From a virus (Duplodnaviria; Caudoviricetes), in the IMG/VR virus record IMGVR_UViG_3300031949_000069, positions 1-46,208 of that record: DNA of 46,208 nucleotides; one strand, written 5' to 3'. This document shows, piece after piece, positions 1 through 46,208 of this stretch (within the stretch, counting starts at the first letter, position 1; each line of letters starts with the position of its first letter). The translations under genes were made by a program, and so were the position numbers. The notes under the pieces are model-generated. The model ran no database searches. It saw nothing but the letters and a program-made list of their open reading frames with translations, and had not been told where the DNA came from.

Positions 1-254
1 CGGATACTGACAAGACTCGATAGCTCTATATCGTTTCACAAGACCTCCGTGGTTCGGGTGCCGGGGAACCGAGGCTCCTCGGCGCATCGCAGGCCGCTGT
101 CGCCGCTATGCATGATATCTATCCTCGTGCCGCGGAACGCCTTTACGTCCGCGATGATGTCGATAGTGTCCCGTAACCTATCGAATTTGGCCCCGGCCTC
201 GAGTAGTAGTTCCTGGGCCGGAATGGTTACTCTTCCATAGAATTTCCTCTTCAT
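1..254. repeat. Terminal direct repeat, copy 1 (circular overlap with 45955-46208)
   Basis: 1-254 equals 45955-46208 except G127 vs A46081. Confidence 0.97.
36..254 (-). CDS. Hypothetical protein (72 aa), first gene of a small leftward operon; duplicate of 45990-46208
   Basis: ATG at 254 preceded by GAGGAG; lies downstream of a sigma70-like promoter. Confidence 0.65.
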   Translation of the reverse strand: MKRKFYGRVTIPAQELLLEAGAKFDRLRDTIDIIADVKAFRGTRIDIMHSGDSGLRCAEEPRFPGTRTTEVL

Positions 255-327
255 TTCTGCTCCTCGCGCCACTCGGGGGCGCATCCTCCCGGGGTCCGCC
301 GGGCCGGTCATCCTCAATCACGATATC

Positions 328-356
328 AGAATATATCAGATGATAGCGCGTGTCAA
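328..356 (-). promoter_or_regulatory. sigma70-like promoter TTGACA-17nt-TATTCT driving the leftward small-gene operon
   Basis: Minus strand TTGACA (356-351), 17-nt spacer, TATTCT (333-328). Confidence 0.7.
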
Positions 357-370
357 GAGAAATCGGAAGG

Positions 371-1264
371 TCATTCAAGATCCGCAATGGCGTCGAAGAA
401 GTCGCTCTCGTGGACCAGCATTACCGGGGATCCGCGCCTCCGGAGATCCATGGCCCGCTCCACCTTCCGGCCATAGCAGCAGTATGCATAGCAGGGATTT
501 CCGGCCGTGCAGACCACCAGGTAATCCACGTCCCGACGCAATGAGTCTGTGACGTTGCCGCCGAGTGCTACCACCTTGGCAAAAAGCTCGACTCTCGGAA
601 ACTTCTCGCATTCCCCCGTAAAACAGAAGAGATGCCCCTCAAACGAAATTTCAGGGCAGACAGCGCAGATGCCCGTGATATTGGGAGTGTTCGGGCGCGG
701 GCGCTCGCGATCGAGAATGAAACTGCCCGGGGAAACAAATTCGGAAATGAACCTGGAAAACAGGGCATGCTCCTCCGCGTCGATCTTCCCGTCCTGGAGG
801 ATCTTGGTGATGAGACTCGTTATTTCGTCGTAGGGCCAGCATCGCGCTAGCTGAGAATTGAACTCCTGCCATTTGGCTAGACCTCTCAATTCAGGCACGG
901 TGATTATTCCGTCCGCGATGATGCCCGCCAGGAGGCCCTGCAGACGCTGCATGTCGGCCGTGACACCATCATAATATTCACTCGACAGCAGGTTTTTGCA
1001 CATCCAACACAAGTCCTCTTTCTGGTTTAAACTGACGATGCCAGCGGCCATGACCTCCTGAAGAAGTGGTGTTATTTCGTTGTAGGGGTGCAGTCCCTGG
1101 AGTTCGCGGTTTTCTTCGAGCCATTCTCTGATTGATTCCTTTTCTCGCGTGCTGACGATCTGGTCCAGAGTGACACCCTCCAGGATTCCGAGGAGAGTGT
1201 TGATTGATTTGTCCAACCGGGATTTGCCGGTGAGATGGTAATAGGGCAATTTCTCTGGATCCAT
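371..1264 (-). CDS. BRCT-domain protein with a duplicated N-terminal helical repeat (lysogenic cargo)
   Basis: C-terminal FCFTG...GG...VDYLVV...YGRKVERAMDLR...VHESDF is typical of BRCT. LLGILEGVTLD and LQGLLAGIIADG are repeated units. GGAGG precedes ATG 1264. Confidence 0.8.
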   Translation of the reverse strand: MDPEKLPYYHLTGKSRLDKSINTLLGILEGVTLDQIVSTREKESIREWLEENRELQGLHPYNEITPLLQEVMAAGIVSLNQKEDLCWMCKNLLSSEYYDGVTADMQRLQGLLAGIIADGIITVPELRGLAKWQEFNSQLARCWPYDEITSLITKILQDGKIDAEEHALFSRFISEFVSPGSFILDRERPRPNTPNITGICAVCPEISFEGHLFCFTGECEKFPRVELFAKVVALGGNVTDSLRRDVDYLVVCTAGNPCYAYCCYGRKVERAMDLRRRGSPVMLVHESDFFDAIADLE

Positions 1265-1281
1265 AGTTCCATTCCTCCGAA

Positions 1282-1746
1282 CTACCAAACGTTCTTTGTC
1301 ACGGTCGGAGACCAATTACCCCATCCATACTCGTTCCCGAGCCGCGCCCTGAAGTACAGGGTTTTCCCCGATTCACTCGTGTTCCATATCCACGTGCCAT
1401 TCATTGGATAAACCGGGAAGGTTTTGGAGTAAATGGTATGCGCGAAACCGCCATCAGCGGCAATTTCCATCTGCGTGACCACGGGCCGGGTATTGATTGC
1501 CCACAACGGGTAAATGTCCACGCCCCAAGTGATTCTTACAACATAGAATGACATCCGCTCTGCGATCACGATCAATACGACATCTCCGGGAACGCCGCTA
1601 TTTGTGGCATCCTCATCCGAGCGGGATGGCGGTGGGATGGGACTCCGAGCCAGGCCAACCCCCGCCGGCGCGGGCCTGCGTTGACCAAAAGTCGGCGCGA
1701 CCCCCAAAAGACACAGCGCGGCCAAAATCCAAATAGCCTTCTTCAT
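1282..1746 (-). CDS. Secreted protein: signal peptide plus a single FN3-like domain paralogous to a tail-tip domain
   Basis: MKKAIWILAALCLLGVAPTFG signal peptide, GAGGAG RBS, C-terminal YFRARLGNEYGWGNWS; aligns by eye with the product of 39100-39393. Confidence 0.8.
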   Translation of the reverse strand: MKKAIWILAALCLLGVAPTFGQRRPAPAGVGLARSPIPPPSRSDEDATNSGVPGDVVLIVIAERMSFYVVRITWGVDIYPLWAINTRPVVTQMEIAADGGFAHTIYSKTFPVYPMNGTWIWNTSESGKTLYFRARLGNEYGWGNWSPTVTKNVW

Positions 1747-1757
1747 ATGTATCTCCT

Positions 1758-2118
1758 CTAAACCGGAGCCCCGGGAAGCTCCGGACTTGCCGGTGATTCG
1801 CGCCCACAGAAGCGGCAAATGATCGCCTCCGCAAAGATCATCTCGGCACAGAAGGGGCATTTCCGAAGTTGGCGCCCCGACGATGACGTTTTGCCTGGGG
1901 CGTCGAATGCGAGGATTCGCGTATCTGCCCCGGAATGCGCTTTGGGGCTGGCTCCCCTAAAAGCGCGATGATGATGATTCCAATCGGACCGAGGAAAAAT
2001 CCAAGCCAGAATCCCAGAGCCGCTCGATTTTTGCATTCGCCGATGTAGGCCGAGACCAAAGCGAAAGGGATAGTGAGCACAACGAGCAAAAAAGAGTATC
2101 ACCAGGGTCCGATTCCAT
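1758..2118 (-). pseudogene. Two-TM membrane protein with C-terminal zinc ribbon, broken by two apparent 1-nt deletions (or sequencing errors)
   Basis: GGAGGG-atcc-ATG at 2118. The TM segment (IPFALVSAYIG...FWLGFFLGPIGIIIIALL) and CPFCAE...CRFCG are in different frames. Confidence 0.6.
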
Positions 2119-2262
2119 GGATCCCTCCGCGCATTCGATCGATTTATTCCGGCCAATCTACGCGCAATTTCCGCGCGAATTCCCTCAGCCAGATATCGAT
2201 CAGCTTACAATAAATATTCACCACTTTCGCCGCCTGAGGGGGATTGGTGACAGGCGGCCGGG

Positions 2263-2652
2263 TCACCCCGCCTTTTTGCGCCGGACCTTCGATTGTCTCT
2301 CCTTTTCTGCGTCGGCGCGCATTAGCGTCAGCATGTGACCATGCAAAAACTCAATGTTTATCGCAATGCCCTCGGCCGCAGGGGAGTTTGAATCAAGAAT
2401 TTCCTGTAGTTTGCAATGCAAAGCCTGATCGCGCTCCGATAGTTGCTTTGGCGCTCCGATGAAAACAAAATCCTCCATGGTTGTGTCGCATGCGGATAAC
2501 AAGGCGCAGAGCGTGGCAAAAGTTGGGCTCGCCCTCCCGTTTTCAATGGAACTGATGGCTTGGCGGCTCACTTTGCTTTGGGCGGCGAGCGAGTCCTGTG
2601 TATGTAGCGCTTTAAGGCGGAAGAATGTCAGCCGCTTTCCGATGTCCATCAT
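2263..2652 (-). CDS. XRE-family HTH repressor (CI-like; no S24 autopeptidase domain)
   Basis: IGKRL...TQDSLAAQSKVSRQAISSIENGRASP HTH; divergent from a cro-like gene. Confidence 0.88.
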   Translation of the reverse strand: MMDIGKRLTFFRLKALHTQDSLAAQSKVSRQAISSIENGRASPTFATLCALLSACDTTMEDFVFIGAPKQLSERDQALHCKLQEILDSNSPAAEGIAINIEFLHGHMLTLMRADAEKERQSKVRRKKAG

Positions 2653-2690
2653 CTCCAGTTTCGCATTGTTGCAAAAAATATGAAAAATTA

Positions 2691-2721
2691 TCTTGACAAG
2701 AATTCTTTACCCACGTAAAGT
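2691..2721 (+). promoter_or_regulatory. PR-like promoter TTGACA-17nt-TAAAGT overlapped by palindromic operator candidates
   Basis: TTGACA 2693-2698 and TAAAGT 2716-2721; palindromes TCTTG-A-CAAGA (2691-2701) and CTTTAC-ccac-GTAAAG (2705-2720). Confidence 0.75.
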
Positions 2722-2730
2722 CACGTTCCA

Positions 2731-2952
2731 ATGAGATACAACGCACAGCTCATCAAGAGGCAGAGATTCGCACGCGGCTGGTCGCAGGTGCGGTTGGCGA
2801 AGCGCTGTAAACTGAATCAGGGCACAATCAGCAACGTAGAGCGCGGCAGGACCAACAATCCCGAAACGCTCCGCAAGATTGCGGCCGCTCTCGGGCTCGA
2901 TCTCGAGTCCCTGCTAATTGAGGACCTGCAACGCGAGCACTGCGCGTATTAA
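2731..2952 (+). CDS. Cro-like HTH regulator
   Basis: RGWSQVRLAKRCKLNQGTISNVERG HTH, 73 aa, divergent from the repressor. Confidence 0.88.
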   Translation: MRYNAQLIKRQRFARGWSQVRLAKRCKLNQGTISNVERGRTNNPETLRKIAAALGLDLESLLIEDLQREHCAY

Positions 2953-2961
2953 GGAGCCTCC

Positions 2962-3339
2962 ATGCCCAACGTCAGGCAGTTTCGACACCGGCAGCCGCAA
3001 TCAGATCCAGACCCAGGCCTGCCGCCTACCGCGGCGCGCCCGGAGACCTTCACGATCTCCTTCCGAGCCCCCATCTCCCTTGACCGTGGCGTCCGCCGCC
3101 GCTCCAGAGATCTCGGAATGACACGCGGCAGCTACCTGCGGAGTATCGTCCAGGGTGACCTAAACGCCAAGGATTGTAGACATTGCGGACACGAACCCCT
3201 GCTTGCCTCGATCGCTAGTCTCTACCGGGAAGCAAAGCGGGCCCTGGCCGACGGCCGGATCAGCATCCCGGAGCGCGAGACCATGACGGATCTGATCGCC
3301 GAGCAGCTCCACCTGGTGCGATCGCGGAGGGCGGCATGA
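2962..3339 (+). CDS. Putative regulator in the CII position (possible ribbon-helix-helix)
   Basis: AAGGAG RBS; TISFR...LGMTRGSYLRSIV; C-terminal ALADGRI. Confidence 0.55.
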   Translation: MPNVRQFRHRQPQSDPDPGLPPTAARPETFTISFRAPISLDRGVRRRSRDLGMTRGSYLRSIVQGDLNAKDCRHCGHEPLLASIASLYREAKRALADGRISIPERETMTDLIAEQLHLVRSRRAA

Positions 3340-3566
3340 GGCTTGAAACCGTCAGATGCGATCTGGAGGGCTGCGGAAAGCTGAAGATGGAGACCAACCA
3401 CTGGTGGTCCGTCGAGGTGATCCGGAACTCCAACGGCGCGCCCCAGTTGCGGGTTGTCCCATACAATCCCAACCCGGATCCGTCACTGTGCGCGCTCAAG
3501 GATTTCTGCGGGATCGAATGCGCGCAGAAATTTGTCAGTCGATGGATGGCGGAGGTGGCCAAATGA
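3336..3566 (+). CDS. Small Cys-rich hypothetical protein
   Basis: ATGA overlap, GGAGG RBS, CxxxxC and CxxxC pairs. Confidence 0.7.
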   Translation: MRLETVRCDLEGCGKLKMETNHWWSVEVIRNSNGAPQLRVVPYNPNPDPSLCALKDFCGIECAQKFVSRWMAEVAK

Positions 3567-3886
3567 ATACGCACATCGCGCCCCAGGAACGCGCCCAGAT
3601 CATCGCATTCCCCATGACTTGCCTGGATGACAATCGCGTTTCGGAGTCGATCGACAAGGACATTCCTATCGACCTTTGGGAGCGGGATCCCCGCCAGGCG
3701 AAGTCCCTGATCGAGGGCGACCGCGCCCGGGAATACCAGCGCGTGCGGATCCCGCGCCGGCGCGATTACCTCGGCGACTTCGTCGCCTTCCTCCACGCCG
3801 CGGTGCTGATGGGCACCTTGATGCTATCCGGCATGGTGCTATTCGGCCTGGCCCACCTGGTCGCGCGGATGGTGGGCTGGATTTGA
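3563..3886 (+). CDS. Hypothetical protein with C-terminal transmembrane helix
   Basis: Start MNTHIAPQ after GGAGG with ATGA overlap; hydrophobic C-terminus. Confidence 0.65.
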   Translation: MNTHIAPQERAQIIAFPMTCLDDNRVSESIDKDIPIDLWERDPRQAKSLIEGDRAREYQRVRIPRRRDYLGDFVAFLHAAVLMGTLMLSGMVLFGLAHLVARMVGWI

Positions 3887-4046
3887 GGAGAACATGAACA
3901 GAGCCCTGATCTACCTGAAGCGCAGTGTCCGCCGGGACGCGTTCTACACGAGACGATGCGTCTGGCAGCCGAGCATCACCTGCTGCTCGGCTTCTGCGTC
4001 GGGATGGGCGCGTGCTGCGTCGCATGGATATTGATCTGAGGGATCC

Positions 4047-4454
4047 ATGAAAATCGATAGTACTACGGCTGAACGAATTGCACCGCTTCTGAAGACCGCC
4101 GTTGCCGCCCGGATCATGACGACCGCGAAAATCGGAGTCATTGAGATGATACTGTGCGGGCCCGATGCCCCGGAGTCGGAGCGGGTCCGCGTGGAGAACG
4201 CGGTGGCGGCATGGGTCGAGGCGCGTGCGTTTGAGGCTGAGGCGGCCGAGATGGCGGAACGGTCCGGCGTTGCCGACGCCGAGAGGCTTCTGGCGGACCT
4301 CTTCATAGGCCTTGTGGCCTCCGTCCGAGGTGAGCGCGGAGAAACTCAGAGGGTTGTTTTGGGAGATCGTGACTGTGACGGTGGTGCTGATGATCCTGTC
4401 GTTCGCAGTCGGCATCGTGATCGGGCACGCGCTCCAATAGATCGTCGGGCTTGA
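4047..4454 (+). CDS. Hypothetical protein (3' end uncertain)
   Basis: GAGGG RBS; the 3' part overlaps a small TM ORF at 4330-4440. Confidence 0.55.
   Translation: MKIDSTTAERIAPLLKTAVAARIMTTAKIGVIEMILCGPDAPESERVRVENAVAAWVEARAFEAEAAEMAERSGVADAERLLADLFIGLVASVRGERGETQRVVLGDRDCDGGADDPVVRSRHRDRARAPIDRRA
4330..4440 (+). CDS. Small membrane peptide (36 aa)
   Basis: GTG start; SAEKLRGLFWEIVTVTVVLMILSFAVGIVIGHALQ; below the ORF-track cutoff. Confidence 0.4.
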   Translation: MSAEKLRGLFWEIVTVTVVLMILSFAVGIVIGHALQ

Positions 4455-4710
4455 CCGCTGCTGCGGCATAACAGCGGCGATCTGGCCTGATGCTGTGAGA
4501 CTCCGTCGCGCGGACGACACACCCGTCACCCAGCCGCGATGATCCGGCATCGGGCCGACCCCTGGGCCCCGGGCGAGAGGGGGGCTCGAACGCATGCCCT
4601 GGTGAGGCGGCATGCGCGCCCGGGGTCCTGCAAGTGTTTTGCGGCGCGCCCCGCGCGGGGCGCAAATATCAACCAGGTGGGGCGGCTTTCGGGATGGCCG
4701 CCCCGCCATC
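4455..4710 (+). ncRNA. Candidate structured RNA element (multi-hairpin intergenic region)
   Basis: Several 8-12 bp helices with G-U pairs, e.g. 4484-4495/4545-4556 and 4564-4575/4617-4628. Confidence 0.35.
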
Positions 4711-4730
4711 CAACACAGAAGCGGGGTCCG

Positions 4731-6077
4731 ATGAAGCCAATGTACGGGGTGACCCACCAGCCAACGGGCGAGCCGATCGTTGTTGAGCCGAAGGCCACGA
4801 AGGTCGGGATTGGGCTCCCGAAAGGCAAGGCGATCCACGCCTGGATGGATCAGAAACGCAGGTGGTGCGTCTTGGTCGGCAAGGACGTGAGCCGCTTCGA
4901 GGCCAGAAATGAGGCCATGACATTCTACCGCCAGGCCAAAATCTCGGGCCCCGATCGCCAGTACCCATCGAAGGTCAATTATTTCCTATTTCACCGGATC
5001 TCGGCGGATGGATCATTCGAGCCGGACTGGGACGCGATCGAGGCGCACGGGCCAATCCCAACCGAGATCTCGATCGTGTTTACGAGCGACGATCCGCTCG
5101 ATGCCGGCTATCAGTACTGGACGGCGACCGAGCGCCAATGCATGGGAGATGGATTGAACGCGGATCGCATCCTGTCGCTTGCGGCGACGGACGCCGAGCA
5201 AAAGCTGGCCGCGGCGGCCGCGCAGAAGGGGGAGCGGACGTTCCGCATCGAAAACGGCTGCTGGCTCCGGGGCTGCCGATTTGCGAAGCCGACGATGCGC
5301 GACGGCAAGGAGTTTCCGGCGCCCTGCCGGGCCCGGGCGCGCCTGGTCTTCCAGCTCCTGGCCTCCCCGCGCCTCGGCGGGACGGCATATTTCGATACGA
5401 CAGGGTTGCGGTCGATCTCGCAATTGTTTTCGTGTTTGCAGATTTTCCGGACGCTTTCAGGCCGCGGAGATCCCGCGCGCGGCTTTGTGGCCGGGATCCC
5501 ACTCTTGCTGGTCCTCCGGCCATACAGGACCAGTCACAACGGCCAGGCGTCGACGCAGTACGGTGTAAGCCTCGAGTTCCGCGCGGAATCGGCCGTCGAT
5601 CTAAAGCGGAAACTGATCGAGGCGGGACGGCAGTTTCAGGCGGAGTTCTCAGATCCTGGGCCGCTGGATCCGCTCGACGCCGGCGCCGGCGAGCCCGAGG
5701 ATCCGCCGGCGATCGTGGATCCGGAGGATCCCTGGGGCGACATGGCCGCGATCGCAGCCGGTGGGGATCCCGGAGCGTCGGCGCCCGCCCCAGAGGTTGT
5801 TCCCGCAGTGACCGCTTTCGTAGGCCCTCTCCCGGCGGCGAGGCGGGCCGGCGGCGGCGCCCCTCCGCCGATGCCTTCCGCGCCGCCGCTGGACCTGAAC
5901 CCGAAATGGACGGCATTCTACAAGCTCTGCCGCGCGCGCGGCATGACCGACGTCATGATTCTGGAGGAGCTCGGCCGGCGCGGATGTGAGCGGTCGACCG
6001 AGGTCCCCAACAGCGCCTATCCTGAGCTGATGCGATGGGCCGAGGCTTATAGGCCCGGCCAGAGGAATCTGCTGTGA
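4731..6077 (+). CDS. phiC31 gp3-like (recombination directionality factor-like) protein with a long acidic/Pro C-terminal tail
   Basis: PTEISIVF...CMGDG...C...C...CRARARLVFQL...GGTAYFDTTGLRSISQL pattern recalled for this family; likely start MKPMYG. Confidence 0.6.
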   Translation: MKPMYGVTHQPTGEPIVVEPKATKVGIGLPKGKAIHAWMDQKRRWCVLVGKDVSRFEARNEAMTFYRQAKISGPDRQYPSKVNYFLFHRISADGSFEPDWDAIEAHGPIPTEISIVFTSDDPLDAGYQYWTATERQCMGDGLNADRILSLAATDAEQKLAAAAAQKGERTFRIENGCWLRGCRFAKPTMRDGKEFPAPCRARARLVFQLLASPRLGGTAYFDTTGLRSISQLFSCLQIFRTLSGRGDPARGFVAGIPLLLVLRPYRTSHNGQASTQYGVSLEFRAESAVDLKRKLIEAGRQFQAEFSDPGPLDPLDAGAGEPEDPPAIVDPEDPWGDMAAIAAGGDPGASAPAPEVVPAVTAFVGPLPAARRAGGGAPPPMPSAPPLDLNPKWTAFYKLCRARGMTDVMILEELGRRGCERSTEVPNSAYPELMRWAEAYRPGQRNLL

Positions 6078-6454
6078 TCGCACTGCGAGTCGATCGCGTC
6101 CCCGTCGGCCCAAACAGCACCTTTCGTGGCGGGCGCCGCGTCCCGGGATTGCTGCGCTCGCACTGGGCGGCGCGCAAGAGGGACCTGGACGACTGGACCC
6201 TGGAGATCCGAGCCGCGGCCGGAGGGATCGGTTGCGCACGGCCCCTGGCGCGCAAGCTGGTCGTGATCGTACTGCATCGCCGGCGGATGCTCGACCCCGA
6301 CAACGCATACGGCAGTCTGAAGCCGGTGCTTGACGGTCTGAGGCGCAACGAATTGATCGCCGACGATTCCACGGCGCGGATCGAGCTCGTGATGAGGCAG
6401 GTGGTGGGGCAGCTGGAGCACACCGAGATCGCAATTATGGACCTGGAGGGCTGA
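6074..6454 (+). CDS. rusA: RusA-like Holliday junction resolvase
   Basis: RRMLDPDNAYGSLKPVLDGL...IADDS motif (DxDN, K, D, DD). Confidence 0.75.
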   Translation: MIALRVDRVPVGPNSTFRGGRRVPGLLRSHWAARKRDLDDWTLEIRAAAGGIGCARPLARKLVVIVLHRRRMLDPDNAYGSLKPVLDGLRRNELIADDSTARIELVMRQVVGQLEHTEIAIMDLEG

Positions 6455-7056
6455 TGGCCTACGAGAGCGATGAACGCCTCGAGAAGCTGGCCGCGGAGTT
6501 GATAGAAAAATGGCATCCGCATTTGAAGGCGGCAAAGATCGCCTATCTGCTGAACGACGCGCCCACTGCGGCCGGGCAACTCCGCCTCGGCAAAAAGCGG
6601 AAGCTTGGATCCGCTCGCCGCGTGCCCGAAATCTATGAGTCGCTGACCGGATTCGATTTCATCATCCAGATCAAGAAGGATATCTGGGACAAGATGGATC
6701 CGGAAACCCAGGAGGCGCTCCTGGATCACGAGCTCTGCCATTGCGGCGTCGACGGGGATGGCTGCTACATCAGGGAGCACGACGTCACCGAGTTCGCCGA
6801 GGTGATCGAGCGCCACGGATTCTGGTTGCCTGATGTGCGCAGTTTTTATGAGCGCTGCGATGCCGCGGCCCAGCGCAAGCTGCCTTTTCAATCAGATCCG
6901 CCGGCGCCGGTTTTGGGGCGCGGGACCTTGGAGATGGGCGATGTTAAAATCGAAATCGACATGGACCGCACCTGCAAGAAATGCGGCGGAAAGGGCGTGA
7001 CTGGCGGGGGAGTATGCCTGCGATGCGTGGGCAATGCTGCGTGGGCAATGCTGTGA
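6454..7056 (+). CDS. Putative phage metallopeptidase with C-terminal zinc ribbon
   Basis: ALLDHELCH (HExxH), HDVTEF..VIERHG, CKKC/CLRC. Confidence 0.8.
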   Translation: MAYESDERLEKLAAELIEKWHPHLKAAKIAYLLNDAPTAAGQLRLGKKRKLGSARRVPEIYESLTGFDFIIQIKKDIWDKMDPETQEALLDHELCHCGVDGDGCYIREHDVTEFAEVIERHGFWLPDVRSFYERCDAAAQRKLPFQSDPPAPVLGRGTLEMGDVKIEIDMDRTCKKCGGKGVTGGGVCLRCVGNAAWAML

Positions 7057-7120
7057 GCGGGAAGCTGCGCGCGCGGAAATCCAAAACTGAAACAGCCAAG
7101 GTTCACTGAGGAGCGATCAT

Positions 7121-7558
7121 ATGTACGAAAATGTGATAGAGAATCTCGTGGCGCGCTGCGGACAATGCTGCATCGGCCAGGCTCTGCTCGCCCTGCGCCG
7201 CCTGAATGCGCCGGCTGAACCCGGCTCAACCCGAATCGATCCACATCAACCCACATCAGCCCGACCCAGGACCAGGCGCTCCAAGGCCGCTACAGCAGAT
7301 GCTACTGCACCCGCCGGCGAGAAGGCCTGCAAGAAGTGCGGCCAAATCAAACCCCTGGACGCGTTCCCGAAAAACAAAGAGTGCGCAGATGGCCGCCTGG
7401 GATCCTGCAAGGCGTGCGTGTCGGAACGGGCCCAAAAGAACTACATTGCCAGGACGGCCGGCGAGCCCAATTCGAAAAAGCCGTACAGCTGTAAATGCGG
7501 CAAAACGTTCCGCACGAAGTTTGTTTGCGACGAGCACAAAAAGAAATGCACGGCATGA
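7121..7558 (+). CDS. Zinc-finger protein
   Basis: GAGGAG RBS; CKKCGQIKPLDAF...CKAC and a C-terminal CxC...HxxxC. Confidence 0.7.
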   Translation: MYENVIENLVARCGQCCIGQALLALRRLNAPAEPGSTRIDPHQPTSARPRTRRSKAATADATAPAGEKACKKCGQIKPLDAFPKNKECADGRLGSCKACVSERAQKNYIARTAGEPNSKKPYSCKCGKTFRTKFVCDEHKKKCTA

Positions 7559-9387
7559 GAGAGGAGGGGCGCGTGGAGGAGTTTCAGATTCTACCCATCG
7601 ACCAGATCGTTGAATCCAAGACCAATCCGCGCCGCACGTTTCGCGGCATGGAGGAGCTCGTTGCAAGCGTCCGACAGCACGGGGTCCTGGTGCCGTTGCT
7701 GGTGCGTCCCGTGCCGATCAGCTCGGGCGAGAAGATTGGCCGGGCGCTCGGAATCGATCCTGATGTGACCGCCGCTAATGGCCACTATGAGATTGTCGCC
7801 GGGGCCCGGCGCTTTCGGGCCGCCCGGGAGGCAGGCCTGGCAGAGATCCCAGTGCGGGTCAAAGACCTTGGCGACGGCGAGGCGCTCGAGTTGCAGATCG
7901 TCGAGAATCTCTGCCGGGAAGATGTTCACCCGCTCGAAGAGGCGCTCGGATATGAGGTCCTGCTTGAGCGGCCGGGGTACGATGTCGCGGCGATCGCGGC
8001 GAAGGTCGTCCGGAGCGAGAGCTACATCTACCAGCGGCTGAAGCTCCTCGACCTGATCGAGCCGGCCAGGGACAAATTTTTGGAGGATGTGATTACAGCC
8101 GGGCACGCGGTCCTGATCGCCAGGCTGCAGCCCCGCGAGCAGAAGCAAGCCCTTGAGGAGGCGATCGACCGCACCCGCATCGTGAACGGAAAGCCCATCG
8201 TGTGCGGTGTCCGGGAGCTTGCCGCCTTCATCCAAACGCGCATTCATCTGGACCTCAAAAAGGCGATCTTCAAAAAGGACGATGCCGAGCTCGTCCACAA
8301 GGCCGGCCCCTGCACGACCTGCCACAAGCGGACCGGCTTCACACCTCAGCTATTCCCCGACATCGCGCAGAAAGACACTTGCACCGATCCTGCCTGCTGG
8401 GAGGTCAAGACCTCGGCCTGCATCGCACGGGAAATCGAGGTCGCGAAGAAAAGGGGCGAGCAGTTGCTTCAGATCAGCACCGAGTACGGCAGCTATGGGA
8501 GCAAGCCGAAGGCTAGCGAGCCGCCAAAAGCAAATAAATGGGTCGAGGTCAAGAAAGATCGTGGATGCGCCACAGCGCGCAAGGCGATCGTCGTCGAGGG
8601 CAACGACCGCCGCGGGCAGACGCTCCAGGTGTGCGCGGATAAGAGCTGCAAGCGGCATTGGGGAGGCGGATACAAGCACACCGGGCGCGACCCAAAGGAC
8701 ATCGCCAGGGAGCGCAAGCAGAAGGAGGCACTGACGAGAGAGATCGAGCTGCGGCGGCGGATCTTCGAGGCGGTGTTGGCTGCGGCGCCGGAGCGGCTGT
8801 CGCGCGAAGATCTCGACCTGGTGGCCATCGCCCTGGCTAACGAAATGCAGGGCAATGGCCACCAGGCTGTCGTCCAGCGCCATGGCTGGGAGCCGGGCAA
8901 ACGCAGGTGGGGCGGCCAGAACTGGCACTCGATAATTAACCGCGAGGCCCCGAAACTTAACGACGCGGATCTGCAGAAACTGCTGATAGAGATGTCGCTC
9001 CAGCGCGAGCTCGAGGTCTACAGCTGGGGCCCTTCGGTTCCGCCGGCCCAGTTGCTGGCGACCGCGGAGCGATATGGGATCGACGACGCCGCTATCTCGG
9101 CCTCCCTGGATGTAGAGATCCGGGAGAAGAAGGCCAAACAGGACGCCAGGAAAAAGAAGGCCGCGCCCCAAAAGAGCGCAAAGCCGAAGCGCGCCGCGAA
9201 AGCGACCGCGCCCGAGAAACCGCCGGCGCCTGCGGTCGTCTGCGAGCGTTGCGGGCACGATGAGGCGTTCATCGACGAGGCCGGCTGGTTCTGGAGCGAG
9301 AAATATCTCGTGGACAGCCGGTACGTTTGCACCGGCTGTGAAAGCCTGGAAAAGCAGAAGGGGCGCAAGGGGAAGAAGAGCCAATAG
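7555..9387 (+). CDS. ParB/RepB/Spo0J-family protein with Cys-rich central region
   Basis: NPRRTF...SVRQHGVLVPLLVR...IVAGARRFRAA...ENLCREDVHPLEEA; no parA nearby. Confidence 0.9.
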   Translation: MREEGRVEEFQILPIDQIVESKTNPRRTFRGMEELVASVRQHGVLVPLLVRPVPISSGEKIGRALGIDPDVTAANGHYEIVAGARRFRAAREAGLAEIPVRVKDLGDGEALELQIVENLCREDVHPLEEALGYEVLLERPGYDVAAIAAKVVRSESYIYQRLKLLDLIEPARDKFLEDVITAGHAVLIARLQPREQKQALEEAIDRTRIVNGKPIVCGVRELAAFIQTRIHLDLKKAIFKKDDAELVHKAGPCTTCHKRTGFTPQLFPDIAQKDTCTDPACWEVKTSACIAREIEVAKKRGEQLLQISTEYGSYGSKPKASEPPKANKWVEVKKDRGCATARKAIVVEGNDRRGQTLQVCADKSCKRHWGGGYKHTGRDPKDIARERKQKEALTREIELRRRIFEAVLAAAPERLSREDLDLVAIALANEMQGNGHQAVVQRHGWEPGKRRWGGQNWHSIINREAPKLNDADLQKLLIEMSLQRELEVYSWGPSVPPAQLLATAERYGIDDAAISASLDVEIREKKAKQDARKKKAAPQKSAKPKRAAKATAPEKPPAPAVVCERCGHDEAFIDEAGWFWSEKYLVDSRYVCTGCESLEKQKGRKGKKSQ

Positions 9388-9446
9388 CTGATTGCAGACG
9401 TCTGCAGAGGATTTATGACTTCATGCTGGGCCAAGAGGAACGGGTA

Positions 9447-10661
9447 ATGAAATGTCACAAATGCCTTCAATCGCGTGAGAGCGATCGGTTACCGCCCGGA
9501 TGGAAGCGGCATCGCGATGCAGTCTGGTGCAAGGCCTGCTGGCGCGCAGCCTACATTCTGCGAGCAATCACGGTGCCTGTTGCGGGGCCGCTAGACGCGG
9601 ACTGGAGGGAACTGAGGGATTGTCTTCAGATGTGCTGGGCCGACTCCACCGCTTTGGCAAACTGGGTGGTGACGGAACTCGCCAAGCGTGATGTGATTCG
9701 CGCGGGCGAAGCGAGGATGCCGAAGTTCGAGTTCGTGTATCTCTACCCGGACGCCCGCAAGAGATTCCCACATCTCAATTGCCAATCTGTAGTATCGATT
9801 CTGCAAGCGGTGGATCGTCGCTACCGCCGGCGCCGGCTCGAGGCGATCTGGCGATCGAGCGAGAGTCTACCTCGATACCGATATCCGATGCCTTATCCGA
9901 CCCATAATCAGGGATGGAAAGTCATCAAGCGCGGCAACGACTATACCCTGCGTGTCCGCATGCAGGGAGAACCATGGGACCTGCGCCTCCGCGGAGGAAA
10001 TGGCTTCGGGCGACAGCAGCGGCAGATGGACCAGATTCTCGATGGTTCGGCAGTGCAGGGCGAACTTGCGATCTATCGCGTCCGCGCGCACGCCGGCGAT
10101 CATCGCAATGGCGCAGCCGGCAAAGCCTCGGGAGAGAAGGCCTTCTATCGCATTATGACGAAAATGGTGGCGTGGCTCCCGCGTGAGGAGCGGCGCAAGG
10201 GCAAAGGGATTGTGCTATCGCTGCGCACGGCGAGCGATCGATTCTGGATCGCATCGTCGCCGGCGATCGAGGATATCTGGCATCTCAATGCCGACCAGGC
10301 GCGGACATGGATTATCGGCTATGAGCGATTCCGACAACGATTGTCGGAGGATCGCCGGCCCGAGACGCCCCGGCACCGCGCAAATCGGGATCTGGAATTG
10401 CGCGGCAAAAAGCATCGCGACCGGATTCGATCGTTCGTGCAGATGAGCGTGGCCGGGCTGGCGGGCTACGCGCGCCGCCGCGGCGTTGGTACGATCATCT
10501 ATCACGATACTGATCGCAGCTATTTCCCTTCATTCCCCTGGGCCGCTGTGGTGACGGCCCTACAGACAAAACTGGACGAGTACGGTATTGCATTCGAGCA
10601 CGCGAGCGCCGAGGTGGCGAGCGAATCGCCAGACCCGCTCGCGAAGGAGGAACATGAGTGA
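9447..10661 (+). CDS. Compact TnpB/Cas12f-like CRISPR-associated protein, predicted nuclease-dead (404 aa)
   Basis: N-terminal CHKC/CKAC zinc finger; SLPRYR..PYP WED-like motif; basic bridge-helix region; IIYHD at the RuvC-II position; FPW...LQTKLDEYGI. RuvC-I reads VLSLRT instead of GxDxG, and the C-terminal zinc finger and RuvC-III are absent. Abuts a CRISPR array. Confidence 0.7.
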   Translation: MKCHKCLQSRESDRLPPGWKRHRDAVWCKACWRAAYILRAITVPVAGPLDADWRELRDCLQMCWADSTALANWVVTELAKRDVIRAGEARMPKFEFVYLYPDARKRFPHLNCQSVVSILQAVDRRYRRRRLEAIWRSSESLPRYRYPMPYPTHNQGWKVIKRGNDYTLRVRMQGEPWDLRLRGGNGFGRQQRQMDQILDGSAVQGELAIYRVRAHAGDHRNGAAGKASGEKAFYRIMTKMVAWLPREERRKGKGIVLSLRTASDRFWIASSPAIEDIWHLNADQARTWIIGYERFRQRLSEDRRPETPRHRANRDLELRGKKHRDRIRSFVQMSVAGLAGYARRRGVGTIIYHDTDRSYFPSFPWAAVVTALQTKLDEYGIAFEHASAEVASESPDPLAKEEHE

Positions 10662-10778
10662 AATCAGGGAATACGGCCTCCCTCAGGCCGACCGCGCACC
10701 AGCGACCATCCGCTTGCCGGAGGACCGCTCGCGCATAACGCCGCAAGAGCTGGGGATGTCGGGCTTAGGCCCGCGGCC

Positions 10779-10959
10779 CCCGGAGTGACCGATTGAGATG
10801 ACGGTCACTGGGGGTTTGGGACCTGGTCTCGGATCGCTCTGTGTCCGACGGCCCGGAGTGACCGATTGAGATGACGGTCACTGGGGGAAGAAAGTGTAGC
10901 GCGGGCGCTGACTGTCTGTCCTCCCCGGAGTGACCGAACAACAAATCGGTCACTGCGGG
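10779..10959 (+). CRISPR. CRISPR mini-array: 36-bp repeat CCCGGAGTGACCGATTGAGATGACGGTCACTGGGGG, 3 repeats, 2 spacers (37 and 36 nt)
   Basis: Identical repeats at 10779-10814 and 10852-10887; degenerate repeat at 10924-10959; AGTGACCG/CGGTCACT stem; spacers 10815-10851 and 10888-10923. Confidence 0.93.
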
Positions 10960-11012
10960 TCTGAGCAAGCGTGCCCAGGTGTAACAACCGCCGTGTTGGA
11001 TGAGAGGTGATC

Positions 11013-11297
11013 ATGCCTTTCCCGAAAACCAAGGATGATCTGTTCGCCCAGGGATACAAGTTCGGCCGCGCGACATCATGCAGAGCATGCCGGGCGAAGA
11101 TAGAATTCTGGATGACCCCGCGCGGGAAGTATATCCCGCTCAACGCGGGCACGCTTGAGTCGCACTGGTCGACGTGCCCGAAGGCTGCCGAGTTCCGGCG
11201 TGGGGAGGAAAAGGAAAAGACATCCACCCTCGAGGGTATCAACCGCGCCGCACACGCGCGCCGGAGATCGCAGCAGCGCGGGTTTGATTGGAGGTAG
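11013..11297 (+). CDS. Phage hypothetical protein, putative zinc-binding
   Basis: GAGGTG RBS; CRAC...HWSTCP. Confidence 0.75.
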   Translation: MPFPKTKDDLFAQGYKFGRATSCRACRAKIEFWMTPRGKYIPLNAGTLESHWSTCPKAAEFRRGEEKEKTSTLEGINRAAHARRRSQQRGFDWR

Positions 11298-11299
11298 GA

Positions 11300-11485
11300 A
11301 TGACCGGGAGCGCGGGCGTGGCGCGCCAGGCTCGGGACAAGAAGCGGGATCGGCGCAGCGCGATCGGGTTCTGTCCTCGTTGCCGGCGCCGGATCTATCT
11401 GCCGTTCGTCGAGCATGATGCCGATGAGTGTCCGCGCAAACTTCATGAGGACGCGAGGCTGATCCGCGAGGCGCCGAATGAGTAG
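11300..11485 (+). CDS. Small hypothetical protein (CxxC...HxxxxC)
   Basis: GGAGGT RBS; coupled to the next gene. Confidence 0.6.
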   Translation: MTGSAGVARQARDKKRDRRSAIGFCPRCRRRIYLPFVEHDADECPRKLHEDARLIREAPNE

Positions 11486-11708
11486 CCTTGTACTTGTGCC
11501 GATGGTAAAAGAGATTGGAGAGATGCAGCCGGGCGCGATGTTCGAATGCGAGGCGGCAAAATATCTGAAGCTTTCGGTCAACGAGCTTCGGAAATTTGTC
11601 CGGATCGGGCTGATCCCAGCCAGGCATCACCCGGAGCGCAGGCGCAGGATCTACCTGAGGTCAGACCTCGATCACTATCTGGAGTCGTTGCCCAGGGAGG
11701 CTGAATGA
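11478..11708 (+). CDS. xis: Excisionase-like winged-HTH protein
   Basis: EAAKYLKLSVNELRKFVRIGLIPA...RIYLRSDLDHYL, directly upstream of the integrase. Confidence 0.75.
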   Translation: MSSLVLVPMVKEIGEMQPGAMFECEAAKYLKLSVNELRKFVRIGLIPARHHPERRRRIYLRSDLDHYLESLPREAE

Positions 11709-12757
11709 CGGTCCACGAGCGCAACGGCAGGATCATCGTCGACACGATTTGGCCCGACGGCAAGCGCACGCGCCGCCAGGCGATCGATGTGAAGCAGGCC
11801 AGGGAACTCGATCTCAGGATCCGCGCGAGCCGCATCGACGGGACCTGGCGCGAGCTCAGGCGGAAACTCAACGCCGAGCACGCCGAGGGCATGAAGCTCA
11901 GGGAAGCCGCAGATCTCTATCTCGATCAGTACGTGCGCTCGAAAAACCGCGACCGCAAAAGCAAGAAGAGCCGCCTGGCCATCCTGGTGCGGGAGCTTGG
12001 CAATCTTCTGATCTCGGAAATCGGTCGCGCCGAGGCCTCGCGCTATTCCGCCAGGCGCCTGAAGGCCGGCATCTCTGCCCGGACGGTCAATCGCGACCTG
12101 GCGGTCCTGCGCCATCTGCTGGAGTGGTGCCGGCGCCAGCAGATCCTGGAAGCAAATCCTCTGCACGACTGGGAGCGCCTGGTCGAGCAGCCCTTCGAGG
12201 GGCGGAGACCGACCGGCGAAATCGTCGACCAGGTCATAGCCCGGGTCAGGGAGACGGTGCGTCCGCTATTCATCTTCCTGCGCGAGACGGGCTGCCGGCG
12301 CGAGGAGGGTCTTGCGCTCAAGCATTCCCAGGTCGATCTGCGCAACGCGGTGGTGCATCTGCACCGCACCAAGAGCGGCAAGCCGCGCAGCGTGCCCCTG
12401 ACCGCCGCAGCGATCGCCGCCATCCGCCAGATGCCGCGCACGTCGCGGACCGAGTACGTGTTTTATCATCCCGCCACGCTCACCAGGTGGAGCGAGGCCA
12501 AGGATCCGTGGGAGTCGGCGCGTAAGGCAGCAGGCCATCCCTGGCTCCGGATCCACGATTTGAGGCATGCCTATGCGATCCGCCTGGTCGAGGCCGGCGT
12601 GCCAATGGAAGTTGTGTCTGAAATGCTCGGTCATGCGACGATCGACTTCACCAAGAAAACCTATGCCAAATATGCGCCGACGTGGGCCGGCCGCGTTGTT
12701 TTGGCGGCACTGGAGGGAAGACAGGTTGAGGTACAAGAGAAAGTGCGTCGACGGTAA
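11705..12757 (+). CDS. int: Tyrosine integrase
   Basis: ETGCRREE (R), TKSGK (K), HDLRH, LGH, and catalytic Y in KTYAK. Confidence 0.95.
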   Translation: MTVHERNGRIIVDTIWPDGKRTRRQAIDVKQARELDLRIRASRIDGTWRELRRKLNAEHAEGMKLREAADLYLDQYVRSKNRDRKSKKSRLAILVRELGNLLISEIGRAEASRYSARRLKAGISARTVNRDLAVLRHLLEWCRRQQILEANPLHDWERLVEQPFEGRRPTGEIVDQVIARVRETVRPLFIFLRETGCRREEGLALKHSQVDLRNAVVHLHRTKSGKPRSVPLTAAAIAAIRQMPRTSRTEYVFYHPATLTRWSEAKDPWESARKAAGHPWLRIHDLRHAYAIRLVEAGVPMEVVSEMLGHATIDFTKKTYAKYAPTWAGRVVLAALEGRQVEVQEKVRRR

Positions 12758-13154
12758 AAGCAGATACGTCCATCGGTTACTGATGGAAAATATTTTGGGC
12801 AGAAAACTCAAACGAACCGAAGTGGTTCACCACAAAAATAAAGATCGCCTAGACAATCGAGTGGATAACCTGGAGATCCTTTCACTTTCCAGGCATCAAT
12901 CCATGCACAGGGTTGGTAAGCCGCCAGGGACGGCGGGAAAACCGCTTAGTCAATCAGCAAAAGCTCTCTTGTCTTTGGCCCGCAGGGGCTCTCGGAATGG
13001 CATGGCAAAACTCACCGAATGCAACGTTCAAAACATTCGGGAAAGAGTTCGCGCCGGAGAGCAACGCTCTGTACTGGTTCGAGAATTCAAGGTCACCCGT
13101 CAATTGATCTATCAGATTGTAAAGGGAAAATGTTGGCGACACCTGCCGGAGTAG
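12726..13154 (+). CDS. HNH homing endonuclease with C-terminal DNA-binding modules
   Basis: YVHRLLME...VHHKNKDRLDNRVDNL; GSRNGMAKLTE plus HTH. Probable TTG start at 12726 after GGAGGG; more AT-rich than flanks. Confidence 0.88.
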   Translation: MRYKRKCVDGKSRYVHRLLMENILGRKLKRTEVVHHKNKDRLDNRVDNLEILSLSRHQSMHRVGKPPGTAGKPLSQSAKALLSLARRGSRNGMAKLTECNVQNIRERVRAGEQRSVLVREFKVTRQLIYQIVKGKCWRHLPE

Positions 13155-13159
13155 GTGCT

Positions 13160-13420
13160 TTGGCAAAAAAGTGGCAAGGCCGAAAATGAGGAAAACCGGT
13201 GATTCCGCGTAAACCACTGATTCTATTGGTACGCCTGGCAGGGTTCGAACCTGCGACCTTCGGTTCCGGAGTGCGACGCGTAACTCGCACTAGATGCCCA
13301 CTAGTTGCGATTGCGTGTGGATTGCGCGTCGGTTTCTGGTTCCTCATTTTGGCCGCATCTAAAATAGTTCTAACAGAAGAAAAAAGTGGCAAAAAAGTGG
13401 CAACGCAATTTGCCGCTTTT
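13160..13420. repeat. Arm-type integrase/accessory site candidates flanking attP
   Basis: TGGCAAAAAAGTGGCAA at 13161-13177; tandem AAAAA(A)GTGGCA at 13380-13403; inverted TTGCCGCTTTT at 13410-13420; inverted pair 13178-13193/13340-13354. Confidence 0.7.
13227..13271 (-). mobile_element. attP core = 3' half of tRNA-Arg(CCG)
   Basis: Minus strand CTCCGGA ACCGA AGGTC GCAGG TTCGAAC CCTGC CAGGCGT ACCA: anticodon loop, T-arm, 3' acceptor strand and CCA; the 5' half is absent. Confidence 0.88.
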
Positions 13421-13446
13421 CTCTGACGGCGGGCGTCCTCTTGCAG

Positions 13447-14301
13447 ATGACCATGAAATGGCCGTGGAAGAAACTGTGGTTCGAGGACCTTGATCGCGAC
13501 TGTGGACACCTGGCGCCGTCGACGCGCGGCATCTGGGTCTGGATATTCTGCGATCTCGATCGCCATGGCGGCGAGCGGAGCCTGACGCTCGCTCAGTGGG
13601 CACTGGTCGCCCGGGCGACAATCCGGGATATAGCGGATGCGTTCGCCGAACTGATCTGGCAAGAGGTGTGTGACTCAAGCGTCACGCGAGGCGTCACGCA
13701 AAATGTCACGCGTGACGCTCTGTCACAAAATAGTGACGCGCTGATAACTATCCGCTGTCGGAGAATTTATCGGGAACATAAACTATTATCGCAACACGCT
13801 TTACGGCAGCATCGCTATCGCGAACGCAAGGCGGGCTGCGGCAATAGTGACGCTGCTGTGACGGGGGAGAAGCAGAAGCAGAAGCAAAATACATCCCCCA
13901 AACCCCCTTCGGGGGCTGAAAACGATGTGCTCAAACTCCCAAGTGTCGAGGCCTTCAAGCTCGCAGGACGACTGCGAGCCACGATCGCGGCTAGAGATCC
14001 GAAGGCCAAGGCTGGGAAGATGGACGATGTTGGGGCCTGGGCGCGAGAAATCGAACTACTGCTCATCAGGGACGGGCGATCCCAGGACGATGTTGGAGCC
14101 GTGATCGACTGGTGTCAGCAGAGCTGGTGGGGCCCGCACATTCTCTCGGGGAGGAAGCTTCGAGAGAAATTCGACACGATGTGGGGCCAGATGAAAGGGG
14201 AAAAGGGTAATGCCATAATGCGGCGCGGTTATGTTCCCGACACAATTGGAGCCGAGCGACCACGTGCGCCGACGAAAAGAAAAGATTTCATCGTTGACTG
14301 A
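13447..14301 (+). CDS. Phage replication initiator (replisome organiser-like)
   Basis: N-terminal PWKKLWFED...RGIWV..C; C-terminal VIDW...WWGPHILSGRKLREKFD; internal iteron-like repeats. Exact start uncertain (13441/13447/13453). Confidence 0.8.
   Translation: MTMKWPWKKLWFEDLDRDCGHLAPSTRGIWVWIFCDLDRHGGERSLTLAQWALVARATIRDIADAFAELIWQEVCDSSVTRGVTQNVTRDALSQNSDALITIRCRRIYREHKLLSQHALRQHRYRERKAGCGNSDAAVTGEKQKQKQNTSPKPPSGAENDVLKLPSVEAFKLAGRLRATIAARDPKAKAGKMDDVGAWAREIELLLIRDGRSQDDVGAVIDWCQQSWWGPHILSGRKLREKFDTMWGQMKGEKGNAIMRRGYVPDTIGAERPRAPTKRKDFIVD
13670..13862. repeat. Candidate replication origin iterons (GTCAC/GTGAC cluster) inside the initiator gene
   Basis: Pentamer at 13670, 13681, 13693, 13705, 13712, 13722, 13733, 13847 and 13858. 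Confidence 0.6.
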
Positions 14302-14497
14302 GGGTCATCGCAATCTGCTCGCGATCCCCACAGGGCCCGACATTCCCGAGGACCTGCAGCCCGGTGACGTGTTTTTCATCGTCAATCCAGAGCAAGATCT
14401 CGGCTGGTGGTATGGCGTTCAGCCGGACGGATCGTTTGTGGCGATGGAGTCGATAAAACGATTCGATGCCGAGGACGGGTGGATAGATGTGTGTTGA
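14294..14497 (+). CDS. Hypothetical protein
   Basis: TTG start overlapping the initiator stop; plausible composition. Confidence 0.5.
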   Translation: MTEGHRNLLAIPTGPDIPEDLQPGDVFFIVNPEQDLGWWYGVQPDGSFVAMESIKRFDAEDGWIDVC

Positions 14498-14511
14498 TGT
14501 GGGGGGGGTGA

Positions 14512-14697
14512 ATGAAAAACTTTGAATGCAGCACCTGTCGCAGTATTCCCGATGATCTCATCGCTGTGGTAGAGGAGCTGCTGCGCCTGCGCGTGGAGCG
14601 TTTTCGAGGGACGGTGGAATATCGCCTTGATGGATCCGGGCGAATCATCTCCAGCCTCCAGCACCGGTACCGAGAAATTCCGTTGACAAGGAGATAG
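14512..14697 (+). CDS. Small hypothetical protein
   Basis: G-rich RBS; 61 aa. Confidence 0.55.
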   Translation: MKNFECSTCRSIPDDLIAVVEELLRLRVERFRGTVEYRLDGSGRIISSLQHRYREIPLTRR

Positions 14698-14903
14698 CGG
14701 ATGGAGTATTGGTTTGCGCGAGACCTACCTTACCAAAGGCGGCCCGGCTGGGGTCGCCTTTGCCATAATGGGCCAAGCGGCCCCAAGCCAATAAACCCGA
14801 AAGAGCCGACTGGATCGAGGCTCAAAAAACAAACCAGAGAGCGATGGCATAACTGCGGACATACGGGGGCGGACATGAGATCATCAACCCATTTGGCGCG
14901 GTT

Positions 14904-15218
14904 GTGCGCGTGTCCCAGCGCACCCTGAAAGCCCTGGACATGCGAGGTTACTTGCACCGCGATCGGGAGAGCGGACTGAAGGGCATGGATCCTCGCCAGT
15001 GCTGTGCATATGCGGACATGGAGATCGGTACCGCGCATTACTACGAGCTTGGCCCCGACTGCTCGGGCCCGGCGGCTGTCGTCTGCCGGTGTCCCGATTG
15101 CCAGAGCCTCGCCGCTGAGCTCGACCGCACCCTGACGCCGGCGATGGAGCGAATGCAGGTCCACGCGGAGGCCGATGCCGCGATCGATGCGGTGCGCGGA
15201 CGCCGGAGGACCAGATGA
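14904..15218 (+). CDS. Cys-rich hypothetical protein
   Basis: ORF coupled to the next gene by an ATGA overlap. Confidence 0.55.
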   Translation: MRVSQRTLKALDMRGYLHRDRESGLKGMDPRQCCAYADMEIGTAHYYELGPDCSGPAAVVCRCPDCQSLAAELDRTLTPAMERMQVHAEADAAIDAVRGRRRTR

Positions 15219-15418
15219 GCGCCGCCGACTGTCTGCGTGTGTACTGCGAAGAGGTGCGCTACCCGGTCGACCTGATCCGGGATGGGCGCAGCTACTCGCG
15301 CCGGCGCCTGTCGGATCCACCTGCACTCCGGAGGGCGCTCCGGGGGTTGCGCCGCCGGCGCGCGAGAGGGGAGGTGTGCGTGCAGATCCTGCGCGTGCAC
15401 CGTGTAGTAGTGGGGTGA
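15215..15418 (+). CDS. Small basic hypothetical protein
   Basis: GGAGG RBS and ATGA overlap. Confidence 0.55.
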   Translation: MSAADCLRVYCEEVRYPVDLIRDGRSYSRRRLSDPPALRRALRGLRRRRARGEVCVQILRVHRVVVG

Positions 15419-15429
15419 TGGGGTAGGTC

Positions 15430-15530
15430 GCGGGTCCTTCCAGCCGGAGAACGTGGGAGGGTATTGTGATGACACATTTTGGCCAGATGAGGCCCGTGAA
15501 ACTGATGCAACTCGTGCAACGTGCAACTGT
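15430..15530 (+). other. Candidate cos packaging region
   Basis: CGGGTCCTTCC contains lambda cosQ GGGTCCT (15432-15438); TGCAAC x3 at 15506, 15515 and 15522; just upstream of terS. Confidence 0.5.
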
Positions 15531-15649
15531 GCGGGCTGGCGGGACGCGATCGCCGCGCGGCGAGGGATCCGTCGAGCGTTGCGGGATCCGGCGCGTCCTG
15601 GGACGTTTTACGCGTTAGCCTTCCCGCGCAAGAGGCGTGCCAAAAAACC

Positions 15650-16186
15650 ATGAAAAAATCGGACCTGATCAGCCCGGCCGAATACGCCAGGCAGCGCGGC
15701 TTGTCCAAGTCGACCGTCTCGCGGCAGATCCGGGACGGTAAGATCCCGATGCGCGACGGCATGGTCGATCCGCGCGAGGCCGACAAGGCGCGGCGGCTCA
15801 ATCTCGATCATAGGAAACGCCACCGCCGGCCGGAGCCGCAACCCAAGGAGCGGGCATCCGCCCAGCCGGCGCCGGCGCCTCGAGGCGACAAGGAGCCGGC
15901 GCCCATTTCGCTTGTCGAGGCCCAGATCAAGCACGAGATTGCGAAGGCCTCCAAGACTGGACTCGAGGCTGCCAAGCTACGCGGGATCCTGGTCGACGCT
16001 GAAGAGATGGCGCAGGCCTGGTCGAGGCAGATCGTTTCAGCGCGCGAGCACATCCTTCAGCTGCCGAGCAAGCTCGCGCCCAAGGTGGCCGTGGAATCGG
16101 ATGTGCTGGCCTGTCAGTTTCTCATCGAGCGGGAAGTCCGCTCACTCCTAACCGAACTGAGTGAGTATCAGCCCAATGCGGCATGA
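15650..16186 (+). CDS. terS: Terminase small subunit (Nu1-like)
   Basis: N-terminal HTH SPAEYARQRGLSKSTVSRQ; C-terminal KLRGILVDAEE...LQLPSKLAP; overlaps the terL start. Confidence 0.88.
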   Translation: MKKSDLISPAEYARQRGLSKSTVSRQIRDGKIPMRDGMVDPREADKARRLNLDHRKRHRRPEPQPKERASAQPAPAPRGDKEPAPISLVEAQIKHEIAKASKTGLEAAKLRGILVDAEEMAQAWSRQIVSAREHILQLPSKLAPKVAVESDVLACQFLIEREVRSLLTELSEYQPNAA

Positions 16187-18210
16187 CCGTCCTGGACATA
16201 ATTGCATGCGTCTGCAAACTGTGGGCGCCGGACGAGGATCCGCGCGTTGGGGCCAAAGTTCGCGAGGCCTCGGCCCTCTGGGCGCCGCCGCGGGAATTGA
16301 CCGTATCCGAGTGGGCGGATCACTATCGCTATCTCAGCTCGGAGAGCTCGGCCGAGCCGGGGAAATGGGTGACGCTGCCGTTTCAGCGCGCGGTCCTGGA
16401 CGCGGTATCGGATCCACGGATCTATCGTGTTGTCGTGCGCGCCGCCACGCAGATGCTCAAGACGGTCACGATCGAAAATGGCATCGGCTACTTCGCGCAC
16501 CAGGATCCAGGTCCGATCTTGGTTTTGCAGCCCCGAGACGCGGACGCGAAGGCGTTCAGCAAGGAACGGATCGCGCCGATGATTCGCGACACGCCGGCGC
16601 TCAAGGCAATCTTCGCGGACCTCAAGGCGCGCGTCGCGAACAACACCATCGAGGAAAAACTTTTCCCGGGCGGCATGCTTGCGATCACGTCGGCCGGATC
16701 CCCGGGCAACCTGGCCAGGCGCGCGATAAGGTTCTTATTTTGCGACGAGGTCGACAAATACCCGCCGACGGCCGGCGCGGAGGGAAATCCGATCAGCCTG
16801 GCGCGCAAACGGCTGGCCACGTTCCGCCATCGCAAAAAAGAGATCTCGACCTGCTCTCCGACGGTCGAGGGATCGGAAATCGATCGGGCCTATCAAGCCT
16901 CGGACAGGCGCGAATATTACGTGCCCTGCGCGGCCTGCGGTCACATGCAGAGCATGATGCTGGCATTCAGAACGCAGGTGCGCTGGGACGATACGCTGGA
17001 GACGCGCGAGGAGCAGGCGCGCTCGGCGAGGTACCACTGTGAGGTCTGTGATGCGCCTTGGGATGACGCCGCGCGATGGAAAGCTGTAGAGAAGGGAGAG
17101 TGGCGGGCGCACCGGCCGGCCAATGGGATTGCGGGCTTCTGGATCTCGGAGTTGTACTCACCGTGGAAGCAGCTGTGGGAGATCGTGCTCGACTACCTCG
17201 CGAAAAAGGACAGCGTCGAGGACCTGAAGACGTTCATCAATACGTCGCTCGCGGAGAACTGGGTCGAAAAAGGCGAAGCTCCGGAGTGGGAGATACTTCT
17301 CGTCCGGCGCGAAGCCTACGATCCCGGGACAGTGCCGGAGGGCGGATTGTTTCTGACGTGCGGCGTGGACGTCCAGCGCGATCGCCTCGAGGCGGAAGTC
17401 GTCGCCTGGGGCCGCGGGAAAACGTCATGGTCGGTGGACTACCGGATATTCCCGGGGCGCACGTCCGAGCCCGAGGTATGGAGGCAGCTGGAGGAGTTGC
17501 GCGGCCAGATCTTCCCGACAGTAGGCGGCATCGACGTTCCAATCTCCCGGATGTATGTGGATTCCGGGGACGGGACAACCACCAACGATGTGTATGCCTG
17601 GGTAAGAACACAGCCGGCCGGCCAGGTCGTGGCGATCAAAGGCAAGGATGCGGGGGTATTGCCGGTGAGCCAGCCGAGCCCCGTCGACGTCACGATCGGC
17701 GGACAAAAGATCAAAAAGGGGCTCAAGATCCGAACCATCGTCGTGAGCTTCTTCAAATCCGAACTATACGCCGCTTTGAAGCTGCGTCCGCCAACAGAGG
17801 AAGAAGTCGCGCAGGGCTGGACCTATCCTCCGGGATATTGTCACTTTCCGTTCGGAGGCAATTACGGAGACGAGCACTTCAAACAGTTGTGCGCCGAGCA
17901 GCTCGTCACACACATCAACCGGCGCACCAAGCGCACAAAGACGGAATGGCAGCAGACGAGAGCCAGGAACGAAGTCCTGGATTGTCGGGTCTATGCGCGC
18001 GCGGCAGCGTGGGATCTCGGTCTCGATCGCATGCAGGAAAAACACTGGCAAAACCTCGAGCGGCAATTGCGCGTGTCGAGACCGGAGGCCAAGTCGCAAA
18101 AGCAAGCTCCGGCGCCGGCGGCGCCCAAACCGGCCGCTGAGCCGGGACTGAATCTGGAGCGCGGTAGCTCCTGGCTCGGAGGGCGGACGAAAGGATGGTT
18201 GCAGAGATGA
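16183..18210 (+). CDS. terL: Terminase large subunit, lambda GpA family
   Basis: TVSEWAD, ATQMLKT (Walker A variant), LFCDEVDKY, STCSPT, CGVDVQ, RNEVLDCRVYA. Confidence 0.97.
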   Translation: MTVLDIIACVCKLWAPDEDPRVGAKVREASALWAPPRELTVSEWADHYRYLSSESSAEPGKWVTLPFQRAVLDAVSDPRIYRVVVRAATQMLKTVTIENGIGYFAHQDPGPILVLQPRDADAKAFSKERIAPMIRDTPALKAIFADLKARVANNTIEEKLFPGGMLAITSAGSPGNLARRAIRFLFCDEVDKYPPTAGAEGNPISLARKRLATFRHRKKEISTCSPTVEGSEIDRAYQASDRREYYVPCAACGHMQSMMLAFRTQVRWDDTLETREEQARSARYHCEVCDAPWDDAARWKAVEKGEWRAHRPANGIAGFWISELYSPWKQLWEIVLDYLAKKDSVEDLKTFINTSLAENWVEKGEAPEWEILLVRREAYDPGTVPEGGLFLTCGVDVQRDRLEAEVVAWGRGKTSWSVDYRIFPGRTSEPEVWRQLEELRGQIFPTVGGIDVPISRMYVDSGDGTTTNDVYAWVRTQPAGQVVAIKGKDAGVLPVSQPSPVDVTIGGQKIKKGLKIRTIVVSFFKSELYAALKLRPPTEEEVAQGWTYPPGYCHFPFGGNYGDEHFKQLCAEQLVTHINRRTKRTKTEWQQTRARNEVLDCRVYARAAAWDLGLDRMQEKHWQNLERQLRVSRPEAKSQKQAPAPAAPKPAAEPGLNLERGSSWLGGRTKGWLQR

Positions 18211-18455
18211 GTCAGAAAAATGTGAAACCACAGGCCCAGGGGGAGATCGACATGGGTATGACCGGGGCGGAACCCGATTCCATGGCGCCCTGGTCGATTG
18301 AACGCAGCGCGCCGGCGAAGTGGGAATTTCTCACCCAAGTCAATGCGGCGGAGGCTGACATCAGCCGCTACGGCGACGAAGGGTGGGAGCTGGTTTCGGT
18401 ACGCGACCACGGATTTAACGAATCGATCTATTACTTCAAGCGCCCAAAGAACTAA
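18207..18455 (+). CDS. DUF4177-like small protein
   Basis: KWEF...YGDEGWELVSV...YYFKRP. Confidence 0.65.
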   Translation: MSQKNVKPQAQGEIDMGMTGAEPDSMAPWSIERSAPAKWEFLTQVNAAEADISRYGDEGWELVSVRDHGFNESIYYFKRPKN

Positions 18456-18458
18456 CCC

Positions 18459-18689
18459 ATGGCCACATCCTGGACGCAGTCCGATATTGACGCCCTCGAG
18501 GCGGCAATAAAGGTTGGAAGACTGTCTGTACGCTTCGGCGATCGTTCTGTGCAGTATCAGTCCATCACCGAGATGCTCAAGCTCAGGCAGGAGATGATTG
18601 ACGCCGTCGCGTCCTCCGGCGGAACCAGCACCCAGAACCGCACGAGTTACGCCTCTTTTTCGAAGGGCGGATCCGGAGGCGGGGAATGA
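18459..18689 (+). CDS. gpW-like head-tail joining protein
   Basis: WTQSDIDALEAAIKVG..SVRFGDRSVQYQS, between terL and portal. Confidence 0.85.
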   Translation: MATSWTQSDIDALEAAIKVGRLSVRFGDRSVQYQSITEMLKLRQEMIDAVASSGGTSTQNRTSYASFSKGGSGGGE

Positions 18690-20212
18690 TCGTCGCCATA
18701 GTGCGTGAGACCTGGCTCGATCGGGCCGTATCCTGGCTAAGCCCGCATTGGGGACTGCAGCGCGCCCGGGCGAGGGCAGCCGCAGCGGTGCTGCTTTCCT
18801 ATGAGGGCGCGCGGATCGATCGCAGGGCCTCGGGCTGGATCACTTCCGACAGCTCGGCCAACGCCGAGATCGGACCGGCCCTGGCCCGGCTCCGCCAGCG
18901 GGCCCGGGATCTCGTGCGCAACAACGCCTACGGCACCAGGGCGGTCAACGAACTCGCCGGCCAGGCCACCGGAACCGGGATCACGGCGCAAGCCAAGCCG
19001 ACAAATGAGAACGTGCGCCTGGCGAAACAGATCAACGAGGCCTGGAAGATCTGGGTCGACGAGTGCGATTCGGACGGTCAGCTCGACTTCTACGGATTGC
19101 AGCGCCTCGTGGTGCGGACTGTGATCGAGAGCGGGGAGTGCCTTATTCGCCAGCGGCCGCGCCGCACGGATGATGGGCTGCATGTGCCGCTGCAGATCCA
19201 GGTCCTGGAGCCGGATTATCTTGATACCGACAAAACCCAGAAGATCGACACAGGCATCATCATTCAGGGTGTGGAGTTCGATCTGCTGGGCCGGCGCGCC
19301 GCTTATTGGCTTTTTGGCGAGCATCCCGGCGACGTCGCCGCCGGCTATAAGCCGAGCAGCATGGTTTCAAGGCGCATCCCGGCGCAATACATCCTGCACG
19401 TGTATCAGAAGGACCGGCAACAGGTGCGCGGCGTTCCGTGGTTTGCGCCCGTGGTCATCCACATGCGCGACCTCGACGAGTACCGCGAGGCAGAACTGGT
19501 GCGCAAAAAGATCGAGGCCTGCTTCGCGGCCTTTGTGACTCAGCCCGAGGCCGAGCAGGGGCCGGCGCTCGGAGAAGCGAGCACGGCAAGCGATCAGACT
19601 GTGGAGACGCTTGAGCCCGGGATGATTCGCTACTTGAGGCCCGGCGAGGAGGTCGCGTTTGCCAGCCCCTCAAGTCACGGCGAGGGATACCGCGATTTCA
19701 TGCGCGACATGCAGACCGAGATCGCGTCCGGACTTGGTCTTACGTATGAGCAGATGACCGGCGATCTCTCGAACGTCAACTACTCGAGTTACCGCGCCGG
19801 CCTGCTATCGTTCCGCACCGGGATTGAATGTTTCCGCTGGCTCAATTTCATCCCGATGTTCTGCCGGCCGGTTCGAAAGTGGTTTGTCAACCAGGCCTTC
19901 GCCGCCGGACGCATCCCCGAAGCCGACTACGGCACGAAGTGGTGCCCGCCCGGATTCGGATCGGTCGACCCGGAGAAAGACACCAAGGCCGCCCTGATGG
20001 ATGTGCGGTCCGGCCGGCAAACCTGGGATCAGATGGTATCCGAGATGGGCTATGACCCCGAGGAGCAGCTCGAGGAGATCAGGCGGACCAATGAGGCCTG
20101 GGATCGCCGCGGAATTATCCTCGATTGCGACCCGCGCCGGCGCACGGCGGTGGGCGGGGCGATAACATCAGAATCAAGCCAATCCCGACAACCGGAGGAA
20201 CCACAGCAATGA
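18686..20212 (+). CDS. Portal protein, lambda family
   Basis: RARDLVRNN, GVEFD, QVRGVPWFAPV, TGDLSNVNYSSYRAG, VDPEKD. Confidence 0.96.
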   Translation: MIVAIVRETWLDRAVSWLSPHWGLQRARARAAAAVLLSYEGARIDRRASGWITSDSSANAEIGPALARLRQRARDLVRNNAYGTRAVNELAGQATGTGITAQAKPTNENVRLAKQINEAWKIWVDECDSDGQLDFYGLQRLVVRTVIESGECLIRQRPRRTDDGLHVPLQIQVLEPDYLDTDKTQKIDTGIIIQGVEFDLLGRRAAYWLFGEHPGDVAAGYKPSSMVSRRIPAQYILHVYQKDRQQVRGVPWFAPVVIHMRDLDEYREAELVRKKIEACFAAFVTQPEAEQGPALGEASTASDQTVETLEPGMIRYLRPGEEVAFASPSSHGEGYRDFMRDMQTEIASGLGLTYEQMTGDLSNVNYSSYRAGLLSFRTGIECFRWLNFIPMFCRPVRKWFVNQAFAAGRIPEADYGTKWCPPGFGSVDPEKDTKAALMDVRSGRQTWDQMVSEMGYDPEEQLEEIRRTNEAWDRRGIILDCDPRRRTAVGGAITSESSQSRQPEEPQQ

Positions 20213-22173
20213 AAGTCCCGAAATATATGCTGCAGGCCGAGCTCGCGCCGGCCAAGGAAGAGCAGGGCCGGATTGCCGATCTCAAGTGGTATACGGGTGC
20301 GACGATAGCCCGGATGAGCTGGGACGGGCGGTATTACCTGACGCTCTCAATGAAGCCCGAGCACGTCAGGATGGGACGACTCCAGAGCGGCAAGGCTCCC
20401 CTGCTCAACTCTCATAGCGATTACAGCCTGGCGGACATCATCGGCGTGATCGAGTCCGCGGACTTGAAGGGCAACGCGCGTGTGCGCTTTTCCAGCCGCG
20501 CAGAGGTTGACGGGATCTGGGCTGACGTGCAGGACGGCATCATCCGCAACGCAAGTGTCGGCGCCAGAATCTACAAAATGAAGGACGTCACCGAGAAGGA
20601 CGAGGAGGGCAACGAGAAGACCAAGACATACCTGGCGATCGACTGGGAGCCTCTGGAAGTAAGCCTGGTCCCGATCGGCGCCGATCCCAATGCCGGACTC
20701 AAGCTCGGCGAAGAAGCAAGTTTCACGGAGGCGGAGGTTGTCTCCGCCGGCGAACCAACCGGGGCTATTTCACCCCATATCCTTCCCACAGGAGGAGCAA
20801 AAATGGCCGACAAGGCTGTTACCGATGCGGGCGAGAAGTCCCGCGAAACCATCACCGTCATCACCCAGACTCTGTCCAAGGAACAGATCGAGTCTGAACA
20901 AAAAACCGGGGCGCTCGGCGAAAGCGCCCGCGTCCGTGACATCATCGCGACCGTGGAGAAGCTCGGGCTGCCGGCCTCATTCGGCTACAAACACATTCAC
21001 GAGGGGACCAAGATCGAAAGATTCCGGGATCTCGCGATCGACGAGCAGGTTCGTCTCGCATCGATGCTTCCGGAGACCGGGCCGACGGGGGCCAGGGCTG
21101 TCATGCTGCGCGACGAGGTCGACACCCGGCGGCATCTCATGGGCGACGCCATCGCCGGCATGATGGATCGCCGCGCGGCCAAGAACGATCCGAACAATCC
21201 CTTCATCGGCCTCTCCATCAAGCAGATCGCGTCGGAATCGATGCGGCTGCAGCGCGGTCTGCGCGGTACGCCGCCGATCGCGCAGGTGGTTGAATTCGCG
21301 ATGCAGACCACATCCGATTTCTCGAGCGTTCTCGAAGCTGTGGCGAGAAAGCAGCTGCTCGCCATGTACCAGCTCGCCAATCCGACCTACCGGCTGTGGA
21401 CCAAGCGCAGCACAACTCCGGACTTCAAGGCCATGAGCCGCACCCGGCTCGGCGAGGCCCCAACCTTCCTGAAGGTGCCCGAGGGCGGGCAGATCACGAT
21501 CGGCCTGATGACCGACGCGAAGGAAAGCTACTCCCTGGCGACCTACGGGCGCGGAGTGAGCTTCACGCGCCAGATGCTCATCAACGATGATCTCGGCGCC
21601 TTCAATGACCTGATCGGCGCCTTCGGCGCGCAGGCGGCCCGCCTCGAAAACAAGACGATCTATGCCATTCTGACGGCCAACGCCGCGATGGCCGACAACG
21701 TGACCCTGTTCCACGCCGATCACGACAACAGTGGCACGGGAGTCATCGGCAACACCGCGCTGGATGCGATGTGGACCGCCATGAGGACCCAGAAGGGGAT
21801 CGACGGCGCGTCCATCCTGAACATCACCCCGCGCTTTCTGATCGCTCCTGCCGCGAAGGAATCCACTGCGCGCGCCGCCCTGATGGCCATCGGCCCGAAC
21901 GTAAAGGCGGCGGATCAGAATTGGTTCGCGGGGCGCCTGGAACCCGTGGCCGACGGCGAGCTCGACGCCACAAGCACGGCTGTCTGGTATGCAGCCGCCG
22001 ACCCGACCATGTTCCCGGGTATCGAATACTGCCACCTCGAGGGGGCCGAGGGTCCGCAGTTCGTCCGCAAGGACAACGAGAGCGGGATACTGGGCATCCA
22101 GTTCTACGCCTTCCTGGATTTCGCCGCCAAGGCGGTCGACTGGAGGCCGCTGTACTACTCGACCGGTGCGTAG
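20209..22173 (+). CDS. Prohead protease-major capsid protein fusion
   Basis: N-terminal PLLNSH...SVG...WEPLEVSLVPIGAD protease; C-terminal TTSDF...TYGRGVSFTRQMLINDDLGAF capsid domain; GGAGG RBS. Confidence 0.93.
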   Translation: MKVPKYMLQAELAPAKEEQGRIADLKWYTGATIARMSWDGRYYLTLSMKPEHVRMGRLQSGKAPLLNSHSDYSLADIIGVIESADLKGNARVRFSSRAEVDGIWADVQDGIIRNASVGARIYKMKDVTEKDEEGNEKTKTYLAIDWEPLEVSLVPIGADPNAGLKLGEEASFTEAEVVSAGEPTGAISPHILPTGGAKMADKAVTDAGEKSRETITVITQTLSKEQIESEQKTGALGESARVRDIIATVEKLGLPASFGYKHIHEGTKIERFRDLAIDEQVRLASMLPETGPTGARAVMLRDEVDTRRHLMGDAIAGMMDRRAAKNDPNNPFIGLSIKQIASESMRLQRGLRGTPPIAQVVEFAMQTTSDFSSVLEAVARKQLLAMYQLANPTYRLWTKRSTTPDFKAMSRTRLGEAPTFLKVPEGGQITIGLMTDAKESYSLATYGRGVSFTRQMLINDDLGAFNDLIGAFGAQAARLENKTIYAILTANAAMADNVTLFHADHDNSGTGVIGNTALDAMWTAMRTQKGIDGASILNITPRFLIAPAAKESTARAALMAIGPNVKAADQNWFAGRLEPVADGELDATSTAVWYAAADPTMFPGIEYCHLEGAEGPQFVRKDNESGILGIQFYAFLDFAAKAVDWRPLYYSTGA

Positions 22174-22205
22174 TCCGTAGCAGCCGGCGAACCAATACTC
22201 GAACC

Positions 22206-22237
22206 GAGGGCCCCGGGCAACCGGGGCCTTCTCATTT
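22206..22237 (+). terminator. Intrinsic terminator-like hairpin after the capsid gene
   Basis: GGGCCCCGG-GCAA-CCGGGGCCT followed by TCTCATTT. Confidence 0.6.
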
Positions 22238-22251
22238 AAGGAGATCAACAA

Positions 22252-22638
22252 ATGGCTGCAACCGGATCAGGATACCTCGTACCGCGGCCGCCCCTTGTGG
22301 CGCCCGATGCAAGCGTCACAGCCAAGGCGGCGACCGGCAATCTGGCGATTGCCGACTACGCGAAAAACCTCACCAACACCGGCGCCGCCGGGACAATCGT
22401 CCTGACGCTGCTTGCGGCCGCATCGGCGGCGGGGATGGCATTTCGCATCCAGTGCACGGCCGCTCAGATCGTTCGGCTGCTTCCACAAACCGGGGAGAAG
22501 ATCTATCTCGGCGGAAGCGGCGTGGCATCGAAGTATCTAAACATCGCTGCCGTGATCGGCAACTACGTCGACGTGTACTGCGACGGGGAGAAGTATCTGG
22601 TCACGAGCTATAGCGGCGTAGTGACCAAGGAAGCGTAG
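22252..22638 (+). CDS. Putative head decoration/head-fibre protein, paralog 1
   Basis: Follows the capsid gene; TNTGAAGTIVLTL...G..F motif; paralog of the next gene. Confidence 0.7.
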   Translation: MAATGSGYLVPRPPLVAPDASVTAKAATGNLAIADYAKNLTNTGAAGTIVLTLLAAASAAGMAFRIQCTAAQIVRLLPQTGEKIYLGGSGVASKYLNIAAVIGNYVDVYCDGEKYLVTSYSGVVTKEA

Positions 22639-22695
22639 CGCCGTCGAGGAGCTGCGCCCAAGCTCGCAACCCTGTAACGGGAAGGAGATCAACAA

Positions 22696-23079
22696 ATGGC
22701 TGCAACCGGATCAGGATATCTGGTACCCGAGCCGCCTCTCGTGGCGCCGGATGCCGCTGTCGCCGCCAAGGACGCAACCGCGGACCTGGCGATCGGCGAT
22801 TACGGGAAAAACATCACCAACACCGGAGCCGGGGATACGATCGTTCTCACCCTGCTCGCAGCTGCCCTTGCGGCCGGTATGGCGTTTCGAGTGCAGCTGA
22901 CGGCCGCTTTCGTCGTCACCCTGACGCCGGCGAGCGGGGAGAAGATCTATCTCGGCGGAAGCGGAGTCGTCGACGAATCGCTCAGCATCGCCGGCGTGAT
23001 CGGCAATTACGTCGACATCTACTGCGATGGCGAGAAGCACATGGTCATCGATTACAGCGGCGTTCTCACCAAGGCATAA
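22696..23079 (+). CDS. Putative head decoration/head-fibre protein, paralog 2
   Basis: Same RBS and start (AAGGAGATCAACAAATGGCTGCAACCGGATCAGGATA); colinear homology to paralog 1. Confidence 0.7.
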   Translation: MAATGSGYLVPEPPLVAPDAAVAAKDATADLAIGDYGKNITNTGAGDTIVLTLLAAALAAGMAFRVQLTAAFVVTLTPASGEKIYLGGSGVVDESLSIAGVIGNYVDIYCDGEKHMVIDYSGVLTKA

Positions 23080-23088
23080 ACCACGCGC

Positions 23089-23406
23089 ATGACCATGGAC
23101 TTCGCCGTTCTCAATGAGGCCTGCCTGGATGTATTCGGGCAGGCCTGCACCTTCACCCGCGCGGACACGAGGGAGGAGCTTGTCGTTACCGGGATACTGG
23201 AGGAGGGGGTGGAGCTTGAGGGCGCGGCCCCCGGAGACGGCAGTATTTATGCGCAGCTCTGGCTGCCGGCCTCAGATATCAATCCCGCGCCGGAACCTGG
23301 CGACGAGATCTCTACGGCGAGCACCATCTACAAGATCCTTCGCATCGAGCAGGACGCCGGCGGGGGGATGCGGATCCTGTTGCGCAAGGATCGGGACGTG
23401 GCCTGA
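23089..23406 (+). CDS. Head-tail joining protein (gpFII-like)
   Basis: Position, size and PEPGDEI...YKILRIEQDAGG..ILLRK motif. Confidence 0.7.
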   Translation: MTMDFAVLNEACLDVFGQACTFTRADTREELVVTGILEEGVELEGAAPGDGSIYAQLWLPASDINPAPEPGDEISTASTIYKILRIEQDAGGGMRILLRKDRDVA

Positions 23407-23840
23407 TGGCTGCGGTCCGGATCTGGCAGAAAAAGAAACTCGTACTCGATCACCTGACCTTTCAACAGCGCGACATGGTCAGGATCGGATCGGCCGGACT
23501 GCTCAGCGTATTCCGGCGTCTGTCGGCGCACCAGGGACCCTCTGATGCGCCGGCGAAGCCGCTGACGAAGAGATACGCGATGTGGAAAACCCGGAAGCAC
23601 AAGGGTAGATTCCGGGATCTCAAATTCACCGGCGACATGCTGCGCAACCTGACCCTTCGGACCGTGACCGACAAAACGGCCCGCGCCGGGCTCACCAGCC
23701 GGAAGGAGCGCATCAAGGGTTGGGCCAATGCAGAGCGTGAGCCCTGGCTGCTTTTTTCGCCGGCCAATCGGCGCGCGGTGATGGACGTGGCGAGGCAGGT
23801 ATTCCAGGAGGCCAAGGCGCGCATGGTGAAGCATGGTTGA
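23406..23840 (+). CDS. Neck / virion morphogenesis protein
   Basis: Basic protein with KPLTKRYA..K...RDLKFTGDML. Confidence 0.65.
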   Translation: MAAVRIWQKKKLVLDHLTFQQRDMVRIGSAGLLSVFRRLSAHQGPSDAPAKPLTKRYAMWKTRKHKGRFRDLKFTGDMLRNLTLRTVTDKTARAGLTSRKERIKGWANAEREPWLLFSPANRRAVMDVARQVFQEAKARMVKHG

Positions 23841-24306
23841 TCCTTCCGAGATCGTCGACAACCTGGTCGACCTGCTGCGGGAGATACCCGACCTGGTCGA
23901 GCTCGTCGGTGGCGACCAGGAGCGGATCTTCGCCTACCACGATCGCTACCCGACGCACACGAGCCTCGATCAGGCGATCTATCAGCTGCCGTCGCCGCGG
24001 ATCATGGTCGCCTGGCGCAGTACTGGGCCCGGGAGCTTCGCCGGCGGGGAGGCCTGGAAGCATGAGATTGTGCTGATCCTGCGCGCCGGTCAGGAGGAAG
24101 GCGCCGATTCGCCGCAAGGGTATTATCAGCTCTTCAGGCAGATCACCCGCGGCATACCGACGGGTCTCGCGGTACCGCTTATCTATGCGACCGTGCACGC
24201 GTCATGTCAGCCGATGGACACGCCCTCGATCCGCCGGCTGCCGGATGCCGCGGGAGTGGATTACTGCGAAGTCACAATGATCTTCACCGAAATAGGAGAC
24301 GAATGA
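23833..24306 (+). CDS. Putative tail terminator
   Basis: Acidic ~157-aa protein immediately before the tail tube gene. Confidence 0.6.
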   Translation: MVDPSEIVDNLVDLLREIPDLVELVGGDQERIFAYHDRYPTHTSLDQAIYQLPSPRIMVAWRSTGPGSFAGGEAWKHEIVLILRAGQEEGADSPQGYYQLFRQITRGIPTGLAVPLIYATVHASCQPMDTPSIRRLPDAAGVDYCEVTMIFTEIGDE

Positions 24307-24307
24307 C

Positions 24308-25351
24308 ATGCCGGCCAACATCAGGGAAATGCTCATCGGGTTTGGCAAATGCAAACAAAGCGACCTCGCCACAGCCAACACGGTGGACGGGATCTGGAGG
24401 CTGGGGAAGCTGAACCGGACCTTTACGGGCCCAAATCTCAATACCGAGGATGACGCCCAGGACCTCGGCAAGGGGCACGAGTTCGCGACGGCGCAATATA
24501 AGACGTCCTGGGATGTGGCTGGCCAGCTCGAAAAGTTCCTGGGCGCAGAAATCGCGGCCTGGGCCATGGTATATGGCCTCGGCAAGAGTGCGAAGACCGG
24601 GGCGGACCCCAACTTCATCTACACTGTTACGCCGCTCGATCCGGTGACGGACGGGATCGAGCTGCCCTCCTTCAGCTACATCGAGCAGATCCGCCCGGGC
24701 GCGGGCGTGGTTCTGGATCGGATGGCCGTGGGATGTGTGGTGGAGGGCTGGGCGATCACAGTGGTGCCGGGTCCCGGCCGTGTCAATAGCAAGATCCTGA
24801 TCGATATCGTGGGATCCGGGAAGCACACCGAACCATCAGGGATCACGCTGCCTGCGGCCACGGCCGAAAAACTTCTTCCCGCCGCTTCCGTCACAGCAAT
24901 CATCAACGGCGTCGACTACGTGACGGCAAAAAATCTGGTCAACCTGCGGGCCAGCTGGAAAAACAATCACAGGCTCGACTCCGGATTCTATCCAGGATCC
25001 GGCTTCCAGGATACGGGCGATGGCGCCTCTGGAGCGATCCGCGGGCGGATGGAGGTCGGCGATCGCCTGTGCGGATTGCAATTCCAGGCCCGTTTTGAGA
25101 ACGGATCGACCGAACTCGAGGACCTCAAGGATCAGACCGAGGGCACGGCCGTCATTACCCTGACCTACGACACCAACGCTAACCTGAGCCTTACCTACCA
25201 GCGCCTGGCCTTTTCGGTCGTCGAGCTCGGCGAGGCGGACGGGATCGTGACGGTGCTTGTGACCTGCAAACCGATGATGCATTCAGCCAACGGCTTGCTT
25301 ACGGCCGTAGCCAAGTGCAACATCGATTTGATAGGCGAACTGGAACCGTAA
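24308..25351 (+). CDS. Major tail tube protein
   Basis: 347-aa beta-rich protein preceding the chaperone and tape measure genes. Confidence 0.75.
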   Translation: MPANIREMLIGFGKCKQSDLATANTVDGIWRLGKLNRTFTGPNLNTEDDAQDLGKGHEFATAQYKTSWDVAGQLEKFLGAEIAAWAMVYGLGKSAKTGADPNFIYTVTPLDPVTDGIELPSFSYIEQIRPGAGVVLDRMAVGCVVEGWAITVVPGPGRVNSKILIDIVGSGKHTEPSGITLPAATAEKLLPAASVTAIINGVDYVTAKNLVNLRASWKNNHRLDSGFYPGSGFQDTGDGASGAIRGRMEVGDRLCGLQFQARFENGSTELEDLKDQTEGTAVITLTYDTNANLSLTYQRLAFSVVELGEADGIVTVLVTCKPMMHSANGLLTAVAKCNIDLIGELEP

Positions 25352-25365
25352 AACGCGAGGTGGAA

Positions 25366-25989
25366 ATGGAACAAACAAACGGGCCGACTTTCGACGCTTC
25401 ACGGCCGATCGAAATCAAACTCAAATCGGCCGAGGGCGTGAAGCTGATCACGCTGCGGTTCCCGTCTGACGCCGAATGGATCGCGCGTCAGAAGGCGCGG
25501 AAATTGGTCGTCAAGAGCCTCGGCCGCGGCACGTCCGAAACGATCCCGCCCGATTCAGGGGAATTTGATCTTGACCTGGTGGTCCGGCTTCGGACCGACG
25601 AGGCGGGCCCGGAGATCGACAAATACGAGGCCTCGCGGATCCTGGATCAGCTCGGCGAGTGCGACGTCGACGGGGTAGTCGAGGATGGCGGCTCCTATCG
25701 CGTCACAACCCGCGTTCCGGGTGCTGTGACGGTGCACATCCTGCGCATGCCGACAGCCAAGGAAATCATGCAGCACCGCAGAGCATACTGCCGCACGCTC
25801 GACATGCCCTTCAACCAAAGCCAGACAACCGTGAATCTGGCCGCCGGCGGGGAGACCTACTCGAAACTTGAACCAAAGGCGGAGGGCTATGCGGGCGCGG
25901 TCCCGATCATCCACCAGGCTGCCGCGGTGAATGCGGCGATCGCAGCCCTCGAGTTCGGTATCGGGGTGGCCGAACCCGAAAATTTTTAG
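25366..25989 (+). CDS. Tail assembly chaperone (gpG-like)
   Basis: GAGGTGG RBS, ATG 25366; ends in GAA AAT TTT TAG with a slippery heptamer. Confidence 0.8.
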   Translation: MEQTNGPTFDASRPIEIKLKSAEGVKLITLRFPSDAEWIARQKARKLVVKSLGRGTSETIPPDSGEFDLDLVVRLRTDEAGPEIDKYEASRILDQLGECDVDGVVEDGGSYRVTTRVPGAVTVHILRMPTAKEIMQHRRAYCRTLDMPFNQSQTTVNLAAGGETYSKLEPKAEGYAGAVPIIHQAAAVNAAIAALEFGIGVAEPENF

Positions 25990-26303
25990 CCGAGGAATGG
26001 CCCGAGAGACCGTCGCTGCGCTATCTGGTTTACTGGGATCTCAGGCGCGACGAGCTGTGTGATCCAAAGCTGTGCGAGCACCCAGAGGGTGAGTGCCCGC
26101 GCGACCTCCTGGAAGCGGCTCATGGGTCAGATCTCGGCTGGCTGCTCAAGCGGGGGCTGAATCTGCGCGCCCTGATCAGGATCGGCCTGCAGATGCGGCT
26201 TGAGGACATCGCGGCCGACGAGATGCTGGCGATGCTGATTGTTGAAGAAGAAGAGCGACGGTACGACGAGGAAAAGCTTGCCGACACATCCAGGACGGAA
26301 TGA
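25980..26303 (+). CDS. -1 frameshift extension of the chaperone (gpGT-like)
   Basis: A-AAT-TTT at 25980-25986; the -1 frame is open (LAEEWPERPSLRYLVYW...ADTSRTE) to TGA 26301-26303, overlapping the tape measure start. Confidence 0.82.
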   Translation, partial: KFLAEEWPERPSLRYLVYWDLRRDELCDPKLCEHPEGECPRDLLEAAHGSDLGWLLKRGLNLRALIRIGLQMRLEDIAADEMLAMLIVEEEERRYDEEKLADTSRTE

Positions 26304-28684
26304 TGGCCGCCGATAACAAACTTGAGCTCATAATCGATATCGACAACTCCCCAGGCAAGAGATCCGTCGACGAAATGAATGCCAAGCTAAATGTGTTCGA
26401 ACGCGAGGCTGTTGCCGGGGCGAAAAGGTCCTCCGTGGGGATGAATCAATTTGAGCTCTCAGCAAAACAGGCTAGGGATCAAATGCACCAGGCCTCGCGC
26501 GCGGCGGAATTGCTTGCAAGCCGCATCGGGATATCCCTGCCCGAAGGCGCGCGGAAATGGCTTGTAAGCCTGAGGGGTATGGCGCCACTTCTGGCTTCCG
26601 CCTTCAGCGCATCCGCGGTCATCGCGATAGGCATGGCACTGTTCGATGCGGGTAAGCGGCTCTACGAGTGGATCGACGGCAGCAAGGAAGCGGCTGAAGC
26701 CGCCAAGAAGCAGCGGGAGAAGCAGGATGCCCTCAACAGATCAATGTCGGAGTACGTCGACGCGTTGAAGAAAATCCGCAATGAAAACGAAAAGATCGGG
26801 TTATCCGGATCGGCGCGCACCGGCAGAGACATCGTCCAGCTGGGGGGCGAGTTGCAGGGTTTGTATGAACTGCGCACAGCGGTGCAGCAACAGATTGCGA
26901 ATTTCCCGGCCGCGAACGCGACGTGGGGCCGATCCCAAGAGGAGGTGGCAAAACTGGCTCTGCTCAAAAAGAGTCTGTCGGATCTCGACCGGGCGATTAC
27001 GCCGCTCGAAATGCAGATGCAGGGACTTCAGATAACCCTCGGGTTCGATCGCGCCGAAGAGGGCGCAAAACGCATCGATGCAGAGATCAAGCGGGTCGAG
27101 GCCTTAACCGATGCGATCCGCAAAAAGGGCGAGCTCGAAACCTCGATCGAGAAAGACCTGGCTGCCTTGCGGGCGAGCGCGCGCGCGGCCTATGAAAAAT
27201 CCTCCGGCTTTGTCTCGAGCGTGGCGCCCCCCAGTTTCGCCGATCAGGTTGCCGGCGGCCTGCGCATGAATCAGGAATCCGCCATGGCGACTATCAAGCA
27301 GTACCAGGACCAGCGGACGGCCGTCGAGCAGCTCACCCAGGCCAATGAGGATCTCAGCCTGTCCATCCTGAAGCGATACGGGACAAGCCAGGAGGTCCTG
27401 CAGTTCGAGCTCGAGGCCCTGGAAAAACAGAAGGCTCTCTATTCCGATAACGCCGAAGCGATTGCCGTGATCGAGGAGCGCAAGAAGCTCCTGATCAAGC
27501 AGAACAACCTCGAGATCGCCGAGGACTCCCGCAACCAGTTCGAGCGGACCGCACAGAGCATCGAGGGCTTTTTCAACCGCGTGTTCATGTCCGCCAAATC
27601 CTTCGGGGATATCTGGAAGCAGCTCTGGACGCAAATCGTGAATTACCTGGTCTCGCAGTTTGCGCGTATGGCCGCAAGCTGGCTTGCGTCGCGCGGCCAG
27701 ATGGAAGGAGGATTGTCGGGTACGGGCGGCGGATCGGGGGGTTCCGGCTTCTGGGACATCATCAAATCCGTGCCCGACTACATCGGTAAAATCTGGGGCA
27801 GCCGCGGCGGGTCGGGCAACTCCGGCCAAAGCACCGGCTACGATCTGAATCAGCTGGAGGGCTGGGGCGGATCCGGAGGCTCCGGCCAAAGCACCGGGTA
27901 CGATCTGAATCAGCTGGAGGGCTGGGGCGGATCGGGATCGAGCACGGCATCGGCGTCTTCGAGCGCAGGCAGTGTCGGGGGGTATGCATCCAACGCAGGC
28001 GCGGCCTTCCAAGCCGGAGGCCCGGCGGGCCTGATCGCATACCTCGGCTATCTGCAGACCACGAAGGGATTTATCCCTGGCATCAAGGCTGACAGCAACA
28101 GATGGAGCTGGGGCGGCTATTTCAAGGCGGATGTCATTGGCCCCGGGGCCGGGGTTCCACTCTCGCATTGGCTCGGCAAGCTCTACAAGAGCGCGGAGGA
28201 AAAGATCCGCGATAAGGTCCGGCAGACTTACGGCATCGAGATGAACGAGCCGCAGTACATGAAGTCAATCGTGGATACCGCAAACCAGACATACGGAGGC
28301 GATCTCGACCGGGCCATCCAGTCCCAGGAGGTGCGCGAGCTCGTGCAGCTGTATGCGCTCTCTACCGGACAGACCACGAAGGGCATGCCGGCCAAGATGA
28401 CCGCTGGATCCTGGATGCAATCCGGAGGATCTCTATATTCGATGAGCCCGGGACAGCCATCGGCCTTGCCGGGCGCCGCCCTCAATCGCAGCGGCGCGGG
28501 CGGATCGACGGTGATCAACATCAGCATCCCGGGCGCCAAGCAGTTCTTTGAGAGCGAAACCGTGCGCGTGGTCGTAGACAACCCGCGCGCGGTGCAGACG
28601 TCTGCAACGAAGGCGACCAGATCAAACTACAACCGGCGCGAGCTCACAAGCCTGCAGCTCAGCCCCGGAACACTGACGAGCTGA
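26300..28684 (+). CDS. Tail tape measure protein
   Basis: 794 aa; helical Ala/Glu/Lys-rich N-terminal two thirds, Gly-rich C-terminus; canonical position. Confidence 0.9.
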   Translation: MMAADNKLELIIDIDNSPGKRSVDEMNAKLNVFEREAVAGAKRSSVGMNQFELSAKQARDQMHQASRAAELLASRIGISLPEGARKWLVSLRGMAPLLASAFSASAVIAIGMALFDAGKRLYEWIDGSKEAAEAAKKQREKQDALNRSMSEYVDALKKIRNENEKIGLSGSARTGRDIVQLGGELQGLYELRTAVQQQIANFPAANATWGRSQEEVAKLALLKKSLSDLDRAITPLEMQMQGLQITLGFDRAEEGAKRIDAEIKRVEALTDAIRKKGELETSIEKDLAALRASARAAYEKSSGFVSSVAPPSFADQVAGGLRMNQESAMATIKQYQDQRTAVEQLTQANEDLSLSILKRYGTSQEVLQFELEALEKQKALYSDNAEAIAVIEERKKLLIKQNNLEIAEDSRNQFERTAQSIEGFFNRVFMSAKSFGDIWKQLWTQIVNYLVSQFARMAASWLASRGQMEGGLSGTGGGSGGSGFWDIIKSVPDYIGKIWGSRGGSGNSGQSTGYDLNQLEGWGGSGGSGQSTGYDLNQLEGWGGSGSSTASASSSAGSVGGYASNAGAAFQAGGPAGLIAYLGYLQTTKGFIPGIKADSNRWSWGGYFKADVIGPGAGVPLSHWLGKLYKSAEEKIRDKVRQTYGIEMNEPQYMKSIVDTANQTYGGDLDRAIQSQEVRELVQLYALSTGQTTKGMPAKMTAGSWMQSGGSLYSMSPGQPSALPGAALNRSGAGGSTVINISIPGAKQFFESETVRVVVDNPRAVQTSATKATRSNYNRRELTSLQLSPGTLTS
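27821..27933 (+). repeat. 60-bp-period tandem duplication in the tape measure gene (SGQSTGYDLNQLEGWGGSG x2)
   Basis: 27821-27873 vs 27881-27933 differ at one synonymous base. Confidence 0.95.
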
Positions 28685-28688
28685 TGGA

Positions 28689-29084
28689 ATGCCCGGGAAC
28701 GTTGCGAATGCAGTGGCAACCGAAACCATGCCCTGGAGCCTGTGCCGGGCATTCGTTCATGCGCGCGAGTATCTGATTGCGCAGAATGAATACCGGAACG
28801 GCGAGTCGCAGCGCGACTTACTGGTAGACACGAGCCGGAAGCACTGGATCCTCGCGAAGCGTCTCGCACCGGCACAGCTCGAGGAACTGCGCGATTTTTA
28901 TGAGGCGCGGGGCGGCCCGCTTGAGGCCTTCTATTTTTATGATCCCTGGGAGACGGACCCAAAGTTCGACTCCACGCCATCGGGCGGCGCCGGGCGTTAT
29001 CTCGTGCGCTTCGCGGGGCCCTGGGAGCAATCCGCCGGCGCGGGGCGCGCGGACGCAAACCTTCTGCTGATCGAGCTGGCATAG
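28689..29084 (+). CDS. Distal tail protein (gpM/DUF2460-like)
   Basis: After the tape measure gene; LRDFYEARGGPLEAFYFYDP...VRF. Confidence 0.75.
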   Translation: MPGNVANAVATETMPWSLCRAFVHAREYLIAQNEYRNGESQRDLLVDTSRKHWILAKRLAPAQLEELRDFYEARGGPLEAFYFYDPWETDPKFDSTPSGGAGRYLVRFAGPWEQSAGAGRADANLLLIELA

Positions 29085-29094
29085 GCGGGGTTTC

Positions 29095-29502
29095 ATGGCA
29101 CTCAAGCTATCCACTGCCGCGCGCAATGCTCGCCTTGACGCGATTGAGACGGCGGTCGGCGAGAGCGCGATCCTGAAGATCCGCACCGGATCTCCTCCCG
29201 ATAGTATTTCGGATCCCGATTCGGGGGACGTCCTCGCAAGCCTGAACCTGCCCGCGAACTGGATGAGCGCTGCCGCGAACGGATCTAAGTCGAGATCCGG
29301 TATTTGGCAGGATGCGGCGGCGGATGCCACGGGGACGGCCGGGCATTTCCGGGTCTATGCAAATGACGGATCGACGCCACACCTGCAGGGCACCATTACC
29401 GTGAGTGAAGGCGGCGGTGACATGACCCTCGATTCGGTCAGCGTCGAGGCGGGTAATCCACTCACGATCACGGGGTTTGTTTTGACCGACGGCAACGCCT
29501 AG
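29095..29502 (+). CDS. Virion structural protein (small fibre-type subunit A)
   Basis: STAARNARLDAI...LKIRTG...ADATGTAGHFR...G.DM, a pattern common in phage tail modules. Confidence 0.7.
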   Translation: MALKLSTAARNARLDAIETAVGESAILKIRTGSPPDSISDPDSGDVLASLNLPANWMSAAANGSKSRSGIWQDAAADATGTAGHFRVYANDGSTPHLQGTITVSEGGGDMTLDSVSVEAGNPLTITGFVLTDGNA

Positions 29503-29530
29503 CGATTTGGCGTTCAGGCTGAATGTTTGG

Positions 29531-29552
29531 GGGCCGCGCGAGCGGCCCTTTT
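29531..29552 (+). terminator. Intrinsic terminator-like hairpin upstream of the inserted cassette
   Basis: GGGCCGC-GCGA-GCGGCCC-TTTT. Confidence 0.7.
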
Positions 29553-29567
29553 CATTGGGAGGCCACC

Positions 29568-30023
29568 ATGGCCGGATTCACAAACAAAGGAAAGTATCGG
29601 TTCTTCGATTGGATCTTCCGTGCGACGGCCTTGCCGACGAATTTCTATGCCGCGCTCGTCACTTCGGCCACGGCGCCTGTCGCGGACACCAACACCAAGT
29701 CCCAGCTGACCGAGATCGCCAACGGCCAGGGGTATACGACCGGCGGTATCTCGCTGACCAAGAACGCAACAGACTTTGATGTTCTGACCGAAGATGACGG
29801 CAACGACAAGGCGATTATCCAGATCAAGGACTTGGTCTGGACGGCGTCCGGGGGCAACCTGCCAGCATCGGGTAACGGCGCCAGGTATGGCGTGCTCACC
29901 GACGACAACGCGACGCAGGGATCGCGCGAGATATTCGCGTTTTGGGACCTGGTCTCGGATCGCTCTGTGTCCGACGGCCAGAGTTTGACTCTCCAAAACT
30001 GCGAGCTGGATCTGACCGAATAA
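29568..30023 (+). CDS. Virion structural protein (small fibre-type subunit B); contains the protospacer of CRISPR spacer 1
   Basis: GGGAGG RBS; FYAALVTS...EIANGQGYTTGG...DLVWTASGG...ARYGVL. Confidence 0.75.
   Translation: MAGFTNKGKYRFFDWIFRATALPTNFYAALVTSATAPVADTNTKSQLTEIANGQGYTTGGISLTKNATDFDVLTEDDGNDKAIIQIKDLVWTASGGNLPASGNGARYGVLTDDNATQGSREIFAFWDLVSDRSVSDGQSLTLQNCELDLTE
29941..29977 (+). other. Protospacer matching CRISPR spacer 1 (37/37 nt)
   Basis: TTTGGGACCTGGTCTCGGATCGCTCTGTGTCCGACGG occurs at both 10815 and 29941; 5' flank ...TTCGCGT, 3' flank CCAGAG. Confidence 0.98.
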
Positions 30024-30071
30024 CCGCCGGCGCTTCGCGGCGGTGACAATAATAGCCAGCAAGGAGCAGCG

Positions 30072-30485
30072 ATGATCGACATCAAGAAATTGGCAAAAGA
30101 AACAACACCGAGTGACAAAGCGAAGGCTCTGGTCGGCGCGGAAGTCGGCTTCGAAATCGCCGGCGCCGAGCTCTACCCGGCGACGATCGACGAGATCCAG
30201 GCCTGCCTGGGCGTGGGCAAAGGACCGGCGAAATTCGCGGACACCGAGGGGACACCGAACGCGCTCCATCAGTACTGGACCGAGGCGCAGCGGCTTGGCA
30301 CCGGCGCTTTCGAGCTGGCGCGCATGAGGTATGACCAGTGCGGGGGCCTGAGCCCGGAGCAGAAGAAAGCCCGCAACGCAGCCCTCGAGTGCGCCCGGAA
30401 GTGGTTCACGGAGGTGTTGCACCAGAGCGTCGGGGGGCAGCCGATGGGCCTCCATATTACGGGCAAAGAATTCAAACTCTGCTGA
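30072..30485 (+). CDS. Hypothetical protein
   Basis: AAGGAG RBS; 137 aa. Confidence 0.7.
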   Translation: MIDIKKLAKETTPSDKAKALVGAEVGFEIAGAELYPATIDEIQACLGVGKGPAKFADTEGTPNALHQYWTEAQRLGTGAFELARMRYDQCGGLSPEQKKARNAALECARKWFTEVLHQSVGGQPMGLHITGKEFKLC

Positions 30486-30492
30486 GGCTGCC

Positions 30493-31851
30493 ATGAAAAG
30501 ATATGTCCTGCTGTGCCTGATGATCCTCTGTTCTCTCGTCGCATTCGGCACGCCGCGCACCGCGCTCTACGTGTCGGCGACCGGAAGCGACACAACCGGA
30601 GATGGGTCGGCCTGCGCACCGTGGGCCACCATTCAGCGCGCCGCGGCCGCCGTCAAAGCCGGTGAGGTGGTATTCGTCGGGCCGGGCCAGTACTCCGGCG
30701 CGATCACCACGAGCGCAAGCGGGACAGCCTGCAACCCGATCGTGTTCCAAGCCGCGCCCGGGGTCACGATCGCGGGCCGTTGGCGCCTGGTCGGCGAGTA
30801 CGTCACCATCACCGGCTTTGCCATGCAGGGGCCGCTTGCGGGCTCTTTGAATTTCTTTGATCTTTCCGGTGCCAAGCATTGCACGGTCAGCTACAACACC
30901 GTCCAGGGCGGGGACTACAACGACCGAGGCGTCTACCTGGGTGGGTCTGCAAGTTCCTACAATGCCATCGAGCACAACGTGATCCGGAACATTGATTACG
31001 TTCCTATCTGGATCGGCGGCGTCGGCAACACCATCGAACGAAACACCGTGGACAACGTGTCCACGGATGCGATTCTGGTCTGGGGCCATGGTCACGTGAT
31101 CCGGGGCAACGACGTGGGGCGTGTGACATACGCCCCGAATCACGCCGATTACATGCAGACCTTCTCGAATGCCGGCGACACCAACGAGTCCTATGACATC
31201 CTGGTCGAGAGAAATTTCTTTCATGACTCGCCCTGGACGACCGAACCGGCGAATGTGCAGATCGGGCAGCTTTCACCGCAGGGAAACCCGAACATCAGGG
31301 ATTGGATGTTTCGAAATAACATCTTCGCCCGGATCGACGGGCCCCTGAACATCAACATTCCCGGCACCAAGGTTTTGAACAACCTTTTCTATCGCGTGTC
31401 GACGCGTATCGGCGGGAATGCGGTCAATTTTGGGGACAGCGTGACAAACGGGCCGGCGCACAATCCGACAGTGAAAAATAACCTCTTCATCGGATGTGGA
31501 CGGCTCATGGACAAGTACGGCTCCTACTCGATGGAGGCTGGCGTTCAGGGCGATGATTGCAGCCACAACCTGGTTGCAGACGGCCCGCCCGGCTACGGCC
31601 CGAAGAAGCTTACCCTGTCCCGCGACCTGGCCGGCGCGTCCCTGAATGGCATCAATCCGCTGTTTGTCGACGAGCTCGGCGGGGACTTCCGACTGTTGCC
31701 GGAATCGCCCGTAGTCTCGGCCGGCGTCAACCTCAGCCTGCTGTTCAAAGACGATTTCGATGGATCGCCCCGCCCCGCGACGGGCCCGTGGTCCATTGGG
31801 CCATTCGCTGCGCCGCGTGTGCTTGCCGGAATGATCGCGGCCAGGAGGTAG
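30493..31851 (+). CDS. Signal-peptide-bearing right-handed beta-helix (pectin lyase-like) protein
   Basis: MKRYVLLCLMILCSLVAFG; YVSATGSD..GDGS...PWATIQRAA; Asn-ladder repeats; NPLFVD..GDFRL...DDFDGSPRP..WSIGPF. Confidence 0.85.
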   Translation: MKRYVLLCLMILCSLVAFGTPRTALYVSATGSDTTGDGSACAPWATIQRAAAAVKAGEVVFVGPGQYSGAITTSASGTACNPIVFQAAPGVTIAGRWRLVGEYVTITGFAMQGPLAGSLNFFDLSGAKHCTVSYNTVQGGDYNDRGVYLGGSASSYNAIEHNVIRNIDYVPIWIGGVGNTIERNTVDNVSTDAILVWGHGHVIRGNDVGRVTYAPNHADYMQTFSNAGDTNESYDILVERNFFHDSPWTTEPANVQIGQLSPQGNPNIRDWMFRNNIFARIDGPLNINIPGTKVLNNLFYRVSTRIGGNAVNFGDSVTNGPAHNPTVKNNLFIGCGRLMDKYGSYSMEAGVQGDDCSHNLVADGPPGYGPKKLTLSRDLAGASLNGINPLFVDELGGDFRLLPESPVVSAGVNLSLLFKDDFDGSPRPATGPWSIGPFAAPRVLAGMIAARR

Positions 31852-31853
31852 TC

Positions 31854-32204
31854 ATGCCCCTGCAGCAGCTTTTGAATAGAGCGAACCGCCAGGGTACGGC
31901 GATCAGCGCGGAATACAACGCACCGGCGAATCTAACCGGCACGATCCGCCTTCGCGGCGACATCGCCGCGGCCGACCTGGCCGATGTGCGGAACAGTCTC
32001 AGCCTCAGCATCGAAGTATTCCGCGATCCTGTCTGGGAAGTGATTGCTGGATTAACCTGGGTCGGCGGCGGCGTGACGATGCCGGGCCGGGACCCACAGC
32101 CCTTTGTTGGGTTTGATTCTGCCGAGATCGCGGGCAAGCGCGTCCGCATCAGCCTCAGCATCCCGCGCACGATGCGGATCGGGGCGGTGGTCGAGGTCTC
32201 TTAA
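31854..32204 (+). CDS. Hypothetical beta-rich protein
   Basis: AGGAGG RBS; TAATG coupling to the next gene. Confidence 0.7.
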   Translation: MPLQQLLNRANRQGTAISAEYNAPANLTGTIRLRGDIAAADLADVRNSLSLSIEVFRDPVWEVIAGLTWVGGGVTMPGRDPQPFVGFDSAEIAGKRVRISLSIPRTMRIGAVVEVS

Positions 32205-33982
32205 TGTCAATAGCACGCGTCCAGCAAACCGGCGCTGTCGGGAACAATGCTACATCGGTCACGCGGGCGTTCCTATCGAATGTCACAGCCGGGGCGATGC
32301 TCGTAATCCTGGTCAGCCGATGGTCAAGCAGCAGCGACCCGTTCCAGGCGGCCGACTGCACTATGTCTGCGGGCACGGCAACCATCGGCGCGATCTCGAT
32401 GGACGTGCAGTACAACAGCGGCAGCGGCTCCAGTTGGGTGGCGCTGGCAATTTATTCCTGCATCGTGACCGGCTCTGGAAGCTGCACGATGCGGGTAGCG
32501 AACGGTCCGGCGGGTTCCTATTGGCTGGTCGGTATCGCAGAACGAAGCGGATCCTGGGACGCATCGCGCGTCGAGGACACCGCGACCAACGAGGGTGACG
32601 CGCCCACGGCACCGACGACAGGCGATATGACGAGCGCCGGCGCGGGCCTGTTCGTTGGCATTGCGGAAATGTATGCCAACGATTCGCTGACGGTCACCGA
32701 GGACGGCGCATTCGCGCTGATCTACGAGAATGAGAGCATCGCCTCTCTTATTGCGGCGTCCATCGACCGGATCGTATCGAGCGGCACGACCGACGCCGCA
32801 AGCTGGAGTGCGCCGACTAGCGACCCGGACTATTTTTGGTTCGGCGCTGTGGGCGTTGTCTACAAGGAGGCGGCGGGCAACATCGTCGTCACGCCCTCGC
32901 CCGTAACGGGTAAGGCGGCAAGTACTGCTCCCACGGTGGTCCGCGGATCTATCAGCGTCGCGCCGACGGCCCGGAGCGCGGCTGCGTCGAGTGTCGCGCC
33001 GACCGTGGTCCGCGGGCCGATTACAGTTGCCCCGTCAGCCGCGGCCGCCAAGGGTGCGGTTGCGCAGCCGGCGGTCATTCACGGATCGCTCTCGCTTGCG
33101 CCGGCTGCGGGCGAAGCGAGGGCTGCGACCGGCGCTCCGACCGTTATCCTCGGGTCCGTGATAGTTGCCGCGCCAGCCGCGATCGCCGCGGGCTCGAGTG
33201 TGGCGCCCACCGTCGTCCGAGGCTCGATCGAGTTCGCCCCGGATCCGGCCGCCGCGGCCGCCTCAGGTGTAGATCCCGCGGTGGAGGCTGGGGGCGACGT
33301 CCAGGTTAGTCCGGCCGCCGCGCAGGCAGCACTGTCGGCGACCCCGCCTACTGTGATCCATGGATCGCTCTCGCTTGCGCCGAGTGCGGCGGCAGCCGCC
33401 GGTACGGTGGTTGCGCCTACTGTTATCCGCGGATCGCTCTCATTCGCCCCGGCGGCGGCGATCGCCCGGGCACTTGGGATTGATCCGAGCGTAGAGGCTG
33501 GGGGCAATGTCTCGGTGCAACCGGCGGCCGCATCAGCCACTGCGGCAGTTGCGGCGCCGACCGTCGTCCGGGGATCCGTATCCATGACGCCGGCCGCGGC
33601 TGCGGCGATCGCCCTGTCGGTAATGCCCGACGTCGTACTTGGATCGCTCGCCGTTTTGCCGGTAGCGGCCGGCGCCAGGTCGACCGGGACGGACCCGGGG
33701 ATAGTACTCGGCGCGATCGCCATGATTCCGACGCCGGCCTCGGTGCTGGCCTCTTCGACCGATCCGACCGTCGTGATCGGGGCGGCCCCCGGGGAAATCA
33801 CCGGGACGCTGGAACTAACTCTCGATGGTCTTGTCTTGCGCGCCCGGGGCACAGGCGAAATTGCGGCGATCCCGGAGAATCGCACGATCAAAATTGCCGC
33901 CGAGCTCCGCACTCTGAGGATCCCCTTCGAGGATCGCACAATCAAGATCCCCGCGGAAGACCGCACCCTGAGGATCTCATGA
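32204..33982 (+). CDS. Ala/Val/Pro-rich repeat fibre-like protein with an N-terminal globular domain
   Basis: ~23-aa repeats (APTVxRGSxxxAPxAAAA); C-terminal 9-aa repeats RTIKIxAEx/RTLRI. Confidence 0.75.
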   Translation: MSIARVQQTGAVGNNATSVTRAFLSNVTAGAMLVILVSRWSSSSDPFQAADCTMSAGTATIGAISMDVQYNSGSGSSWVALAIYSCIVTGSGSCTMRVANGPAGSYWLVGIAERSGSWDASRVEDTATNEGDAPTAPTTGDMTSAGAGLFVGIAEMYANDSLTVTEDGAFALIYENESIASLIAASIDRIVSSGTTDAASWSAPTSDPDYFWFGAVGVVYKEAAGNIVVTPSPVTGKAASTAPTVVRGSISVAPTARSAAASSVAPTVVRGPITVAPSAAAAKGAVAQPAVIHGSLSLAPAAGEARAATGAPTVILGSVIVAAPAAIAAGSSVAPTVVRGSIEFAPDPAAAAASGVDPAVEAGGDVQVSPAAAQAALSATPPTVIHGSLSLAPSAAAAAGTVVAPTVIRGSLSFAPAAAIARALGIDPSVEAGGNVSVQPAAASATAAVAAPTVVRGSVSMTPAAAAAIALSVMPDVVLGSLAVLPVAAGARSTGTDPGIVLGAIAMIPTPASVLASSTDPTVVIGAAPGEITGTLELTLDGLVLRARGTGEIAAIPENRTIKIAAELRTLRIPFEDRTIKIPAEDRTLRIS

Positions 33983-34242
33983 TCATACCCAAAGACCCCG
34001 ATGGCGTATTGGATTATAGCTTCGACTGGACCGACTGGCTTGCCGGCGATGAAATTCTGACAAGCGACATGATCGTCCCCGCCGGATTGACCAAGGACGG
34101 GGAAGAGCACATCACCGCTATTGCCACGGTCTGGCTCTCGGGCGGGACGGCCGGAACTTCCTACACCGCCACCAACCGCATCACCACGGTCGGAGGTCGC
34201 ACCGACGACCGCTCCATAACCGTGCGAGTCAAAGAGCGCTGA
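33979..34242 (+). CDS. Small Ig-like fibre-tail adaptor protein
   Basis: KDPDGVLDYSFDWTDWL...TVWLSGGT.G..Y...NRITT..GRTDDRSI. Confidence 0.75.
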   Translation: MIIPKDPDGVLDYSFDWTDWLAGDEILTSDMIVPAGLTKDGEEHITAIATVWLSGGTAGTSYTATNRITTVGGRTDDRSITVRVKER

Positions 34243-34245
34243 TCC

Positions 34246-37200
34246 ATGCCCGACTATATCGGCCAGGTCGAAGTCCCCGAGATCGCTCCGAGCGGCACCT
34301 TCCCCATTACGAGCGACTATGGCCATGGTCTGGAGCACGAACCCCAGGTAGTAGTGCATCGCTTCGGGAGCGGCAACGCCAAGATCGAGCAGCGGTTTTA
34401 CCTGGGGAACGGGGCTCGACGCTTCACAGTCCGGAAAGCTCGGATGCGGGAAGCGGACCGGATCGCGCTCAAGAACTTTTGGGAGAATCATTACGGCCCT
34501 TATGGAGCCTTCACCTACAATGCCCCCGACGACGATGGCGTCGGTACGACGGCCTACACGTGCCGCTTCGCCGACGAGCCCTTGTCGTGGGAATTTCTAT
34601 CTGATCAGATCTCCTCGGCCGGCGTTACCCTGATTGAGATCCCCTCGAGTCCGCCGACCTATACCCTGAATTCCACGGTCACGCGTTTTCCCTCGAGCGG
34701 CCTGCAGACAGCGCTCTTATCCCAGGTCCAGAAAATCATTCCGTTGGTGAAGATCCAGCCGCGCGAGACCGGTTATCCCGCGATCCATGTGTCAGACCGG
34801 CGCTGCACCGTCGGCGCGCAGCTCTACCAGGCGCGGCTGCTTGAATTCGAGGGTATTTCCCAATCGATCGGCAACGAGTCCGATGAGGCGGGATTTTTGT
34901 TTGGTAATGCGGATCGCGTGATGCGCGAGCTGGCCAACGACGTCGGCCTGGCGCGGGCTTCCCTGGAGTTCAGCCTCTTCCATGTCGGGACCGGGATCAA
35001 GCTCGATCTCTGGAAGGGCGAGGTCGTTCGCTGGGATTTCGATGACGGCCCTGCATTCCGACTGACGGCCGCCGACGGGATCTACGAGCTCACGCTGCCC
35101 TATCCGACCCGCCGCATCAGCCGCACCTGCTGGAAGTGCTTCGACGACGGCAACGGCTGCCCGTTCGCGACCCAAAGCTCCGGGATGGATTATGTTCATT
35201 TTCCGGACGCGGATCCGGATGTATGCGACAAGGGCTACGACACCGCGAGCGGTTGCCTGGCCCACGGGATGAAGCGCTATTTCGGCGGAGTCCTGGCCGA
35301 GCCGCAGAGCATCAAAATCAAGGACAACAGCACGGGCACCTGGGGCTTCAGGCGCTCCATGATGACGAGCGTCAGCCTGGTATCGGAATCGATCTACGAC
35401 CAGATGATTCCAGAGATATATACCGATACCGACATGCAGGTGAATTGCAGGCTTGCCGCGGGTCGAGAGGAATCGGACTTCTATGACGCGCTCGGCATTG
35501 TGGGGGAGGGCCCGCTCACCTTCGGCGACGGGCATAAGCTCGACGGCGAGTACCACCACGGTCACCCCGGAGTGGCCGGTCTGCGCGAGGTAGAGGGCAG
35601 CGATCCGGCGGGCGCCGGCGAATACTTCTCGCTCGGCCAGGTGGGCGACGCCGACGGCGACTGGCGCAAGGCCGAGGTCGGCGATTACGTTTTCCGCGAC
35701 AACTACGCCGCCGGCATTGCTTTCCTCGAAATGCGCCGGACCGATGAGACGGGGCGGCAGCTCTCACAGGTGTCGGACCACGAAATGCAGGCCGTGGTCA
35801 GGTACGGCCTGTACGGCTGGATCTGGACCGGCGCCGGCGCGCGCACCTGGCAGATCCTCACCAATCCGATCTGGATCGCGGTGAACATGATGCTGCGCGC
35901 GCGCGGGCTGCGTTACGCCAACGCGGCAACGGCCGAGCAATATTTCGATGTCGTGGCCGCCATAGCCGCAGCCGCGATCTGCGACGAGAGTGTTACGCCG
36001 ATGATGGACCGCGAGCGGACCATCTGGATCCCGGAGGAGGAGGATCCTGAGAATCCCGGCGAGATGATCCCGGGCCATTGGATCACGGAGCCGGTGGCCC
36101 TTGAAGCCCAGTTCCGGTTCCGCGGGATACTCCAGGAAGAGAAGCCGCTGCGGGATTGGATCCAGGAAATTCTGATGAATTGCCTGGGCTACTACAGCTT
36201 CGTTTTCAACAAGTTGAAGCTCGGGATCCGAATCAATTCATCGGTCGAGGAGGCCTTCACGGAAGGTAACATCCTCCTTCACAGCCTCAAGCTCGCCTCG
36301 ATCAACCCCGCCTTCAACCACTTGACCGCGTACTTTGCCGACGAAGAGTTTGAGGCGGCGACCAACTCGGTCTTGGTCTATGACATCGACAACGCCAAGC
36401 TGATCGGAGGGGTGGCGGCTCCGCTATACACGAAGGGGCAGATCAACCTTTCGGGAGCCGCGACCAAGTCGCAGGCCGGCCGGATCGTGACGACCAGACT
36501 GCGCGAGGAGCTCGGCGGCATCACCGAGGCGCAATGGAAAGCCGGGCGTGAGCTCTCGCTTCTGACCACGGTCCTGGCCCTCAACGTTGAGCCCGGCATG
36601 GTCTGCTCGATGACTCATCCAGATATGCCCGACGGCATGCTCGACGGGGAACCCGAGCCGAACTACGGCGAGTTCCGCGTCACGGGCTGGCGGCTCAACC
36701 GGGATTACTCGATCGAGATTACGGGCAGGACCACGGTCGACGAGATGTACGACCTGACGGTCGGGCCGAGGCCCGCGGACGTCCAGGCGCCGGCGCTTCC
36801 GATCGAACTTCCGTCGATGCCGCCGCGGGCGACAGGCGGGAAGGCGATCGCCGGATCGGGCAACGCATCCGGAGATCCAACGGTCACTGAGCTCCTGGTC
36901 CAGGATGACGTCAACCCGGACTTCTACCACCGTAAGATCCAGGTCGAGTTCACGCCTCCGCCCGCAGAGTACAACAATGTCTTCTCGCGGCGCACGCTCC
37001 TGGGCTATATCTCGCAGGATGACGAGGGCGGCTCCATCCCGGGCGACCAGGTCGTCTATGTGGAGGTCTGCCCCCGGAAAGAGGATCTTGACGGCATCGC
37101 CTCAGAGCCAGTCAAGATCACGATTCCCGCCGGAACGTCGACGAACAGCTTCACGATCCAGTGCCGGCTGCCGGCGGAAGCCACTCACTACTCGGTCCGG

Positions 37201-40200
37201 ATCGGGCCGACCGTCGGGAGGATGTACGGCCTCGGCAGTCCGATCGCGTCTCCCGGGACGGACTGGTTTGAGATCGTCGTCACAAATATCTCAGGCCTCA
37301 ACTCCGCATCGCTATCTCCGGATCCGCGGTACCACCACGCGCACGTTTTCTATTACTACGACGGCTCAGCCGAGAATGTGCGCGACGGCGGCAAGACGTC
37401 GGGCCCGGAAGATACCGAGCTGATATTCGAGCCCGAGGCCCCGGAAAGCGCCGACGCCAACATCACGGTTGTTGTGCGTTCCTCGAACGAGGATGAAAGC
37501 GATCTCTTCCCGTTCGACGACAGCCCGGCTGCCGGCGCCGCGCTCACAAAGGACAGCGGCAACCCAAGCGGCGCCGCGAACCTCGATATTTTGACGACGA
37601 TCGATGATGCGGATATCCCGCCCGGCATGGTGGTGTTCGAGTGCGACCCGGAGCTTGTGAACGCGTCGAGCATATACCGCTTCGATGTCTGGATGTCCAC
37701 GGCCCTGCCGGCATACGGACCCTACCAGGCAGAGCGCGACGCGCATGCCGACGAGATTATCGAGGGTCCCTACGCGGTCACGATCCTGCCGGGCAACAGG
37801 CGCGTATCTGTGACCAGGTCCGCCTCGGCCGACGTCATCAACGGCGTTCTACTCATTTTTACCAACGACGCCTCGCCCGATTCAGATCTAGAAGGCATGG
37901 TCGTTCAGGCGCAAGGCACAAACTATCTGGATGTCGACAAGGCCTTCGCCAAAGCCGGCGCCTACACCGGTTATGTGATCACCCCGAATTGGACACTGCT
38001 TCCATTCTATCGATCATTCCGCATCGATGAGATCGGAGGGGTAGCGGCCGAGAAATGGCGGACGCCTCCGGCGCCCTGTCCGATCGGCACCTTTTATGCG
38101 ACTGCCGCCGCCCGGTCCAAATATGGAGTCGGCACCAGGCTGACGGCGGGGCCCTTCACCTTCCAGGCCGGCGGCGAGGCTCCGGACGATGTTGTCCCAG
38201 AGGACCTGCTTGAGGAGGTCGTCTACGCCAAGGACGGCGCGGCTCTGTCGGTAGTGACCGTTGAGGTTACCTACCCGGCAACGAGCATTCCCGCGGGCGT
38301 CGACGTGTATTGGAAGAGGCGCGATGATACGCTCGGCTCGCTGCATCTCGGAACCAAACTGCGCGAATCGGCCGCGGACGAGGATCCGAATCTTTCGGGA
38401 GTACAGAACATCGGGCTTCTCCCGCCGCTTCCATTTGCGGCCGATTCCACGATCGACGTTTTCTATCACGCCCTGAATTCCTCGGGCTACGGGAAGGCGA
38501 TCGAGTGGCTTGAGACCGAGACCGTCAAGACCCTGGCGACCGAAGGCGGGATCGACGCGGATCCGGACACGGTGCTGGTGGAGTTTTCGAGCATCACCGA
38601 TCTCGCCGCCGGGGACATTGTCAAGATCGACACTGAGTATCTGGTGTTGGTTTCGGTCGAGAATGTCGCCGGGCATTGGATCTGGACGGTGCTGCGCGCG
38701 CAGCATGGCACGGCGATCGCGTCCCACGCTTTCGGGGCCAATTGCACCAAGATCGTATGTTCCATCCCCTACAACTCGAAGCTGCTCGATGGGGAGACGG
38801 ACACGCTCCCGCAGGTTCCCGATGTCGAGGCGCTCTCCGGCGAAAAGATCATCAAGCTGCGCTGGGCACACTACGCCACACCGCAGGATCGGCGCGTCAA
38901 GCACTACAACATCTACCGCGGCGACACGGGCAATTACGATTTCGCGCAACTCGTGGCCCAGGTCGACACGACGTTTTATGTCGACATGTTTGCCACGGCG
39001 TCCGATACCAGGTACTACTATTGGGTCCGGGCCGTCAGCAACAGCGGCATCCTGGGCGCCAACCTCACCAGCGCGGTCGCGGCCTACCAGACCGGCGACG
39101 AGGGCGTGCCCGATGATCTCACAATCGTGGTGATCGCCGAGCGGCAACTGAACGGCGCGACGCAGTACACCTGGGGTGTCGACTTCGTCGGCGTTCAGAA
39201 TGCCGCCGGCATCGAGCATGTTCTGGTTCAGATCGCGCGCGATCCCTCGTTTGCCGATCCGATCTTCGACCAGACCTATGGAGCGTTCCCGGTCAGCGGT
39301 ACCTGGAGCACAACCGAGCTCGGCACCTTCTTCTTCCGGGCAAAGGCCGAAAACGCTTTCGGCTGGTCCGACTGGTCGCCGACCGTGGCGAAAACTCCGG
39401 GCGATACGTTCATCGTGCCCGATACGAGCTATCCCGGGACGGTGCAGAACCTGACGCTTGAGGCAGCAGACGCCGATCCGACGGCAAGCGGCCTTGAGCT
39501 TGTCGTCACCTGGAATCCGCCGGCAGATGGCCTGAACACGCTGTTCCATTACGGCGTGATGATCCACAACAACGTCACCTTCCCGGCCAACACAATTCAC
39601 AAGGCGGCCGCCGGAGGCCTGCAGTTTCATCCGGGCTCGGACGAATTTACGGATCCGAACTTTGACTTCACCGGCCAGGAGGGGCGCTACATTTTCGTTT
39701 ACCGCGGCAGCTACGATGCTGACGACCACAACCTGATCATGGGCGATCGGATCAAGGAAGTGGTGCCCGGTACCGACGGCCATACCGTCACCCTGTACAC
39801 GACGTCCCGGTACGATCATTCGGACGGAACCTACCAATATGCCATCGTGACGCCAGCCTGGGTGCAGTGCATCCGGCCTCTGGTGATCTCCCCGAAATCG
39901 CTGGGGGGCCCGATCAACATGCAGGAATCGAGCTTCCGCGAAATCGTGAGCGGACTCGGGCCCGGCACCTATTACGTAAAGGTGCGCGGGGTGAACGCGC
40001 ACGGTTTCGGCGACTATGCGACCGCCGGCCCGGCCACCATTGCGGGTATTTCGGCTGATGATCTCGACGAGGACGTCGCCGACGCTATTGATGCGGCTGG
40101 AGGGCTGATCGATACCGCCCTCCCGAGTGTGCTCCAGAATGTGGCCGTGACGGGAGCCGATGGGAGATTTCGCGCGACCTGGGAAGCGCCCGCGACCGGA

Positions 40201-41352
40201 AGCAACCGCCTCATCGACGTCGTGGAACAATATGACACCGTCCCAACGTTCAACTCCGGCAACCTGGTCACCTTCACCTTCGGCCAGTGGATTGCCGACG
40301 TCAAAGGGACCGATCCCAACAAGAGCTATTACTTCCGCATGGCCGCGCGCAACAACAGCGGCCTGGAAAGCAATGCGACAACAAAGGCGATCGTGAATGG
40401 CATCGGCCGTGACGGCGATACCGGCTGGGGGCCGCTCTGTGCTGCGGTTGGACCCATTGCATCAGGACCGCTTCCGACAACGGCCCTCGAAGAGGATACC
40501 CAGGATGGGATCACCGGAGCGATAGCGGGCCTGGATACTTCCGGGGATCTGGTACGGGATGTGACCACCAGTAAAGTGGTCACGAATAGCATTCTGAACG
40601 CCAATGTGACGGCTGCAAAGGTCAGTGTTTCTCACGTCTCTGATCTGAATGCGGACTTGGGAACGATCACGGCAGGCACGATCATAGGCACCACGATCAA
40701 GACTGCTGCCAGCGGAGCGCGAATTGAATTCCAAGGTGCTGGTGGCATCATTTACAATTCAGCCGGCAATCCCATCCTCTATCTCGCGGCCAACGCAAAT
40801 GCCAGATTTGAATTGTCGGATGTAGATTGCGTAGGCTATCTCTTCCTGTCATCGAATATCTGTAATGCCACGGGACAGAACATCATCGACGGACCAAATA
40901 AAAAGTTTATCGGCCTTGGTGGCGTGGACACGGAGGGGCTCGTCGACGCCTATCTGGGATTCAAGGTCGACGGCACTGAAGTGATCAGCTCTAGCAAAGT
41001 CTTTACCGGCCCTGGTGGCATAGCATGTGTCACCGGTAGCCTGGAATTGACAGTTGGTCACATTTCGGTTGGCGATTACATCAACACCCAGGACAGCTAC
41101 CACATTGACGGATCCGACGTGATCAACGCCTCATCCTGTTTTGTCGGCCTTGGTGGCGTGGACACGGTCGGCGACGTGAAGGGCGCTTCGCTTTACCTCG
41201 GCACCTCGGGCGGCGGATATACGCAATTGACGAAGGCAGATCTTGACTCCCTGCTGGCGCTGATCGGCCATGTGCATGGTATAAGCCTCATGACGAGTTT
41301 TGATGAAGGTCATGAGCATTCAGTGATCGGCGAATCAGGCGGCCCATCATAG
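34246..41352 (+). CDS. Large tail-tip/central fibre protein (hub fusion with multiple FN3 domains)
   Basis: 2368 aa; N-terminal gpM-like domain; Cys cluster CWKC...C...C...C; FN3 motifs (YYYWVRAV, FFFRAKAEN, YYVKVRGVN, YYFRMAARN); DLGTITAGTI; repeated GLGGVDT in the C-terminus. Confidence 0.9.
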   Translation: MPDYIGQVEVPEIAPSGTFPITSDYGHGLEHEPQVVVHRFGSGNAKIEQRFYLGNGARRFTVRKARMREADRIALKNFWENHYGPYGAFTYNAPDDDGVGTTAYTCRFADEPLSWEFLSDQISSAGVTLIEIPSSPPTYTLNSTVTRFPSSGLQTALLSQVQKIIPLVKIQPRETGYPAIHVSDRRCTVGAQLYQARLLEFEGISQSIGNESDEAGFLFGNADRVMRELANDVGLARASLEFSLFHVGTGIKLDLWKGEVVRWDFDDGPAFRLTAADGIYELTLPYPTRRISRTCWKCFDDGNGCPFATQSSGMDYVHFPDADPDVCDKGYDTASGCLAHGMKRYFGGVLAEPQSIKIKDNSTGTWGFRRSMMTSVSLVSESIYDQMIPEIYTDTDMQVNCRLAAGREESDFYDALGIVGEGPLTFGDGHKLDGEYHHGHPGVAGLREVEGSDPAGAGEYFSLGQVGDADGDWRKAEVGDYVFRDNYAAGIAFLEMRRTDETGRQLSQVSDHEMQAVVRYGLYGWIWTGAGARTWQILTNPIWIAVNMMLRARGLRYANAATAEQYFDVVAAIAAAAICDESVTPMMDRERTIWIPEEEDPENPGEMIPGHWITEPVALEAQFRFRGILQEEKPLRDWIQEILMNCLGYYSFVFNKLKLGIRINSSVEEAFTEGNILLHSLKLASINPAFNHLTAYFADEEFEAATNSVLVYDIDNAKLIGGVAAPLYTKGQINLSGAATKSQAGRIVTTRLREELGGITEAQWKAGRELSLLTTVLALNVEPGMVCSMTHPDMPDGMLDGEPEPNYGEFRVTGWRLNRDYSIEITGRTTVDEMYDLTVGPRPADVQAPALPIELPSMPPRATGGKAIAGSGNASGDPTVTELLVQDDVNPDFYHRKIQVEFTPPPAEYNNVFSRRTLLGYISQDDEGGSIPGDQVVYVEVCPRKEDLDGIASEPVKITIPAGTSTNSFTIQCRLPAEATHYSVRIGPTVGRMYGLGSPIASPGTDWFEIVVTNISGLNSASLSPDPRYHHAHVFYYYDGSAENVRDGGKTSGPEDTELIFEPEAPESADANITVVVRSSNEDESDLFPFDDSPAAGAALTKDSGNPSGAANLDILTTIDDADIPPGMVVFECDPELVNASSIYRFDVWMSTALPAYGPYQAERDAHADEIIEGPYAVTILPGNRRVSVTRSASADVINGVLLIFTNDASPDSDLEGMVVQAQGTNYLDVDKAFAKAGAYTGYVITPNWTLLPFYRSFRIDEIGGVAAEKWRTPPAPCPIGTFYATAAARSKYGVGTRLTAGPFTFQAGGEAPDDVVPEDLLEEVVYAKDGAALSVVTVEVTYPATSIPAGVDVYWKRRDDTLGSLHLGTKLRESAADEDPNLSGVQNIGLLPPLPFAADSTIDVFYHALNSSGYGKAIEWLETETVKTLATEGGIDADPDTVLVEFSSITDLAAGDIVKIDTEYLVLVSVENVAGHWIWTVLRAQHGTAIASHAFGANCTKIVCSIPYNSKLLDGETDTLPQVPDVEALSGEKIIKLRWAHYATPQDRRVKHYNIYRGDTGNYDFAQLVAQVDTTFYVDMFATASDTRYYYWVRAVSNSGILGANLTSAVAAYQTGDEGVPDDLTIVVIAERQLNGATQYTWGVDFVGVQNAAGIEHVLVQIARDPSFADPIFDQTYGAFPVSGTWSTTELGTFFFRAKAENAFGWSDWSPTVAKTPGDTFIVPDTSYPGTVQNLTLEAADADPTASGLELVVTWNPPADGLNTLFHYGVMIHNNVTFPANTIHKAAAGGLQFHPGSDEFTDPNFDFTGQEGRYIFVYRGSYDADDHNLIMGDRIKEVVPGTDGHTVTLYTTSRYDHSDGTYQYAIVTPAWVQCIRPLVISPKSLGGPINMQESSFREIVSGLGPGTYYVKVRGVNAHGFGDYATAGPATIAGISADDLDEDVADAIDAAGGLIDTALPSVLQNVAVTGADGRFRATWEAPATGSNRLIDVVEQYDTVPTFNSGNLVTFTFGQWIADVKGTDPNKSYYFRMAARNNSGLESNATTKAIVNGIGRDGDTGWGPLCAAVGPIASGPLPTTALEEDTQDGITGAIAGLDTSGDLVRDVTTSKVVTNSILNANVTAAKVSVSHVSDLNADLGTITAGTIIGTTIKTAASGARIEFQGAGGIIYNSAGNPILYLAANANARFELSDVDCVGYLFLSSNICNATGQNIIDGPNKKFIGLGGVDTEGLVDAYLGFKVDGTEVISSSKVFTGPGGIACVTGSLELTVGHISVGDYINTQDSYHIDGSDVINASSCFVGLGGVDTVGDVKGASLYLGTSGGGYTQLTKADLDSLLALIGHVHGISLMTSFDEGHEHSVIGESGGPS

Positions 41353-41360
41353 GAGATTGC

Positions 41361-41777
41361 ATGAAGCTCAGGATTGTACGGAAGGACAAAGACGGTGTTG
41401 AAACGCCGCTCGACGAGTTCGCCAAGATCATCGATAAAAAAACCCGCGCCATGGAAGTGATCGCGGCCGACATGATGCAGATCGATGAAATTGTATACTT
41501 GAGAAAACGCGGAATCATCCAGATGAAAGTGGTCCTGGGCGGCCGCGACAGCCTCGGGGTTTTCCATCAACATCCCGAAATGGAGATGGCCCAGGTCAGC
41601 CTTCACAAAGAGCGTCCGAACGACCTGGCGATCTGGGAGAGGAACAAGCTCGACGAGGTGTTTGATGAGCTCTGGAAAGTATTCAAGCCGTTTCTCCTGA
41701 ACGAGAAGTTCGCGCAGGTGATCGCGGCGAGCCGATGGAATGCGGCGGACGCGGTGATCGCGATCGCAAACGAATAA
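41361..41777 (+). CDS. Hypothetical protein (possible fibre assembly factor)
   Basis: AGGAG RBS; follows the tail tip gene. Confidence 0.7.
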   Translation: MKLRIVRKDKDGVETPLDEFAKIIDKKTRAMEVIAADMMQIDEIVYLRKRGIIQMKVVLGGRDSLGVFHQHPEMEMAQVSLHKERPNDLAIWERNKLDEVFDELWKVFKPFLLNEKFAQVIAASRWNAADAVIAIANE

Positions 41778-41794
41778 GCTCCTGAGGCAAAGAG

Positions 41795-42181
41795 ATGGAT
41801 GTTTCTGAGATCATTGCAGCCTCCGCCACGATCGCGGGATTTGTCGGTGCCGTGGGAGGATTCCTCCTGCGCGGCGCCTTCGGGTTCGGCGCCAAAAAGC
41901 AGAAGTTCGATGGCCTGGTCGCGTCCCACGACGGGCTGAAAAAAGGCTTTGTGGCTCACGAGACCAACACCCGGATCCACATCGATCCGGACCGCGACGA
42001 GAAGGCGATGGACAAATTTGAGCATGCCATTTTCGCCCGCCTCGACGAAATCGGCGGGCAGATCAAGACGTTGGACGCAAGGTGCGAACGCCGCGGCGAG
42101 ACGTGCGGCGGTCATTTTGCCGCGGTCGAGCGAAAGATCTCCGCTATCACCGGTAAGGCGAACGGGGAGCTCGCGCGATGA
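41795..42181 (+). CDS. Single-TM lysis-region protein (holin/antiholin-like)
   Basis: N-terminal TM plus coiled region; overlaps the endolysin start. Confidence 0.6.
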   Translation: MDVSEIIAASATIAGFVGAVGGFLLRGAFGFGAKKQKFDGLVASHDGLKKGFVAHETNTRIHIDPDRDEKAMDKFEHAIFARLDEIGGQIKTLDARCERRGETCGGHFAAVERKISAITGKANGELAR

Positions 42182-42630
42182 CGGCCTGGGACGAGTACCA
42201 GCGATCGCTTCTGGCTCTCGTGATCTGGCGAGAGGCGCGCGGCGAGGGCCCCGCCGGCATGCTGGCCGTGGCCTGCACGATCCGCAACCGCGTCGACCGG
42301 GCGTCCTGGTGGGGCAAGTCGTTCGCTGAGGTCATCGGCAAAAAGTTGCAGTACAGCTCCATGGCCGCCCCGGGGGATCCGCAGCTCCTGCGCTGGCCGC
42401 GGTCCGAGTCCGATGAGGGATTCAATACCGCGCTGGTGATCGCGGAGATCGTCATGCGCCGCGGCGCCGAGTCTCCGGTACCGGGCGCCGACTCCTACTA
42501 CGATATCTCGATTCCGGCGCCTGAGTGGGCGACCCCGGAGACCTACGTGGGCGCCCTCGGCCGGCTGCGATTTCACAATCTCGATCACGACGTCGAGTTG
42601 CCGGCGATCGAGAATAAGGTGTGGCCATAA
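42178..42630 (+). CDS. Endolysin, SleB/Hydrolase_2-type cell wall hydrolase
   Basis: LALVIWREARGE...GMLAVACTIRNRV...QYS...GADSYY...PEWA...GRLRF. Confidence 0.9.
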   Translation: MTAWDEYQRSLLALVIWREARGEGPAGMLAVACTIRNRVDRASWWGKSFAEVIGKKLQYSSMAAPGDPQLLRWPRSESDEGFNTALVIAEIVMRRGAESPVPGADSYYDISIPAPEWATPETYVGALGRLRFHNLDHDVELPAIENKVWP

Positions 42631-42639
42631 GGAGACGGT

Positions 42640-42990
42640 ATGACGGATAAATCAGCCTGGATTGCGTATCTCGCCGGCGCGCTGCTGGCCCTCGCCTGGA
42701 AATGGCTGGTGTGGGTCCGGACCGGGGCAGACCTCGGCAAGCCGGTAGCTCTCTCAACCCGGGAGTGGTTCAGTCTGACGCTCCGGTCGGACAAGATCTC
42801 CTGGGCCACGACGGCCGGGTGCGTCTGGGTCGTCGGGAGCATCTACATCGACCGGATCGTCGCGATCGCGGCGCTCGAGTCGATTCCGGTGGCGGACTCC
42901 ATCGCGTTCGTCCTGGGGTCCCTGGCTGAGTTCACCTGTCCGGGCATCGCGAAATACATCAACGGCCGGCTCGGTGGAGGTGAGGCATGA
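42640..42990 (+). CDS. Putative holin
   Basis: AAGGAG RBS; about three hydrophobic segments; next to the endolysin. Confidence 0.6.
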   Translation: MTDKSAWIAYLAGALLALAWKWLVWVRTGADLGKPVALSTREWFSLTLRSDKISWATTAGCVWVVGSIYIDRIVAIAALESIPVADSIAFVLGSLAEFTCPGIAKYINGRLGGGEA

Positions 42991-43415
42991 TCCCCCTGGT
43001 AGCTCTCTGGGCAAATCCCTGGGTCCGCCGGGTCGCGCTGTACGCGGCGATCGCCGCCGCGGCCTGGTACGGGCTGCGTCTCTACTCGAATCGGGTCTAC
43101 AGCCAGGGCATGGTTGCGGGCCGGCAGGCGGCCGCTGTCGAGCTCGAGCGGGCCAAGCAAGGTGAATGGGCAGCCGAGCGCGAAAAGCTTGCCGGTGAGG
43201 CACAGATCCTGGTTGTCGCCCGGAATAAGCTCGCCTCAGAGACTGCCGATCTCGCCCGAGAGCGGGCCGCGATCAATCGGACCCTGCAGCAAGTTATTGC
43301 CGCATCCACCGCCGGAAAGGGGGTAATCGATGCACAGGTATCTGCTGTTGCTGTGTCTGATCTCGACGCCGTGCTTCGGACAGTCTCCGCCGAGCTCGGC
43401 CGCCCCGCTAAGTGA
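42987..43415 (+). CDS. Putative i-spanin (Rz-like)
   Basis: N-terminal TM followed by an Ala-rich coiled coil; implies a diderm host. Confidence 0.65.
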   Translation: MIPLVALWANPWVRRVALYAAIAAAAWYGLRLYSNRVYSQGMVAGRQAAAVELERAKQGEWAAEREKLAGEAQILVVARNKLASETADLARERAAINRTLQQVIAASTAGKGVIDAQVSAVAVSDLDAVLRTVSAELGRPAK

Positions 43416-43719
43416 GGCCGAGAAGCGGACCATCCTGGCCCAGCTCCTGGAGCTCAAGGTTGCCCGGGAGATGATCGCGAGTCTGCAGGCCCTGATAGCG
43501 CGGGAGCAGGAGCAGGACGGCCGGGAGCGCACCGCCTGGGAGCGGGCTCTGGAGCTCGAGCGCCAGGCGACCGGCCTGGCCCAACGAGAGATGGCCCTCG
43601 AGCGGGAGCGGGCTGAGTTCTATGAGTCCGCCTACAAGCTGTTGATGAAGAAGAAGCCGGGAGTTGGCTGCTGGCTGAAACGGATCTTCACCCTGGGAAT
43701 CGCCAGGTGCGGAGGCTGA
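43330..43719 (+). CDS. Putative o-spanin-like secreted coiled-coil protein overlapping the Rz-like gene
   Basis: Signal sequence MHRYLLLLCLISTPCFGQ in an overlapping frame; coiled coil; amphipathic C-terminus. Confidence 0.55.
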   Translation: MHRYLLLLCLISTPCFGQSPPSSAAPLSEAEKRTILAQLLELKVAREMIASLQALIAREQEQDGRERTAWERALELERQATGLAQREMALERERAEFYESAYKLLMKKKPGVGCWLKRIFTLGIARCGG

Positions 43720-44022
43720 ATGCTGCATGCCATTGATCGATTCGTCGTCCACTTTTTCTCCTCGGCCGGCGCCCTGCTGCTCGCCCTGTTCACATTCCGC
43801 TATCTCTGCCGACGTCTCGACGTCGACTGGCTGCCGTCCAGGCTCCCGGCGCAGATCGTGTTCGTCGCCCTGGGGGTGTTCTCATTCGCCACGCTCCGGG
43901 AGGCCTGGGATGTCGCGCACGGCCAGGTCCTCGCCAAGGCCATCACGGATTACGTTTCATGGGGCGCCGGGCTCGGATGTTCAGCGTACGGCCTGTTACA
44001 ACTCTCTAAGGAAAAGGACTAA
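43720..44022 (+). CDS. Membrane protein (3 TM)
   Basis: GGAGG RBS; hydrophobic segments. Confidence 0.65.
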   Translation: MLHAIDRFVVHFFSSAGALLLALFTFRYLCRRLDVDWLPSRLPAQIVFVALGVFSFATLREAWDVAHGQVLAKAITDYVSWGAGLGCSAYGLLQLSKEKD

Positions 44023-44026
44023 CATT

Positions 44027-44359
44027 ATGACAGAGAAAGTTTTAGGGGATTATCTCGGATTGCCCATCAGCGAATTCTGGGCGAGTCAGCCCAAGGCGGG
44101 CGGTGTCTCGGCATTTGCCGGCGGCGCGGATCCCAATGCGCGCCTGGTCCGGGATGTGGCCGCGGCCCTTCCTCCTGCCCCGGCTCCCGACTACCTCACC
44201 GCGGCCGACCTATGCCGCATGAGCGATCCGGCGGCGCGGATGCGCTACGTCATCGGCACGCCGTACGCGGACCCGTCCGTGCTCGCCCAGCTCTACCGGG
44301 ATGAGCTCGAGGGGGACAAGCCGGTCGACCAGCGGCTCAAGTTCTACCCGAAGTGGTAG
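44027..44359 (+). CDS. Hypothetical protein
   Basis: AAGGA RBS before MTEKVLGDY. Confidence 0.65.
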   Translation: MTEKVLGDYLGLPISEFWASQPKAGGVSAFAGGADPNARLVRDVAAALPPAPAPDYLTAADLCRMSDPAARMRYVIGTPYADPSVLAQLYRDELEGDKPVDQRLKFYPKW

Positions 44360-44633
44360 CCCGGCGTCGCCGCCAGGAAGCGGCCAGCGCCATCACCGCC
44401 GCGACCGGGCCCGGGAGGCGATAGCGCAGCCTGTCTCCGGGCCCGCCCTCGCGCTCGAGCGGGAAGATCCTGACCAGGACCTCCAGGTCGCGCATGATCG
44501 TGCGCCGGTGCGGCCTGGGCAGCGGGATCCGGCGGCGCAGCTGGTCGACCGTCGCCCAGTCGCCATCGGACAGGGCCGTCAGCACGCGCCACTGCCGGCC
44601 GACCTGGGAGCCGCGCCGGCTACGGCGGATCAT
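44337..44633 (-). CDS. Winged-HTH protein
   Basis: RQWRVLTAL...TVDQL...RRTIMRDLEVL...YRL. Confidence 0.7.
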   Translation of the reverse strand: MIRRSRRGSQVGRQWRVLTALSDGDWATVDQLRRRIPLPRPHRRTIMRDLEVLVRIFPLEREGGPGDRLRYRLPGPVAAVMALAASWRRRRATTSGRT

Positions 44634-44794
44634 TTCTTCCCCCGGGCCCGCGCCCGAGGAGCGGGCGCCGGCTCAAGATACCGGCTCATCACATAGCGGA
44701 TGAGCCCCGCCACGGTACGCCGCTCCGAGTCCGCCCGGCGCTTCCAGCCCTGGTACTCGCTCTCATCTACTCTGATCAGTACCTGCCTGCTCAT
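44630..44794 (-). CDS. Ribbon-helix-helix DNA-binding protein
   Basis: MSRQVLIRVDESEY..WKRRADSERRTVAGLIR; GGAGGAG RBS. Confidence 0.7.
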   Translation of the reverse strand: MSRQVLIRVDESEYQGWKRRADSERRTVAGLIRYVMSRYLEPAPAPRARARGKK

Positions 44795-45273
44795 TACTCC
44801 TCCGTCATCATCAGATACGTCCAGGCGATGCACCTGGACCAGTCCCCAGTCCAGCCAGTGACCTGGGGGTCCATGGCCAGACCGATGTCGAGCAGATCCG
44901 CACACCACGGCGTCACCGGCTGCCGGTCCGGATTGGTTGCCACAGGCAGCCTGGCGCCGGCCAGCTCGTGGAGGGACCTCCAGAGGGCCGCCCCGCAGCG
45001 ACTATGCCCCGCGATACCCACGTGCAGCACGGGAACGCGCTCGCCGGTCGTGTCTGGGAGGATGCGCCACAGGGTCACCATGGCGCAGCGTCCCGTGGAG
45101 CCGCCCGTCATCGTATATCCGGGCTGCCCCGGGACGGGGGCATGCTCGCCCCGGAGAGCCAAATCGAGCAGGGGGCGCAGAATGCGGATGGTCTCCGCTG
45201 CGACCTCGGAGCGCGGGGATCGTCGCCGATCCCCGCTGGTGAGCGTGACGTGCCACAGGTAGCGCTCACTCAT
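44794..45273 (-). CDS. Hypothetical protein
   Basis: GAGGAG RBS before MSERYLWHVTL; could start at 45357. Confidence 0.65.
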   Translation of the reverse strand: MSERYLWHVTLTSGDRRRSPRSEVAAETIRILRPLLDLALRGEHAPVPGQPGYTMTGGSTGRCAMVTLWRILPDTTGERVPVLHVGIAGHSRCGAALWRSLHELAGARLPVATNPDRQPVTPWCADLLDIGLAMDPQVTGWTGDWSRCIAWTYLMMTEE

Positions 45274-45353
45274 CGGCGCGCTCCTCGATTTCGGCGCAAT
45301 AGCCCCTCGGAGCCTCTTGCGCCGCCCTCTCGGCTTCGGCTCGGTCGGAGCCG

Positions 45354-45740
45354 TCATACAGGATGACGCCGGTCCGACGTCTCCAGGAGCCTGCGGGGAT
45401 TCATCCCGAGTCCCGGCACGCCGTCATTTGCCGGCTTGCCCAGGATGAGCCGGATCCGCTCCGTCGCCTCGCCCCGGGCAACCTGGAGGATCGGGCGCAA
45501 CAGGGCCTCGAGCTCCACCGGCGATACGGGCCCGGCTGCCCGGTGAACGCAGTCCAGGGTTTCGTACAGCGCCGCCAGGGTCGGCAGGCCCAGGGATGCG
45601 GCATGTCTGGCCTCGATGCGGCACAGGTCGGGCTCCGGGCAGGTATTGTGATCCTGGCGCCAGGCGGTGAGCAGGTCAGGGATTGGGGAAACCGGCGCCG
45701 TCCGGACGATGCTGCTGCGCTTGGTAGCTCTGATCTCCAT
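45354..45740 (-). CDS. Hypothetical protein
   Basis: GAGGAGGAG RBS before MEIRATK. Confidence 0.6.
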   Translation of the reverse strand: MEIRATKRSSIVRTAPVSPIPDLLTAWRQDHNTCPEPDLCRIEARHAASLGLPTLAALYETLDCVHRAAGPVSPVELEALLRPILQVARGEATERIRLILGKPANDGVPGLGMNPRRLLETSDRRHPV

Positions 45741-45804
45741 CGTACTCCTCCTCGCGGTCTCCAGCCGCATCCTGGTTGATTCCAGGTGCCGCCCCCGGAT
45801 CGGG

Positions 45805-45993
45805 TCATGTGTATATCACGATCCAGTCCTCACCGATGAGCAGCTCGACATGGCCCACGTATCCGTGTCGCGGAATGTCGGCAGCATCACAAGCCGCTCG
45901 GATGTCGGGCCCATCGTAGAGGATGATCCCCGCGCGATCCAGGCATCTGCAGTCCGGATACTGACAAGACTCGATAGCTCTATATCGTTTCAC
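45805..45993 (-). CDS. Small hypothetical protein
   Basis: GTG start with GGAGG and a GTGA overlap with the upstream stop. Confidence 0.55.
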   Translation of the reverse strand: MKRYRAIESCQYPDCRCLDRAGIILYDGPDIRAACDAADIPRHGYVGHVELLIGEDWIVIYT

Positions 45994-46208
45994 AAGACCT
46001 CCGTGGTTCGGGTGCCGGGGAACCGAGGCTCCTCGGCGCATCGCAGGCCGCTGTCGCCGCTATGCATGATATCTATCCTCATGCCGCGGAACGCCTTTAC
46101 GTCCGCGATGATGTCGATAGTGTCCCGTAACCTATCGAATTTGGCCCCGGCCTCGAGTAGTAGTTCCTGGGCCGGAATGGTTACTCTTCCATAGAATTTC
46201 CTCTTCAT
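45955..46208. repeat. Terminal direct repeat, copy 2
   Basis: Matches 1-254 with one mismatch. Confidence 0.97.

Follow-up and report, generated by a model that had tools for sequence, protein, structure and literature searches.

We analyzed a 46,208-base stretch of DNA (the window) that is a nearly complete phage genome, 97% by the estimate of its record, and encodes a terminase, portal, capsid, long tail operon, tyrosine integrase and divergent cI/cro pair. The integrase (11705–12757, plus strand) together with the cI/cro pair marks the phage as temperate. The integrase gene lies mid-genome among early genes and is overlapped at its 3′ end by an HNH endonuclease ORF (12567–13154, plus strand), and the capsid gene is followed by a tandem gene pair (22252–22638 and 22696–23079, plus strand) encoding 127–128-amino-acid proteins that are 75% identical and are probably head decoration proteins. 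The window ends (1–254 and 45955–46208) overlap directly over 254 bases and differ only at position 127, where a second assembly has the other base; the genome is probably circular, and the tail gene would then be followed by the repressor cassette at a distance of about 6 kb. The N-terminal 851 amino acids of the tail protein have prophage matches in 6 of 51 genomes from the order of the Acidobacteriota genome G001 and in 1 of 401 genomes sampled from the phylum, and the terminase shares 75–80% identity with that of the closest of those prophages; on these two comparisons the host probably belongs to the order of G001. Acidobacteriota cells are Gram-negative. The soil metagenome run that covers the window best may be its source; three other soil runs contain a few short pieces identical to the window, too few for strain comparison.

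A repressor operon with a small FN3 gene

The cI-like repressor gene (2263–2652, minus strand; HTH_3, E 4e-11, with PHROG repressor matches) heads a leftward run in the order cI, membrane/zinc-ribbon gene, FN3 gene and BRCT gene, and lies opposite a divergent cro-like gene (2731–2952, plus strand) recognized by a profile match and accompanied by a sigma-70-like site at 2693–2721. Frame analysis revealed that the membrane/zinc-ribbon gene (1758–2118, minus strand) is split over three frames, with an ATG at 2118 that has a Shine-Dalgarno sequence, a membrane part at 2089–1838 and a zinc ribbon ending at 1758. A second assembly of the source run shows no indel at this point, parts of the gene are matched exactly by short sequences from another study, and an intact 124-amino-acid counterpart exists in genome G449 (L096:6910–7281). 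The BRCT-domain gene (371–1264, minus strand; phrog_3989, E 1e-71) encodes a homolog of Orf2 of Vibrio phage K139 (25.9% over 92%, E 2e-15) with two repeat-like halves at its N-terminus. The FN3 gene sits closely between its neighbors, with the upstream stop codon 11 bp before it and the BRCT start 17 bp after it, and the GC content of the cassette is 0.53–0.56 versus 0.62. These data agree with the original prediction, which placed the gene in the repressor block, and position in the cI operon of an integrase-encoding phage suggests a region expressed during lysogeny. Positions 300–3000 of the window had no RNA data set listed for them, an absence that carries no information on expression. 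A second sigma-70-like site (328–356, minus strand) appears to drive a leftward run of small genes after the BRCT gene (36–254, minus strand, continuing at 45805–46041), which have a higher GC content.

The FN3 gene (1282–1746, minus strand), defined by its ORF and by BLASTP paralogy, starts with an ATG just downstream of the Shine-Dalgarno sequence AGAGGAGA and encodes a 154-amino-acid protein, P0001, whose translation confirms the protein sequence originally quoted. Sequence and hydropathy predict a Sec signal peptide at residues 1–21 (1684–1746, minus strand), with an MKK n-region, an 11-residue hydropathy of up to 2.9 at residues 7–17 and a likely cleavage site at T-F-G/Q after residue 21. 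P0001 contains no lipobox, as its only cysteine (C12) is preceded by A-A-L, a context that does not match the lipobox pattern. The signal-like N-terminus predicts that P0001 is exported and located in the envelope. A proline-rich linker (residues 22–48, 6 prolines in 27; 1603–1683, minus strand) leads into a 106-amino-acid FN3 domain (residues 49–154; 1285–1602, minus strand) with a net charge of +1 and a pI of 8.25. An outer-membrane sorting signal at the C-terminus, suggested by the final tryptophan, was considered and dropped on account of the alternating pattern of such signals, which the sequence does not fit.

An AlphaFold2 model of the P0001 domain built from a five-row alignment has seven strands and a pLDDT of 82.7. 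Structure searches with this model returned FN3 domains as top matches (best Z 11.0, rmsd 2.4, 95 residues aligned), Foldseek also supports an FN3 fold, and the FNIII region of lambda J (residues 614–712) scored Z 9.7, not above generic FN3 rows. The Pfam fn3 profile (PF00041) gave no match at E 0.1 for P0001 or P0002, and weak matches were obtained to the minor-tail family phrog_6977. According to the model, the domain belongs to a divergent FN3 subfamily that is recognized by fold. PADLOC profiles (2023 library) matched P0001 in 0 families at E 0.1, and no NCBIfam profile matched.

Paralogy with a distal unit of the phage tail

The 2368-amino-acid tail protein of the phage (34246–41352, plus strand) is divided by sequence comparisons into a conserved N-terminal part of ~850 amino acids, which we infer to be the hub, and a variable distal part. 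BLASTP aligned P0001 residues 49–151 with tail residues 1618–1716 at 44 of 104 identities and 61% positives (77 bits, E 9e-21). This was the sole significant HSP, as the next reached 18.9 bits (E 0.59) and 200 shuffles of the domain scored at best 23.5 bits against the whole tail, and the pair is the only small-gene/large-gene paralogy among the ORFs of the window. The hand alignment behind the original prediction, roughly 40 identities over about 100 residues and far more than with other FN3 units of the tail, is thus borne out on both counts. Its term "tail-tip FN3 domain" stands in so far as the match is to an FN3 unit within this phage's tail; the unit lies ~650 residues before the C-terminus, not at the C-terminal tip, so the wording was loose. 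The matched unit (39097–39393, plus strand; net charge −8, pI 4.16) forms the first half of a two-domain module whose second half (39403–40050, plus strand), defined from alignments of tail copies, is an FN3-like unit with an inserted segment that comes after the shared unit in every aligned tail copy. Tail residues 1522–1805, modeled without an alignment, reached a pLDDT of only 32. Elsewhere in the late tail operon, a gene at 30493–31851 (plus strand) encodes a 452-amino-acid beta-helix protein (DUF1565, weakly PelN-like) that its signal-like N-terminus predicts to be a second exported tail-like product.

We searched 1.84 billion representative proteins with phmmer and obtained 19 matches including the query itself. 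Single-domain scores were 65.9 bits for the phage's own tail, 28.6–34.3 bits for three other tail-like proteins (P0007, P0009 and P0015) and at most 25.2 bits for generic FN3 repeats, and the match is therefore better than a generic FN3 resemblance, a point on which the original prediction had staked itself. The subfamily is rare, and all other full-length copies found are in phage tail proteins, namely P0007 (= L048), L049, P0009, P0015 and a prophage of G001, and a prophage of G431 carries a more distant tail copy of the module. In P0007, P0009 and P0015 an insert-bearing FN3-like domain comes after the unit, matching the arrangement in the phage's own tail; the module also occurs in the G001 prophage and two metagenome loci, one of which is P0007 itself. 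The module is common to otherwise unrelated tail proteins (L048:592–4242, L049:5545–8997, L034:8486–12208 and L102:14778–17297), some of which sit in short-tail-like gene layouts, and it is duplicated in P0007. From these sequence comparisons the two-domain unit appears to be a mobile distal tail module, its recurrence and duplication may be likened to those of host-facing modules, and it is a candidate marker of host range among phages of this Acidobacteriota group. The unit had no match in 16 viral loci sharing the tail N-terminus, several of which end before the distal part, or in 25 viral records searched in full, which are mostly fragments. Nine loci retrieved with P0009 matched another part of that protein, and P0011, a repeat-like spurious match, was excluded from the trees.

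We looked for a second stand-alone copy and detected none among 59 and 336 candidates or the 19 representative matches, none in the viral contigs searched, none in 401 genomes from the phylum and 137 from the class, and none in the 25 viral records, mostly fragments. Searching short proteins with either the sequence or a profile retrieved P0001 alone, and G001, a single 6.9-Mb chromosome that carries the module, contains no stand-alone copy. We further screened small ORFs with hydrophobic N-termini against the large ORFs of the same element in the window and 13 related elements, many of which are partial, read in 20-kb pieces or inclusive of host DNA. This screen recovered the known window pair at 66.2 bits and detected an exported paralog of an element's own large protein in 0 of 13 related elements at 20 bits; among these elements the module is present only in G001 and, distantly, G431. 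Co-varying pairs of decoy and tail, for which the original prediction had suggested checking related phages, were accordingly seen in none of the 13, most of them partial.

Origin and age of the P0001 domain

Among eight domains compared, the P0001 domain and its own tail unit are reciprocal best matches at 77.0 bits, with the next score at 51.6 bits on the P0001 side and 70.9 bits on the tail side. A 19-row tree places the two as sisters (support 94/88) nested within a nine-row clade in which the eight other rows are tail copies (support 100/99), and the sister relationship recurs with support 91/96 in an eight-row tree that omits the near-identical L049 rows and ten generic FN3 outgroups. 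Six residues are found only in the P0001 domain and its own tail unit, compared with one to three in every other tail group. A strand-B tryptophan among the six is also present in all ten generic outgroups; the other five are absent from the outgroups, and any other tail group has at most two such residues. Approximately unbiased (AU) tests rejected two of five distinct alternatives, grouping with P0007b (p 0.043) and with P0009 (p 0.036), and did not reject sisterhood with the G001 copy (p 0.16–0.17) or the G431 copy (p 0.11). Overall column identity between the P0001 domain and its own tail unit is 39%, within the 34–53% range between unrelated tail copies. From this sequence evidence we favor, short of proof, a duplication from the phage's own tail lineage.

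The reverse direction, in which a secreted FN3 domain of a host or mobile element seeded the tail module, or a third-party origin in which both copies came from another phage, appears quite unlikely. Either would mean that the co-occurrence of both copies says little about function. The AU test leaves room for such histories, as a position of the P0001 domain outside all tail copies was not rejected (p 0.24; 0.238), the strand-B tryptophan shared with the tail is the one that recurs in every generic outgroup, and third-position GC content (GC3) of the P0001 gene is 0.65, cassette-like, versus 0.79 for the tail. Against them stand the five residues exclusive to the pair, the rejected groupings with P0007b and P0009, and the Acidobacteriota genomes sampled (401 and 137), in which no host protein has a full-length match.

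If the duplication from the tail lineage is accepted, it appears to be old, since the same codon is kept at only 16 of 35 identical residues and GC3 has shifted to the level of the cassette. The branch length of the P0001 copy is 1.08 versus 0.56. A recent duplication at the DNA level was considered and rejected, as alignable DNA is limited to two short stretches (31/42 and 44/68).

A proposed role in superinfection exclusion

We compared the two surfaces in a multiple alignment, in which the P0001 domain and its own tail unit share 39 identities. Of these, 23 are common to at least three of five other tail copies and thus represent the family core, and 11 recur in no more than one other tail copy. 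The P0001 domain has lost 9 of the 13 acidic residues of the tail unit and has a pI of 8.25 against 4.16 for that unit; the tip of the first hairpin reads MSFYV in place of QLNGA in the tail, and the next loop gains YPLW. By this comparison the scaffold appears conserved and the surface changed. The simple decoy originally envisaged, a faithful surface mimic of the virion domain, does not fit a copy with reversed charge whose identities are mostly family core, and we consider it unlikely that P0001 is a true decoy that retains a binding surface inherited from the tail unit.

The companion claim, that the FN3 unit is thereby marked as host-interacting, likewise finds no support. In the accounts of T5 and lambda in PMC10038345 and PMC11101478, FNIII units are mechanical: the FNIII strings of T5 bear a negative patch and regroup, bending the fiber after a separate protein binds FhuA, a regrouping required to trigger ejection, and in lambda the C-terminal domain of J binds the receptor and FNIII units reposition. 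A tail FN3 unit accordingly need not touch the host, although the distal and mobile character of the present one, away from the hub, leaves host contact possible. The same mechanical roles permit a different use of the charge reversal, which sets P0001 (pI 8.25) apart from all eight aligned tail copies (pI 4.2–6.4): P0001 might attach to the acidic FN3 string when a tail arrives and prevent the rearrangement by which the tail tube is opened, or neutralize particles after lysis. The negative patch and regrouping of the T5 strings, the repositioning of the lambda units and, as described in PMC11364771, the action of Tai proteins against the central tail fiber are all compatible with such jamming. 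It is nonetheless very unlikely, because a periplasmic protein would not be expected to meet fiber domains outside the outer membrane, P0001 would risk neutralizing the phage's own progeny, and the shared unit is distal, not a hub-proximal FNIII lever.

We tentatively propose, as the likeliest of the roles considered but with somewhat less than even confidence, that P0001 is a periplasmic superinfection-exclusion protein consisting of a signal peptide and a diverged duplicate of a tail FN3 unit, and that it binds an envelope entry factor of the host. The proposal builds on three observations, the paralogy, the fold model and the position in the repressor operon. An ancestral phage would have duplicated the tail unit and fused the copy to a signal peptide and proline-rich linker; the lysogen would produce P0001 from the cI operon, and the protein would be exported by Sec and cleaved. 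P0001 may then engage the entry factor on its periplasmic side, in the way that Llp engages FhuA, through an affinity inherited from the tail unit and later retuned by the new aromatic loops and the loss of acidic residues, so that adsorption or DNA entry of phages using the bound factor would fail. P0001 released at lysis could additionally mask receptors on debris. Given the predicted periplasmic location, P0001 is not expected simply to occupy a receptor's outer face while the cell is alive.

The tight operon, the Orf2 neighbor, the Glo protein of phage K139 and defense-type cargo in related cassettes support an exclusion role. The lysogenic operon of K139 has the order cI-orf2-glo-int, and Glo is annotated as "periplasmic protein; involved in phage exclusion" (GenBank AF125163.2). 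Like P0001, Glo is small (137 amino acids), bears a signal and is encoded in a cI-led lysogenic operon beside the Orf2/BRCT homolog; the gene order differs, with glo after orf2 and the P0001 gene before the Orf2 homolog, the Glo annotation makes no mention of a virion-domain copy, and the two proteins gave no alignment at E 100. In related cassettes, G430 carries an HTH repressor, a membrane-anchored protein, an HsdR_N protein (L087:18583–19416, plus strand) and a zinc-ribbon protein, and G449 carries the intact membrane/zinc-ribbon gene and a pentapeptide-TIR protein (L096:4694–5761, minus strand), with an upstream ORF that has no HTH match; the pentapeptide-TIR and HsdR_N genes are candidate defense genes. 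In phage vB_PaeS-D14L, the one other record inspected among 18 matches, a SmpA/OmlA-domain gene adjoins the BRCT gene. The viral contigs searched with the BRCT protein gave no match.

The same cassettes bear on a further explanation, in which P0001 is envelope cargo for lysogenic conversion that reuses the FN3 scaffold in adhesion or envelope remodeling, or is a decaying passenger. In G466, a case that weighs against the exclusion role, the repressor is followed by a broken BRCT gene without an exported gene in the interval, the BRCT homolog (L108/L109) being ~50% identical and interrupted by a TAG stop, and in the window the frameshift in the membrane/zinc-ribbon gene upstream of P0001 indicates that the cassette may be decaying. 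A cargo or passenger is also what one might read from P0001 being a singleton in the collections searched, from identities that lie mostly in the fold core (23/39) and from the second signal-bearing tail-like gene at 30493–31851, since export need not mean defense. We nevertheless judge it somewhat unlikely, as an intact frame, Shine-Dalgarno sequence and fold maintained despite near-saturated codons point to long selection on the protein, and the gene occupies an operon position next to an Orf2 homolog.

Several known systems resemble the proposed exclusion protein in part. As described in PMC9586334, Llp of T5 is a periplasmic protein that blocks an outer-face receptor, and exclusion proteins also prevent adsorption to debris; Llp, with which Cor-type lipoproteins are grouped as small exported exclusion proteins, thereby serves as a model for receptor block from the periplasmic side. 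Llp differs as a lipoprotein that acts on the FhuA plug and is not a copy of pb5 in that account, whereas P0001 lacks a lipobox and is a tail-domain paralog. P22 SieA, HK97 gp15 and TP-J34 Ltp are likewise envelope proteins made by prophages that keep related phages from entering, but they are membrane proteins directed against ejection or tape-measure proteins and are not described in PMC10883804 as virion paralogs. The Tai tail-assembly inhibitors are also prophage-encoded and aimed at the central tail fiber, but they act on progeny tail assembly, and the terms "signal peptide" and "fibronectin" are absent from the main text of that report (PMC11364771). In the literature considered, no known tailed-phage exclusion protein is described as copied from the virion protein that it opposes.

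We searched literature titles and abstracts, with few subscription journals covered, and found no description of an exported tail-domain duplicate. The original statement that no described exclusion system built from a phage's own tail domain is known holds, within that search, for exported duplicates. Exclusion by a phage's own virion entry protein does have a precedent in microviruses, as reported in a review. That case, as given in the review, concerns a single-stranded DNA phage in which the virion gene itself is used, whereas P0001 is a separate exported duplicate of one domain. The g3p protein of filamentous phage binds the F pilus and TolA (PMC8879233). It resembles the P0001 proposal in that an entry partner is occupied by a protein that the phage itself uses for adsorption and that is present in the infected cell's envelope, and differs in that a single gene covers both functions and g3p is periplasmic by nature, with no duplication. 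The g3p protein has an exclusion role in filamentous phage, and endogenous retroviruses provide an analogy to virion-domain decoys in the form of secreted envelope fragments.

A broader principle, that tailed temperate phages export a duplicated host-contacting tail domain whose FN3 copy competes with the virion for an envelope partner, is in our view unlikely on present evidence, and the value of the finding is limited by its being a single case in an uncultured phage. P0001 is small and soluble and would be cheap to test given a host. If true, the decoy reading would reveal the entry factor of a group of uncultured Acidobacteriota phages and would establish virion-domain decoys as a class. 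A proven exported tail-domain duplicate would also bear on whether distal tail FN3 units bind the host or act as spacers, and would demonstrate a simple route by which exclusion proteins originate.

Follow-up and report, generated by a model that had tools for sequence, protein, structure and literature searches.

A phage-encoded Cas12f-type protein lacking catalytic residues, its predicted fused guide scaffold, and a short CRISPR array with a spacer identical to a site in its own genome

Genome organization and context of the module

The window analysed here is a 46,208-nt virus record, which CheckV scores as 97% complete. Scans of 12 ORFs against Pfam and 30 ORFs against PHROGs identify terminase, portal, capsid-protease, tail, endolysin, integrase, and xis-like genes, and the adjacent xis-like and integrase genes (11478..12757) indicate that this is likely a temperate phage. 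A gene for a small Cas12f-type effector and a short CRISPR array lie between a ParB-like gene and the excisionase-like gene (Table 1), with the effector gene oriented in the same direction as the parB-like, xis, and int genes. The module is real and intact-looking. Its expression as part of an early operon, as proposed earlier for this DNA, is possible; no promoter was found.

Table 1. Coordinates of the module, its neighbours, and the spacer 1 target in the window.
Feature	Coordinates	Strand	Basis or remarks
ParB-like gene, upstream context	7555..9387	+	Pfam, PHROGs
Predicted nuclease-dead Cas12f-type effector, 404 aa; REC/WED and truncated RuvC	9447..10661	+	ORF, alignment, structure comparison
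N-terminal CxxC...CxxC finger (C3, C6, C28, C31)	9453..9539	+	165/219 homologs; predicted zinc binding
Predicted scaffold RNA, tracrRNA/omegaRNA-like, running directly into repeat 1	10671..10778	+	Model R1, covariation
Repeat 1; 5' arm predicted anti-repeat, 3' arm crRNA handle	10779..10814	+	
Spacer 1, 37 nt, identical to 29941-29977	10815..10851	+	
Repeat 2, same sequence as repeat 1	10852..10887	+	
Spacer 2, 36 nt, no target found	10888..10923	+	
Repeat 3, terminal, 78% identical, hairpin retained	10924..10959	+	
Excisionase-like HTH_17 gene, downstream context	11478-11708	+	Pfam
Tyrosine integrase, downstream context	11705-12757	+	Pfam
151-aa target gene, phrog_644	29568-30023		PHROGs
Self-protospacer of spacer 1; near 3' end of the 151-aa gene, virion/tail module; sense strand; 5' flank GCGT	29941..29977	+	

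A first-pass annotation of this DNA had reported that cas1, cas2, cas4, and cas6 are missing. For cas1 this holds across the whole 46,208-nt record, using a PF01867 search that is positive in 7 of 14 control genomes; for cas2, cas4, and cas6 it holds only among the 12 Pfam-scanned and 30 PHROGs-scanned ORFs, which also include no tnsB, tnsC, or tniQ, the genes that neighbour Cas12k in type V-K CASTs. The record has no sigma-70 region 2 gene (PF04542; rpoE), a search positive in 10 of 14 control genomes. A single contig of depth 3 (n=1, run X1) fuses position 9405 to 11003 with the whole module missing and AGAGG on both sides, which faintly suggests that the site is unoccupied in some related phage. 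Elsewhere in the window, the ORF at 34246-41352 encodes 2,368 residues, and its PHROG tail and tail-fibre matches are weak and confined to residues 1426-1715.

The effector is a truncated Cas12f-type protein

The effector ORF is present where it had been annotated, although an alternative ATG start at 9423 would give a 412-residue product. The motifs picked out earlier (SLPRYRYP, VLSLRT, IIYHD, and KLDEYGI, together with the four N-terminal cysteines) are all in the translation, and the suspected resemblance to TnpB and Cas12f is borne out by structure comparison, which gives a REC-WED-RuvC fold with Cas12f as its nearest relative. Residues 30-386 of the predicted model align to residues 1-365 of 9n9m. 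The additional Cys4 finger precedes the Cas12f-alignable part of the protein, as structural alignments begin at residue 30-37.

The protein is predicted to be nuclease-dead, as had been proposed, with R260 in place of the RuvC-I Asp, H353 in place of the RuvC-II Glu, and RuvC-III absent; the catalytic residues of AsCas12f1 are D225, E324, R383, and D401, and the last two have no counterpart here. Loss of the RuvC-I Asp and of RuvC-III extends across the whole family (219 homologs). The C-terminal truncation ahead of the zinc finger and RuvC-III is likewise general, with a CxxC following EYGI in 0/219 homologs and a median tail after EYGI of 22 residues. The RuvC-II column contains Asp in 153 of the 219, as does the column after it in 163.

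No Pfam, NCBIfam, or PHROG model names this family, which comprises 744 clusters at 50% identity. Its carriers are phages, in records of 23-96 kb, and MAGs labelled Acidobacteriota, Bryobacterales, or Planctomycetaceae.

A conserved predicted scaffold is joined to the first repeat

As annotated, a three-repeat array begins 117 nt beyond the effector stop codon. Its 36-nt repeats (100, 100, and 78% identity) are spaced at 73 and 72 nt, and each folds as a hairpin (z -3.1 and -6.7). The first-pass annotation saw no anti-repeat and considered that the system might be independent of a tracrRNA. However, the 117-nt gap corresponds to a conserved, structured scaffold fused upstream of repeat 1, and as far as sequence can address this, tracrRNA independence is refuted; covariation and half-repeat complementarity suggest that an anti-repeat is present in fused form. 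The region between stop codon and array is conserved among homologs, even in those without a downstream array.

A model (R1), with a structure drawn by hand on alignment A2, was used to search the window together with 91 of the 104 homolog loci; the 13 omitted are duplicates or lack downstream DNA, and some near-duplicates are still included. R1 matches the window at 10671-10818 with 85.9 bits, the window being part of its training set. Among the 71 loci for which 300 nt or more of downstream sequence is available, 64 have the scaffold; for the 35 that were not used in training, the figure is 28. Of the seven loci without it, four are partial protein matches. Two-sided changes occur at all 36 pairs, above shuffled and slid controls, in an alignment (A3) that was fitted to the hand-drawn structure. 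Unguided RNAalifold gives 13 pairs, 11 with two-sided changes, and the first hairpin and repeat stem are the only elements that it recovers. Taken by itself, the scaffold of the window does not fold better than shuffled sequences (z -1.2). As the R1 element ends within repeat 1, the scaffold, repeat, and first spacer together form a predicted natural single guide. A more distant homolog (L259, in G600:C53, 2780-3100), in a genome from the phylum of G426, differs in its repeat, and R1 does not recognize its scaffold.

The first-pass annotation suggested testing homologs for linkage to arrays. At least two full repeats are present at 28 of the 71 loci, and at least three at 21; other loci have one repeat only. 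Five (L008, L011, L016, L017, and L093) contain half repeats of 8-12 nt in series, separated by short spacers, and at three of these the computed pairing of the half repeat with the anti-repeat arm is -16.8, -16.4, and -5.9 kcal/mol. One record (G007) has four scaffolds and several half-repeat arrays, some located 5' of a scaffold, which implies pairing in trans. These half-repeat arrays suggest a natural form of multiplexing with very short handles.

The arrangements at individual loci are varied. L008 (6155-6900) and G007 (L125, L126, L127), a single phage record, have 12-nt half-repeat arrays with spacers of ~8-40 nt. In L011 (6340-8400), 27 half-repeat copies were counted after the scaffold, and a second scaffold with full repeats lies 2.1 kb downstream; the half-repeat runs of L016, L017, and L093 are long and 3' of the scaffold. 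Two scaffold-array units of L067 (4320-5877) are inverted and face each other, and some spacers are reversed between the related loci L064, L067, and L098. Two pairs of divergent loci (L021/L032 and L024/L041) have their first 9-12 guide bases in common, a hint of conserved targets, although the MAGs that were searched contain no match. A short scaffold motif recurs in the last codons of the effector gene (10600-10645) and at many homolog gene ends; possibly the RNA begins inside the coding sequence, or a duplication has left the motif behind as a scar. In addition, the 3' arm of repeat 3 is copied exactly over 13 nt at 5802-5814 on the minus strand, antisense in a Gp3-like gene (chance expectation 0.13 even with one mismatch allowed); this copy is possibly an orphan half-repeat guide or a chance occurrence.

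Spacer targets

Spacer 1 matches the window itself at 37 of 37 positions (Table 1), a match overlooked in the first-pass annotation. The spacer unitig has a depth of 58 compared to 30 around it, as expected of two copies, in a run that is possibly the source of the window; this depth is not independent evidence. In 15 related phages the target site differs by 8-18 bases. Spacers were collected from the window and 18 other carrier records or contigs, of which 17 of the 19 gave 69 full-length spacers; half-repeat spacers, parsed in part and too short to place, are outside this set. Two of the 69 match their own records, both perfectly and both from the first position (the window and L020), and the remaining 67 have no target within their own records. 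No target for spacer 2 was found in the window or in the other sequences searched, and none was found for any L025 spacer or for four single guides in their own MAGs. The contig that carries L020 (L228-L230; G419:C7) is 41.8 kb long and was binned in a Saccharibacteria MAG; four long ORFs tested have no Pfam match, and the contig resembles a phage or mobile element.

In an Acidobacteriota MAG (L019), two of five spacers match other contigs perfectly, although these could be mis-binned. One target is a satellite-like element with integrases and DnaB. The other, matched by spacer 4 on the strand complementary to the mRNA, is an Xre gene heading an operon of a Cas4-like nuclease and a class II pAgo, beside a type I R-M locus (L165/L233; G017:C6). 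The array occurs a second time on G017:C11, with variants similar to spacers 4 and 5, which suggests that spacers were acquired more than once from related elements. Finally, L074 spacer 1 matches the window at 34 of 35 bases at 13226-13260, downstream of the integrase, in a tRNA-3'-end-like stretch that we take to be the likely attP; at the copy of this site in L074 itself, the flank is TTG and two mismatches fall on the seed side.

Sequences flanking the targets

The 5' flanks of the two perfect non-self targets of L019 are TTT and TTC, against a TT background of 0.052 per site, and those of the self-targets are CGT (window) and TGC (L020); the proteins to which these four sites belong, two non-self and two self, have a mutual identity of ~38-40%. 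In both self-targets, position -2 is a third codon base (GCG Ala in the window; GTG Val in L020, in the frame of ORF L218:1329-1859), such that a twin with a silent T would read CTT or TTC. No sibling phage with T at -2 was seen, and G at the wobble base is common, with 288 GCG and 57 GCT among 724 Ala codons. The flanks are weakly consistent with an inert self-match, which might arise by escape or because PAM-less self-spacers alone survive.

In the PAM-reading helix, Y76 of AsCas12f1 is kept as Y100 (215/219 homologs) and S92 maps to V116, which is Ala in L019, L020, and L074. Y100 is not diagnostic of a T-rich PAM, because Fta dCas12f has the same Tyr yet reads 5'-G according to the preprint passages from which the PAM and catalytic residues are taken (bioRxiv 10.1101/2025.06.10.658880, 10.1101/2023.07.03.547593).

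Possible roles of the module

The cutting residues are lost and one guide is a perfect match to a virion gene of this same phage, so that near-identical rival phages are likely to be blocked by DNA binding rather than cutting. We think it very probable that the effector binds DNA without cutting, a property common to the silencing of rivals, self-regulation, and host or defence targeting, and on balance we favour binding-only silencing of rival mobile DNA. The effector would load the predicted single guide of scaffold, repeat 1, and spacer 1, with the 5' arm of repeat 1 folding as the anti-repeat, as covariation predicts, and downstream crRNAs would pair in trans with this arm. A T-rich PAM (TTN/YTN) 5' of the target, judged from four sites, would then license binding to near-identical rival phages and to other mobile or defence DNA, blocking transcription. 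With G at -2 the self-protospacer would stay unbound, whereas the virion gene of a sibling with a silent T would be silenced, and the outcome would be an RNA-programmed exclusion of close kin. As cas1 is present in 0/8 phage records and 4/8 MAGs, spacers are presumably added in trans by a host Cas1-Cas2. In CRISPRi practice a sense-strand site near the end of a gene is a weak roadblock; spacer 1 occupies such a position, which counts against the silencing of rivals.

In its fullest form this proposal is tentative, and we regard it as possible rather than probable. A temperate phage would exclude its kin using guides that its dead Cas12f takes from its own or a twin genome, with a single silent PAM base separating self from sibling and rival virion genes being silenced; one scaffold family-wide would serve full arrays, single guides, and 8-12-nt half-repeat arrays acting in trans, as extant steps between CRISPR and omegaRNA.

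The same match could instead make the module a regulator of its own phage, with the RNP binding the late operon at 29941 and dampening the virion and tail genes, either to hold lysogeny or to time lysis. The site is in a virion gene 5' of the large tail genes, the independent perfect self-match of L020 also uses a scaffold-fused first spacer, the module adjoins xis/int, and self-binding is survivable with a dead effector. We nonetheless think this unlikely: self-matches are rare among the spacers of the 17 records, their flanks have no common motif beyond G at -2 and are unlike TTT/TTC, and the targets are within genes on the sense strand rather than at promoters. The first spacer of an array is as a rule the most recent one, and self-spacers in first position fit recent capture better than a tuned circuit. 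We consider it quite doubtful that the main function of the family is counter-defence or host reprogramming by silencing of host defence or housekeeping genes, with spacer 1 being accidental here. The L019 spacer directed to the head gene of the pAgo operon is in accord with it, and a published phage dCas14 targets a host tRNA synthetase in the passages cited from PMC7162821, but L019 is a single case, window spacer 2 has no match, and the four single guides lack targets in their own MAGs.

Two further readings assign the protein an activity beyond blocking. As an RNA-guided recruiter, it would dock a polymerase, integrase, or ParB-like partner on the truncated RuvC face or the N-terminal finger, and so activate genes or steer recombination. 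The protein ends where Fta dCas12f does, whose truncated RuvC is described as binding sigmaE, the added Cys4 finger is conserved, and L074 spacer 1 matches a tRNA-type att site; however, the record has no sigma-70 region 2 gene, no constant partner gene is seen in the neighbourhoods of a few loci, and the spacers are diverse rather than att-specific, making recruitment improbable. Residual cutting, through a rearranged site (the family YDD motif) or a RuvC-III supplied by a partner, would draw on the Asp-rich RuvC-II columns of the homologs and on the rearranged RuvC sites of TnpBs noted in part of PMC10691335. It is hard to credit for a protein with His at the RuvC-II column, in a family that has lost the RuvC-I Asp and RuvC-III throughout and in which perfect self-spacers persist.

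If silencing of rival mobile DNA is correct, this is a large unannotated phage-borne lineage of natural CRISPRi-like effectors of ~400 residues with a ready-made single guide of ~140 nt. It makes testable the purpose of nuclease-dead type V proteins on phages (rival exclusion, counter-defence, or self-control), and offers candidate working intermediates for the fusion of tracrRNA and half repeat, which a passage of PMC10691335 proposes as an evolutionary scenario.

Relationship to known systems

The earlier suggestion of an undescribed type V lineage was overstated insofar as array-linked dCas12f with covarying upstream gRNAs (PMC13472631) and phage dCas14 (PMC7162821) appear in the passages cited from those papers, but stands in that the family has no Pfam, NCBIfam, or PHROG name; our literature search found no description of the window lineage. 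The kind is published; for the lineage, the N-terminal finger, the series from array to half repeat, and the self-versus-sibling PAM pattern, this does not seem to be so. The lineage may belong among V-U6 to V-U45 of Altae-Tran et al. 2023 (PMC10691335), a set that includes, in the part cited, the inactivated V-U24, V-U43, and V-U44.

The window protein is 10–17% identical to type V-F Cas12f1 proteins (AsCas12f1 7wju/8j12, OsCas12f 9nzq, SpCas12f1 9i8y) and shares with them the REC-WED-RuvC fold, an array next to the gene, and an anti-repeat, here predicted in fused form. It differs in lacking the catalytic residues, zinc finger, RuvC-III, and cas1, in having the additional N-terminal Cys4 finger, and in a scaffold fused in cis to repeat 1 rather than a separate tracrRNA.

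Cas12m (type V-M) is the best functional analogue, having a dead RuvC and blocking transcription of rival mobile DNA, also on prophages, according to a section of the review PMC11656645, which also covers phage mini-arrays against related viruses. Membership of type V-M was rejected on tracrRNA independence and on the Cas12m fold, neither of which was found. TldRs are TnpB-like nuclease-dead RNA-guided repressors, some of them on prophages; identity with these (TnpB-derived, with a single omegaRNA and no array) was also rejected, the window protein being closer to Cas12f and an array being present.

The huge-phage dCas14 of Al-Shayeb et al. 2020, which the passages cited from PMC7162821 interpret as a repressor with a host target, is similarly a phage-encoded Cas12f/Cas14 protein without a catalytic residue or adaptation genes. 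One residue is lost in that protein, whereas here all are lost together with the C-terminus, and the targets are mobile elements or self.

The dCas12f-sigmaE activator of Bacteroidota (Hoffmann et al., PMC13472631; 9n9c/9n9m; 12–14% identity), as presented in the main passages, has the same C-terminal truncation point, a dead RuvC, and a natural single guide directly 3' of the gene; the window record, in contrast, is that of a phage without rpoE, and keeps a CRISPR array and the N-terminal finger. The legend to Extended Data Fig. 1a,b of PMC13472631 also describes array-adjacent dCas12f proteins with covarying upstream gRNAs and a proposed role in repression, with a Chitinophagaceae example. 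Neither that figure's legend nor the main passages mention phages or half-repeat arrays, and six family motifs have no match in the supplementary tables (file 3, first 400 characters per cell). By this motif search the window family, carried by phages and MAGs, is apparently another lineage, and its architecture is that of the CRISPR-adjacent dCas12f cluster in the legend: a dead Cas12f, a covarying gRNA upstream of the array, and no rpoE.

Follow-up and report, generated by a model that had tools for sequence, protein, structure and literature searches.

A temperate soil phage carries a short repeat-spacer array in which one spacer is identical to part of the phage's own genome. Is this guide directed at its carrier, or at close relatives that differ beside the matching site? 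The window analyzed here is a complete stretch of 46,208 nt (IMG/VR record IMGVR_UViG_3300031949_000069). A preliminary description of this DNA offered two models: (a) RNA-guided self-regulation of late tail and lysis genes by a non-cutting effector, and (b) a weapon against sibling phages with a synonymous GCT or GCC codon at the flank. On balance, we think it probable from the sequences compared that spacer 1 would silence tail-gene transcription in near-identical phages with GCT (flank CTT) and spare the carrier's own CGT site, through a non-cutting effector that requires a 5′-YTN flank.

Carrier phage and effector

The window represents a temperate tailed phage in near-complete form. Its contig has 254-nt terminal repeats (253/254 identical) and encodes a repressor/Cro-like pair, xis/int, lambda-type terminase and portal, tail proteins, and an endolysin. 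A likely attP core formed by a tRNA 3′ half lies downstream of the integrase gene (13227..13271, minus strand); we take the tRNA, read by eye, to be Arg-CCG. The same sequence is a tRNA 3′ end in genomes G235 and G305 (45/45; 2 of the 30 Acidobacteriota tRNA loci compared), and this identity points to attP and suggests an Acidobacteriota host. A capsid gene is followed by two tandem paralogous genes (22252–23079) of 127–128 aa with 76% DNA identity.

The effector gene (9450..10661, plus strand, alternative start 9423) sits in a rightward gene run ahead of xis/int and encodes a Cas12f-like protein of 403 aa, predicted to be nuclease-dead. No match was found in Pfam, PHROG, or NCBIfam, and PADLOC returned weak matches to Cas12f. 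The protein has 136 homologs, 119 of which were aligned with it (120 rows), and the family profile matches Cas12f chains. An AF2 model (pLDDT 93.6) was searched with Foldseek, and the best matches were AsCas12f (8j12, E 1.6e-18) and dCas12f (9n9c, E 1e-17). Profile alignment to OsCas12f (9nzq) places R259 at the RuvC-I Asp (R in 83 of 120 rows) and H352 at the RuvC-II Glu, in a column that is D in 94 of 120 rows. RuvC-III and the TNB are absent; chains end a median of 20 residues past the last RuvC strand, and the CxxC of the TNB cysteines occurs in 0 of 120 family tails. An N-terminal CxxC...CxxC motif is conserved across the family. The effector is thus predicted to be unable to cut DNA, and the non-cutting effector assumed in the preliminary description stands as a prediction, with the Cas12f fold kept and the RuvC-I Asp, RuvC-II Glu, and RuvC-III lost.

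Array and scaffold RNA

The array contains three 36-nt repeats on the plus strand, beginning at 10779, 10852, and 10924. Repeat 1 (10779..10814) forms a hairpin with a z of −3.1 and is identical to repeat 2 (10852..10887, unitig depth 57.5). Repeat 3 (10924..10959) is 78% alike, with a diverged loop and a retained stem. Spacer 1 (10815..10851, plus strand) is the self-matching guide, and spacer 2 (10888..10923, plus strand) has no self-match. Because repeats 1 and 2 are identical, spacer 1 looks recent. Immediately upstream is a conserved tracr/omega-like scaffold RNA (10672..10778, plus strand, boundaries approximate), which is contiguous with repeat 1, so that spacer 1 occupies the guide position of a natural single-guide RNA. 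Compensatory changes were seen in 20 of 24 predicted scaffold pairs in an alignment of 31 sequences, hand-picked for regular length from 44 extracted units. No Rfam family matched the scaffold.

Plus-strand orientation of the array, on which the earlier models depended, is supported by the upstream scaffold, by the diverged last repeat, and by the decayed short repeats of relatives, which retain the repeat 3′ end. The reverse orientation was ruled out by the scaffold position and these 3′-retained mini-repeats. Neither cas1 nor cas2 was found among the 50 window ORFs in Pfam and PHROG scans, so spacer acquisition must be in trans or by recombination.

Other array features were observed across the family. 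The motif CGCTCGC (10637–10643), also present in the scaffold, recurs at the effector ORF 3′ end in 21 of 78 loci, perhaps as part of a promoter or as a duplicated piece of the RNA. Decayed arrays lie downstream of the effector at six loci (L003, L006, L008, L013, L014, and L090). They are runs of 7–12 nt 3′-end mini-repeats with spacers of about 9–70 nt, reaching 58 units in G014, and look as if one scaffold served many minimal guides. Compared with shuffles, self-matches of their short spacers are not clearly in excess (6 contigs). Scaffold-plus-array units that are additional or stand alone are found away from the effector in G006, G008, G428 (L258), L020, and L089. G428 is complete at 38 kb and has such a unit with no effector match.

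Identity of spacer 1 to a phage gene

Spacer 1 matches 29941..29977 (plus strand) at 37/37 positions, on the coding strand near the 3′ end of gene 29568..30023 (plus strand). The chance expectation of such a self-match is ~1.5e-17. The two further bases that bring the identity to 39 nt come from the next repeat, which also begins CC. The site is flanked by ATTCGCGT on the 5′ side and CCAGAG on the 3′ side. The reading frame at the protospacer edge is GCG T|TT TGG. The −2 G of the 5′ flank GCGT (29937..29940, plus strand), which is predicted not to be a PAM, is therefore the wobble base of an Ala codon, as had been read earlier.

The target gene encodes 151 aa and is likely tail-associated. It belongs to phrog_644, a family with no function assigned in PHROG, and has a weak ESM Atlas lead to gp80 fibre protein, from 23% of that cluster. 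Its earlier label as a structural gene is retained from gene context, with a virion structural gene on one side and tail genes on the other. No promoter-like sites were found in 28500–31000. GC-rich hairpins flank the gene (29530–29553 and 30024–30043), and the upstream one is followed by TTTT; both were seen by eye and are absent from the terminator scan.

Both loci were checked on Logan contigs of run X1, ~65% of which was read; the run is probably the source sample and so offers no independent evidence. Depth is 58.3 on the shared 39-nt unitig, compared with 25.9–32.2 for single-copy unitigs. This doubling is the pattern of two copies per genome, and with the 37/37 identity it confirms the perfect self-match reported in the preliminary description. 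One contig of the run leads from the shared stretch into tail-gene sequence. The unitig at the repeat-spacer junction has 30 letters on either side, one below the bridging rule. Positions 22275–29940, including the GCGT flank, have no long-piece cover in the part of the run that was read, so this flank rests on the window's assembly. No other alleles were seen at covered positions.

Self-matches were then counted across the effector family. Loci were gathered by protein (106), with more by scaffold motif, and 23 whole contigs were rebuilt besides the window. Seven of these 24 full contigs were excluded from the count for want of a regular array; the other 17 (59 full spacers) and G811, which has no self-match, make up the 18 contigs considered. 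Self-matches occur in 2 of the 18, the window phage and G015/L096, a rate that is a lower bound because many family contigs are fragments. With 16 of 18 lacking one, the self-match is not a conserved circuit. The match in G015/L096 is also to spacer 1, at 37/37 and in coding sense. Its target is a small gene of unassigned family encoding a hydrophobic C-terminus, with flank TTACGTGC and frame GTG C|TG. At both self sites −3 is Y and −2 is G, at a four-fold wobble position, and the two flanks have CGYGY in common. In the L096 region (G015:C7), small genes encoding hydrophobic C-termini are numerous and a transglutaminase-like gene is present; this region is unlike a tailed phage, and L096 is binned in a Saccharibacteria MAG. 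A 29-nt self-repeat in G001 was dismissed because it lies outside the array.

Probable flank preference of the effector family

AsCas12f reads YTN/TTR. Among family spacers, four seed-anchored non-self matches have a free flank, and all four have YT at −3/−2 (TTC, TTC, CTA, and CTG), against a background YT frequency of 0.09–0.12. Spacer 1 of L102 matches a Calx-beta gene in its own Gemmataceae MAG (31/38, first 19 exact, TTC), spacer 2 of L078 matches G892 (31/36, first 17 exact, TTC), and spacer 1 of L064 matches the window attP (34/35, CTA). The fourth, which is tentative, is between window spacer 2 and G109, where the site is at a ketoacyl-synthase gene end (first 20 nt exact, CTG). All four are imperfect matches of different family members, chosen after inspection, and none is the true target; three are chromosomal or att-type rather than in phage structural genes. 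The L064 match falls on a conserved tRNA end, and the one in G109 stands little above background: a 22-nt chance match was found in 1 of 381 Planctomycetota genomes, although the expectation of an exact 20-nt seed match is ~0.005. In 3 of 101 Gemmataceae genomes, 19-nt seed matches to spacer 1 of L078 are flanked by GAC and do not fit YTN; they were discounted because the BLAST alignment ran into the repeat's own terminal CGAC. An 18/19 seed match in G681 (flank GGG) was set aside as background from extension into the repeat.

The non-self sites have T at −2 and the self sites a wobble G, a difference that suggests that the family PAM is probably 5′-YTN and that the native GCGT flank is probably not bound. 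Cas12f PAMs are described as 5′ and T- or C-rich in the available text of PMC7229846. The Fta dCas12f TAM is given as a single 5′-G in the accessible part of PMC13472631, so dead homologs can drift.

L064 spacer 1 (L064:11321–11355) matches the tRNA 3′-end att core found in the window attP, and RNA-guided competition for the integration site is possible. The att site of L064 itself has flank TTG but 2 seed mismatches to this spacer, which is another route to self-avoidance. Window spacer 2 looks like the end of a gene (KKV-stop), and 10888–10907 matches L179:1502–1521, a fabF-like gene in an Acidobacteriota genome with 5′ flank TTCTG; this spacer may be host-directed. Gemmataceae chromosomal genes are matched by L102 spacer 1 (L335, a Calx-beta surface protein) and by L078 spacer 2 (L481, probably a small minus-strand ORF without a Pfam match).

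Search for targeted relatives

Fifteen homologs of the target gene were found in IMG/VR. The best matches spacer 1 at 29/37, which puts the origin of the spacer in this phage or in near-clonal kin. An Ala codon precedes the protospacer-equivalent site in 5 of 14 alignable homologs. The database search and the tabulation of the −2 base that had been proposed earlier gave 0 protospacers in an IMG/VR pattern scan and one CTT flank among the 14 homologs, in L172, which matches at 24/37 with mismatches at positions 1–2. No sibling with both CTT and a seed match was found among the 15 homologs or in the pattern scan. Exact-pattern scans of IMG/VR returned 0 for spacer 1 (wobble-degenerate), spacer 2, and G015 spacer 1, and nearest-kin records may be hidden.

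The window and L002 arrays had no match in GenBank phages and 3 chance matches in a plasmid search. Among 68 terminase-relative loci (0.77 Mb) there was neither a protospacer nor an effector. Full matches to spacer 2 were absent from 401 Acidobacteriota, 381 Planctomycetota, 7 G109-order, and 51 G305-order genomes. No credible target was found for the arrays of L100, L105, L097, L098, L104, and L106 in their own MAGs, for L002 in 371 genomes, or for L017 in 51. The search with the L064 array was swamped by tRNA matches. Kin targeting is thus suggested by flank geometry, and these searches found no victim.

Interpretation

In the kin-directed reading, the scaffold, repeat, and spacer 1 would be expressed and loaded onto the effector as a single guide. 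The effector would bind DNA at YTN-flanked targets and block transcription as a roadblock. The carrier's GCG codon would remove the PAM by one synonymous base, and kin with GCT (CTT) would be bound. With the array on the plus strand, the PAM end faces the oncoming polymerase. TldR is described as blocking elongation when its TAM end faces the promoter (available text of 10.1101/2023.11.30.569447), and this analogy supports the blocking orientation claimed for the guide in the preliminary description. The spacer may have been acquired in trans by host Cas1-Cas2, either from a near-clonal relative with GCT, or from the phage's own GCT ancestor, which would then have escaped through a T-to-G change; either course leads to the same present state. 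Similar behavior has been described: viral mini-arrays are directed at close kin, with self spared through point mutations (PMC6858448, in part), and prophage TldR spares fliC-P through TAM and seed mutations (10.1101/2023.11.30.569447, in part). The sibling-weapon model is favored in part. T at −2 in 4/4 non-self matches and wobble G at both self sites agree with it, and the GCT/CTT form fits; no match backs the GCC/CCT form. Its variant in which the module was later acquired from a competitor has no compositional support (GC3 0.76, neighbors 0.71–0.80).

A permissive flank would instead let the complex bind its own gene, as a brake on late tail and lysis expression or as repressor-independent exclusion of an identical superinfecting phage in lysogeny. 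Both known self-matches involve spacer 1, the scaffold-fused guide, in coding sense and in likely virion genes, and their flanks have CGYGY in common. The orientation is the one in which TldR is described as blocking elongation (10.1101/2023.11.30.569447, in part), and the effector, predicted not to cut, lies in the rightward run before xis/int. However, 16 of the 18 regular-array contigs have no self-match, every non-self flank has T at −2, the site lies toward a gene's 3′ end in a region with no promoter-like site, and spacer 1 looks recent from its identical repeats. We consider self-binding rather unlikely, and the earlier self-regulation model loses ground, judged against a PAM that is itself deduced from matches. 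Still less likely is a bolder version, in which the dead Cas12f and its scaffold-fused guide would form a natural CRISPRi timer of the phage's own tail and lysis transcription that arose at least twice (window and G015) with a YGY-type PAM.

If the phage's own abundant DNA had been captured by accident at the leader end, without regard to a PAM, the spacer would lack a function and be retained because, with neither PAM nor nuclease, it does no harm. The spacer is leader-proximal and identity is perfect in both self-matches, no sibling target was found, and no other alleles appear in the covered part of run X1. Against this, random capture would seldom give such a site: of the non-YT sense sites in 13 window genes, 13.5% lie a single synonymous change away from YT, and both self sites belong to this class. 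The window site was picked out in the preliminary description, so only G015 is an independent test of the wobble pattern. We consider such capture rather unlikely as well. A chimeric assembly, with the array and tail gene from two phages, would fit the uncovered 22275–29940, but depth is even on either side (30–32 and 27.5) and doubled on the shared 39-mer, the contig has terminal repeats and a complete gene set, and G015/L096 shows the same arrangement. A chimera is therefore very improbable.

If the kin-directed reading is true, a temperate phage uses one synonymous base to tell itself apart from near-clonal kin, which it silences with its own roughly 400-aa non-cutting effector, a CRISPRi-type phage-versus-phage exclusion. 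It would also give the first PAM estimate for a family of >130 compact natural repressors that come with a built-in single guide. Were the flank permissive instead, the system would be an RNA-guided self-control of a phage lytic program, for which no paper was found in open-access literature text.

Comparison with known systems

Kin-directed phage spacers with self-avoidance are already known, and the dead-Cas12f version looks uncharacterized. The phage dead-Cas12f family is apparently uncharacterized in the available text of PMC13472631 and PMC10691335, the supplements of which may list it (for Altae-Tran et al., PMC10691335, among the inactivated V-U* subtypes, e.g., V-U24, V-U43, and V-U44). 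Type V-F Cas12f1 nucleases (AsCas12f 8j12, SpCas12f 9i8y, and OsCas12f 9nzq) are similar in fold (TM about 0.64) and in 36-nt repeats, and may also be alike in a 5′ pyrimidine-rich PAM, with YTN here in 4/4 usable imperfect matches and 3 biased GAC matches. The effector has the Cas12f fold at a size within the 400–600 aa range of these nucleases, but has lost the catalytic D and E of the RuvC D-E-D triad, RuvC-III, and the TNB, and is 10–16% identical to them.

The mini-arrays of viruses SPV1 and SPV2 likewise hold one or two anti-kin spacers and spare self by point changes, as described in the available parts of PMC6858448 and PMC11656645. Those arrays borrow a host effector, whereas the phage itself encodes a non-cutting effector and a scaffold, and phage self differs only at the probable PAM, not in the protospacer. 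Prophage TldR (10.1101/2023.11.30.569447) and Cas12m (PMC11656645) are, in the text available, dead TnpB/Cas12 proteins with RNA-guided repression and TAM-based self-avoidance. TldR has one omega-RNA directed at a host gene, and Cas12m ranks far lower in fold comparison with the phage effector (E 5e-7 versus 2e-18). Cas12r of Thermus Lalka phages (10.64898/2026.04.20.719267, in part) is also phage-borne type V with a small array against competing mobile elements, but its interference is lost in a catalytic mutant and its PAM is ARG.

In combining a truncated, predicted-dead Cas12f with a covarying scaffold ahead of its array, the phage system resembles the array-associated dCas12f cluster that Hoffmann et al. 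describe together with dCas12f-sigmaE (PMC13472631; PDB 9n9c). As far as the available text describes them, these have the Cas12f fold, C-terminal truncation through RuvC, a scaffold upstream of the array or repeat-fused, and predicted DNA binding without cutting. No adjacent rpoE/sigmaE gene was found among the 50 window ORFs (Pfam/PHROG), and activation 46 bp downstream in the dCas12f-sigmaE manner was ruled out for want of this partner. Compared with the systems described there, the effector is phage-borne (Acidobacteriota/Planctomycetota contexts), has the N-terminal CxxC...CxxC motif, and is 14% identical to 9n9c; its array has full 36–37 nt spacers, its PAM is probably YTN rather than 5′-G, and its matched site is in a virion gene rather than a promoter.
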